Shown here: piece after piece, positions 1-64,000 of the stretch | Layout: every line of letters begins with the position of its first letter | How positions within the stretch are numbered: the first letter of the stretch is position 1 | From: Moniliella sp. 'wahieum' | Lineage: Eukaryota | Length of the DNA stretch: 64,000 bases | NCBI GenBank assembly: GCA_003971905.1 | Contig: RSEE01000014.1 | Span: 806,001 to 870,000 of the forward strand | Direction of reading: 5' to 3' | Position numbers and translations under genes: made by a program | The notes under the pieces: generated by a model | The model's database searches: none | The model's input: only the letters and a program-made list of their open reading frames with translations | What the model was told of the DNA's origin: nothing

Positions 1-1062
1 GCGCCACTGGCGCCATGCCTGCGTGGGCCCAGGCGCTGCCCCAGTGCCCGCCCACGCTCGGCAGCGGCCGGCACGACCGGGCTGCACACAGCTGCGCGCT
101 GCTGCCTGCCGGTCCCGGGCATGGGGCGACTGGGTTGTGGCCCGTCGTGCCCCCTCGCGTCCTGGCACGTCCCATCGGACCACGCCCGCCTACACCCTCC
201 CCGCGCCGGATCATGGATGGGATGGACGTTGGGGACGTTCGACGCCAGCAGGCCGTGGCTACGGTGGGCTAGCGGGCGATCTCGGTGGTCGGTCGTCACG
301 CGTCACGGGTCCCTAGCGTCACTCGCGTCACTGCAAGATGGGACGGTAAATTTCTCTGGAACGCTTGCCGTTTCCGTGTGGTTCTGCGTCCCCCCCCGTC
401 ACGCGGTGCTGGTTGCGCGGTAGGCAATAGGATGCCAGTCGTTGCCGCGTGCGTCTTGGCGTGGGCCGGGGCACGCGGGCGCCGGGCGGGCGCAGGCGGC
501 GGGGTCCATCTCCGACGACTGCACTCGCTCCTGGGTGCGGCTGATCGCACCCGCCTGGGTGCACAAGGGTGTACACTGTACCTGCGCCAGGCCGGCGTCA
601 CGCGTCACGCAGCTGCCACTGCGCCAGTGCTCCCTGCGCCATGCAGCCCCCGCATCAGCACGAGGCAGCCGCAGCGGTGGAGGAGTGAGATCTGAGACTG
701 GTGAGGTCATCGGCTGCCCGCTGCTGCCCCACCGCGCTGGCGCTGCCTCTGGGCCAGTGGATATTCGCTTGCCTTGGCAGGCCAGCGTCCAACGTCCAAC
801 GTCCAACGTCCAACGTCTGCCGGCTGCCGCGTTTCTCTCCCACGCTCACGGCTAAACCATAATCCCGTGCGCCACTGTCCATTTCACCTTTCACCTTGCC
901 CTGCTGTCCGGTACGCCCAGTAACTAGTAACTAGTAACCCCCCTCCCAACCAACAAGCGTGGCCACCATGCACATGGTACTCAATGGATTCAAGTCAAAA
1001 TAACCGAGGCAAGGAGGACAGGTTGGTTGCCGGCATCCCAAACAAACACAGCACCCAGCGCG

Positions 1063-4000
1063 CTAGTGCGCCGCGGGCGCCGCCCACGTCCAGTCCGCCT
1101 CGGACGCCGGCAGCTCGGGCTTGCCCCCCGCCGCACTGGGCACAGCCCACGCATCCGCATCCGCCTCGCCCGCCCCGACGGCCGCTCGGGCATGACGTAC
1201 TCTTGGTGCAGACTGTCGTTGCTCTCCCGCGCCGCGGGTTGGGCAGGCGGCGCAGCAGGAGCGGCAGCAGGCGCAGCAGGAGAAGCAGGAGCAGCGAGCG
1301 TCGCCGGTGCTGGATCGGCAACGGTCAAGTTGGCAAAAGAATCGCCAAAGGCATCGTCAAACGAATGGCCGCCGCCCGGGATGCGGAAGGTAGGATCTTC
1401 GTCCTTGGTGGGCGCCTCGGGCGGCGGGAGGGAGGCAAACAGATCGTCAAAGCCATGGCTGGGAGCTGGTGCGGCTGGCGCAGCGAGTGTAGGTGTAGGA
1501 TCAGCAGCAGCCGGTGGCGGAGGAGGAGCCCCAAATGGATTCGTGCTCCTCTCCGACACGGCGCGGGTCAGGGCAGGCGGCGCGGGCGCCAGGTCCCGAG
1601 CTGGGTCCGCGGGTCCAGAAGCAGTCGCTGGCGTGGGCGTTGGCTCGCTTCCCGGCACGCTCCAAGTCGGAGCAGGGACGGAAGCCGATTCGGGCTCGGG
1701 CGTGGGCGTGAACGCGGGCTCAGGCTCAGGCTCGGTCGGTTCGGCTGGCACCGCCGGCGGGGCGTGGGCCGCACGGAGCGACGTGAGTTCTTCCCGAATG
1801 GGAGCGGCCGTGGTTTGAGCCAGGGCCATACGATGATTGGCCGACTTGACCTCGGCTTTATCCTGGGCCAACTGGTCCAGCAACTCAGTCTTCTCCTTCT
1901 CCAGAGCGGCGAGCTTGGCTTGCTGCTGGTCCACTTGAGCCTGGACCTGGCGCAAGCTATCGGCCTCCGCTTTGGCTTTGGCCTGCAGCTCCTCCACGTC
2001 AGCCTGGCTCGTGGTAATGTCCGCCAGGACGGTCCGGATCCGTTCGCGCATCTCTTCCATCGATTGCGTCTGGCTGGCCAAACTCGCCTCCAGCTCAGCA
2101 CGCTGCGCCTTGACCTTGTCCAACTCGCGCTCGGCAGCTTGCAGGAACACCGAGTCGGCCCCCGTCGGCGCCCCACGCTCCGCCCCAGCGCCCAAGCCCG
2201 AATTCACATCCTTGCTCTCCGGCCCTGCTCCCTTGGAAGACGGCGTGTGCGATACCGGACTCAGCGGGGACGGCACCGCTGCCGCCGCCGCTGCGCCCCA
2301 CGGGTGCGCCTCCCCAGGCGTGCCGAGGGAGCCAAACGGATCCTGCGCAGGCGACAAGGCGCCCGTAGCCTGGCGCGAAACGGGAGCGGGAGCAGCGGAT
2401 CCTGCGACCGAGGCTGGCGCCGCGGGCGAAGCCAACCCCGGTGCGCCAAAGGGCGCCTGTGGCGCGCCCAGCGCGGGGGGGGGATCGTCGTCATCCAAGA
2501 GAGAGAGCAGGTCCCTTGTTGGCTCGGGCACGGGGGCAGGCGCGGGAGGGGAAAAGGCACCCGCCGCTTGCCCCGTTCCTCCGCGCAGCGAGGGCGGGAT
2601 GAGCGAGGCGGGCAGCGCGGTGGGCACCTCCTTGCCCGCAAGACGGTTGTTGATCAAGTGCATCGCTACCGCAAACTCGTCGCGCGAGAGGGAGCCCGTT
2701 TGGGTCACGTCCGATAGATCCCTAGACACAAGCAAAACAAGCAAAACCTAACCGTTAGTCCCCTATTAGGCAAGACGCGTGTGTGCGTGAGGGGGGCGGG
2801 GGGCATACCAGACTCGGGCTAACGTTGCTTCGTCCAGCTTGGATTGCAAAAAGAACGGGACGACCAACGAGCCCTCCAACTGGCCCGTCTTGTCCGCATC
2901 CATCCCGTCGAAAAATTGGTTTGCACTGGCGCGTTCGGCGGGCGAGATGTCCCATGCCACGTCAGGCGCGGCGCCAAACTGGCTTCCGGTCGTCTGGGCT
3001 GGCAGCTGCCCAAGGCCAGTCGCCGAGCGCGGGGGGAAGGAGCCCGTGTATTGCGTGGCAAGCGGCGCCGGTCCGACCGACGGAGCGCGCATCGGTGCAC
3101 CCGATACACTGCCTGTGTACTGAGCGTGCAGCGGGGCCGGGCCGACCGACGCAGCGCGCATCGGCGCGCCCGACACGCTTCCCGTGTACTGCGCGTGTAG
3201 GGGAGGCGGACCGACCGAAGGCGCTCGCATCGGTGCGCCGGATACGCTCCCCGTGTACTGCGGCGGGATCGTACTGGGGGGCACGGTACCCGTGTACTGC
3301 GCCGAGACCGAGGCCGGGGGCATGTTGCCAGTGTACTGCGCGGGGATCCGAGCGCCCGCCGAGAAGCCCGTGGGAGGGCGGGAAGGCACAGTGGGACTGG
3401 CAGGGGTGAAGCTCCGGCTGGGCTGGGCCGGGGTGAACGTACGAGGCGGCAGAGGCGCACCAGCCACTTGTTCATACAGCTCGGGCGGCAACTGGCTCGG
3501 CAACGAAGTCAGGGTCCCATTCATAGTGGCTTGGATAAAATGCATGGCAATCGTAAAGTCCACCAGATCCAGCACACCCCGATCCCGCGTATCCGCCAAT
3601 GCCCAGATCGAGCCCAGCTTGTCCACCGGGAGCTGAGACTTGAGAAAGATGGCCTTGGCCTTGTCTGCGTCCAGCACGCCCCCGACGGGACCGGCATTGG
3701 CAAAGATGCGGGCAAAGCGGGCTTTGTCCGCGGCAGACACGCTGTCCGCTTGCGGGACGGGGGAGGGGGGGGGTGCCGCCGTGCGCGGAGGCACGGGCGG
3801 CGCCACAGACCGAGATCGGTCGGCCGAGGCAGGATAGGTCACGCCTTGGAACACGGGCGCCGGGGCAGCGGGTGACCAAGGCGGGCGTGATAGCCTCGCC
3901 CTGCTGGGCATGGCCAATCAGACGCAGGCAGTGGCAAACCCATCGGCGGTAAGGAAGCCCACATTCTCCTTATCGGACACGGCCCAGATCTGGCCCAGCA

Positions 4001-4200
4001 CCGAGGGCGGCAGGCGCGACGGCGCAAAGAACTTGACCGCCTGGTCGCCGACCAGCACGCCGGTCTGTTCCGGGTCCGCCTGGGGCCAGAGGTGGTTGAA
4101 GGCGGCGCGCTCGGGCGGCGTCAGGGCTGGGGATGGACGGAGGGTCAGCAGCGGCGCGGGCGGCGGCGGGAGGAGCGGGCAGGAGCGTACCAATCGTCAT
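1063..4200 (-). CDS. EDE1: EH-domain endocytic scaffold (Ede1/Eps15-like); introns at ~4127-4190 and ~2723-2808; apparent indels
   Basis: Three EH domains ([29 protein letters not shown]...[18 protein letters not shown]...[38 protein letters not shown]...[28 protein letters not shown]), QxTG repeats, a coiled coil and an NPF motif. ATG at 4200 splices to give MTIALTPPER. The stop at 1063 assumes one frameshift. Confidence 0.88.
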
Positions 4201-4659
4201 CACGCCGCGGGCGAGGTGGTGGACTGGTCGAACGGAGGCGTGCTCCGGCGGAGCGCTGAGCCTCAGCGCTCAGGCTGAGCCTGAGAGCCTCAGCGCTCCG
4301 CTGGCAGCGCCGCTCAGATCGCGCGGCGGCTGCACAGTGACGTAATTGGACGTTGCAATGTTGCACGCGTGGCGGCCGCAGTACCAGTCGGCGACAGGCC
4401 AGCTGCCACGCTCGCTTCTCTACCATGCCATGTACCCCCCCCCACCTATCAAGCGCACACAACACAGAGCCACATGTGGCCAGTGTGTTCAGCCAGGTCT
4501 GCATTAAGGAATGGAAAGGGGACGGAGAGGAGGCGTGGGCACTGCTACGGCAGTCCGCACGAGCGGGGCTAGTGTACAAGGCAGGATGGGACAAGCGTGC
4601 CCCCACAATTTCCAGTCGCAGCGCGGCGGCCGCCACGGTCGGACGCATGGCCCAAAAAG

Positions 4660-5654
4660 CTAGGCGTGGCGCTGGTACTGCGCCACCAACATGGCATGAT
4701 CACGCTCGTACGGCTCCAGCGTCAATTGCTCCCGCGGCCGGAACATTTCGCCCTGGAGCTTCTTGACCTCGGAGGCGAACACGGCCTCGGCCGGCGCGGT
4801 CGAGTCGATGCAGGAGGCCTTGATCGAAATCACCACATGGCCCCCATCCTTGAGGAAGTAGTGCGCATTGAGAGCAACAATGCGAGCCTGGTCGGGCTGG
4901 GCCACGTCGGCAAAGATCACGTCGACCGTGTCAACGAGCATGCGGTATTTTTGTGGGTGCCGCGCATCCTCGATAATCGGGATCACGTTGGTCCGCTTCT
5001 TGGCCATGTTGATCAGGTCACGCCCACTCCGGTGCGAAAACTCGACAGCGTACACGACGCCCGTCGGGCCAACCACATCGGCAACGTGCGAGACCGACGT
5101 GCCCGAGGCAGCACCCAGGTACAGCACCTTGGCACCGGGTTGGATATGGATGTGGTCCAACCCACCCAGGATCCCGGCCGCCAGCTTCGAACGGAACGGG
5201 TTCCACACACGGTACTCCACATTGGCACCGGGCACACCGTCGTCCTGCACCACATCCACAGAAATGCGCTTTTCGCCATAGACCGAGTCACCGGGCGCTA
5301 GGTTCTTGGTCACAAGCAGATGCTCTTTGCCCTCGGCAATAAACACACCCGCGTGACGGTGAGGCTTGACAATCACCTTGCTGCCTCCACGAGCGCCGCC
5401 ACGGGGGGCACCACGACCACGGGGGGCCCGCGCCCTCCGCGAGCACCACCACGAGCACCACCGCGCGCACCTGAATAATACAAAAAGGCGGGTCAGTTCC
5501 CTGCCCACACCCACCAGCAAGGTCAATGCCAATACGTACCACGACCACCGGGTGCAACACGGCCACCACCGCGGCCGCCACGACCGGGGGGACCCCCGCG
5601 CCCGCCACGGAATCCCCCGCGCGCACCACCACGTCCACGGTCACCGAAAGCCAT
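4660..5654 (-). CDS. NOP1: Fibrillarin, rRNA 2'-O-methyltransferase
   Basis: RGG-rich N-terminus ([10 protein letters not shown]), then [34 protein letters not shown] and [16 protein letters not shown]; intron at ~5472-5538. Confidence 0.97.
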
Positions 5655-5896
5655 TAGGAAAGAAACGCAAGTATGTCGAACGAGCGGGTGGAGGCGTGGG
5701 TTCGTGCCAAGGTCGGAAGCGCCGGCAGTCCCAGCCAGAAGAGCACGGCAAAGAAATTTTGGCGCGGGCATTCCGCCCGGGGCGGCGCGGAACCAGGGCT
5801 GCAACATTGAAATGACACGCCGCGCCACTGGGCGCCGGTACACAACACGGCCGCTCAACAACGCGCTCCCCAGCTCAAGCAACCACCCCGCCCACC
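5655..5896. promoter_or_regulatory. Short bidirectional promoter shared by NOP1 and gamma-tubulin
   Basis: Only 242 bp between divergent ATGs; an AAGAAATTTT tract at 5751-5760. Confidence 0.55.
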
Positions 5897-7447
5897 ATGC
5901 CGCGCGAGCTCATCACGATCCAAGCCGGCCAGTGCGGCAACCAGATTGGCGCTGCGTTTTGGGAGCAGCTCTGTCGTGAGCACGGCATTACCCAGGACGG
6001 CACCCTGGCTGAGTTCGCCACTGAAGGCGCGGCAGGCGACCGCAAGGACGTGTTTTTCTACCAGGCCGACGACGAACATTATGTCCCCCGTGCCATCCTG
6101 GTAGACCTTGAACCGCGGGTGATCCAGAACGTGACCAGTGGCGCGTTCAGCAAGTTTTACAACCCTGAGAACATCTTCACCTCCGAGGACGGCGGCGGTG
6201 CGGGCAACAATTGGGCCCAAGGGTACTACGCTGGTCAGAAAGTGGCCGATGAGCTGATCGAGATGATTGAGCGCGAGGCCGATGGCAGCGACAGTCTTGA
6301 GGTGTGTTCTTGCCTCCTCCACAAATGCGGAGCTCGGTGCTAACCTTCCATGTTGTTGCTAGGGATTCACTCTGCTCCACAGTATCGCCGGCGGTACGGG
6401 TTCCGGCCTGGGGTCCCATCTGCTTGAAGCGCTCAACGATGCCTACCCCAAGAAATTGATTCAAACGTACTCGGTGTTCCCCAACATGTCTGGTAATTCC
6501 GATGTTGTGGTTCAGCCCTACAATTCGGTCTTGACTATGAAACGCCTGGTGGACAATGCCGACTCGGTTGTCGTGCTGGACAATGGGTCGTTGGGTCGGA
6601 TCGCCAGTGACCGCCTCCACTTGCACGAACCTAGTGTAAAGTACGTATTCCCCCGCCATCGCTTTTTGTCCCCGCATCCTGCTGACTTGGAGCCCTGCAG
6701 CCAAATGAACCAGATGATCAGTACCGTGATGAGCGCTGCGACGTTGACGTTGCGATACCCAGGCTACATGAACAATGAGCTGGTACGCCCCCCTCCCCCC
6801 CTCCCCCTCCTCCCTCGTTGGTGTGTTTAGCTCAAGTGGGCTAACGGTATGGATCTTTTAGGTGGGAATGATGGCCTCGTTGATCCCCACGCCAAGGTGC
6901 CACTTTTTGATGACCGCTTACACGCCCTTCACTGCCGATACGGTGGACCGGGGTAAGGCGATGACCAAGACGACCGTGTTGGACGTGATGCGAAGGCTGC
7001 TGCAGCCCAAGAACCGGATGGTGAACATGCAAGGCGCAAGCAAGTCGGCCTGCTACATGTCCATCATGGATATTGTGCAGGCGACGTGGACCCGCGCGAG
7101 GTGCACAAGAGTCTGCTCCGCATTCGCGAGAAGCACTCGGCCTCCTTCATCCCGTGGGGGCCCGCGTCGATTCAAGTTGCGCTGGCCAAGCGGAGTCCCT
7201 ATGTGCCGTCGAGCCACCGGGTGAATGGGTTGATGCTGGCGAACCACACGGGGATTACGGGCATGTTTAAACGGATGGTGTCGCAGTTTGACATGCTCTA
7301 CAAACGCAACGCCTTTATCGAGAACTACAAGAGAGAACCGGGCTTTTCCATCTCGGAGTTTGACGAGGCTCGGAGACGGTGCTGGAGGTGATTCAAGAGT
7401 ACCGGGCAGCGGAGAGCCCCGAGTACATCTCGGGCAAGGCGGTGTGA
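5897..7447 (+). CDS. TUB4: Gamma-tubulin
   Basis: [85 protein letters not shown] and [13 protein letters not shown]; introns near 6302-6363, 6641-6700 and 6783-6861. Confidence 0.96.
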
Positions 7448-8226
7448 ACAAGCAGATGGGTTGTTCGACCATTGTTAGTATTGCGTGTATACCTCCTATA
7501 TGATGTTGCTGTCGATAATCGCTCTGTATCTACCTTGGAAATCAACTGCGGCGGGGATAAAACAGAACAGAGCCGGTCCAGTGGTTTGCGATGAGAGCTG
7601 AGATGCGGCGAGAAGAAGGACGATTAATCCCCAGATGGCCTGAGCTCATGCACGGGGAGGTAAGATCTGGATGAGATCCAAGCGACCATCAAGCCGAGTC
7701 CACCATTCGGACCGCCAAACGATGGAGGGACGCTTCCTTGATCAAAAGAAGGTAATTTCTCTGCTGGCCGCTATACATATGTCCACAACGATCGAGTCCC
7801 GTAACGGTGGGGTGGGTGCCAGTGCACAAGGGTCACGCCTGTGGCTACTGCCGTTTCTTTCAGGTAGGCAGGGCAGGGAGTCTAGACACTCTGCCCCCTT
7901 CAAGTCCAAGTCCAGCGCCCGTACCCTCGCTTTCACTGTCACCCTCCTCACCCTCACCCTCTCTCCCTCGGTAGCCGTGACGCGCGACGGGGGCAGCGCA
8001 CACGCGAGACGGCTGGACCCGGCGGAAAGAGGCCCCCGGCCAACGAGCGCAGCGCACACACGCCCAGCCAATTGCAACTTTCACATCCAGGATGCGCACC
8101 CGATTGCTCGCCGCGGAATTGGATCCAGATCGGGTTTCCGCTGAAGTGACGTTCGACGGCGGCTGGCCCACCTCCTGCAGCGAAGCGCCTCGGCCACCCA
8201 CCCATCACTACCACCCTCCCATCCTC

Positions 8227-9991
8227 ATGGCGTCCGACAAGAAGGAGGAGCCCACCGCGCCACCCACACCGCCCCGAGGCGCCCAAGGTGCCGCCGGAGA
8301 GCGAACTGCTCTTCCTGCTGCGCCAGAACCTTGCTCTGATCGAACGCAGCGTCACTCTCCTCGAACCCCGCTTCACCGCTCGTGTCCTACGCACCATCCC
8401 CTACACGCGCAAGCGCATCGATGTGTGGCCAAGCGTGCTTGCCACGGCAGTCTCGGAAGGCATTTCTAAGGGTATGTTTGATTCTCCGAGAAATAGAAAG
8501 GGTCCAACTCACCACCTGCTTTCTCTTCTCTGCAGATTCCCCCCTCAGGGCGGAGCTCCTGAGTGTGCTTCCCGAGCCATACGTGCACAAGCCTGTGGAG
8601 CCTGTGGAGCCCGCGGAAAAGGATGCAATGGACGTTGATGACAAGCCTGCTAAGGGCGACAGCGCTGTGGAAAAGGGGCCAAAGACGATTGAGGCTGAGA
8701 AGGAAAAGGAGAAGGAGAAGGAGAAGGCCAAGAAGGAAGCCGCCAAGAAACAGCTCTTTGAGCAGCCCCACCAGCCTATCCTTGAGGCTGCTTCGGAACT
8801 GGAGACGTACCTCAGTCTCTTGGTTTCGATTTACCTCTTGGACTACCGCAAGTACGAACAGGCGCTTCAGTTGCTCCGTTCGTCGCGGCCCTTGTAGCCA
8901 AGAACCAACGTTCGCTGGACCTCCTCGGCGCCAAGATTATCTACTACATTGGCCGTTCAGTGGAATTGATCAAGCAACACCTCAACCTAGGCTCGGCCTT
9001 GGCGGGCGAGCGCGACTTTTTGTTGGACGCCCACCGCACTGCGTCGCTGCGCCATGACGCCGAGACACAGGCGACGATCATCAACTTGCTTCTGCGCTAC
9101 TACTTGGTTGAATCCAACTTGTACGACCAGGCTGACAAACTCGTTTCGCGTGCGCCCTTCCCCCGGGCCCAAGTATCCAATGGACAAATTGCCCGGTTTG
9201 AGTACTACGTTGGCCGTATCCGTGCCGTGCAGCTCAACTATACCGAGGCGCACGAACACTTGCAAAGCGCCATTCGCCGTGCCCCTCAGCCAGCCGTGAC
9301 GCCTGCAGGTGCTACACCCGGGACGGGCCCGGTGTACCAGAGCGCTGCGGGCTTCCTCCAATCGGCGTACAAGTTTTTCGTCGTTGTTGAACTCTTGATG
9401 GGCGACATTCCTGACCGCAGCATCTTCCGTATTGACGCACTCAAGAAGCCTCTGACCCCGTATCTGGAGATTGTCCAAGCGGTGCGGATCGGTGACCTGT
9501 CCGTGTTCCAAGCCGCCTTGTCGCGGTACGAATCCTTGTTCAAAGCGGACAAGACCTTGTCGCTGATTATTCGCCTGCGACACAATGTCATCAAGACGGG
9601 CATTCGCATGATTTCCTTGGCGTACAGCCAGATCTCACTCAAGGACGTGACACGCAAACTGGCTCTTGAGAGCGAAGAGGATGCCGAGTACATCATCGCC
9701 AAGGCGATCCGGGATGGGGTGATTGAAGCCAAGGTCCACCATGAGGAAGGGTACATGGAATCGAGGGAAAAAGTCGACATCTACACTACCTCGGAGCCCC
9801 AAGTGCAGTTCAACCAGCGGATTGCCTTTACGCTCCAGCTGCACAACGAATCACTCAAGGCAATGCGTTACCCTCTCAACCACCACAAGGCGGAGCTGGC
9901 CAAGGCAGCGTCGGCGCGCGAGCGCGAGAGAGAGTTGGCCAACGAAATTGCGGATGCGGACATGGACGATTCGGACGACGACTGGCTGTGA
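8227..9991 (+). CDS. RPN3: 26S proteasome lid subunit Rpn3/PSMD3
   Basis: NLALIERSVTLLEPRFTARVLR, HRTASLRHD, PCI domain (LIIRLRHNVIKTGIRMISLAYSQISL, AEYIIAKAIRDGVI) and C-terminal EPQVQFNQRIAFTLQLHNESLKAMRYP; intron at ~8472-8535. Confidence 0.95.
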
Positions 9992-10337
9992 GGAGCACCG
10001 CCGCGGTGAAGCACATGCTTTGTTGTCCGACATGCCAGAGACGAAAGCAATGCAGAAATCAGAACAGATGGCTGGCATATAGGTGGGATGGCTTCAAGGT
10101 GAGATGGAGATGCCTTGCCAACGAGCCCCGTTTCTGTAGGAGATAAAGAACAGACTCGGCCGAGTGTTTCAATGTTTCACTCTCAGCTGCTGGGTGTGGC
10201 GCAATTGGTTTTACTGTGTGGGTCGCATCCTCATAACATCGAGAGGCTTAATCTGTGCTTCTCAGGCCCGCCCCCCTGACTCACTACCTCCAGCCCCGGC
10301 TCATTGACTATCGTGTTGTTCACCAGCGCCCGACGTC

Positions 10338-11176
10338 ATGCGTTGTGGTCTATCGCTTCTCTTTTGGTCTGCTGCTTCTACTTTCCTTTTCCCATGGTTC
10401 TGTTCGCTCCTTATTCTGCCCAAGGTTGCAGCCGTCATGGTTCACTTTGACCCCCCGGGCATGGGCACACAATGTTTTTTCGAAGACCTGCACATTGGCG
10501 ACCAAATGACGCTTACTTGGCAGTCGACGCTCTGCAGCTGGACCAAACTTCCTGATGTGTTCCTCGCTGACCCGTCGGACGAAATCCTTTACACTATCCA
10601 CCACGCCGATACAGGTTCTTACTCCTTCGTTGCCATCTCGATGGACGATATACATACTGCTTCAGCGATCCAGAACATGGCTGCGCGTCTCGGGTAAGAT
10701 GGTCAAGTACGTATGACCCGATTTGAGGCGCCACTTGATTGCACTCTTGGTTTCTGACGCGTCAGGTGTGTTGCCCATTACTAGCTTCCACGTTCACGGC
10801 ATCATTTATGTGCCCAAGGACGAACTGATGGCGCCGCTGGAGAAGGAGGTTCGCGACTTGTCGAAGCCATCAAGGGCATCAAGGACGAACAAGAGTATCT
10901 TGTCATTCGCGACCGCATCCACCAACTCACAGCTGAATCGACCCGCACTCGTGTCGCTTGGTGGTCCCTGCTTGAAAGCGTCATGCTACTGGGGCATGCG
11001 CCGTCCAAATCTTCTTCATTCATCGGTGTGTATTCCCTCTACCTATGCTCCGGGCGGCTGATCAGGTGATCAAGCGAGGGTGGGCGGGGCGTCAATGGAA
11101 CTAGGGTAGGATGCGGCATGTGCTAACCCCCTGATACACGGTTCACAGGCACTTTGAAGTCCGGCGGTACATTTGA
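10338..11176 (+). CDS. EMP24: p24/GOLD-domain ER-Golgi cargo receptor (Emp24-like)
   Basis: Signal peptide, QCFFEDLHIGDQMT, TGSYSF..DGRYTYCFS, SFHVHG, coiled coil with IKDEQEYLVIRDRIH..AEST, a TM segment and a C-terminal FEVRRYI stop; two introns. Confidence 0.85.
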
Positions 11177-11444
11177 CCCTGCTGAGATCTCTCGTTTGGT
11201 TTCTTCGCGATACGTACTATTTGTTCCGACTTTTGTTACGACTTTGGCGCCTCCTTCCCCCCTCCCCTCTCGACGATCGACAGAAGTGGTTTCACTCTTT
11301 TCGTCGCATCTTGGTGGTTAGCCCCACTGCCCCTCTCTTACAAACCCCCCACAATTTTTTGGCAAGATGGAGACGTGTGGAATGGGGGGGCAAGGGCGAC
11401 ACGCCAGTGCTGATGTGGCGAATCTGGCACCCTGATTGATGTGG

Positions 11445-11837
11445 TCAATACCCCCCACGGCGCAACTGCGCCAACCACGTCAGTCCCCTCCTTTCCCCCT
11501 GCTTGTTCCGATTGGGCTGATGAGGAACGTCGAGGATATTGATGAAGGCACGTTGAACGCCATCAAATCGCCCATAGGCGTGAGGCCCGACAGGATAGCG
11601 CCGACCACCAGTCCGCTCAATGCCGCCTCGTGATGCTGGGGATGGGCGAAGCGAGGAACCGCTTTGATGCTTGTATATGTGCTCCGTGCTCCATTTTACT
11701 CGGCCATAACTATAGCTCTCTTGTAAATAACCGGTGGCCTTTTGCCCTTGCTCGTATTGTGGCGCAGCCGCTGATTCCAACCAGAAAGCAAAACGCGCAT
11801 ACAGTGCTGCTGCCTGCGACTTAAAGTTGACGCTCAT
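11445..11837 (-). other. Possible small hypothetical ORF, unassigned
   Basis: 130-aa ORF fills the gap between EMP24 and IPP1; no recognisable motif. Confidence 0.2.
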
Positions 11838-12044
11838 TTCAAAGCTGCAAGTGGCGCATGCTGTGCTCGGGTTGGGTGCGAGCGGTTCTTATTTCACGCG
11901 TCACGACTCCGCCGGCCCCACTGAAACTGATAGCCGGCATCCGGCTCGCTTCTGTGCGGATTCCGGGGACCAGCGGGGCCTGCTGCTGCTTCATGGCCGC
12001 GCCTGCTCGTCCTTGCGCCCCACCACCGCTCCCCTCCCGCTGCC

Positions 12045-13038
12045 ATGAGCCCTCCCTCCGATGCTGCCCGCCGCCTGGATGCCACCACCCGCCACTTGAC
12101 CAGGCCGGCCCGCACCTCGGAGTACGCCGTCCATCATGTGGGCGCCGCCCACACCCTCGGTACGTCCTGCCCCGGCCCCGCCCCCCAACTCGCTCCCAAT
12201 GCTTCTCTGACCGCGCCGCCCCAGACTACCGCGTGTTTGTAACCAACGGCCAGGGCCAGGCGGTCTCCCCCTTTCACGACATCCCCCTCTATGCCGATGC
12301 GAGCCAGCGGGTGCTCAACATGGTGGTTGAGATTCCGCGGTGGTCCAATGCCAAGCAGGAAATTAGCAAGTCGGAGCCGCTCAACCCCATTCTCCAAGAT
12401 ACGAAGAAGGGCAAGCTGCGCTTTGTGCCCAACTGCTTCCCCCACAAGGGGTACATTTGGAACTACGGTGCCTTCCCCCAGACCTTTGAGGACCCAGCCC
12501 ATGTCCATCCCGATACCCATGCCAAGGGGGACAACGACCCTCTGGACGTGTGCGAAATTGGACAGCAGGTGGGGCACACGGGCCAGGTCAAGCAGGTCAA
12601 GGTACTGGGTGTGATGGCTCTGCTGACGAGGGCGAAACGGACTGGAAGGTGATTGCGATTGATATCAACGATCCACTCGCGCCCAAGCTCAATGACATTG
12701 ACGATGTCGAGACCCACCTACCGGGCCTGCTTCGCGCTACCCAGGAATGGTTCCGCATCTACAAGATCCCAGATGGCAAGCCGGAGAACCAGTTTGCCTT
12801 TTCGGGCAAGGCAATGAACCGTGCCTACGCCACTGAGATCGTGGATGAATGCTACCAGGCTTGGACTCATCTCGTGGAGGGCAAGTCAGACCGGGGCGAC
12901 ACTTCGATTGCTAATGTGACCCTGACAGGCACTCCTGGCTTTACACCCAACATGCCCGTCCCGGCTGCCAACCCTCAACCACCCGCGCCCATCGACGCTT
13001 CGATCGATAAGTGGTTCTTTGTCTCCCCAAGCAACTAA
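12045..13038 (+). CDS. IPP1: Family I inorganic pyrophosphatase with N-terminal extension
   Basis: [53 protein letters not shown] and [14 protein letters not shown]; intron 12160-12224 joins HTL/DYRVF. Confidence 0.96.
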
Positions 13039-13665
13039 TTGTTGCAAGGATTCAAAAAAGAGAAGTGTATCTGCTGTAGTGCATAAGTCTGTGTAAATGG
13101 AAAGGGGCGGAGGCTTGAACCAAGCTACTCGTCGTCATGAACCATGGGCATGCAGCTCCATCTTATCAAGCAAGTCGTCGGCAAGAGGAATGGTAGATGC
13201 ACCATCGTCATTCCACTCCGATTCGCCATCAGTGTTGATCCCTCCATCCTTTTCGGGGGGACGTCAGGTCCTTCAACCCTGACCATGACATCCAGCAGCT
13301 CACGGTGACCAGCGTCGCGGCCCCCCCGTTTGCGCTCTTCCCGTGCCTATTCATTCGCCGTGTCGGCGACGGTCACTGCCTTGGCAAAATAAAGACAGGA
13401 ATGAAAATCTGTTCAACCGGCATCAGTTGACCTCGTCCATCCCCACATGCATCCTCCTGCTTTCGTAGAGTAGCACCAAAAGTAGTGGTCGCCGGGTCCT
13501 GCCGCTGGACCAGTCTGACTAGCCACTATAAGTAACTACCTACTTCGGAGCCCACCTGGCTTCCCTACCTACAGTGGACCGGGGAAGCACAGTCGCAGCA
13601 TCAAGTTCAAGTTACCAGAACGCAGTAGCCGAGGGAGGTTCCAGAAAGCATGCTCATCCGAACGG

Positions 13666-14289
13666 CTAGTGTTGGCGTGGTGAGGTGTCCTTGGGCGCGG
13701 CGATCTTGTCCTGTTGTTGCTTGGACATCAATTGAGGCTTGCCCGTTGCCGGCTCGATGGGGAGGTGACCGATTTGCTCCAGCAACACATCCCGCTCCTT
13801 GTTCGACCGGCCAAATTCGAGCTTTTGCCAGCGGTTGATCTGGCTAAAGCAGTATTCGCAAAGGTGGTGCATCCGCTTTGGCTTTCCACATCCAGGGCAA
13901 TGCACAAGCGCTGGAAACAGAGTAGGGTGAGCATCCAATCAACTCTCTGCAGTAGCAACGTTCGCAGAGGCACAGGGGCAAGACATACCAACGGTGGGGT
14001 ACAACTTGGAGTTGGCCGAGTTGCGGGTACGAGTCATTTTGTGCGAGTTCTTTTGCTTCTGGACACCCTTCAGCAGGCCATCCCACGCCAACGCATCCTG
14101 CTCGGGCGCAGGCGTGGCGTGGTGCACGTGGTCGCAGCCAGGCGCAGCAAGGGCGGGGGCCAGGCCGTGCGGGGTCGGAGGCGGCGGCGGGAGATTAGGC
14201 AACCGGAGCGCAACCGACACGGACGATCCGGTCCATTTGACGTGGACCGTCGTTTGGGCCAGCACCTGGCTCAGCCTTGACAGCGACAT
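13666..14289 (-). CDS. MRPL32: Mitochondrial ribosomal protein bL32m
   Basis: Long presequence, WDGLLKGVQKQKNSHKMTRTR, then after an intron (~13911-13989) CPGCGKPKRMHHLCEYC zinc motif. Confidence 0.85.
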
Positions 14290-14685
14290 GGTTGATGGTG
14301 GGAAGGAGGTCGGCCGGAGGCGTCGGCCGCTCGCCCAGCTCGCCTGGGGAGGGTTAGACCAATCGGACCTCAGAAGAACACCCGTTCCGCACACAGGAGT
14401 AATATTCCGCTGCCTGAAATTGCAATCGACGGGTAGTACATAAGAGCCTCGATTCAATGTTTCATTGTGGATGGGTGGCCAGTAACTAGTAACTAGCCGA
14501 TGATATGGTGACCGTTTTTTCGTCCCTCGACAGACAAGATCAGGTCCTGCATCGAGCCATTACCAGCGTCTCTCCCAGCGCTCGCTGTGTTTCTCGGAAG
14601 GGTCATGCATGGTTGGCCTACTGGGTTATACAACGCTAGGCCACATCTGCGATCCTGGGTTGTAGGCCACATAAGTTAGAGGGCA

Positions 14686-16369
14686 TCAGCCAAAAATAGA
14701 GACATCGAGACCAGCGCCAAAGTCACGGACACAGAGAACCCCATTCTTGCCGCCAGTGACCACTTTGGATATGGACGTATCCACACAGAGCAGGCCATAG
14801 GGGAGCGCAGCAGCGTAAACACTGGGCTCCGTTCTCCGACCCGCCATAGATGGGTGCGTCCATCATAGCCAGCCGAGACGAACTGCTCGTTCTTGGGACA
14901 CCGCCAGCGCACGAATGATGCCTTGGTGGCCTCCTTCCCACTCGTGCTCCTCGTCGCCCTTTCGGGTTAGGATGACACCATGGGACGATCCAAGGAAAAT
15001 ATGCCCCGATCCAGATGCGACACAGGTTGGTACATGGCTGCACTCATACACGCTCCCCACCTCCATGCCTGACTCCACTTGCCAACGCGAAAGTATTTTG
15101 CTTGATGAAGCGGTGACCACTTCGTCGGGTGCATCGCCCAAAATGCAAGCCCCATTGATGGCTCGGCCATGGGAGTAGGTAGCCGTCTGTTGGTACCCAT
15201 CCTTGCGGAACACACGGGCCAGGCCATCCCTACAACAAGTAACGAGGTAAGTCTGGTTCATCACACATCGAGGACTTTGTCAGGATGCTCCAAGACGTGA
15301 AGGATCAGGTCCTCTGGTGGTGCCATGGGCTCCGACAGCATCTTGACATAGTCCCACACGATCACCTTTCCATCCGACCCCGCCGAATAAAGCTTGCCCT
15401 CATGCCCATCCAGACGCACACGGAGCACACTTCCCGTGTGCACCATCGCTTCAAAGATGACCTTGCTCGTACCACAATCCCAAATCCGAACCGACCGATC
15501 CCGCGCGCCACTGATGATCAACGGGCATTCCGGCGTGATCAGACGACTTCTCCAGAGGCCTGCGGAGAAGCAAGATGGCCGGCCGATGCCAACCAGCGCC
15601 AGGGGTTCCCTTGAGCATCCGCGCCATCGTCAATCTCCGCCGTGTAGATGGCCCGTTTGGACACGTCCTCTACCGCATTCTCTGTGCAAAACGATTCTGG
15701 CGGCTGGAATTGACTTGGGATCACAGCATCCGGACGGTCCCTTGGTCCGGCTGCGGCCAAGGGAACCGCGTTGGGCTCAGCTTCGAAGGCGGCTTGTCAA
15801 TCGCATGCCATCGATGTTCGAGGGCGAAACGGGCCGTGTAGAGGCGGTACCAGTCAACCTGGCCGAGGTAGCAAGACACCTCGCCCGGCTCCAACGAATG
15901 TCCATGCCAGGAGGAACGGAGAAAGTAGGGGAACGCAGCGTGCATGTCGCCCCCCGCCGCCGCCACTTTGCTGGCCAAGATGGCCTCGGCGTCCCCCGGA
16001 CCCGCCAAAAGCGGAGATAGAGGTTCTTCCACAGCGAGTTGTCGAACACCAGGTATTTCCACCCTTTGCATACCCGCGCTGCTGTCCACAGTTCAAACAC
16101 ATCTAGGCTGCCCAGAGCCGTCAAGATGGTAAGCCACACCTCGGGGGGAGCCGGGTTAGAGGGCCCGGCCCATCCGGCGGAGCAGGGCTGGCACTGGTAG
16201 CCACAGAGTGCCCTAATCGATTGGGGGCATGGCGAGACTCCATCCGCACTCACGCCAATCGAAAGAGACCAAGGTAACGGTGGCTGGAGTTGTTCAGCTC
16301 TGGGGTAAGGCCTAAGGGCCAGGGCTTGCTCGGGGGTGGAAGCGCAGCTCGCAGCAAGGCACCTCCCAT
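14686..16369 (-). CDS. F-box/WD40-repeat SCF substrate receptor
   Basis: F-box (PPEVWLTIL...RVCKGWKYLVFDNSLWKNLY) and WD40 repeats (IISGARDRSVRIWD, HTGSVL...LYSAGSDGKVIVWD, FVSAGYDGRTHLW); ends VRDFGAGLDVSIFG stop. Start uncertain, several indels. Confidence 0.82.
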
Positions 16370-16643
16370 AACCAGATTGATTTCAACTTTCATTTCACCT
16401 GGCCTTGCACCTTGGGCCACGACAGGACGCCGACGGCCTCAGATGCGGCGGTCCAAGGTTCTATCTGCACATTGAGTAGCAGTCTGCCGCCGCCCCTGCC
16501 ACCCACCCATCATGTCTATGCCATTGTCACGGCGCTCACCGAGGTAGGCAGGGAGCGCAGCGCTGCGTTCAAAGTTCAAACGGCGATGGGCAAGGAGATG
16601 CCCAAACAGAAGATAGTTCGGGTCATTAAGGTTGACTTTGGCA

Positions 16644-17674
16644 TCAGGCATCCAGGGGCTTCCGGATCCAAAAGACATAGTTGCACTGCTCGGCCAAAGA
16701 GCAGTCGCGCGGGCCAGGTCCCACGTATGTTTCCAGGGAACATAGATGATTCCTCTTGTTTCGTACTGCAGACGCTGAGGAATCTGCAGGGCCAGCGGGG
16801 ATTGGTGCCATCCGAGCCCCTTGGTAAAGTAGGGTCAGCTGGTCTGGGTCCACATACTGGGCCCAGTGATGGGTGCCAGGCGTGGCAAGCCGCAGCACAT
16901 TTTCAGCCATGGCGATGGTCAAAAACCAAGACAAGGGCGTTTTGGCAATCGTACTCATAAAAATATGACCGCCAGGTTTGGCCAGCGCAGCCAGGGTGCG
17001 CACGAAGGATTCGGGATCGGCCACATGCTCGACCACTTCCATGGATGCCACCACATCAAATTGCTCTCCGCGCGCCAAGACTGCCTCGGCCGTGCCATGC
17101 TCATAGCGAAGCGTGATTCGGGTCCTGATAACTCTGGATCCCGCGCGGCATGCTCCGAGGCAATAGCAATGTTGGACGCAGTCGCGTCAATGCCCAACGT
17201 CTTGCCTCCCAAACGGGCCAAGGACTGCAACAGAGGTGTCTCCAGTCAGCCTACGATACGAAACATCAAAAAAGGGGAGACACACACCTCGCTCAAGAGA
17301 CCACCACCGCACCCACATCAATCACATCCTTGCCTTGGAGAAAGCGGGTGGGGAAGAGGGCGTCCGAGCCATCGTGGCCTTGCTGGCTAGCACGCAACGC
17401 ATCTTCATACTGGGCCGTCTCCTCCATCTTTTGGCGGATAAATTGGACACGCGAAGGGTTCATGACGTGCAGCAGGCCAAATTCGCCCTTTTCGTTCCAC
17501 CACTCGGACGACAGGCGGAGAAAAATGCTGAATCTCACTGTCCCGCACCGAAGATGGGGCACTGGCGGCGGTGCTCAGGGGGCGCAGGCACGAGGGGATA
17601 CGGGCGACAGACACAAGAGAGGGGCGAGAGGGAAGGCGCGGCCGCAGAAGGCATGCTGCTCTTGGGCTGGCCAT
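16644..17674 (-). CDS. COQ3: Ubiquinone biosynthesis O-methyltransferase Coq3
   Basis: Mitochondrial presequence, WWNEKGEFGLLHVMNPSRVQFI, VIDVG SAM motif, FDVVASMEVVEHV, KPGGHIFMSTI and CNYVFWIRKP; intron near 17236-17290. Confidence 0.92.
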
Positions 17675-18380
17675 GATGGGCAGGGAGGGGATGGTTGGAG
17701 TGGGCCGCCGCTGGTCCGCGCGCAGGTACTGTTTCGACTTGGCCTAGCTTGAAGCTTGAAGCTTGAAGCTTCAAGTTGAAGAGCTGGAAAGGCGTGCAAT
17801 CGGAGCAGCGGCTCAGCGTTGATTATGTCATCCAACGAAACATTGCACCTTGCTGTCTGAGCGGGAGATGTCCAGGAGACGGGCCGGGAGGACCAGAAAA
17901 GCACGAGGTGGGGGGTGGATGGATGGGGAGGTGAGCCGGTGGGGCTGGGAGGTCTGGGCGTGAGGAGCTGACGGCGCAGGCCGCGTGCGGTGCCTCTGCG
18001 GGTTGGGGTCGGCGGGCCTAAGCTGGTGGGCGCACAGCGGCAGGAGGGAGCGAGCTGACACATGCGTGTCGGCCCGAACACTGCTGCTATCCGGATTTGG
18101 TATGGGCCACGAGCCAATGCGGCGGTAAGCGTAACGCGCTGACGCAGGTAATACCCGCTGCCTGGGCCATGGCCGATGGCCGATCCTGCCCGGCACCCAC
18201 TTCCACCCCCAGCCCGCCTGCCCACCAACCCGCTGCACCCGGCCCGTGCTTGGGCCGATTCTCCCCCTGCCCCACTACCCCGGCCTGTCCTCTCTGCCTC
18301 GGTGTCTTGCCCCATCGCATCCACACCTCCCTTGTCCTTTCCTCCTTTCGTCCAACCCCACGCCCTCCCACTTCCATCAA

Positions 18381-19786
18381 ATGTCCCCTACTTGTGAGTA
18401 TCACTGTCCTTTTGCTACGCCGTGCCCCGCTGATCTCTCCCCGGGTTTGTCTGCAAGTCACCAAGATCAAGGTCCAGCGCCCCGTCGTCGAGCTCGACGG
18501 GGATGAAATGACAGTACGTTTCGCGTTTCATCTACCCTCGCCCCCACGTTGCCCCATCACTCTAACCACGCCCCTTTCGTGTCCGCGTGCAGCGCATATT
18601 TGGCAGAAGATCCGCCAAGATCTGATCTTGCCTTACCTCGACATTGACCTCAAGTACTACGACTGAGCATCACCTCGCGCGATGCCACCAACGATCAGAT
18701 CACCATCGATGCGCCAATGCCATCAAGAAGCACTCGGTTGGTGTCAAGTGCGCCACCATTACCCCTGACGAGGCTCGGGTCAAGGAGTTTGGTTGAAAAA
18801 GATGTGGCTCTCGCCCAACGGGACCATCCGCAACATTCTCGGCGGCACCGTCTTTCGCGAGCCGATTGTGCTGAACAAGATCCCCAAACCTGTGCCAGGA
18901 TGGAGGAACCGATTTGCATTGGTCGCCATGCGTTTGGGGATCAGTACCGCTGCGTCAACGCAGTGATTGATGGACCAGGAAATTGACCATGACGTTCGAA
19001 GGTGTCGATGGAAAGAAGACAGAGTGGCCCGTCTACGATTACCCCTCTCAGGGCGGCGTGGCGATGAGCATGTACAACACGACCGAGTCGATGAGGCTTT
19101 GCCCATGCTTCGTTCAAGATGGCCCTCAGCAAAAAGATGCCACTGTACCTGGCCACCAAGAACACCATTCTTAAAGCGTACGATGGCAAAGTCAAGGACA
19201 CGTTCCAGGCCATTTACGAGGCCGAATACAAGGTCGAATTTGAGAAACTCGGGTTGTGGTACGAGCACCGCCTGATTGACGATATGGTCGCCCAGGCCAT
19301 CAAGGGCAAGGGGGGTTCGTATGGGCATGCAAGAACTACGACGGAGACGTCTTGTCGGATATTGTGGCCCAAGGGTTTGGTTCGTTGGGCATGATGACCT
19401 CGGAACTGATCACGCCCGATGGCCTGACGATGGAATCCGAGGCGCACACGGAACGGTGACGAGGCACTACCGCCTGCACCAAGAGGGCAAGGAGACTTCG
19501 ACCAACAGCGTTGCCTCCATCTACGCCTGGTCGCGCGGGCTCAAATTCCGAGGCCAGTTGGACGGGAACGGAAAGCTGATCCAGTTTGCGCAGTTGCTCG
19601 AGGACGCATGCATCCATACCATCGACAAGGACAATGTCGTGACCAAGGATCTGGCCTTGATCATGAAGGGCAAAGCCATGGTCCGGGAGGACTATGTTAC
19701 CACCGAGGGCTTCCTCGACCACGTGGCCAAAGTGCTCCATGCCAAGTGTTGGCCGCGAATTTGACGGCCCCACAGCGAAGTTGTAA
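18381..19786 (+). CDS. NADP-dependent isocitrate dehydrogenase
   Basis: [80 protein letters not shown] and [10 protein letters not shown]; introns 18394-18457 and ~18514-18592. Confidence 0.95.
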
Positions 19787-20170
19787 CGTTTCTCACGCCT
19801 AGACGGCGATATAATGGATGCATTTTCTTTCCATGTGGGGGGTGGCCAACTGGTGTCGGCTTGCGCATGTGCCTCCTTCGACAGACTCATCTCGTGTGCT
19901 TGTCTTGCACGCTCCGACGCGAGTGCAAGTAGGAGCCAGATGCGACTGCCCAGGGGGCATTGATTGATGTGAGCGAGCACCGGGCGATGGCACCGGTTCA
20001 ACTGGTGCTGCCAACCCGTTCCGCCGCCGCCCAACTCCGCCGGTGGCTCCGCATTCGGTGCAGGCGCTGCTGTCCCGCCGATGGCGCGACACGGGCCGTG
20101 CCGCTGAGGTGCCCTACCCGGCCGCGCTAGGGTTGCCCTGAGCGCTCCAGGCGGCGGGCGTGGGTGCTGC

Positions 20171-23100
20171 ATGTCAGGGGGATGTGGGGGGCTGCCGGCC
20201 CGCCCGCCGCCACCCGACCACCTCCGCCCCCCACGGTGGCGATGAGCGTCCCCGACGATCCGGCCGCCGCGCGCCCGCCCGCGCCTCCCCCCATGCCACC
20301 CACATGCGCTTCTCCTCCTCCCACATGGAGTCCTCCGTCACGCGCCTCCTCGTCGCAACCAAGATGCTGCTCGAGAGCCTGACCAAGTGGGCCGCCGGCG
20401 CCTGCAGCGAGGAGCATGTCAGCGACATCTATGTCCGCCTCGGCAACGACTTCAACGCCGCCCGCCTTGCGTTTGGGTCCTACGGCATCTCCATGGCCGA
20501 CTCGAGTCTGTGCCCGACGATCTGCGCGCCTGTCTCGAGGCATGCCTGTCCGAAGAGGCTTCTCAGGCCGCCCTCGATCACCATCTGCCCCAAGTGCGGG
20601 AGATTGTGGTGGGTCTGTTGCAGGGCCTCAAGTCGAAACAGGCGCTCTACAAGGAGTACCTTTTCCTCCCGTCAGTCGCGCAACGCGCTTCCATCGACCT
20701 CCCCTCACGCCTCCGCTTCTGCGCATTCGCACCACGCCACGCAAAGGTCCACGTCCAACGTCTCCTCCCGCTCTGCCGTCGGCTGCTGCACCGCCCTCCT
20801 CTGCATCCATGATGGCCTCGGATGTCCAGGCGGCGCGGCGCGAGTCGTATCAGCTTCTCGACAGGCTCATCACAGCCGCTCCAGCACGTCTGGCGACGCG
20901 TCCGCTCGCCGCAGCGTCATGGGTCCCCGTTCGCCCCCCGACATGACGCGCCATCAGTCGGCCCAGCAACCCGCTTTTCCGGCGCCGCCCAACCCGCCCA
21001 CCTGGAGCGGCACACTCTGGTAGATGAGGCAATGCCCCCATATCCTGCCCCCTCTGGGACTAGCCCCCCCGGGCGGGATAAGACGCTGCCGCCACCACCG
21101 CCAGGGCAGGCCCTTCGCGTCATACCTCCTCAGCGTCCATGTCCTCAGTTTCGGTGGCGCGCACCCGGCGTGCCCACCACCAGCACTCGTCTTCCTCTCT
21201 CTCGACTACCCACTCGGTTCGGGGCCGGTCGCCTCTGCCAACGATCGAGGCAGACATGCCGATGTCCTTCCCCCGCACACCTGAACCGGAAGACGATGGG
21301 TCGGACCCATCTCTGCGTGCCCTCAAATCGCGCGATGCACTAGAGCGGCGTGCATCCAAACGATTCTCGGCGTATACCCTTAACAAGATGGGCATCTCTC
21401 CCTCGGGCTTCAATAACATGAGTCCAACGGCCAAACGTAGTACACGGGCTCAGACGGCACCCAACATGCCTGATCTGTCACCTCAAAAGCTCACTTCCAC
21501 CCTGCCCGAGGTGCCTGGCCCCCAAGAGCCTATTCCCGCGCTGCCTTCCTCAGGAACAGCGGTCTCGCCAGGACCATTTGCTCGTGGCCCAAGAGTGCCA
21601 AGCGACAACCATCCATCAGCAGTGCCGGTTTGCCTTCTTCCATTCCTGGCCCTGGAGCTGAAACGCTGCCTGAGGCAGCTCGCGTGCTCCCCACCATTGG
21701 GATGGAAGATGCATCCCCTCCTCTTCCTGCTCCAACAACTGACGAACCTGCTTCGCTGGGATCGGAGGAGACTGACTCTTCCGATCCCACTCCTTTCTCC
21801 ACCCTCCCTTCCGATGGCACTTCACCAGAAGGCCAATCTCCCCTTCCCACTCTGGCCGCTGAAGCTGGGGCGACACCCAAGGCCTTTGACCACCCTGACC
21901 TTTCCCCGGCCGAGACGCTTCATTCGATCGATGTATTTGTTCAGCTCGGCCGGCTGACCAAGAAGGCACCTTGAATCTGGAGCCAGACTCGCCTTTGACC
22001 ATTGCGCGACTCCGGATGTTGTTTGTCGATCGGTTTGGCTACTCTCCTGGGCAAGACGATTTCCCTCCCATCTACATCAAAGACCCGTCCACCGGCGTCG
22101 AATACGAATTGGAGGACTTGAACGATGTTCTTTCGGGCACACTTTTGACGCTCAATATTGATTGTAAGGTACCCTGCTCTCACTCACAGTATCATTGCTA
22201 ACTTTGCATGGACAGCGTTGGACCAAGTACGCCAGCACCTCGATGTTTCACTGGGAACGCTTACGCGTGAACTCCGCGAGCTCAAGGCGGCCTTCAATGA
22301 ACAGAAGGAGCGAGCACGGGAGGTCCCGACCAGTCAACAGCTCCAACTCTTACTCTCGAGCAAGTAGCAATGGCAGTTTGCCCTCGGAACTGTTGTCGGG
22401 GCCAATGGGGGCAACCCCTTAGCGCGAACGAGCCCTCGCCCGAGAAAAGATCTCCAATGAGGACTTTGCGCAGCGGGGCAGCGGGTCGCACTACTAGCTC
22501 GTTCCGCTACCGTTTCGCGTCCGTCCCCGAAAAATGAAAAGGATGGAGACCCGACGGCTTCCGCCGCCGTCGCTGCCGACGCATCCAGCTCTGAGGCGGT
22601 GGCAGCGACTGAGGAGCCTGGGTCCAACTCGATCGTCTTGTCGGGCACTGCAATGGCCGAAGACCTCCAGCGGCAGTTTGAAGCGGTCCAGGGGTTACGT
22701 CAAGAGATGGCCGTGATGAAACAAGTCCAGCGGGAATTTAGTGGCGACGTGGGCGGCCTGTTGCGTGATTGCGGGAGCAAAACCAGCGGGTGCGGGCGCT
22801 CGTGTCCCAAGATGCTCCGGTCCAGCGTTCTTTTATTGAAGCGGGCAAGGTGCAGGTCGATACACAATCGCAAGAGGTTTTGACGTTGGTAGAGGACCTG
22901 CAAGATACGGTGGATGATCTCAAGATGGACGTGATCCAGCGCAAGGTAACCCCCGTCCTCAGGCGCTCAAGAAGATCCATGCCGACATTGCCGCGGCCAC
23001 GCAAGGACTCGAGCAGCTGGAGCGCTATGTTCAGTCGGTCAAGCCGGCTTGGAAGAAGACGTGGGAACAGGAGCTCAAGGTGATTGTTGAAGAGCAAGAA

Positions 23101-23843
23101 TTCCTTCGGCACCAAGAAGGGTTGATTATGGACCTTCGCGACGACCAGTCTGCTTTGCAAGACGTGTTTGACCAGATCCAAAAGGTTCTTCGTCTCCGCT
23201 CGGCAGCCGCACGCCAACCTTCGGGTGGGAAAGAAGGACCGGGGGGGTTCCCCACACTTCGCCCGGTTGGTTTCATTCCCCCACCCCAGACGAGGAGCAC
23301 AAAGGGCTAAGTACTGTTGTGCTCGAGGTGCGTGGCCAAGCGGTCGACCATGCACGCCGTCTGCGCGCATTGCAGGCAGCGGAGCGAGCATGGGCCAAAG
23401 AGCGTTCTGAAAAGGAAAAGGACGAGTTTGCTGAAGAACTGGCTGGGTTTGTCGACCACAAGACGCTCCGCCGCACCGGTGGCCACTTGGAGGCAGAGCG
23501 GATCCGCAGAAGCGAGACGAGGCGACTCGCTTGGCGATGCTGTCAGGCGACGCTCAGCAAGTCGGAGGAGCACCAGTCAATGTGGGACCAATCGTCAAGC
23601 CCAAGCGGCTGATCTGGGGCAAGAACCGGAGCCCTTCGCCTTTGCCTGGAGGCGTACGTCCGTCCCTACCTCGAACCGTTTCAACGGCGACTTCAACTGC
23701 CGACGTCTCTCTCTCTCGGCGCCCAAGAGTCCTCGCTTGGGTGCAGCTAGTCTTTCTCCCCAGTCGCCTCAACCGGCTATCTCTGCAGACACCGCCCCCG
23801 CGGCGGGCGGGGCAGACCCGGCCAAACAGAAGAGGAATCGTAG
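20171..23843 (+). CDS. BUD6: Bud6/Aip3 actin-interacting polarity protein
   Basis: MESSVTRLLVATKMLLESLTKW...VSDIYVRLGNDFN, LERRASKRFS, AIP3 domain (LRMLFVDRFGYSPGQDDFPPIYIKDP..YELEDL; KPAWKKTWEQEL). Start and stop approximate because of indels. Confidence 0.9.
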
Positions 23844-24057
23844 GAGGCTTGAGAAGGGGAGCCGAGCCGCTTCAGACCTCCCTTCCAGCCCCATCTCATC
23901 GCAGTCTGTCACTTCTTGCATTCATACTACAGTCTATACCTGGTGCGCTGCCAACATGATAGGAACAGTGAGCATGCAGTACGCCGCGAGAGTGCGAATC
24001 AGAGATCAGAGCCAGCGGGACACCCATCAACCGGATCGGTCAGGCCAGGCCGTGGGT

Positions 24058-26398
24058 TCACCTGGACGAGGTCTTGCTCTTGGCACTTTTCTTGCTAGCT
24101 TTCTCTAGCGACTTTTGAATCAACGAAGCATCCTCTCCTCGTTGAACAGCGACTCGTCAGCCTTGGCGTGGGCGGTCTTCTTGTTCTTGCGTGCCTGCGT
24201 GCCCTTGGCTCCTCCCGAGCCAGCACCAAAGCCGGTCATCTCCGGCTCCTCCTCCTCTTGCTTGGCCGAGGTGTGAGTCTTATCCCGCGGGCTCACTTTG
24301 AGCTTGGCAACAAAGAAGCCGTCGAGGTTGTGCACGTGCGGGAAGATGCGCTTGGTGAGCGGCATCTTGGCATCAAACTTCTTGCCCCGGAAGAGGGGAA
24401 GCCATCCCGGCCAAAGTCGACGCCCGTGGGGACAAGCTTAACATTGGGCCGCTTGCGCAGCGCATACTCGACCACCTCCTCGTCCTCCTCCACCAGGACC
24501 GAACAGGTGGAGTAGACTACGTACCCTCCCGTCGGCGAGCGGGTATTGATCGAGTCAATCGCACACAGGATCAGCTGCTTTTGCAAGTGAGTGAGCAGTT
24601 GCATATCGCGTTCGCCCTTGTTGGTTTTGACACTGGCATCTTTGCTGATCACCCCGGTGCCCGAGCAGGGCGAGTCAAGGAGGACACGGTCAAAGCCTCC
24701 ATGACCTTGGGGAACATGCGGCCATCGTAATTGCAAACCACGTTCTTGCATCCCAGCCGGTGCACATTGGCCGTCAACGACTTGATGCGCGCCTTGTTGG
24801 CGTCATTGGCAAACACAACCCCCGTGTTCTGCATCAGTGCCGACAGGTACGTCGACTTGCCTCCCGGAGCGGAGGCCATGTCCAGCACCCGCTCTCCCGG
24901 CTGGGGAGCAAGCGCAATGCAGGGAAGGAAGGACGAAGCGGCTTGGAGCATGTACTGGCCCGCCAAGTCGGGCGTAGCCCCGACCGGCACCGACGACTCA
25001 AACACTTGCAGTCCCACCTTGGACCACTCCCCCAGAGGCTCCAGCGACACACCCCGGTTGATCAGGGCTTGGGCCAAGTCCCTCCTGCGGGTACGAAGGG
25101 TGTTGGTGCGGATGGTAACCGGGCGGGGCATCTCGTTGGCCTCGAAAAACTCCAGCGCCTACAGCATGAAAAATCAACGTCAGTACACGGTCCCAGGGCG
25201 GGGATTCGGCTTCAACCACGTACCTCGGCGGGGGCAAACAAGTCAAAAAACTTCTCGGCCAAAAACCGGTTGTAGCCATAGTAGGAGCAAATGTCTTCCA
25301 ACAACATCTCCACATACTCGGCACGGCTGCGCGCACCCGTCATGTCCGACTTGTCAAAGTTCTTCCAGTTGGTCAGGACCGTCACCGTCTCCTGCATGCG
25401 CTGCTGGACAATCTTGAGATCGGTGCCCTGAAGCTCGGCGATACTTTGCTCGCATCTTGAAGGGTGGGGAGCATCATGTCTTCGTCCTCCTCAGCCGCCG
25501 AACTGTCCTCCGCGACTTCCTCTTCGTCCTCCTCTTCGTCCGCCCCATCCAAGTCAAATTCGTCACCACCCTCCTCGTCCTCGTCCGACGAGCCGTCCAG
25601 CTCATCCGCATCATCACCAGCATCCAAGAAGGCCATCTGCTCCGAGGTGAGCGACTCGTCATCGTCAGCTTCCTCTTCTGCTTGACGAGAGCAGCATCCT
25701 TCTTGGCCTTCTTGACCTTGGTCTTTGTCTCAGACTTGGACTTGCCCTTCTCCTCCTCGTCCGAGTCAAGCGAGTAGCCTTGCGACTTCAGCAGTTGCTC
25801 CAGGCGTGCAATCTCTGCCAACGCCTTCTCCCGCTTCTTGCCCGTTAGCTTGCCGGTATCGGGCAGGTCAAAGCCAAGCTGGGATACGAGCGCATCAGGA
25901 ACCTCCTCGGATCCCGTGGCGGCGGCCTTGGTCTTCTTGGCCTTCTTTGTGGGAACAGGCTCCTCTTCCTCTTCCTCTTCCTTCTCCTCTTCCTCTTCCT
26001 CTTCTCTTCCTCTTCCTCTTCCTCTCCTCTTCCTCTTCCTCTTCCTCCTCATCGTCTACCTCAACGTCCTCGTCCTCGTCGCTTTCCGCGTCTTCCTCCT
26101 CCGAGTCGGCGGGCGCATTGAGAGCCTGCTCCAAAGCACTGGGGTCAAAATCGCCAAACCCGTGCTCCTGCTCATCGTCATCCTCCTCGGCATCGGACAG
26201 GAGCGGGTCGTCCTTGCCAGGCTTGTGGTTCTTCTTGCCACCGCGGACACCGCGGCGGGCCTTGGCCTTGAGAGCGCCCTCGTCGTCGACAGGGGTGGCG
26301 GGGGCCTTGCGCTTCCCGCCAGCAAGGGCCGAAGGCTTGCCGTTGGCGGCGGAAATGGGAGCAGGGGCGGCTTGCTTGTTGCGTTGGCGGCGACCCAT
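24058..26398 (-). CDS. NOP2: 25S rRNA m5C methyltransferase Nop2
   Basis: MGRRQRNKQ start, acidic N-terminus, PRPVTIRTNTLRTRRRDLAQALINRGV, RVLDMASAPGGKS, FDRVLLDSPCSGTG, VYSTCS and PHVHNLDGFFVAK. Confidence 0.95.
25960..26050. repeat. (TCTTCC)n microsatellite encoding poly-Glu within NOP2
   Basis: Visible tandem TCTTCC/TCC units. Confidence 0.85.
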
Positions 26399-26826
26399 TG
26401 TCGTTCGGGATGAGCCAGCAGAGGTGGGGGAGAGGCTGACGACAAGAAAAGCAGCGGTGCAGGTGGGATGGAAAAAAAATAAAAGACACCTGCCGCCGCT
26501 ATTCCGCCCATTCCGCCTTGGCATTGTGAAACGTTGCAATGCTGCTACCGCTGCCGGTGCAAGTTCCCTGCTCAGGAGTGCGGTCACCGGTCACCGGTCA
26601 CGGGCTAGCCTGATTACGTCGATTGCGCGTTACGTTACGCGTCACGCGGCACGGGGCAAAGTCACAAGTCTGTCACATGTGTATCACACGTGACGGTCTG
26701 CGTTCCGAAGCTTCAAGTTGCAGTCTCCCGATGACGTTGGTGGTCGACAGAAGCCACGGCAGGTGCTCGGAGCGTCCCTTCGCCGGCTCCACCACCGCCT
26801 TCTTCCCCCACGCGGGCCTCCTCCTC

Positions 26827-28275
26827 ATGGCGTCGGCCAAGATCTTTTCGCTGGCGGTGCGCACGCTCAGCAAGCCGGTTGCCGGCTACATCAAGAACCA
26901 GGCGCATCAGCACAACGGATTCAAGCAGGTGTGTTTCTGTTGCGCCGCCGCCCATCGCCCATCCGCCGGCGCCATCCGGCTCGCCACGAATTGGCATTCC
27001 ACGTGAACGCGCTTGCTGACCCATGCCTTCTTTCTCCCCAGATCTGCATTGGTTTGGGTCAAACCATGTACAAGACCGAGACGATGATGCGCCTCAACCT
27101 GCTCATGACACCGCCCAGCGCGAGCGCGAGCGCAAAAAGATCGAGGAGGAAGCGGCTAAGAAAAAAGAACGTGAAGAGGCCCAGAAACGCAAGGAACAAG
27201 AGAGGCTCGCGAGAAGGCTCGCCAAGAAGCCATTGCTCGAGGCGAGGAGGTTGAACCACCGCCTCCACCGGAGGCACCTTCAACTGCCAAGGAGGAAGCA
27301 GCCAAACGAGAGGAGCCTGCTGCTGTCAAGCCCACCTTGCGCACTCGCCTGCCCTTTCTCTTTACCTTATCCCACTCCCCGCTCATGGCAGCCTACCGTC
27401 CACTAAGCGATTCCAAGGCGCTGGAGCGCGGCGCACAAACGTTCAGTGAACTCTTCATCTTTAGTGTTGCACTCGCATTGATTTTGGCCGAGACGTATCG
27501 CGGCAGCCGAAACCGGCGCAAAGAAAGACGGCGACCGACGAACGCATTGACGAATTGACCGAGGTTGTTCGTCTGCTTGCTTCCCAGCTCGACCAACTCG
27601 AAGCCCAGCGGAGTCAACAGCCCACCATTGCTAAGCGCCTGGCGAGTGCTCTGTCAGGCGACGCACCGTGTCGGACCGCCGGCCCCTATTTGATTTTGAC
27701 GCCCTAGTCTCTGAGGCCAAACGACGGGTGGCTCAGGCCGAAGCTGAGGCTCAAGCTCAGTTGGCAGAAGAAGAAGCTGCAGAAAAAGCCAAACGCTCTC
27801 ACTCGTTCGTCACAGCTCTATCATCGGCTCCCTCGACGGTGACGCACCTCCCCCTGGCCAGCCTGGTATGCCTCGTTCTCTGCCCCTCTAGAGACTGAGC
27901 CAAAACTGACCCGCTAGGCACCTTTCCCTCAGCTGCTGCATCCCAATGGAGTATATGGAAGCGGAGAACGACTCGCTGAGGGAGACGGTGGCTGCGCTGT
28001 TGCGCTTGGCAATGCAGAATGGATTGTTGGAACGAGACTTGGATATGACGATGGCGTCCCGTCCATCGGTCAATGTCCCGCCTCCTGCACCTGTCTTCCC
28101 CCTCACACCTCCATCGCAGCCCGCGGAGGAAGACATGCGGACCCAGATCCAGCGTGTGGCCGATGCTCGTGCCCGCGCGATCGTCCAAGAAGTTCGGTCC
28201 GACATGCTACCTCCCGAACCGGCAACCAGGTCGGCGCAATGGCAGCAACCCCCCTCGCTTGCTTCGAGCGCGTAA
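26827..28275 (+). CDS. OPA3-family mitochondrial protein, elongated
   Basis: KIFSLAVRTLSKPVAGYIKNQA...ICIGLGQ and RPLSDSKALERGAQTFSELFIFSVA; introns ~26929-27042 and ~27866-27917. Linking the C-terminal part to the same gene is inferred. Confidence 0.78.
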
Positions 28276-28494
28276 TCATTTATGCTGGCATGTGTTTGGT
28301 AACCAGATCATCTGATCTTGCTTGATCACCACTTTTATGCATCGAAGTGCGAGACGTCAAATAATCCATGCCAGGGCGTGTATACATAGTGTAGCCCATG
28401 CTCGAGGGACAAGGGGGGAGAAAAGCGTGTATCGAGTATCAATCGGAGGAGGGGGAGGTGGTAGCGGTATACCGTGTTTATTAGAGTCTTCAGG

Positions 28495-31056
28495 TCAATA
28501 CGACATATACTGCAGCAAAGGGTGGGATGCCCGAGTTGTCGGGAACGAGCTGAAGAGTAACGAGGCCACGAAAATGCACAACGGTGGGCGAACCATCATC
28601 AGTTCGGGATCGATACCCAAGCGGTAGTCCATCGTAGTGTGGTTCCAAGCTTGGGTGCCACGTAGGTAGGCTAGCCGGTCGACGATGAAATCATGGGTCA
28701 AGGTAAAAGAGCCGCCTGAGGCGGTGCCCATTGTAGCTTGGACGGGAGCAGAGCCAGGGGGAGGACAGAATAGACTGCGGAAGCGTATGCCTCCAATACT
28801 CGCATCACATCCGGACGAGCGACCAGATCAAAGTAGACCAACTGACCCGAATCAATGGCCGGGGGAGCAAGATGAAGGCAATCGCACATTCGTCGATTCC
28901 CAGTTAGGACTACGCCAGTGCGAGAAAGGAGGATCATGGCGTGGGGGACCGAATCAAACAGATTGAGACGGTAGTGGATAAGGTAGTATGAAACGATTGA
29001 TGTGCCGACTCCAGTTGTTTTCCGTCTGGTGCAGACTTAAACGCAAGTACCGAAGACGAACTGTTCCCAACACACGATCAAACGCTTGCCGTCTCTTGAC
29101 CTCAAACGCACGCGTAAGCCAAATGGCCAACTGACCGTATCCCCACGGTCCTAACTTATTGTCCCAGTCCATATGCAATGCCACGAGTGTCAGTGCTTCC
29201 TCAGCCAGGACACTTTGCGGATACTGGAGTAGGCGGCGTAAAGGGGCTTGAACCTGCAGCATCTTTTGCATAGGCACGCTAGTACACCCATGTCTGAGGG
29301 AGAAAAAATAATAATAAAATAAAGAAAAATAATGATTAGTACGCGTCAGAGGAAAGAGAGAAACGAAAGGGAGGGGAAGAAGAGTCAGAGGAATGTGGAA
29401 GGTAAGGGAACTCACATATCGGAAGGATTGAGGGTTCCGTCAAGGATCGCTTCTGTCACAGTGGCATCTTGACCCGACAGGAGCTGGCAGACATGCAATG
29501 CATCTGCCACCGTCTGCTGCAAAACCCGTTCTCCCTCTCCACCATCGTCGTGAGGCAAAAAGTCGAGATCGGTCGCGCCGACACGGGTAACCAACGAGAT
29601 GGGAATTGCCAACGTCTGAACGGGACTATTCCTCGTTAATGGTTGCATTGCGAAGAAGGGCGATCATCTGGCTCAAAGGGGGGCCTAAAACGAGTTGGGG
29701 TGAGGAAGCCGACATCTCCAGTGGATGCCCCGTGGTGGTCTGCCGGTCGACACGGTGTGACGTCTCCCTTCATCCGTCGCAGAGGGAAGAGTTGTATACT
29801 TGGTCCGGGCGAATAGCTTTGAGAAGTACCAGGAGGAACATCGCTCGGCAGGGGGTCATCCTTGCAAAGATGGGCAATCCCTCGCTTGATGCATCGGCCA
29901 CCGGGCGCAAGGGAGAACAGGGCATATGACTTCGTTTGCAGTACACACACGCCTTCTTAACCTTCTTCCGAACCTGGACATTGTCCACCTTGGCTGTTCC
30001 TGGCCTTGGGATGAAAGCGATTGGTCGGTCAAGTATTTAAACTGGCGCCGACGACCCCTCGTCGTTTGCCGCTCATCACCGATGACGAGGTAGTTGCGTT
30101 GATAGAATCGCGAAGCCCAACTGAGGAAACCGCGTTAGAATGCGATGTACGGCGAGAGACAGGCGCCAAAACTTCAGAATTTCCCGACGAGCCAGGCAGA
30201 GGACTAGCGGAAGGGTTGAGGATGCGAGCCAACGAAGAAGAAGAAGGCTGGTCAGACATGCCCGTGTCGGCTGTACGATTTGGGACTCCTGTCGCTGACG
30301 ACCCGCTTTGAGACCCGCTTTGTTTGGTGCGAGGGAAAAACTCCTTTGGCGAATGCAAGGAGGATCCCGTCTGCTGTGCCACACCGGGCGGTGCCCCGAC
30401 CGATCCAGGTTCTAACGTGGAAGGGAGGGATAGAGTGCGTGTGACGTGCTGCGCGCTGTTAGAAGGAGAGGGTCGGATGAAATCGGCCTCCTCGGCCTCG
30501 CTGCCCCAAACCCGCTGTACGGGATGCTTCCACTGGGTGCTAGAGGTGCTCCTTTGGTCGACGAAGGAAGGTGAGGATTGACGATGAGGTGTAACGGATG
30601 GGGTGGATGAGAATAGGGGAAGAGAAGTGGCTTAGTGTTTGTTGGCCTTGCTCGGGCGGGGGCTTGAGAGGAATTCTTTGCAGCAATCGGTGGGGATGAG
30701 GTATGCCTTCTTGGCGCAGGGCCGGGGAAACGGCGGTGGGAGGAAGGGTAGAAGCATGGAACAGAGAAGTGGATGCAAAGGCATGGTTCTGCGTCGATGT
30801 CAATGGTCCTTCCGCCTGACGTTGGGCGGGAAGAGACTGGGATAGGGGTTGGGCCAGATGCGGAAGCAAAGACGGCAGGGGAGAGGGAGGCCCGCCAGGC
30901 CCCAAAAAAGGTCCAGTAACAGGGTCTGAGCTTGGGATACCTGTTGGATGCTGTTGTCTCCATGTTCGCGCCAGACAGGATGCTCAGAAGAGGTGCTGTA
31001 CTCAGGCCAGATCGTCTCGTGCGCAGGGCGAGTGGGTCGGGGGGAGGAGGTGGCAT
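28495..31056 (-). CDS. Zn(II)2Cys6 transcription factor, Rds2/AcuM/Ert1-like with PAS-type C-terminus
   Basis: RKKVKKACVYCKRSHMPCSPLRP(C)GRCIKRGIAHLC at ~29870-29975, and SRTGVVLTGN resembling the family WRRTGEI..GN motif; intron ~29295-29415. Start uncertain. Confidence 0.75.
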
Positions 31057-32861
31057 GGGAGTGCTGATGGACAGCTACACGCGAGGCGGCCGACAGGGGA
31101 AACGCGGAGAGGGACGGCAGGGCGGAAAGGAAGCGCAAGGCGCAGAAAGGACACGGGGAGGGTGGTAGATTCTCAGCGGGCGCGGAATGCAATGAAAACC
31201 CAAAGCAGCAAGTACCACTGTAAGGAACAGAGAGCGGAACATTTTTAGAAGAGAGAGGATAGATTCAGCACGACTGGGCGCATACACTAGGCCCTCCGAA
31301 CCACCGACCGCCACAGGCTTGCGCAATCGCACTTGGGCACAGCTCTACAGGATACACCCTGGTCACCGGTCACATCTCTAAAGGCCCCTCTTGGGCCGAA
31401 GTATCCAATTGGAGAGTGTTTACGCGCGTTTACGGAAATGTTGATCTATAGGGCGCCTGCACAGGAGGGTCAGTTATTAACCGCCATGGTTACATATATA
31501 GCAACAGCACTGTGGGACGCGCGTGAAGCCTGCTTAGGTCCATGCGACATGTTACAGACCACACCAGCGGGGTATCCGCCCGATACCATGCACCGGTTTT
31601 CGCCATTGTGACATGTGACCATGTGGCCCCAGAGGACTGGATGGGGTAGTGCAGAGTGGTCCTGGAGGTGCCTGCTTGAAACGTGATGCCCAAAATCCTG
31701 GTCATGTTGCATTTTATGGAAGCGCGGCGGGCGTCGGTAGCATCCCAAAAACCGGCACAAGTGTTGAGGCTAGGCCGGCTAGGAGATGTGCCAGAGGGTC
31801 TGATCGATCTGTGTGAGGCAAGTATTGATTGAGATCTGAAGAGGGGCATGGGCCGTGAGATAGACGAGGGTGGCAGGACCGTACAGGGCCGCCACAATCC
31901 GCTGACCAAATGAACCGCCAGCCACACAAAAGGGCCTCCAAAGGTTGGAACAGATTCGAACAAGCTTTGGAACAAGTTGGAACTCGATTGGCATATACTT
32001 TGGCAGGCACCAGAAGGCAGGTTGTGGAGAGAGCAAAGGTAGCAGCCGCACAGGAGCGCTCTGTCCCAGTCAAATGACCTTCTGGAGATCAGGGAAAGCC
32101 TGGGGAATGGCAGCAGGGAATAGCTTATTGATTAGTAGAGTATTAGTAGAGTATCGGACCAGTGGGTGCCACAGCAACTACTTGAGAAGGGGGGTGTGAT
32201 TGTGATTCATTCGACAGAGGAGAAACTAGAAGAGACGTCGCACGCGCCGATACTAGGACTGGTCTCGGATATCTGGATCTGGATCCGATGAATGATCACC
32301 GAGACTAGTGTCAGCCACTAGCAGTTAGTCACTACGAGCCCTGCTGCCTACTGCAGACTGGAGCGACTGGAGCACGTCGGTGGGGCAACTGTCACCAGCG
32401 TCACATCCAGTGCCGTGGACACAAACGCGTCAGGCCGGAGACAGGGTCTTTTTTCGGCGGAGTTTGTGCCACAAAAGTGCGGTTGGTGAGGCTCGAGGCC
32501 TGAGGCCTGTGTCCTGAAGCTTGAAGCCAGGGGATGCAGGATGCAGGATGAGGCGCTTCAAGGTACTCATGGGCTGGATGGCAGTCCATGCGGCGCTCCT
32601 TTTGGTCTGTTCCCGAGAGCCCTTGGGCCTTGGAGAGCTTGGGAGAAGCACTGGGACATGGTGTTTGGGTCTGGCATGGGGTCAGTGTGCTGCCATCTTC
32701 CCTGCTGGCTGGCTTGGCTGAATGTGACGGAATGCACAGTGGCCCAGTGCCTTATCTGTCGCCGCGAAGCCTGAGACTGAGCTAGTGCGTCGACTGGGTG
32801 GCCCCCTTTTCGGCCGCCTGGAGGCGCGCGATCTGAGATTTAGTACCTGAGATTTAGTATA

Positions 32862-33231
32862 CTAGAAGACCACCGGGCCTACGGCCCGGTCAGCTGGGGC
32901 TTCGCCCCAGCTTGATGCTTGGTGCACCGTCGCCATCTTAGCCACCGGGTCCGCCTTCGCCACCGTAGCCACCGGTCCACCGTTCCACGCTGGAGGGTGC
33001 TTGGTCGCCACCTTAGCCACCGTTCCCCCGTCGCCACCGTAGCCACCGGTCCACCGTTCCACGCTGGAGAGCGGAATAGTATTCACCACTACGCCTCGGG
33101 CGGAATTTTATCACCCATGTGCATCCGCCTGGCTGCGCCCGCCTGGAACGCGCCGGGTGAAACGTGCCAGGTGGCATGCTTGTGTAATTTTACGTAAAGT
33201 AAAAAGGGGGTCTGCGATATAAGAAGGGAGA
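32862..33231 (-). mobile_element. Non-autonomous Helitron, copy 1 (370 bp)
   Basis: Minus strand begins TCTCCCTTCTTATATCGCAG and ends ACCGGGCC-GTA-GGCCCGGT hairpin + GGTCTT-CTAG followed by T; internal GCCACCNTAGCCACC minisatellite. Confidence 0.85.
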
Positions 33232-33532
33232 CTAGAAGACCACCGGGCCTACGGCCCGGTCAGCTGGGCTTCGCCCCAGCTGTGCTGCGTCGCCACCTTA
33301 GCCACCGGTCCGCCTTCGCCACCGTAGCCACCGTTCCCCCCATCGCCACCTTAGCCACCGGTCCACCGTCGCCATCGTAGCCTCCATTCCACGCTGGAGG
33401 AATTTTATCACCCATGTGCATGGCTGAGCGCGCGGGGTGGGTTGCGGGGCTGCGTCACCCGCGCAGCGAACGCAAACAAGTAGGTAAGCATGACGTAAAG
33501 TAAAAAGGGGGTCTGCGATATAAAAAGAGAGA
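33232..33532 (-). mobile_element. Non-autonomous Helitron, copy 2 (301 bp), head-to-tail with copy 1
   Basis: Same termini: A|TCTCTCTTTTTATATCGCAG 5' end, identical hairpin + CTAG 3' end that abuts the TC of copy 1. Confidence 0.85.
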
Positions 33533-33999
33533 TGAGATCTGAAGCATCAGCGATCGGAGATCCGAGCCATAGCTAATACGTATCCACTTCGGCTTCGGCG
33601 CTACTACAGCCTACGACAAAAATACTAACCATTACCAGTGCTATTAGTAAAGATGTGCTTCCTGCCATGCGCGCTGTGTGACGCGGGCGAATGCTGGCAG
33701 GTGAACCAGCGGAGCGCACCGATCCCCTTCCAGTCCCCATCAGGCCCTTGTATTCGTGCGAGCGAATGTTGGCAGGCAGGCCAGCGGAGCTCGTGTGCTG
33801 TCCCCGAAGTCCCAGAAGAGGCGAGCATTTGCCCCGGCGGACAACAACGCCTCTACCCCCTCCCTTTCCCTTCTGCCCCCAAGATGGCTTTGACTCGCAC
33901 CCTCGACGAAGAAGGAAGGAGGGGAGTGCGAATATGAGAAGAAACTTTGATTCGCAACCCCCGACGCTCGAAAAGGAAGGAGGGGCATGTGAGCAAGAA

Positions 34000-36400
34000 C
34001 CCGTTTGGATGGCATGCCTACTAATGACCGAAGGAACGATGAGGGGCATGCCAAGTATCCAAGTACCCAGTCCCCGTTCTAAGTTGCTCGGCGCAGGCAG
34101 GGACGTGTCGCTGATCGTGTGCCCAAAGACCGGAGGAGAAAACGGCATATTACTTCTCGATTCTTTACCGTGGAAATGAGAGATGAGCGCACGGGTAAGT
34201 GTACACTCCTTCACCGCATCCTCCGCTGTTGGGAGAGAGGGAAGCCGTTCTTTTAAGCGTGAGGACAGGCTTGGTGAAAAGGAGCGTGGTGTTACGGGAG
34301 GAGAGGGGCTGGCAAGCCCGGGGGAGCCTACTAAGCTGGCGCATCTCCACCTCCTCTCCTCGTCAATTTGATCAACCCAGTACAGGTTACTCCTCCTCTT
34401 ACTTGCTCCTCCGCTTCTCGATCTCGTCCTCCAGCACCCGTCTTCAGCTTTCCGTCCTCAGACAACCCTTCACGTGCGCCTCCCAGGTGCCACTTCGAAG
34501 CCAGCTCAGTTCAGCCGCGTGTGGTCCCGCTTCCAGCAACGCCGCCCCCCTGTCCTAGTCCAGATCCAGCTCTGGCAGTGTTTCACTCCGCTGCCACTAC
34601 CCATTCCTAAACCCGATGGCTTCAGACACGCTACGGCTGCCCAAGCCGGTGCTACGCAGCCTTGCCACACTTGCAGCCGCCTCTGCTATACGCGCAGAGG
34701 CCTCTCCTTGTCCTTTGTCCCGCTCGGACCACCAAACATTCCAAGCACGTAGCAACTATCTTGAGTCGACCCCCTAGGACCTCCAAGGGGCTGCACACCC
34801 CTTAACCCCCCCCCCCTCGGGCGGGCCCCCGCCCGTAGTGACCCGCTGAGCTAACACGTTTTGAATCTCGAAAGGTGAAGGAAGTGGTGCCCATATTTCC
34901 CTCCGGGGGTGCGTGTATTGCCCGGTATTTGGGTCCTGAGTACCAAGAAGGATACCGAATGCCGCTTTGTCGTGCCCCCTTTCATGTGTGTGAGAGCATC
35001 TTCAGCTCCCCAGGCCGTGGAAAAAGTCGTGTGCACTCCCGCGGTTCGTACCTCAGCCGTCAATACTTTGATCGCGGATTTTGAGGTAGAAGGGCTCCAG
35101 CTGTTTACCGCCGACGTAGAAGCCGCCCACCTCTACGTTGATGCAACGGAAGAAGTCTATGTCCTTGGCCTCCTCCTTTTTCCCCGAAGGGGAAAGGGTA
35201 AGTGCGTGAAACTTAAGAAAAGTCTTCATGCCCTCCACCAAAGCGGGGCCAATGTTGGCGACTGGTTACGTACTTTCCCCTGAGAATCGTCTTGTGGTTT
35301 TGCCAGCCTCAAGTCCGAACCGCGCATCTTCCTACGTCGCACGATGTCCTCGGACCTCAGTCTCTTGGCGATGCACACTGACGGTTTCCTTGTTGCTTGC
35401 CGTTCGGGGACAATATACGACCCTTTTTCCTTACCGAGCTTCGCCGACGTGTTGTGGGAGATGAAATCCAATGGTCCCCTTCGTTCCCATCTCGGATGGC
35501 ATTACGACCGCTGCATTGGCGGGCTTCTCTACATGAGCCATCCGAAATATGTTGCCGAGACGCTTGTCATCCACGGCATGACCCACGATCATCCTCGACC
35601 CCTCCCGCTCAATCACACTTTTCCTTCTTCCCATCGTCCCGAGCACGAAGTGCGCACGACCCGCGACGAGAATCAGGCTTACAGCTGCTCTTGGTTGGTT
35701 CCCCCTTGTGGTCAGCCCGCATGTTCCGTCCAGACACCTTGTTTGCCGCAACCTTCTTAGCTCGTTTTTTTTGGATGACCCTTTTGTCGAGCTCATATTG
35801 TGACGCTGCTGTGAGGTTGCTATAAGGTGCTGGAAGGGACTGCAGACCGTTCCCTCCCCTTGGCTCCTGACCGCGCCAGACCTCTTCTCGAATTGCACAC
35901 GGATACTTCCTTGGCATGGGACAAGAGCTACTCAAGGTCTGCTTCCGGGTGCGTTGTCTTTGAATACCACGTGCCAGTATCGTGGAACACCAAGACGCAG
36001 AAGCAAGGGGTGAGCGACACGGCCGCGTCGGAGTACCTGGCCATGTGGGTGACGGGCTGCGCGATGCGCTCTTTATGCGCAACATTCTTTTGCGCTGGGT
36101 AGCTGCTCTGCCGCACACCCCATCCAGAACGTTGTGGACAACAGTACACACGCAGGCTCTTGCCGAGAAACTCTCTCGGCATCCTGGGTACGATGCGCGA
36201 AGAGATAGACGTGGGCGGTACCACTAGGTGTGATGAGAACACATCTATTGCGGCGAACTTGTGCCTCACCACATGTCGTTGTGGACTCGATCATCGATCT
36301 CTCTGGTTGTTACTGGTTCACTAAAGCTGTTGGCCTTCATCCCAACCTCACTTCTATATCTCACAGCAATTCGGTTTAGCTCCCTTTTTCTTCTCGTCGG
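34000..36400 (+). mobile_element. Decayed Ty1/copia pol (possible integrase remnant, RT, RNase H)
   Basis: RT motifs LQLFTADVEAAHL..EEVYV, CVKLKKSLHALHQSG, LAMHTDGFLV (YVDD decayed), VGSPLWSARMFRPDTLFA; RNase H LHTDTSLAWD..RSASGCV...VSWNTKTQ...TAASEYLA. Stops and frameshifts throughout; LTRs not found. Confidence 0.85.
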
Positions 36401-37689
36401 GTTCCTTGTTAACGCATTTTGGCCTGCGGGTTCCTTTGGTCCCTTAGCCCGGGGGTTTTTGAGCCACCGCTGGTGTGGCTCGTGTGTTTTGGTCCGCTTC
36501 CCTTCAGTTGAGGCTGCTTTTGATGCTCCTCTCTGTTGTTGGCTTGGGAACCCACCGCCACAGTCTCTTCAGACCATCAAGACGTCTCATCATTAATTCA
36601 TGCCATTTGGTCTGTGAGGCTGGGCACGTCCTGGTAGTTGAACTGGTTGGCCCCAATCGGAGTGACTGACTTGCCATGAACAGGGCCTTTCGTCAGCGAG
36701 GTATTGCCTTCTGAGAGATCTGGATCTGGGTCACCGTAACCGGTCACCAATCTATTGGTTCACTTATGTTTCCAAGTTGGACCGCGCGCTGCTTTCGTGT
36801 GGTTCGAACTGCGTCATTCGTCATCGGCACCGAACATCTATCAAAGAGGATTGGGAGCATGGGTGGCCAGGGGGAAGGGGTCTCTAGGCATTTCACTACT
36901 ATTATTGGTCGAGAAACAAGGGAGAGCAACAACGTCTATATACTCAGAACATAGCCGTTCAATCAATCCGATACTCAGTATTCGTCAAAGGCAGGGTGGC
37001 CAAGAGATCTCCCGGGCGGATTTGGGTGCCGAGGGAACGCCCTCGGTTGTGAGGAGAATCGTGCCCTGGTATCGTATGTGATGAGGGAAAGGGAAGGGGA
37101 AGGAAGAGTGCGGTCCGAATCGGGAATCATCATGTGGAAGTAGTGCGAATTGGAACGAAAATGTTGACAAACGTGGCCAAGTCGAGAGTGGAAAGCACAA
37201 CCGGATTGCGGAAGAGGCTGATTGCATTTGATGGGCGAAGAGGAATAAACGACGATGAGTGTTGGGGGGGTTAAGTTGTTGTGAACAGGCCGGTGAGGCA
37301 GGTCAACGGGAGGTGCATTATGCCAAACGCTACAGCTGCCAGGATATTGACACACCATAGACTCATGGTTAGGTGCAGGGACTATACATCAAAAACAGGA
37401 AGATGGGGTACAAGAGGAGGAATAGGAATGGGTTCGGTCACAGCGGGATGAGTAGATAAGGTCGTGAGTTGGTGAACTCGCGTCCGGCGTCTCCTCAACC
37501 TCCCCGGACCCGTGGGGAGAAACACCGACGGAGGGAACAAGATATTAAAATGGTGTTGGATACTCACCAGTGTATAACAGCCTGGTTGGTCCACTTGGAA
37601 TTTTTTTTCTGGGGATAGTATACCAAGCCAGGACGGCTATACAGCATGAGTAGCCAACCCTTACTATACCATGGCGTTCGTCATACGCA

Positions 37690-38526
37690 ATGAGCATGGC
37701 CGGAACGGTCCTAGAGCTCACAACTTTCCCCCATCACGCTGGTTGTTATTATAGGGAAGTTGAGCACAGCAACCCGCTGAGCCACAACTGGCTCTCCGCC
37801 GTTCCGTCCGTCCCGTACCTCAAGCTCTCCGACCAGCAGGTCCAGGTCGGTCTCCAGCGCCGCACGCTGTGCCGCACCACGCGCAGCATGTGCAAGTGCG
37901 GGGTCATGTCCTCGCTGGAGCACATCATGTCTTGCACCCGCTCCCAGGCCAAGTTTGGTGCGTTGCATGACGCAGTGCGGGAGCCCATTCTCGAGCTCCT
38001 ACGCTCCATCCCCGACACCCATGTCCGCAACGAACCTATGGTGGAGGACGAGGATGGGAGAAGACAGAGGACGCAGCGCACCGACTACCGCGTGATGGGG
38101 CCCGGAGCACTCGGAGGATCAGGAATGGAGGTAGACCACACGCTGCGCGACACGGGATCACTGGCGGCGCAGAGCGCGTTCCGGAGGGTGGTGCATGAGA
38201 GCACCGCAACCCCCTTGGAACGCCGGGAGAAGGAGCTGCTTCGGATGCTTGAACAAGCAGAATGCGACAAGAACGCCAAGTACCAGGGACGCACTCAAGA
38301 GCCGTTTTTCCCCCTGGTTTTGACGACGCGAGGATACTACGGCACCAAGACAGCGGGCAAGTTGTTCGCGCATTGGAAGGAGTTGGCTACTAAGTCTCAG
38401 TGGAAATGGTTCCTCGCTCGGATGTCAACCACGTTCCTCCGTGTCCACACGCGCTTCCTAGGGTACGGGACCGGATGGCGTGAGCCGGAGGGTCCTGATA
38501 TCCTGGCGATCCCCCTGGTCCCTTGA
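37690..38526 (+). mobile_element. 5'-truncated CRE-clade non-LTR retrotransposon: zinc knuckle plus restriction-like endonuclease
   Basis: WLSAVP..LKL, CKCG..LEHIMSC, HDAV, EP, RTD..VD, KNAKY and FFPLVLTTRG match the C-terminal layout of CRE/Cnl1/MoTeR-type proteins; no RT upstream. Confidence 0.78.
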
Positions 38527-40820
38527 CCCTGGTGGCGCCCCCAAGTAACCCCCGCAAGATGAACGGTTAGGCTTAGACGTAGCGTTCCCCCTGTCCCAGC
38601 CTTAAGCTCTGTCAATGAAATGGACGTGATCTAGGGAAAAGGTGAAGATATGTAGTAGGGATACCGAAGTCATGCATAGGAAAAGAAAGAGGAAAAACCA
38701 TGATAGCATACACAGCGGCTGTTGCATTCCCATCTTGTGGGAGATACAAGGGCGTGGGTATATATTCGGCAGCAGCATCAAGGGGATGATGCCACCACAT
38801 TCCCGGGGTCAAGGCGACTAGAGGCAAGTAGACTGTGCGAGCATGATCCATGAAGGAGTGGATCGTCCTTTCAGCTACACCTTTGGATGCACTTTCACCC
38901 GAATGGTAGTTTCGGTTACGTTGTCTTGTTCGTTGTAAAACTCCATCAACATGGCGTACGTTTACTTGAGATAATGGCCTAAGTGGACCACCTGGGGGGA
39001 CTCGATCAGGGTGCTGATGTTGCTCTCACGGGGGTAACCAAGTGATGAAAAGGGGCAAAAAAGTGGTTCTCCTCTGGAGGGAAGAAGGAAGAAGAACATC
39101 GCGTATACCGAATGTAGTCGTCGACAATCCTTTTTAAGCCCCCACCACCCCTGTCTTTCGCTACCTTTTTTTGGCGAAGAATGTCGACGACATCTGCATG
39201 GAGCAGGGAACGTTTTGTGCGTGTATAGCGAGCGGGGGAATGAGAGGGAGCGGTGGCATGCGATAGAACACAGGAAGGGCAATGCCAGTGGGGGGATGAA
39301 CTGTCGCTGCTTTCTGAAGGGAAACATATAAGGGGAAGACAGAGGGAAGCGATTAAGTGTGGGAGCACCGGTCAAGGGAGATATGGTTCCATTGCTGTTG
39401 CTGAGATGGACTTATCGGCGTACCACTTTGTCAAAAGATGGTGGTGGGCTCTTCAAGGGAATGAGCACTAAGGAGGATAGTAGTATAGGGTAGATGGACG
39501 CTGGAAGAGGTTCCACACACGTTTGTTAGTAGCTGGCATTCGTAGCAAGGCGGCAGGAGGATATGTCACCTTCTGTTATACGGAGGGTCACTGCGGGCTG
39601 GCTCGCCTAAACAATCCATCTACACCGTTGAGCCTAAACGGAGCGTGCTAAACCGAGCATGCTTCCTTCGATCTGGGCGACCAAGATCGAGTCCCTTCCC
39701 TATGGTCGAGGAGATCCCTACGTGAGCTTTGAGTCCCTACTGATTTTATTCTATACTTCAAATTTGGTCTTTGGTATTAGCTTGAGCGCAAGTGAGCTCT
39801 AAGTTGAGCTGCCGGATCTGGACACCACCCTCCGGCAGGTGGCCAAGCCGCCCCGCCGCATCTTCCTGATCCGGGCGTCTCGTTTTCGCTGTGAGATTCT
39901 CCCCTCATGATGCCTTTTACGTTCTTTCTGAGGGCGCAGACTACCTGCCCATTACTTTGGGCCTTTTTCGTGTTTGACTGCTCCTGTTCCTACAGTTCCT
40001 AGTAGAGTACTAAGGGAACCATATTCCCTACTTGATTTGTGCTCCTTACTACTACTAAGTTTTGAGAGTCATTCATCTCGCCTTTATTCCGTCCTCTATA
40101 CCTACTTTTAGTTGTATGCTGCTTCCTTAAAGTTCCTGTTTGTATACTAACCTTTAATAGGGTAGAACATGTCTTGGAATTCGTTGAACTGACGCGCGAC
40201 AGAAGACGGTTGCAGTGGGCAGACTGATGGCTATTATAGGTATCCATCTCACCTCACGGGATCACTGACCATTTTCACAGTCTTCCGATGGCCGGGTAAT
40301 GAAAGCCGGTTTGAGACTGTACTTAGATGGTCTGCGACCCAGTCTGTGTTCGAAAGGCGAGGGGTAGGGCGTGGAACCAATGGTGTTCATCATTCACGAA
40401 ACACACCGAGGGAATGGGATGGAAATGGAGAGTACCGCGGGAGATCACCGTTGCTCACTAGATGAGCGAAAATTTGTAACTCTAAGATGAGATCTGGAGA
40501 GTCTCGATGGCCTCGAGGGTGATGCAATCGCATTAGTCGTGGTGGCAGTTGTGGTGGTGGTGGTGGTCTACTAGGCCGAGTAACAACGCCTACAGAGGAG
40601 CATCAAGCAGCCATTCGCCACCAGAGGCTAGCCTGCGGAAAAGGGAGAACAGAAGCGAGGGAACAACGGAACTCCTAGGCCTGCCGAGGAGGGACTGAAG
40701 GGACGTGAGCCAAAGCACACGAACCGCCCGCGGTTGCTCACCAAGTAATAAGCCTCAGCCTGAGGCGCAGACCTGAGGCAAGGATGGACCCACCACCTGG
40801 CCCGGCACCACCTCGCTGCC

Positions 40821-43512
40821 CTACCCGCCCCGGCGCACAGGAATCCATGCCCCCACCTTCCATTCCCAAGCTGGCACCGTTCCCTCGCCCTGGCCCACGA
40901 ACGAGTCCGAGTCCGTCTCCAGTTGGGCGAGGAATTTGTCGGCATGAGTGGCAAGGGTCTTTGCCAAGGCGACCCGGCCATGGGTCAACCACCAGACCAC
41001 ATCCTCCTCACGCTCTGTGTCTGGTTCGGCGACAGGTGTAAGGTGCTGGGCATGCATCTTCGCCTCCGTTAGGGTATCACGCACCCCCGCCAGTAGCGAG
41101 CGCACATCCTCTTGTGCCAAGGCTCGCGGGGAGCGACAACTGTTTTCGTATCGTGCCTCTGCACTCATCTCGGACGTGGCCCCAGCAAACCCCAAGGCGG
41201 CAGCTGCTTGGGGATCGCTTACCCACCCCAACCGTTGGGCTAGAAGTGCCGATCGGAGTTGGGGCCGCATGGGACGCTGTGCGCGCGACCGTTTCCCGCG
41301 GTCAGCCCGATCCGGCGCGGGAAGATAGAGATACGTCATCTGGGACATCCGTCCTCATGTCAGTTCCTCTCGCTCCGGGGGCAGGCAACGACAAAAAATA
41401 CGTACTTGGAAGCAAGCGTGAAGGAATGCAGACAGAGCTCGCATCAATCTCCATTCCTTCTCCACATCGCTATTGTTGGGGAAAATTGCGAAATCGGCGT
41501 CCACCGGACTCTGCCAGAGGCGGAGAAGTTGTGCCAGCGTCTCAGCCCGATGAACAGCGAGCGATGCGGCGAGCCAGAGCGCACAAGCCGGCCCGGAAGG
41601 CGCATCCGACTCGGTGTTTGCAAGCGTTGGGTAGAGCTCGAGTTGCAGGCCTAACAACGGCACATGTAACGCACCCAATTGATAAAATGCCAGCACCGCC
41701 AGATGAAGACGTTGTAAAATCGGTAGTAGCAACGCAAGAGCAGAAGGGGCATGGTTGGCCACCATGCCAACTAGCTCGCCGAGCGTGGCGGCGAGGCGGA
41801 GCAGATCTTTGCCTGTAGCAAGGCTGCGATGCGCTCGGCAGGGATGCTGGCCTAGCACATCAAGATTCGCAAGCACAAGCCCAGGCAAACGAGATAGCAC
41901 ATCTCGCAGCTGAGGGCCAATGGGCTGCTGCAGACGCGGAGGCGGCGGGGGGCGGGGAGGAGCCCAGGTAGACGTTCCAACCGGAGACAGAGGGGAACCC
42001 GGGCTGGTGGAGACAAGCGAAGGCCCCGCCATGGCGAGGGCAAGCTGGCTGTCTTCGTAATCGATCGCCTGCATCAGACGTTCCAGCTGCCCCATCGTCA
42101 CCCCAGCCCCAAGGACCAAGAAGGAATTTCCAAACCAGTCCACCGTTCGCGTCGCATTGATCGCATACCCTTGCGAGCTGGAACAGAGGGCAGTAAGTAG
42201 GATGCTGCGAGCGTATCCTGGAGCCTCAACGGCTTCCCCGCCTCCTACCGAGTTGGCCAAGGCCAAAGCAGCATGAGACAACCGTTCTACCCAGATGGGG
42301 TACCTTTTTCCTCCTCGTTTTGAATCGGGTGATCGGGGTCCCCAGGCAAAAGCAACCGACTTACTGCATCTTGAAGATGGTTGATAAAGACCGAAAAGAA
42401 TGCCTTTGTCCTAGAAGGACTGGGCAGCACACGCGGCCGCACAGGTACAGGCGCAATCAAGCGGCGATAGGTCCATACATCAAATGTGCATGCAGCTTGA
42501 GGCGAAGGTGCCTCACGCAAATCCGGGCTGTGTAAAGGCCATATCAATTGGTCCGCACAAGTGTCCTGATTGGCACGAGGGGTGGGCTGTCCCGACTCAC
42601 GAGAGGCAGGTACGAGGCGAGCGAGATCCGAGCCCAAGGCCGTCGCGTGTTGGTCAAAGTGCCACTTGATCTCCATAATGTTCATCGGCAAGTTGGATAA
42701 GAGGGCCTGCATGGATATCAAGCGCTCCAGCACACCCAGACGCAGGCAGATCGAGGCCACCGCCTCGCCCCCGAGATGTGAATCGGAGGAAAACGTCCAT
42801 AGACGTTGCTGAGCCCGCTGCAGACCCGCCACAGCCGACGCCGGGGGTAGAGCGGTATCAAGAATGGTCCAACCGGCCTTGTCCGAAACAAAGTCCTCCA
42901 TCTGCCAAGCCCAGACAAGGGAGAGAGGGTTAGTCAGCAGATGCTCTCGTGGTGGAGTTCCTTACCCACTTCCACCACATTGTACTTGATCAGCTCTTGG
43001 TAGACAGAGTTGACCGAAGTGAGGGTAGCCGAACAGGCGGCAGCCAGGGCAAGCAAGAGAGCTTGTTGTGCTGGGGCATCTGCTAAGGCTGGTTGCGCAA
43101 TGGCCGAGGTAAACTGACCGGAGTATTGGGGATGAAGCCAGCGACATGGATATACAGTCACACTCAGTGGGGATGCTTCATGGAAAGCGACTTGGGAGGC
43201 CAAAAGACGATCAAGGATAAAGACGACATCTCGTGGCGTGTACTCTCGCGCCACGCGCTCCACCTCGAAAGCCGGAAGAGCACCGGCATTCTCCTCGGAA
43301 GGAAGAAGACTGTCCACATCGGGGGCCATGCCGTTGTCGGTGCGAGCCTCCATGACTTCGATGGAGCCCATGGTGTCGAGCATGGTGTACCCGGGAACAT
43401 GGACTGTCTTGCCTAGCGGCAGGCCGTCGCAGGCGGTGGTGAAAAGCGAGGTGAGGTCGGTCCAGCCGGGAAGCACAACCGAAGCCGATGAGTCGCCCCT
43501 CTCCGTCCTCAT
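40821..43512 (-). CDS. MAK10: NatC auxiliary subunit Mak10/Naa35
   Basis: WTDLTSLFTTACDGLPLG..V...YTMLDTMGSIEVMEARTDNGM, ILDRLLASQVAFHE..PLSVTVY, and VVE/EDF across an intron (~42904-42968). Confidence 0.85.
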
Positions 43513-44074
43513 CCGCCACCGCGTGGGGCGGGGATGGGCGCGGGCATGCGGACGGTGCTCATGGGCGGAGAGAATGGGCTGGGGAGCAAGATGCGCCGCC
43601 GAAGCTCGAGGGGTATTTAAATCGACCGCCCACCCAGCACGCGTTACGTCAGACGCCGCCTATGATTGCCCTGTCCGTTTCAGGAAACCAGACCTGCCGA
43701 CGCAGGATGGACTGCCTGCCTAGTAGGAGCGGCCGCCACGCAGCCTGAGAGCCTGATCGCGGGGGACAGACTGTCTGTCTCCCTATTGCTCATGGCCTAA
43801 TCGTGCTCCCCATCTAAACATGCCTGCGTTAGTCGCGGGGCCTGAAATAGCTGGGCTTGTGCTGCGGTTTCTCCAGAGAGCCGTTTTGCTCTCCTGCCGT
43901 CGAAATAGGATACTCCATACACCTAGCCTCGATCGATGTGCTCTGACGTGAGTGTAGCAAGCGGCCCAACGACTACAAACGCCCGCACGAGATGAGTCTT
44001 TTCCCTGGACCGAGGAACTGCTGCACAGCCGCAGAAAGAAGGCAGGTAGGAATGCATATGAGCCCGACCACCAC

Positions 44075-44587
44075 TTATTTGGCGTTGGTTTTCCTGCAGA
44101 GACACGTGCGTGTTAGTTGCGCCATACCACCGGGAGAGGCGAGAAAGAGAAAAATATCATGGAAAGAGATAGAGCCAGGACAAATTCAACATACCGGTAG
44201 CTGAAGCGCTTCCGTGTCGGGGCAAATTCGCCGAGCTTGTGGCCAATCATTTCTTCTGTGACCACCACGGGCAGGTGGACGCGACCGTTGTGGACCATGA
44301 ACTTGAGTCTGTGCGAGGAAGAAAATGAAAGGGTGAGAGACTGGGGAAAGGGGGCTCAGCGGGCACGCAACAACGGCAACGTACCCGACAAAGTTGGGGA
44401 GGATGGTGCAGGAGGGCGTTGGTGCGGATGGAGCGGTTGTTGCGCAACGCATCGGCCAAGTTAGGGAACGCAACAAAGTAGGGGCCTGGAATCGAGGGCA
44501 GGGCATGGTTAGGCATGGAGCCAAGCAGAGGACACCGGGGGACACACCTTTCCAGGCAGACCGCAACGCCAAGGCCGAGGGCAGCAT
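44075..44587 (-). CDS. RSM19: Mitochondrial ribosomal protein uS19m
   Basis: [30 protein letters not shown] and [23 protein letters not shown]; three introns. Confidence 0.93.
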
Positions 44588-45336
44588 GCTTGCGGATGGT
44601 TGGCGCCGTCTCCTCTGCCGCGGGCATGTGCTGGCCCGGGAGACGGACGAGCAAGAGGAAGGCGTTACGTAACGATGTTCGCGGGGGGGGGGCGATGTTC
44701 CAGCGGGCGGAATTGGTTGATTCCGACGCGGGTCTGCTCTTGGAGAGGCCCAAGCGCACGCTCATGCATCGTGCGTCACCGGTGGACCCAGCCAACAGGT
44801 GGGTGCGGACATTGATATCGACCTCCACAGCCGCCAACATCAGCTGCATCAACCGACGGACGGGTGTGCTGGCCCCAGCCTGCTCCAGCGCTCGGCAGAT
44901 CTGCCTCGGGCAATGCCGATGCCCGCGACACCGCCGCATGCCAGTCCTTTCCATATAATGCGCTAGTCCAGGGATTATAACAGAGCCGGCGGTCGCCGAC
45001 GCCAAGATGCGGGCCGTGGTGGGTTACACAGACGCGCTTGCTGGGCGGGCTTGCCCGTGGTGCTGTGGGTGTGTGTGGCTGAGGCACAGGGTGTGTGGAG
45101 TGGGGGGCAACGGGGCGGTGACGCGGGTGACAGGGCGACATGACGTCGCCCAGAGCACAGCCGAGCGTGGTGGGCGGCAGAAACAATGAAATATCCGACG
45201 CGGTGGGGGCAGAATCTACATGCACACACACACTGGCGCCGTGCCGCAGGAGCAACTTTTGTGTTGGTTGCCCATCGAGCCCCCAGCCACGCCGCCTTCC
45301 ACCGATGGGGCAACGCACCACACCTCCACCGCCGCC

Positions 45337-45413
45337 ACATCCATCTCCATCTCCATCCCCATCTCCATCCCCATCTCCATCCCCATCTCCATCCCCATCT
45401 CCACCCCATCTCC
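45337..45413. repeat. (ATCTCC/ATCCCC)n microsatellite upstream of IQGAP
   Basis: Visible hexamer tandem. Confidence 0.85.
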
Positions 45414-45450
45414 ACCGGCCCTCCGCCCCCTGCTCGCCGCTGCCGCCGGC

Positions 45451-48400
45451 ATGTCCACCCCTCCCCGCGCGTCGGCCCAGCCTCCGGCCCCCTCGGGCGC
45501 CAGTCCGTTTGCGTACCAGGCCCGCATCATCGACCGCTCCACCAGCCGCTCCGAGTCGCCACTGCGCCCGACCAGCTCCATCCGCCGCTTCCATGCACTC
45601 GGCATGCCCTCCACCTCCATCTCCTAGACTCTTCCCCTCGGCGCGCCCCTTCGACGCTCTCGCAGCCGCCTCAGAACCACCCTACACCCACGCGCAAGGC
45701 AGATCTCTTTGATCCGGCTCCTGGCCCTCCGCCGGCCTCAACCTCCGTTCGCACCCATGCCCCCTCCCTTTCCACCTCGATTCTGGCACCTTCGCGCCGC
45801 TACAATGCCCTGTCTGCCTCCCCCTCAAGTGCAAGCAGCAAGAGCACGTCCCCGCTCAAGCTCAACGTCAGCAGCCCTGCCTCCGAAAGCCGTCCGTCCA
45901 CTCCCTCCTTCTGGGCCCAGTCCGGCTCTCCCACTCGCCTCTCTCCCCACAAATCCCATCACCTAGTTCCTGCTGGGGGGTGTTGGGGATCTGTCCCGTT
46001 CATCTGTCGGCGCACTCAAGACCTTGGGCTCCTACACTGCCTCGTCCACTGAGTCAAGCAAGCAGGCCGACACCAACGGCGAGCTCGCCTCCCAGGCATT
46101 ACCGATGGCGCCGCCCAGGATGTGACAGGCTTGTCAGGACGTGTGCGATTGACACGGAGTCCCGCCATCGCGAGTGGGGTCGCCAGTCCCGGCCGGGTCA
46201 TACCAAGGGTGCGATGAGCATGCCATCCCTTCCCTTTAGTTCCTCTTTCAAGTGGATGGACAAGCAGCGGCATCTCCTCAAGGCGTATGAGTATCTCTGC
46301 CATTGCGGCGAGGCACGCGACTGGATGCAAACCGTTCTTTCGTCTGGGGCTGCATCTCAAAATGCCGAACCGGAGCCTCTTCCCCCCATTGTGGAGATGG
46401 AGGAGCGGATGCGCAATGGCGTCGTCCTGGCCCGCCTGGCTCGCGAATTTGCCACCACAATGTTCCCGCGCATCTTCACTCACCCTCGTCTGCAGTTCAA
46501 GCATACCGACAACATCAACTACTTTTTCTCCGCGATCAAAGCCGTCTCCCTCCCCGAGTTCTTCCACTTTGAGTTGACCGACATTTACGAGAAAAAGAAC
46601 TTTCCCAAGGTTGTTTACTGCATCCACGCGCTCAGGTACGTCATGCTCCTCTTCTTTGCGCCGTTCATATCGGTTCATCAGCTGACCCCCCTTTGTTGGT
46701 AGTCACGTCTTGGCCGTCAAGGCAAGTACAATTTCCGCGTTGGTGATCTTTATGGCCAGCTTGAGTTTACCGAAGAGGAGCTGCAACAGACACACAAGGG
46801 CCTTGAGGGTGTGCCAATGCCCAAGTTGGCGGTCTGGATCGCGCCTTGGCCAAGGAAATGAACGACCCGCTTCCTCCTCCCGAGCCAGTTGAGACGGAGG
46901 CAGAGCGGATCGAGCGGCTGAAGCGAGACCTGGCTCTGGCCGCTCCTGATTACATTGTTCAGTCCGTCGTCCAGTGCCAAGCCATCGCTCGAGGTGCCCT
47001 GGTTCGTCCCAAGGTGCAGCAGGCGCTCAAGCGTGCACGCCAAGCTGAGCTTGCTCGCCTGGAACAAGAGCGTCGCGAACGGCAAGCAGAGCTAGCTCGT
47101 CTCGAGGCCGAACGCATCGCACGTGATAAGGAACTGGCCAGGATCGAGGCGGAGCGCCAAGCGCGCCTCGAAGCCGAGCGGCAAGCCCGGATTGAGGCGG
47201 AACGGGTAGCGAGGGAAATGGAAGCTGCACGTGAAGCCGAACGGATCGCAGGGAGGCCGAGGAAGCGCGGATTGAGGCGGAACGAATCGCACGGGAAGAG
47301 GAAGAGGCTCGCCTGGAAGCTGAACGTATCGCTCAAGAAGAGGAGCAAGCCCGTCAAGACGCCCGCACGATTCGTGCCTGGGCGCCCCCTCTTCAGAGCC
47401 AGATCCGTGGGGTTCTTGCACGTCGAGAGCACAGTGAACGTGCAACTCAACTGGTGAAAACCACACCTCACACCTCTTTCCAAGCGGCTGCCCGGGGTTC
47501 ACTCGCCCGTCGCGCAGTTCAGGATCATCTGACCGACCTTGATGCCCTTGCGGAGCCCATGGGCCCCCTTGTGGGGATCCAATCTGCCGTGCGAGGTTGC
47601 CTATCTCGCCAACGAGCCAATCTCAAGCGCGCAAATTTCCAGCATCTTCAACGGGAGTGGATTGGTTTGCAAGCGCATGCTCGCGGCGCCCTCGCCCGCT
47701 CTTCTGTCAGTGAGATCTTTGCCCAATTCGACGACCCTTCCACACTCGCGTCCGAAACTGTGATGGACGTCCAGGCTATCGCCCGCGGTGTCCTGGCCCG
47801 CCGCAAATACAACCAAAGAAGGCGGACCTACGCGCTGCAACGGCTACTTTCTCCACCCTCCAGTCGCCGCCCGTGGGGTGCTGGTCCGTCGCAACCAGGC
47901 CAAGACGCATGAGAAACTGATTTACCTCGAAGAGAACCACACGCGGCGCGCCGAGACAGTGGAGCTGCAAGCGGCTTGCCGTGGTGCACTTGTCCGCCGT
48001 GCACAAGACACCCAACGCGTTGCCTTGGCTGCGGAGCCCGTCACGTTTGGTGTGGCAGGCTTCCAAGCGGCGGCACGGGCTGCACTCGCACGCCAACGCC
48101 TCTTGGCTCGCATCCGTGGTCTGCGTGCCGCTGAAGACTCCATCGTGCAGCTGCAAGCCCACATTCGTGCCGCACAGTGTCGCGTGCGCGTGCGTGCCAT
48201 GGCCTCGGCCCTGCAGCGGGTCGCGGTGCAGGAAAGTGCGGTTTCACTTCAATCCTTTGCCCGCGCCGCTCTTACCCGCCGTCGCAAGGTCGAGCAACGC
48301 AAGCAACTCGAAACTGTCGCGCCCGACGTGCGTGGGGTGCAGGCGCAGATCCGGGGTGTCTTGCTCCGAGCCGAGTACGACTGGTGGAGGAACCACATCC

Positions 48401-51077
48401 ATGCGTCGGAGCCGGTGGCCATTTTCTCCAGTCCGTCCTTCGAGGGCTCGAGTGCGCAGTGCTTGGCGCGCACGCGAGCGGTTTTGGCGCCAGCATTGGA
48501 AGGACATTGTCACGGTCCAGTCCATCTGGCGCACCAAACAACAAGGGGCGCTTTATCGCGCCCTGGTCCGTGGCACTTCGGTTCCGGTAGAGGTGGTCCG
48601 GGCGTTTGCCCACTTGCTCAGCGATTCGGATGCCGACTGGGCCGACGAGATTGAGGTAGGACGGTTGCGCCGTCTGGTTGTCCGCTCGCTTCGGGACCTG
48701 AGTACTCATGAGCACGATTTGGCCGAGCTCGACCGCAAGATTGCGCTGCTCGTCAAGAATGTGATTGGCATTGAGGAGTTGGTGCGGCTCAAGAACGAAC
48801 GGGGGCTTGGCACCGGCTCTGGCACGATGGCTTTAACCTCGCTCTCCTCCCGTACGGTCACCGTTGGCGATCCCTTTGCAGAGAAGCAGGCCGGCCACGC
48901 TCTCGATCGCGCCGGGCAGGCCAAGCTCGAGCTCTACCAGACTCTTTTCTTCCTCTTGCAAACCCGTCCAGGGTACCTGGCTCGGCTGTATGTGGGGCTG
49001 GACCAACTGAGTCTATCCGATCACGAGACCAAGCAAGTGGAGAAGGCCATTCTCACCCTCTTTGGGTACGGCCAAGATGATCGCGAAGAGTTCTTGCTTC
49101 TCAAGCTGGTGGACGAATGTGTGCGGCAAGAGACTGCTCTATCCCTCTCGCCTCAGGACTTGCTCAGCGGCCGGAAACGGTTTACCAAGCTGGTGGCTAA
49201 CAGTATTCTGATCGTTCGCATGTCGCCTCGTCGGGAGATGCGCAGCGGATCCGTCCAGAGCTGGTGGGCCCCCCCATTGTGGCGATGCTGAACGATGTGA
49301 ACTTGGACCTGGAGACCAACCCCAAGAGCATTTGGACCAGCATGCATCCGGGACAATGGCCGTCGAAAACGTTCAAGAAATCCTCCTTGATCCTCAAACT
49401 CGTACCACCTACATCCACCGCCTCCAAGCGCTCCATGCCAACCGACTCGTTTGTCAGCGCCATCACGAGTCGCCCGCGGCGCTTGCCATATGGTCTGCGT
49501 TACACGGCCCGCACCATCCTTCGTGCGGGGAAAGCCAATTCCCAGAGCAAAACTCGGACGACTTGGCACGCTTGGTGGGGCATATGGTCTACTACCGCTA
49601 CTTCCGTCCGGCCATCATTGCGCCCGAGGAGCATGGCGTGCTCGAGGACGGGGTGGTGCTCGACCCCAAGCAACGCGCTCTGCTGAGCCGGGTGGACCGA
49701 ATGATCTCCGACATTGCGCACGGCAAAGTGTATGGCGCGATGGAGGACGAGGACCTGAGGGACGGCCACTTGGCGCCGCTCAATGAGTTTATGAGGGATG
49801 CTACGCGTCGGTTCACGGACTGGATCCTGGCCTTGATTGATGTGCCGGATTTGGAAATTCACTTTGCCACGGTGGATGCACTGGATGCGACGGGCCAGCT
49901 GTCGCGCGCGATTGATATCTCGCCGGGGGAGGTGTACGCATTCCATGCGCTCCTGCTCCGCGAGCTGGCCGTGGTAGCACCCGAACCGAACGACATTGTG
50001 AGGGAACTCCTGCAGAAGCTGGGCCCCGCCCTGTCGCTCCGTCACCCAACGAAGTGGCCTTGGTAGCCGCAAGAAACCAAGAAGTCACCCTCGAGTTGAT
50101 CCCCATGGCTTGCCCGACCCGAGGCAGAGGGCCGTGCGCTGTGGGTTGAGACCAAACGGTTGGTGCTGAATGTGCTGCGGGTCCAAACGGGCCCGGATCT
50201 GTATACGGTTTTGCTAGAGGAGGTGACCGATGCCGACGAGCGCGCTTGGATGGCCGTGGCCGAGGCTGAACGCGTAGCAGAGCAACGAAATGCGCTGGTC
50301 AGCCGCCGTGGTGATCGGCCCCTCCCCGCTCAATTGCGTGCCCAGCATCACCCGTCCGAGTTGCCGCTGGAAGATTTGCGGCAGATGGCCTTTGTGGACG
50401 TCAAGGCGCATACGCTCCAGCGGGTACTGGACCTGGAGCGATCGGGCAAGGTGACTCGTGCCAACGGGTTCCAGGACTTATGGACGCGTTGGCCCACGAC
50501 ATTCGGCTCAAGAATACGATGCGCACCCACCGCAAGGCCCAGATGAAGGCCATGTCGGATTCGTTGCGCGACCTGGCGCAGCGCAAGACACAGATTGACG
50601 ACCGCATCCGTCTTACCACTCTGTCATTGAGCAGTCCATTGCCGAGACGCCACAAGAAAGGGTCCAAGAAGCGTGGGTTGCGGTTGAAGGACAAGTTGTC
50701 TTGGTCGTCCCAAGCCAAGCACATGCGTCAGCTCGATCGCCAGGCAAATTGCCCGCCTTTGGATCCTTCTTGTTCTCTTCCTTCAAGTTGGAACAGCGCG
50801 GCGTTCTGCTCTCGGTCGAAACGGGTCAAACGTTGGACTTTACCATTGACTCGAACCGGCCTGGCGTCTTCACCATCTCGGCACTCGTCCCGGCTTCCTC
50901 TTCCAGTCCGGGCGGCCCACCCTTGCCCCGTTGGCAGAGGAGGAGATCACCCTCGAACGGCTTTTGGAGTTGCAGTGGAACCACGAGTCGTCGATTCTCC
51001 TCCTCAATGGCCTGGCTCGCTTCAACACGGACAAACTGATCGAACTCATCAATCGAAAGTTTTATGCCTCGAGCTAG
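45451..51077 (+). CDS. IQG1: IQGAP (Iqg1/Rng2-like cytokinesis protein)
   Basis: CH domain (RHLLKAYEYLCHCGEA, LQFKHTDNINYFF, FELTDIYEKKNFPKVVYCIHAL), many IQ motifs (LQAHARGALAR etc.), RasGAP-like region (YYRYFRPAIIAPE) and LIELINRKFY C-terminus. Confidence 0.93.
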
Positions 51078-52807
51078 TTTCGCTTTTTCTCTCTCTCTCT
51101 CTCTCTCTCCTCTCTCTCTCCCCCCGTTCCGCTTCGTTCTTCTCGGCTACATCTACCTTTTATGTCCATGCTACGGATATGTTTCTGTCTCCCTTCGTAT
51201 CCGCTTCGTTTCTTCCCCCCTCTGTTCAATTCCCTTGGTTTGTTTTCTTCTGTTCAAAGAAGCCCTATGTGGGCACCCGTGCCCCCCCCCCCCCCTTGTA
51301 CCCGAGTACTATACTATTAGCGTGAATCATCCCCCCATCCTTGTTGGTCAGGCAGAAGTGTAAACCCTGCGCCTACTTCGAAGATGGCAAGGCCAAGCGC
51401 CAAGCGGTCCGTAGTATCCAGTGTTGAGTATGAGTGCCGAGAAGGAAGTTGATCTACGAGACGGATTGTTCTGGTGGCCATTATCAATTCTTTATAACTA
51501 AATTGAGCATCCTGCCATGGCCACGGCCGCCGAGCAGTACACGGCAGAATACGATGGCGTCAGTCGTACACGCCAACACTATACGTCAAAACGTCATCTC
51601 CTGGTTGCTTTGGGTGTCGATGGTAGTCATTCAGGCTGCATGGAATGGAGGGGGGAGTAGAAGTAACCACGCGGTGTATACAACGCGTGATAATCGATAA
51701 TGCTATGAGAGAGAGACGAGGGGCTCAACATTCAAGATTAGTCAAGCTTCAAGGAAGATCTAGAACAGAGTGACTACTACTACAGTAGGTACTTAGTAAT
51801 TAGTACGTGTGACATATGAGACCCGTCACAGAGTTTGTGGTGCCGCCACAACAAAGAGGGCACGCCTATCCATTGTAGTACTGCGGCAATAAAACCGTCG
51901 TCCACAGCTCGCCTCTCTGTCCGCCCACTGACGAATTGGGAAGCCCCGGAAAGCTGTGACAGCTGAAGATCCGCTACCACAATGCGCCGGCAGCACGATG
52001 GTCCGAACAAAGGGGGGGGAGGTTATTACATGCTGGCCGTTGCGTGGCTGGTGCTGTTCGCAGGCAGATGGACGCCATGAATGGGAGTGGAGGGGCTGGA
52101 ACTAGAGTCGATCGTCGATCGTCGATTGGTGATGTGATGTGGTGTGCTGTGATGAGAGGGCAGGAGGGCAGGAGGGCAGTGTTGCGTAGGACGTGCGTGT
52201 GACATGTGATGAGGGATGTGCGAGGGAACGGGACATGGGGCCATGCAGCCCAGTGACTAGTGGCCGCACAGCGCAGAGACGCTGCCCCGGCTGAGCTCAG
52301 CAACGAGCAGCGGAACGCAAAACCTCGCATCAGCCGTCGCCGCAGCCTCCACCGCTGATCCATCGCCGATCGCCTGCTGAGCGCTGATGCAGAGCTGCCG
52401 TGCCGCTGGCCGAAGAGACGGGGGCACAGCGCCAGCCTGGCCGCAGAGGGCCCTGCATGGCTCTGCTAACACAGGCGCCATGCTGTTCTTTCCTCCCGAC
52501 GAGCCGAATAGCCCATCCGCACAGGGGCAGTCTACGGCAGCTGAGTGCGACAACCGGGACGACTGCCCCTCTGCCCGCCCTGCTTCTTTCTGCGGGCCAG
52601 GCGCCGGCGTGGCGAGCGCTGACATGCGATTTGGGACAGCACGCGTCGGTCGTCAGTACTCAGTCGCTGGGGGAGCCTGGGACCTGTCAGTGACTGGCGT
52701 GGCGGGAGCTGCCCGACGCAAACGCACGTGGTGCCCTCCGTCTCTTCTTCCATCACCACCACTCTCCTCCATCCCCCCCTCACACCCCCTCCCTAGTCTC
52801 CCCTCCC

Positions 52808-55090
52808 ATGTCGCATGCGCCAGCACAGAGGCGTACGACGAGGGCTCGTACGACCCTTATCCACACTCTCTACGCAGGAGACCACCCCACCCCGCCAGCC
52901 ATGCCGCCTCTGTCTCACACCTCCAGCACCCCGCTCGACGCCCTGCAGCAGGTGCGGCTGCAGCAGCTGCATACCCGCAAGCGTTCTGGCTGGATCGCCG
53001 ATGCCGACATCCTCTCCCATTATGGGCTTCGACACGTGCCGACCAAAAGGACAGCTCAGCGTCACCCCCAGAAAGTGGGCAGATGGCCTGGTACTCTCCG
53101 TCGCAGACCGACTTGACCAAAAAGGGCTTCAGCCCTGACATTTCCACCTCCCACTCCTATTCCCTTCATTCCCATGGCGGTGTCTTCCTTTCTCCGGGGC
53201 AATCGTCTCTGGGTTGGGCATCCAGACAAATGCCTTGCCTGTGCATCACCCCAGATGTCCAGCCCGACGAGTGCAATGTGTTCTTCCCCCTTCAAGGAAG
53301 GAGCCGGCGTGCTCGGATCCGCGTCACGGTACGGGGTGGTAGACCCAACATGCAAATCAACGCGCTCCTTTACAATGATCTCGCCGACTGGATGATGACC
53401 TGCACCGCCTTGGCCCGGACGATGCCAAATATGCCAACAAGACAAAGGGATCAGTGCTCGTGGTGTGGTACAACCTTGGCACCCTGATCGTCCTGATCCT
53501 TGGCTTACTGATGCTGTTTGCTGGCTACCCGATTCTTACCGCCTTCCCACCAAGCACGACTCGCTGGGTGCCTATGGCCTAGGCGGGACCAACGGTTCGG
53601 CCAAGGCCAGCATTCGGGCGTGCGCACCACCTTGATCGACCCCGACACGCCCCAGGAAGCCTACACTCGCCCGCCGCCGTCGGTCGGGCACGATGAACCT
53701 CGTCTTTTCGGACGAGTTCAACACCCCGGCGCAGCTTTTACCCGGGCGATGATGCGTTTTGGGAAGCCGTGGGACCTGCATACTGGGCCATAACAACTAC
53801 GAGTGGTAACGACCCAGCGGCAGTTACCACGGCCAATGGTGCGTGCAGTGACGCGAGCCAACACCGGAGCACAACCTCAACTTCCGCGGGGGCATGATCA
53901 AACGTGGAAAAGTTTGCTTTACGGGTGGGTGTTGGGTCAGTGTCGTCTGCCTGGTAAGGCCAAGGTGGTGGCTCTGCCTGCAGTGTGGTTATGGGCAATC
54001 GGGCCGCGCTGGTTACGGCGCGACCCTCGAGGGCACGTGGCCCTACAGCTACGACGCGTGCGATGTGGGTACCTTGCCAACCAGACGACCCAGTGACGAT
54101 GTTACCCGACACAACCGAGCTTGGAAATTGCGGGTTTCAACCAAAAACACTTACCAAGTCGCTCTCTTCTCCCTGGCCAGCGTCTGCAGGCATTGCCTGG
54201 CGATGACCATCCGGGACCGCAGTTCCCCAAGGATCCTATGCGGGCCGTATGGCCTGAGATGATCTGTTTGAAGCCCAAGTTTCGTCCGATGGTATGACTG
54301 TCTCTCAGTCGGGGCAGTTTGCTCCTTACAAGTACGTTTTCCTTCTTCTTTTTTGTTTCATACTCCTGCAAGGCTGACATTTTGTGGTTTGGTGGCAGTG
54401 CCTATACCGCCCCATGGCCCCGCCCATGCTGATCAACCAAGGCGATCGCCAACTCCTACACGGAGAAATTACCCAGCAGAGCATGTGGGCGTGACACCGA
54501 CGGACCAGCAAGGTGTCCAGTACTGCCGACAACTCGACGTATTTTTACCGAGTACGCGGTCGAGTACAAGCCGGCCACGGCGTGTACATCCAATGGGAAG
54601 CGAGCGGCCAGCCCGCGTGGCGTCTTACGCCCGAGCAATTGGCTCCCGACCCGGTCGCTCAAATTCCGAACGTCCACCGCCCGAACGATGACATCCTCGC
54701 CAACGTGGGCATCTCGCAAAACTTTGGCACGCCATCCTGGAACGAGATCATGTGGCCATCGACGATGGAAAATCGACTTTGTGCGGGGTGTACCAGCCGG
54801 CAGGCAAGACCAACATTGGTTGTGACCCGCCCGACTATCCACCGCCGCCTATATCAATCGCCACTCGAAGCGTACAACCCAACTACACCTCTGGGGCGGC
54901 GGCCAGGGGGCTACGGCGCGCCGACTGGCCCCGCAACCGCTCAATCCGGGCGGCAGCGCTACCGTGTCCAAGAACCCGGGCAGCCCCACCCGCCCAGTGC
55001 CCAAGGCCCGCGCGTACCCTCCTCTCATATTGGCAACAACCAGCCCCAGTGCGATGTCTCGGCTTGGAACAAGGGACACTCGCAAACTAA
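52808..55090 (+). CDS. KRE6: KRE6/SKN1 beta-glucan synthesis-associated GH16 protein
   Basis: LIDPDTP, LVFSDEFN, FWEAVDLHYW, HNLNFRGGM, GRAGYGATLEGTWPYSYDACDVGTLP, TDQQGVS and NIGCDPPDYP; heavily frameshifted, ends approximate. Confidence 0.9.
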
Positions 55091-55120
55091 GTATGGCAAC
55101 GATTTGCTTTCGTCTGCCCC

Positions 55121-55465
55121 TCCCCATCTCCCATCTCCTCATTGCCCATCTCTCGTCCGTATCCTATCTCCCCATCTCGTCATTGCCCCATCTCCCCATC
55201 TCCCCATTCCCCATCTCCCCATCTCCCCTCTCCCCATCTCCCATCTCCCCATCTCCCCATCTCCTCATCTCCCATCTCCCCATCTCCCCATCTCCCATCC
55301 CCATCTCCCCATCTCCCCATCTCCCATCTCCCCATCTCCCCATATCCCATCTCCCCATCTCCCCATCTCCCCATCTCCCTATCTCCCCATCCCCCATCCC
55401 CCATCCCCCCATCTGCCCATCTGCCCATCTCTCCATATCTCCATCTCCCCGTCTCCCCATCTCCC
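55121..55465. repeat. (CCCCATCT/CCCATCT)n tandem repeat, ~345 bp
   Basis: Roughly 40 mixed 7- and 8-bp units visible. Confidence 0.92.
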
Positions 55466-56405
55466 GTAATATCTCTCCCTCATCCCTGACTCTCCCACTT
55501 TCCTGCGGGAAAGGAGAGTCAGGTCATTTCTGGCCGGGGTATTTCTCGCCGTGCGAACCTTTTGTTCGCCTCTGCTCCGTTCTGTCGCTTTCGCGTTGTC
55601 ATGGTCGTCCAATGTCGTGCTTCCCCCTCCTCTCTGTGCGCTGCTTTCGTTGGCTGGTGAAGACCTTCAAGTCTTTCCCTCTCCACGGACCGCATGCCCA
55701 CCCATTCTTATGGTCCTTGCCCCCTCTGTCTCCCCCATCTCCCCCTGGTCCCGTCCGTTCCCGCCCTACGGCTACATGTGCATTCCTCTCTAGCATCACC
55801 TTCCTGTGGCAACGATCCTTTCGGTTGCGCGCTCTCCTAACGTGTGCATACGAACCAGCATGGGAGCACACGAGAGGGAAGAGGGAAGAGGAAGTCCAGG
55901 GTATAGTATCTATAGTTTCCCCTTCGGTCGCCTGTTGGCCACCATGTACCCACCCGGCACCACCGCGCCTTTCGTCCAGGTTCTGATTGTGTGCATGTCA
56001 TACAGCGGAACCTTATTATCACATTGCACGCAGCACAACCACCACACCAACCGTATTATATAGTGCTTCAAGTGTCCTCGTCAGGACTCAGTACAGCCAC
56101 GTTATACTCAGTTGGCGGCTCCCAAGTCCGCACTCGTTACATTAACGTTCAGCGAATCATTCCGGGTAGAGTGCAGATCATCGGAGCTGGGGGAGAGCGA
56201 GGCGGCTGCCCGAAGTAAGAGAGGCTCGTTTCTTTAGTTTCCTCGTGATACCTTGTCAAGGCAACTGTCGTCCCGAATTTTTGATGCAGTGTATACACAA
56301 CACGCGTCACAGCACGCGTCGTACAAACGTGATGCTTGCACAGGTACGAGAGATCGGTCACCACCCTATCACATTGCCCTGGCGAACACATGTTTCTGGG
56401 TGGTG

Positions 56406-56520
56406 CGGTAACCGGTAACTGGTAACCGGTAACCGGTAACGCGTAACGGGGCGTGGATCCAGACCCTGCGGCTGCTCAGTGTACCGCTAATAGTGCCTAT
56501 AGTAACTAGTAACTAGTAAC
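56406..56520. repeat. Heptamer tandems (CGGTAAC)n and (AGTAACT)n
   Basis: Directly visible; the 20-mer at 56501-56520 is identical to 919-938. Confidence 0.85.
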
Positions 56521-58450
56521 GACGAACTAAGATATAGGACTTGAAGGCACCACACGCTTATTAGCGCTTCTGAATCTCATGTCCAACTGAAGCGAAGAGG
56601 CACTCTGCGGATGCGCTCCTCTCCTGCCAACCCCACTGCAGAATCGCGTGGGGGCGGCTACCACCCACATTGTCGCCCCCCTCGTCGCGAGGAGGTGGTG
56701 GTGGTGCTCAGGCTGAGGAGCGGCACAGAGGACAGGCAGGACGCCGCACGACAGGTACCATGTGTCAACAACGCCACGCTGTGTCACGCATGTACCTGAG
56801 GCCTGATCACCAATCACGCATCACGCATCCCCCTCGGTGCTGCCCTATCCGTCTCCCCGATGTTTCGCCGGTTATAGGTCTGGGTCTGACAGGCTCCTCT
56901 CCACTGGGCATAAAACCATCATCGATCCACTGTCAACGTTGTCGACATCATCCACAACAACTCTCTTTCTTATTACCATGTGCCCAGAGCGGCGCAGGGC
57001 GGCGCCCCTCTGCTAGCACCATATGGGACCAATGCTCTCGGTTGGATCATCGATAAGAGGGTAGTATGATATTCTGGCCCATCGCTTACCCCAACGCTCG
57101 CACTCACCGTACTACGTGTGTGGTTGCTTCGTTGCTCACGCTCCCACATCACATGTCACATGTCACATGTCACAGCCGCTCACACCGAACACTCAGTGCT
57201 CACAACTCACATGCACTCACACGCGCACAGCGCTCACACGTCCCTGGCGCCTCTGCCCCTCCTCATGTGCCACGACCCCCTGGCTCTTGATGCACAGTAT
57301 GTTGTGCGTGCTGTAGGATAATGCGGTATCTCAGCTTGCTGGTGAACTTCACCGGTTGGGTGACGGAAAGAAGGAGGGCCATCCGGTCATTAATCACGCA
57401 ACGGTTGTTGACTGTGATCCTCTGGCTCCCAGTCGGTAGACCAGGTTCGCCTCGGTTCCATCGGCTTCCACGCTGACGTCCCTGCGTGTCACTGTCCCTG
57501 TGCCCTGCACTCTCTCCTGTGTGACTCACTGTCCCTGTGCCTAGTCCAGCCTCCTATATAGATGCCTCTGTACCCAGACCCAACTGGCTCCAATCCATCA
57601 CCTTCTCCTCATCCTTCTGCCCGTCCGGCTCCCTAGGCCAACAACGGTAGGTCTGAAGCTTCTCAAGCCTTGTAAAGGTGTGGTCCAATGGAAAAGCTAG
57701 AAGACCAATTTAGGTCATACATGCACTCAACATGCTGGATCCATGTTTTGCTCCCCCTAAGGCCTGAGGCGTTGGCCGAAGTTTCGGCTCTTGTCCGAGC
57801 TCAGTGTTTCTGCAAAGGCGGAGCAGTCTGCCCGTTGGTCTGTACGAGTGTCCATTGTCAGGAAGCGGGCCGGGAGGCGGGAGGGCGGACGGAGCGGAGA
57901 GGGTGTGGGTGTGTGTGACGGGTGATGGGCGGGGCGGCAGTGCAGTGTCGCTGCGAGTGCTCTCACATGTCGCAGGATCTCAGATCTGCGTCTCTGCAGC
58001 CGGCCGGGCGGCGCAGGGTGGCGCACCGGCTTGGAGGCGGGTCTGGGGCCAGCGGGCTTGCGGAGGCCGCCGCACTCGGCCACTGTGCCAGCCCATTCGC
58101 CCTTCGCCTGCTGTCGGCGGCTCGCTGGGCTGCTGCGCTGCTGCTGGGCTCCACCTCTCCGAGACTAGGGACCCTTGCAGCAGCTGCCTCAGGCACCAGC
58201 CCACCAGCGCCCAGCCGATGCGTCGGCACTCCAGGCACCCGCAGCTCCCCCTCTCCCACTGCGCCGTGTGCCAGCTGCCCCCAAGGAGAGTCTATATAAC
58301 GCTGGCCTCGCGAAGCGGCTGGCAAGAAAACTCGCTGCCAGTTGGGTTCTGTTGGCCCGTGTCTCCGTCCGTTTCCTCTCCATCCATCCATCCATCCATC
58401 CATCCATCCCCCCACCTCCATCTCACACTCGCTTGCGCACCCCCCGCACC

Positions 58451-60461
58451 ATGCAGACCGCCCCCTCGACAGGCCAGCCGCAGCCGTACTGGCACTCCGG
58501 CCCCAACCCCGACCCCAAACACCACCCTTTACCCCATCCAGCCTTTGGGGTGGGCGGACAACCCGCCTCCAGCTGCATATCCTGCTGTGTGTCATTTGGA
58601 CTGCCTCTCCACTCTCCAGCACCACACTATGTTGTTAACCCCCTACTTCTGCTTCTCTTCAGTTGATGGCCAGGGGCCATACGCGTATGCCGCTTCGTCC
58701 TATGACACGCAACAGATGTACCAAAGCACACCGAATTATACCGTCCCACTCAATGATGAGCCCGGTGAACCCGAGCAACACGCTCCGGTCCCGGAAACCG
58801 AGGTTGCCCAAGATGATAACCGTTTCTTTCTCGATCGGGGCTACGGCAATAACCAAAAAGGCGGTCTGTATGGTGTCCCTGTGACGTTGATGACGACCCA
58901 ATTGGCTACATGAAGAGCAACCCCAAACAAGTTGGTGCCTTTGCCATCCTTTTGCTCTTTTCGGCGGTCATGGGCTTGGCATCACGCTGGGTGAGATCCT
59001 CCCAACCAAGCGGCCGTCAAGGCCCGCTTTGCCAACTGGAACCCTCAAGCTGCGCAAGATCTACCGTCGGACGTGGATCCGCTGCCCTTTTGGGATGCGA
59101 GCGACCCCAACAACAAGATCCTTGGTGTCTCGCTGGGCGGCCACTTTGTCCTGGAGCGGTGGATGAACGAGGACTGGTTTACTTCCTACGCGCCCAATGC
59201 ACTTGACGAGTGGTCGTTTGTCGAGACGCTGGCGCGCAGAAAAGGCCAAGGAGGTGCTGGAGGAACACTGGTCCACCTGGTTTGTTGAAAGCGACCTGGA
59301 TCTCATGCAGGCCCATGGAATTAACATCTTCGGATCCCCCTTGGTTTCTGGACCCTCATCCCGACCGAAGGCAACGAGCCGTATGTCAACTCGACCCAGC
59401 TTGTCCACACACAACATCCTCGGTTGGCTCTACAAGCGCGGCATGCGCGCCTTGATTGATGTGCATGCGATGCCTGGGTCTCAAGTAAGTCTTCTTCTTC
59501 TTTCCCTTCCTCTCTTCCCCTCACCCGCACATAGGGAAACTCTTGCTTGGTTTCGTCGTTGTCGTCAGTTGAAACAGATCCGAGGACTCGCTCTTCTTGT
59601 CTCGCACTTTCAGTCGGGCGACCAGAGCAGCGGCCACATTGGCGCCGCTAACTGGTTCAACTCTACCAACCAAGCGCGTGGCCTGACGACGGTCAAAATC
59701 TCATCTCGTGGATTTCGACCAACCAGTTCGATCGGTCATCTCGGGTGTGTCGCCAGTGAACGAGCCGATTGGGGTGTCGTTGGGTACGCCCGAGCGAGTG
59801 CAAATTACCCAGCAATTTTACGAAACAGGTCTACCCTTTGCTCTGGCCGCCAATTGCCCCATGTACTTCCACCATGCGTTTGTACCCGACCCCACCAAGT
59901 TCTGGGCCCCTTTGCGACGGCAAGAACGCTTCCATGTTGGTCCTCAACGACAACCCCTACCCTGGCTACTTTCCGCTCAATCAGCCAAACGTTGATGGAC
60001 ACGCGTGGTGCCAGGACATCCTCCGTTTCTCCACTTCCCCGTTCCCACCGCCAGACCGAGTGGCCCTCGCCAGCGGCCTGACCGACCCGCGTGGAACGCA
60101 CACTACTTTGCCACCGGCCGCCACGTACGCATGGCAGGCCGGCTGGTTCTTTTGGAACTGGCGCATGGAAAAACTCGACCGTGCCAGCATGGGAGGGCCG
60201 AACGGCCGTGGCCGACCTAACCAGATGCAATACTCCTTCAATGGCTCGCCCAAACGGGCATTGTCCCGCTCGCCAACCAGACCAGCCAGACGGGCACCCC
60301 AACCAAGGCAAGGCCTACCTCGAAGCTCTGCCCAATGTGTGCGGCGGATGCGCGACGTTACGTATGCCCACGGGCGCCCCGGCGCAGCCGTCCGCCCTGC
60401 ACCCCCACGGCGCGCTCCTGCCACGGCCCATCATCGGCACCTGCGTGGGTTCACCAGCTAA
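58451..60461 (+). CDS. GH5 exo-1,3-beta-glucanase-like, probably type II membrane-anchored
   Basis: Hydrophobic segment VGAFAILLLFSAVMGL, GVSLGGHFVLERWM, DEWSF, LEEHWSTW, IPLGFW, IDVHAMPGSQ/SGDQSSGH, acid-base NEP, TEW nucleophile and GWFFWNWR. Confidence 0.87.
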
Positions 60462-61636
60462 AACGTCACGTTGGGCGTCTACTCTTACGGCACCCACATG
60501 CCAGCCCACTGGCGCTTTCGCAGCCCACACGCTCTCTCTCTCTCTCTCTTTCTCTCTAGTATATCTATCTCTCGTTTTCATGCCACACGTACTCCCTGTT
60601 TTGCTGTGCTCGTCTCTCCTTCCGCGTCTCCGTGATCTTTTTCTGGCGGGATTTTGGGTCTGTGCATGCGCTCTCTTGCCTCGATCGAATATACGCTCAT
60701 GCACACATCGGTTTACTACTCGCTGCCCGCGCTTGCGGTACACAGACACAGACTCACCGCGTGGGTTTCTTGGTTCTTGGTATGGACTTGAGTGATTGGA
60801 TCGTAACGCGTAAAGGGTGGCACAACAAAGAAGGCTTATAAGGGTCGTGTGTCGAAGAGGTGTAGAGATCCTACCATGCAGCCCCTTCCAGTCTGTATAT
60901 GTACTGCAGTTCCAGAAATTTTTCTGCCGCTTCTTGTTGTTCGTGAACGCTGCCTGTTGTGGATCAAGCTGTGCCTGTGCGGGCACCGCGGGGTAGAGAT
61001 GCATAGTAGAGGTCTATATCTATCGCCCACAGTTGCTAGTATCCTTGCGCAGTCCACATTGACACTGTTTTGCCACCGTCTCTCCAACTGCCCAGGCTCC
61101 GCCCCTCTCTCTAATGGAGAGAAATTGCTTGGCCTCAAATGCTCTTCAGTCTCTGTCCTGCGCCCAGTAGAACGATGGGCTGGATGTGGTCGATCTGCCT
61201 CCTCCTCGTGCATCTCTATGGCGAGGTTATTGGTTCTCATATGAGGCCCAAATGGATCATAAAGCGATGAGGGGGACAGGGGGATGGCGTACAAGGACCG
61301 CGGCAGGCCCGCACCTCTTCTCCAGTGGTGTGCAGCGCGTGTCCTCGGTGGCCGCTGTTGGGAAAGAGGCAGAAGAACACATATGCAACCGTACGCATCG
61401 TTCTCCCTCCACAGCGCGCCAATCTGGTACAACAGGACGGCCCGGAAGAAACGGATAGGTGGGGAGCGGGGAAGGGATGAAAGGACGCAATGTGGTGCAT
61501 GTGGTGATTGCGTTGCCATATGGGAAAGCAAGTAACTCCCAAAAAGTGTGGTGAAGTGTGTTCAGAACAAGTAGGAGCCGAAGCAAAAGGATGCATAGGA
61601 AAACAGCAGTAGCGAGTGTGATGCATTGATCCCAGT

Positions 61637-64000
61637 TCACAGCTCGTCCAGCCCAATCTGCCCTCGTCCACGTACGGCGGACGCGCATGCGGGTAGTTGC
61701 GGGCCCAAGCTGGCACCACGCTCGCGTTGAACTCGCCTTCTTTAAAGACGACCGCCATACCACTGCATGCAGCAAAAAGAAGAGGGGACGGGCGGGGCAG
61801 TCAGCAAACACCATACCACAAGAATCAGAATCTCCTGCTCTCTGGCGGGAGCAATCATATAAGAACCCAATCCAACAACACAACGTACCTCTGATGGTGG
61901 GCGATCAGGTGGCAGTGCATGAGAGTCGCCCCGGGCTTGACCACATAGTGGCGTGTGACGGCGTAGCCTCCCACGGGCACCATCCACGATCGCGCTTGGG
62001 CGGTTGACCAGGTGACGCCCGATTGGTTCCGGTCCGCCGCCGCGGCCGGCACGTCGGCCCAGGTAAACCGTTTGCCCTGCTCATACGCCAAGACCCAGAC
62101 GGGGTTCTGGTGCTTGTGGATGGGGTGGGCAACGTCGGCAAAGTCGCCGTTGCCCAAGTCTTCAAAGATAATGTCCACCACCTTGCCCACCTCGACGTTG
62201 AGAATGGTCTGCTTGGGGTCGCGAGCCGGGTCGTGGGGCTGATAGAGGATCGGGTGGCTTGGTAATGAGACTGTTGAACGGGACCTGGTTCAGGCAGGCC
62301 CAGCTCACCGCGTTGGTCTCATTGATCGTCACACGGAACGTGTAGTCAGCCTTCCTGGGGCGGCGCATGCGACGGGAACGGAGCCAGCGCAGCGTCCGAC
62401 TGTGCCTTGCGCCATTCAAGCGCCCCATTGTAGCCCAGCCAGATCTTGGCCTGGCCCTGGGGCGCAACGAGTTGGTCACGGGGCCATCGGCCGCGGTCCA
62501 GCCATTGGACCACTTGGCCGGCGCCGGGCAGCGCATTGAGACTACCGTCGCTGCTCTTGACGTAGGGCTGGACCGACCTGGCCGGGTTGGACACAGCACC
62601 GCAGGGTAGTCCAACTCTGCGCCCTCGGCACGGGAAATTGGTTGATCACCTTACCGCCCCGGCCCTTTCTTGCTGGGCGACGCTGGGAAGCATCGCCGCT
62701 GCTGTGCATTGTGAGAAGGAGAGGGCGTAGGGCGGGAGGTGGGCTGCCCTTGGAGGGAGGTGAGCCGCCTTCGAGCCCGGATGGCCCGATGGCTTTTTGG
62801 ACGGCTTGGGCAGCGGTGGGCATGACCCCCGTTGTGCTGGCGCTCGGGTTCGGGCTCGGGGGAGCTCCGCCTCCATGGCTCGTCACTCTACGTCGTCAAA
62901 CACGCGTAGCGCCCGAGGCGATCTGCTCGCCGAATGGCACAGCGCAGCACGGATGGTGTACTGGCCCTTGGGCTGGTCAAGCGAACCAGAACGGTTTGGC
63001 GCATGCCAATCGACAGATCGACCACTTGCACCTCCTGAGGCTGGACAAAGGGTCCGTCGGATGCCACCACATATTGCGTGTGTCTAGTCGCGGCCGAAGA
63101 AGAGAACGAATGAGGGTTCAGTTGGTCCTGGTCGTCGGGGACACACAAGCCAAGAAGGAAGAACGACGTACCCATCAATGCTAAAGCACAGCTCATGCTG
63201 CGACGCCGTGTTGACCAAATGGAATGCCGCCCACTTTCCATCGGCGGAGGCGTACTTGGACGCCGGGTATACGCCGTAGGCCGAGGTGGTGCTGGTGCAT
63301 TCGCGCGGATTGACGTTGGACAGACTATCGACAAAGCCAGCGCGCGGGGGGGATGCAACCAGTCGGATCAAGTTTCGAACCGTCGTAGCCTTCGATCCCA
63401 GTCTTGGCTTGGGCAGCAAGGAAGCCGGCGGACGGGCATTGCATCCGGCCTTGCGAGTTGATCAAGACGAGTCGATGCAGTACGGGTCTTGGCCCGTATA
63501 ACGGTACGAATCAGCGCCGAATCCACCGTCTCGTGTCGCCAGTCGTGCAGTTGAAGCACGCCCGCTCGACGGTACGCTTGCTCCATTGAGACTTGGTCGG
63601 CTTGGCTGCTGCTGATCTCTTTCCATGGACCTTGGGTGCTGGCACGCGGGTGAATCACAATCGAGCCACGCGCTCCGTCGGCATATCTTCACACGGTGCA
63701 TGTCAGCACCGTCCACCATCAAGAGAGAAACCCGCTATGGTTTAGGACGACAGAAGATCACCACAAACCTCTCATCGCTGACATGCCGAGGGAGAAGACG
63801 AGTGGGAGGACGGAACGGAAAGGTAGGGAATAGATTGTATATACGTACGTTCCACGCGCGTGCGAGTGTGGTACCAAAATGCGCCATACTGGTGCGCTTG
63901 CCACGTATAAGTGTAGTTGCCATAGGGAACAATGTTCCACTACATAGCGTGGGGAGGGGCATGGCAGACAACAGAAAACAGAGGGGGGGAAACAAGTCAG
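61637..64000 (-). CDS. Multicopper oxidase (laccase-like), 5' part beyond the window
   Basis: DWRH, FSIDG, HPIHKH and HCHLIAHHQ/SGMAV (intron 61763-61888) copper motifs. Stop position uncertain. Confidence 0.88.

Follow-up and report, generated by a model that had tools for sequence, protein, structure and literature searches.

We asked to which compartment the soluble inorganic pyrophosphatase of a smut-related basidiomycete is directed by the N-terminal extension that precedes its catalytic domain. The gene (12045-13038, + strand; IPP1 type, family I soluble) lies in the window, as we call the whole 64,000-nucleotide stretch of DNA analysed here. Its first exon encodes the nonapeptide RLDATTRHL, which the original prediction read as a perfect PTS2 peroxisomal import signal on a pyrophosphatase that may be peroxisomal or dual-localised. 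The question matters because the disposal of pyrophosphate in peroxisomes is, to our knowledge, unsettled; we know of a resident pyrophosphatase as a proposal, never shown in fungi.

The gene model from which we worked consists of two exons and one intron, and an upstream ATG lies ahead of it:

11993..11995, + strand: upstream ATG, out of frame with exon 1, in the context TGCTTCATGGC
12045..12159, + strand: exon 1, 38 codons plus 1 base (115 nt), with the start codon at 12045-12047 in the context GCTGCCATGA
12160..12224, + strand: intron of 65 nt, phase 1, with a GTACGT donor, a CTGAC branch site and a CAG acceptor
12225..13038, + strand: exon 2, the catalytic domain of a family I soluble inorganic pyrophosphatase, with the stop codon TAA at 13036-13038

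Splicing joins the exons as ...HTL-D-YRVFV, in agreement with orthologues, and the closest relative that includes exon 1 (P0009) carries an unspliced insert at the position of this intron. In a Pfam scan of 150 of the 170 window ORFs of at least 135 residues (those up to ~56 kb), PF00719 was found on both halves of the domain (E=3.1e-25 and 6.7e-16; 89.2 and 58.9 bits; cut-off 23.5), covering profile positions 1-80 and 79-152. Yeast Ipp1 structures matched exon 2 over its first 133 residues at E=1e-59. All catalytic and metal-binding motifs of family I pyrophosphatases are there and aligned with those of yeast PPase and relatives, and identity to fungal Ipp1 was 78-86% among the matches listed in the catalytic-domain search. 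In the tree, the window's protein formed a clade with P0005 and P0009 (support 99) on a somewhat long stem, sister to Ustilaginomycotina Ipp1. The Ppa2 sequences formed a clade of their own (support 99), and the window's protein grouped with the Ipp1 type.

The frame of the ATG at 11993 runs without a stop across the unspliced intron and continues as the catalytic frame; this ATG is relevant only for transcripts that start upstream of it. One public sequencing run, with 0.09 of words in common, contained mostly the pyrophosphatase genes of other fungi and left exon 1 without cover. We also considered a C-terminal PTS1, encoded directly or reached by readthrough, and rejected it: the protein ends in -SPSN, the stop context is TAA TTG and not TGA CT, and the peptide past the TAA ends in ...ICCSA, without a PTS1-like tripeptide.

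At the other end of the protein, two features stand ahead of the catalytic domain:

12045..12119, + strand: N-terminal presequence, residues 1-25, with five Arg, two Asp, a net charge of +3 and a maximum hydrophobic moment of 0.76
12072..12098, + strand: nonapeptide RLDATTRHL, residues 10-18, the conserved core of the presequence, with the four PTS2 anchor residues and Thr at position 5

Sequence and translation bear out that the ATG at 12045 opens a pyrophosphatase with RLx5HL at 12072-12098. Residue 40 of the spliced protein, the first of exon 2, falls opposite residue 15 of 1huk_A, a yeast PPase chain. The protein is thus ~24-25 residues longer at its N-terminus than yeast Ipp1, in line with the ~24 originally proposed. 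The presequence is rich in Ser and Thr. Exon 1 alone gave no match to solved structures at E values up to 10. RLx5HL arose in 0.06% and 0.24% of shuffles of the protein's own first 25 and 38 residues, respectively, and the loose consensus in 0.3% and 1.7%. Such a motif is rare per protein and yet expected somewhere in a proteome; it is therefore conservation that decides.

The ATG at 12045 is the only one in frame in exon 1; upstream of it the frame is free of stops as far as 11934 and offers no ATG either. The translation thus agrees with the earlier observation that no second in-frame Met stands before the catalytic domain. An internal Met is likewise missing in P0009, in P0123 and in the PPA2-type proteins. 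Near-cognate codons occur in frame at 12075 (CTG), 12096 (TTG), 12102 (AGG) and 12138 (GTG), none of them in a strong context. Because the extension follows the sole AUG, every molecule should carry it. If this is the sole pyrophosphatase gene, the essential cytosolic pool must consist of the fraction that escapes import or of the product of a weak near-cognate start. If a second, extension-free gene exists, the gene in the window would be a paralogue dedicated to the organelle, as PPA2 is. The long stem of its clade is compatible with such a paralogue and is not proof of one.

We then examined the extension across Ipp1-type relatives. Searching with the catalytic domain yielded 3993 relatives; the set examined was the best 120, enlarged by the cluster members of ten. 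In this set, 141 proteins had a recognisable FHD[IV]P anchor; they comprised 83 short forms, 2 truncated ones and 56 extended ones with at least 44 residues before the anchor. The PTS2 consensus [RK][LVI]x5[HQ][LAF] was present in 33 of the 56 extended proteins, whereas 1000 shuffles gave 0.96 on average and 5 at most; these rows are not independent, as many come from Ustilaginaceae, and they reduce to 21 distinct 14-mers. The distinct 14-mers derive from Ustilaginales, Meira, Jaminaea/Microstroma, Exobasidium, Rhizoctonia, the yeast Wickerhamiella and further lineages. Within the nonapeptide, R is invariant at position 1, H (14) and Q (7) are the only residues at position 8, and L stands at position 9 in 20. 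A related motif, R-[STA]-x-x-[ILV]-x-x-H-[LF], occurs in filamentous ascomycetes (Penicillium, Orbilia, Fusarium, Cladorrhinum) and departs from the consensus at position 2. The conservation of RLx5HL proposed as a check of the original prediction was thus borne out in many lineages, with only an H/Q switch at position 8.

Conservation is also seen at close range. The N-terminus of P0009 (MSHLSNAARRVSSTARHL / MSHLSNAARRVSSTARHLAHVASTTAEYKLHQVG) is identical to that of the window's protein at 22 of 39 residues (E=5e-10), and the start Met, the AARR stretch and the R, H and L anchors are all kept. Taken together, this conservation argues that the nonapeptide on the Ipp1-type extension is not a product of chance. 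The short forms do not prove that an extension is absent, because within one 90% cluster the gene models differ only in the Met that was chosen (296 versus 328-332 residues). In the chytrid and Mucoromycota orthologues P0017, P0078 and P0099, an upstream Met opens a presequence-like extension without the nonapeptide, which suggests that the long form was organellar before the nonapeptide arose.

A search of 1.84 billion representatives with Ipp1 of U. maydis brought up divergent relatives, among them PPA2 of Huiozyma naganishii (P0194). The best 120 relatives of this protein were taken as the PPA2 set, which includes S. cerevisiae, Kluyveromyces, Lachancea, Eremothecium, Cyberlindnera, Wickerhamomyces, Babjeviella and Spathaspora; the anchor was found in 112 of them. 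The consensus [RK][LVI]x5[HQ][LAF] was present in 49 of these 112 presequences, all from Saccharomycotina, against a shuffle mean of 2.2 and a maximum of 7. Typical forms are RLLMTKSHL, RLNLTQQHL, RLSQTSRHL and RLNSIARHL. Thr, the residue at position 5 in the window's nonapeptide, is also the commonest there among PPA2-type sequences (30 of 47 distinct 14-mers). One PPA2-type presequence (P0394, GRLSQTSRHLST) is nearly identical to the extensions of basidiomycete Ipp1 (RRLAQQTRHLST).

Indeed, when 19 full-length sequences of both types were aligned with MAFFT, all nonapeptides fell into one block, column for column. R10 and L18 of the window's protein were invariant in all 19, including S. cerevisiae Ppa2 (ERLKQTLNILS). 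Sorting of 109 PPA2-type presequences gave 49 with the consensus, 8 with H/Q followed by I/V/M, 37 with a hydrophobic residue at position 8 and 15 with nothing of the kind. R-L-x5 followed by a hydrophobic position 8, as in S. cerevisiae RLKQTLNIL, thus accounts for 37 of 109, against a shuffle mean of 8.7. In S. cerevisiae and its group the motif is kept even though His8 gave way to Ile, Leu or Val. We found no earlier description of this apparent link between the Ppa2 presequence and the Ipp1 nonapeptide in our literature search.

In the tree, long branches lead to Ppa2 and to four divergent paralogues, which calls for caution over long-branch effects, and the split between Ipp1 and Ppa2 is not dated. 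Because the tree cannot place the origin of Ppa2 from an Ipp1-like gene, inside fungi or earlier, the case for homology of the presequences is the short alignment itself. Divergent second pyrophosphatases were also seen in some other fungi (Colletotrichum, Neurospora tetraspora, Exidia and Mycena); those of the basidiomycetes Exidia and Mycena are without a presequence. They have no bearing on the lineage of the window.

S. cerevisiae Ppa2 is experimentally mitochondrial (PMC5011043, in a passage citing Lundin et al. 1991), and according to the same passage yeast PPA2 is needed for respiratory growth and mtDNA maintenance and IPP1 is essential. An oleate transcriptome paper lists PPA2 with the weakest score and is uninformative here. 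With belief and doubt evenly poised, we favour the reading that the extension would be an ancestral organelle-targeting presequence of fungal pyrophosphatase, with the mitochondrial matrix as its main destination. The matrix is put first because it is the sole destination with experimental support in a homologue, S. cerevisiae Ppa2. Part of the protein may in addition be taken up into peroxisomes by Pex7, since the nonapeptide carries the four PTS2 anchor residues. The mitochondrial and the PTS2 readings are not mutually exclusive.

In mechanistic terms, the presequence would form a short amphipathic helix that draws part of the enzyme out of the cytosol. The same nonapeptide, at the same place before the catalytic domain, would serve the long Ipp1 of many Dikarya and the organellar paralogue Ppa2. 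In most Dikarya, one gene would give rise to a long form with the presequence and to a short cytosolic form from a second Met; in budding yeasts, the cytosolic and organellar jobs would be divided between IPP1 and PPA2. Import into the mitochondrial matrix would be the main job of the presequence, and Pex7 could carry some enzyme into peroxisomes thanks to the four anchors. In the lineage of the window, the cytosolic pool would come from incomplete import, from another start codon or from a second gene.

Some properties of the extension suit mitochondrial import. It has a net charge of +3, five Arg and a hydrophobic moment of 0.76, but also two Asp in its first 12 residues; it aligns with the presequence of an experimentally mitochondrial protein, Ppa2. 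Processing peptidases cleave mitochondrial presequences by the rules R-2, R-3 and R-10; the site R16-H17-L18/T19 fits the R-3 rule only in part, as the +1 residue does not match. This mismatch and other properties speak against a mitochondrial presequence. The acidic residues D6 and D12 and a Pro-Pro near its start are atypical of one, and the sister protein P0009 has no Asp. The sequence of mitochondrial presequences is usually unconserved. Here, the sequence is conserved in precisely the PTS2 pattern, with H or Q, an alternation that is typical of PTS2, at position 8 in 21 of 21 distinct Ipp1-type motifs, and this restriction points to a sequence-specific receptor such as Pex7.

This brings us to the closest alternative, a serious if tentative possibility that falls somewhat short of an even chance: RLDATTRHL would be a working PTS2 through which Pex7 moves part of the pyrophosphatase into peroxisomes, the rest staying cytosolic, either alone or on top of mitochondrial import. 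The peroxisomal enzyme would clear the pyrophosphate that acyl-CoA synthetases set free. The nonapeptide fits [RK]-[LVI]-x5-[HQ]-[LAF], lies within the first 40 residues and is conserved in orthologues; the restriction to H or Q at position 8, the near-constant Leu at position 9 and a degree of sequence conservation that is unusual for a mitochondrial presequence all favour this reading. Acidic residues are tolerated in the x-positions of other consensus matches, for example RLDRVSQQL of P0012. The PTS2 consensus as given in PMC7710942 also has a hydrophobic residue in the middle of x5. At this position 5 the window's protein has Thr, which counts against a PTS2 and makes the word "perfect" too strong.

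A PTS2 on a fungal pyrophosphatase had in fact been predicted before, although the original prediction named none: Stiebler et al. 2014 (PMC4207609, text to Fig. 6B) report an N-terminal PTS2 on U. maydis Ipp1 from a web-tool prediction, and a legend in the same paper marks an alternative Met start for this protein. The same source cites pyrophosphatase activity in rat liver peroxisomes and describes peroxisomal pyrophosphatase isoforms in animals that arise via readthrough or splicing, both of which lend the PTS2 reading support. A 2022 review (PMC9549241) repeats the readthrough cases only. A nonapeptide similar to that of the window, RISSLAAQL of U. maydis Pgd1, sends GFP into peroxisomes, according to Kremp et al. 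2020 (PMC7214817); its position 5 is Leu. Our literature search for a PTS2 on fungal pyrophosphatases returned only Stiebler et al. 2014 and the citing review, with no experiment on a fungal enzyme, which weighs against the PTS2 reading. A search for alternative-start mitochondrial isoforms of fungal Ipp1 found nothing, and a Pichia paper was uninformative.

Also against a PTS2 is that the same element stands on yeast Ppa2, a mitochondrial enzyme, and that the S. cerevisiae group keeps it with Ile, Leu or Val at position 8, residues that the consensus bars; the element can therefore be conserved without a need for Pex7. Two histories would fit: Pex7 was never what kept the element conserved, or a double signal was halved in this group. 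From the proposal of a peroxisomal or dual-localised pyrophosphatase we thus retain a coding, conserved extension with fitting anchor residues; the proposal had left a mitochondrial presequence out of consideration, and, with the same nonapeptide present in Ppa2, peroxisomal import is one possible reading among others and not the best supported.

The halved-signal alternative can be taken further, in a form that we consider rather unlikely. The nonapeptide would then be an ancient two-in-one signal, a PTS2 inside a mitochondrial presequence, and through Pex7 the organellar pyrophosphatase of most Dikarya would be divided between mitochondria and peroxisomes. This would apply to the long Ipp1 isoform in basidiomycetes and in filamentous ascomycetes, and likewise to Ppa2 in the majority of budding yeasts. 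With the change of His8 to Ile, the peroxisomal half would have been lost in the Saccharomyces group, and in the lineage of the window one start codon would supply three compartments by partial import alone.

We further considered whether the gene is intact, since the assembled sequence breaks the frame within the catalytic motif region:

12625, + strand: apparent 1-base deletion, at which ...VLGVMALL (frame of 12227) and DEGETDWKV... (frame of 12625) share G 12625

Were the break real, the gene would be an inactivated pseudogene and the signal a relic, which we hold to be very improbable. Relatives have one more base at this site and an unbroken frame. The 137 residues downstream of 12625 are fully conserved and free of stops. 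Similar breaks occur inside conserved domains of housekeeping genes elsewhere in the window, in a NOP2-like methyltransferase near 24700 (...NYDGRMFPKVM before the break and GGFDRVLLDSPCSGTGV after it) and in a BUD6-like gene near 20503, and the sole near-identical contig, from one public run, stops exactly at 12625. Because of the conserved, stop-free tail, the breaks in the NOP2-like and BUD6-like genes and the contig end at 12625, we favour an assembly error over a pseudogene as the most likely source of the deletion. The extension is nevertheless read in the correct frame, because exon 1 matches its closest relative over its whole length. We also tried an intron at 12602-12630 as a means of removing the frameshift and rejected it, as its 29 nt are too short and conserved catalytic residues would be lost with it.

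Finally, that the motif arose by chance on a mis-called or non-functional N-terminus, with the true start downstream, is hardly credible and close to refuted by conservation: a loose four-position match is expected in some members of a proteome (0.3-1.7% per shuffle), but the start Met, the AARR stretch and the R, H and L anchors recur in P0009 and the motif in many lineages, and downstream there is no in-frame ATG, just weak near-cognate codons, before the catalytic domain.

Our preferred reading, an ancestral presequence directed mainly to the mitochondrial matrix, bears on more than this gene. By itself, the gene in the window adds one case to the PTS2 prediction made for U. maydis Ipp1, and its interest comes mainly from the link to the Ppa2 presequence and from the loss of the second start codon. 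Of two outcomes, one is that the PTS2 prediction in print mistakes a conserved mitochondrial presequence for a peroxisomal signal, and the other is that the mitochondrial Ppa2 family has a peroxisomal branch that has been overlooked. A lineage that lacks the second start codon offers a natural test of whether one polypeptide can reach two or three compartments.

Among known systems, the closest is Ipp1 of U. maydis (P0130; XP_011392431.1), the same enzyme with a like extension, which has RLSQTARQL at the same place and shares Thr5 with the window's protein. Its predicted signal has Q at position 8 where the window has H. A second Met before its catalytic domain (…LIRTMASAQDF…) permits a short cytosolic form, whereas the window's protein and P0009 have no such Met. 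Ppa2 of budding yeasts (S. cerevisiae YMR267W; P0348 and 119 relatives) belongs to the same family, has the presequence element R-L-x-x-T-x-x-H-L in 49 of 112 cases and, like the window's protein, lacks a second Met, so that the whole protein bears the presequence. In contrast to the window's Ipp1-type protein, however, it is a separate, fast-evolving paralogue with ~50% identity to the Ipp1 type and a clade of its own, and RLKQTLNIL of the S. cerevisiae enzyme has Ile at position 8, outside the PTS2 consensus, where the window has His. The cytosolic Ipp1 of S. cerevisiae (PDB 1huk, 1m38, 1e6a and others) matches the catalytic domain (E=1e-59 over 133 residues) and has no extension, whereas the window's protein has ~25 extra N-terminal residues. 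The peroxisomal pyrophosphatases of animals described in PMC4207609, namely C. elegans pyp-1 and mammalian PPA1/PPA2 (readthrough) and Drosophila Nurf-38 (splicing), share the proposed purpose of the window's protein and reach the organelle via PTS1, whereas the window's protein ends in -SPSN, without a PTS1. Pgd1 of U. maydis, as presented in PMC7214817, is a housekeeping enzyme of a smut with a PTS2 on an N-terminal extension and dual localisation; its extension is reached from non-AUG codons and marks a minor isoform, whereas that of the window's protein follows the only AUG.

Run X1, the only public sequencing run found, was compared with the pyrophosphatase gene. One near-identical X1 contig (196 letters, 1 difference) covers window 12431-12625 and ends at the frameshift site, where a single letter of it is left unaligned. 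The remaining 18 X1 pieces that aligned come from pyrophosphatase genes of other fungi. Reading frames are broken at two further places in the window, and another open frame begins upstream of the pyrophosphatase gene:

11993-12652, + strand: upstream open frame, starting at an out-of-frame ATG at 11993
20328-20654, + strand: Aip3p/Bud6 N-terminal domain, break near 20501-20504
24416-24918, - strand: NOP2/RsmB-type methyltransferase gene, break near 24700

The catalytic domain of the NOP2/RsmB-type gene is divided over two frames, …NYDGRMFPKVM in one and GGFDRVLLDSPCSGTGV… in the other; in this essential gene the break looks like a frameshift of one base. The Aip3p/Bud6 N-terminal domain is likewise shared by two overlapping frames, divided at profile position 59 where an intron would not fit, and this break is apparently a second frameshift. 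The frame from ATG 11993 runs without a stop across the unspliced intron and then enters the catalytic frame; in a genome of 59% GC, it is probably open by chance. An intron-retaining transcript begun 5' of this ATG could give an alternative 77-residue Pro/Arg-rich N-terminus.

A Pfam scan of ORFs showed ordinary housekeeping gene content in window 1-56000, and no PEX7-like gene was found among the ORFs scanned there. The genes in this interval were:

EH-domain protein, fibrillarin, a tubulin, Rpn3, eIF3i-like, F-box protein
methyltransferases, Bud6, Nop2, Mak10, IQGAP-like RasGAP, KRE6/SKN1 glucan-synthesis protein

The R-10 rule describes two-step mitochondrial cleavage. In five Penicillium Ipp1 long forms (P0040, P0055, P0080, P0098 and P0111), position 7 of the PTS2-like motif is Arg, lying exactly ten residues ahead of the first residue past the second Met (R-H-F-S-S-x-x-P-x-M, then S/T), a spacing that fits this rule. 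In P. lagena, Arg replaces the motif His (RRL), so that the PTS2 pattern is broken and the R-10 spacing retained. The Meira-like proteins P0126, P0127 and P0129 carry three in-frame Met codons (MLIRVSSQLR-M-SSTPIRRLSQHAKHLSSSINSVASSSN-M-ANEF…), from which three isoforms could be made; the public Meira miltonrushii model, which is named cytoplasmic, takes the third Met as its start.

The divergent pyrophosphatase P0176 has an N-terminus, MLRTIQNLRAAGLR…, that is a classic presequence start, and further contains …SRTLSQQTRAMSYKTR. This segment looks like the basidiomycete RRLAQQTRHLS segment; unlike the latter, however, it lacks both anchors, R1 and H8, and has the second Met at position 9.
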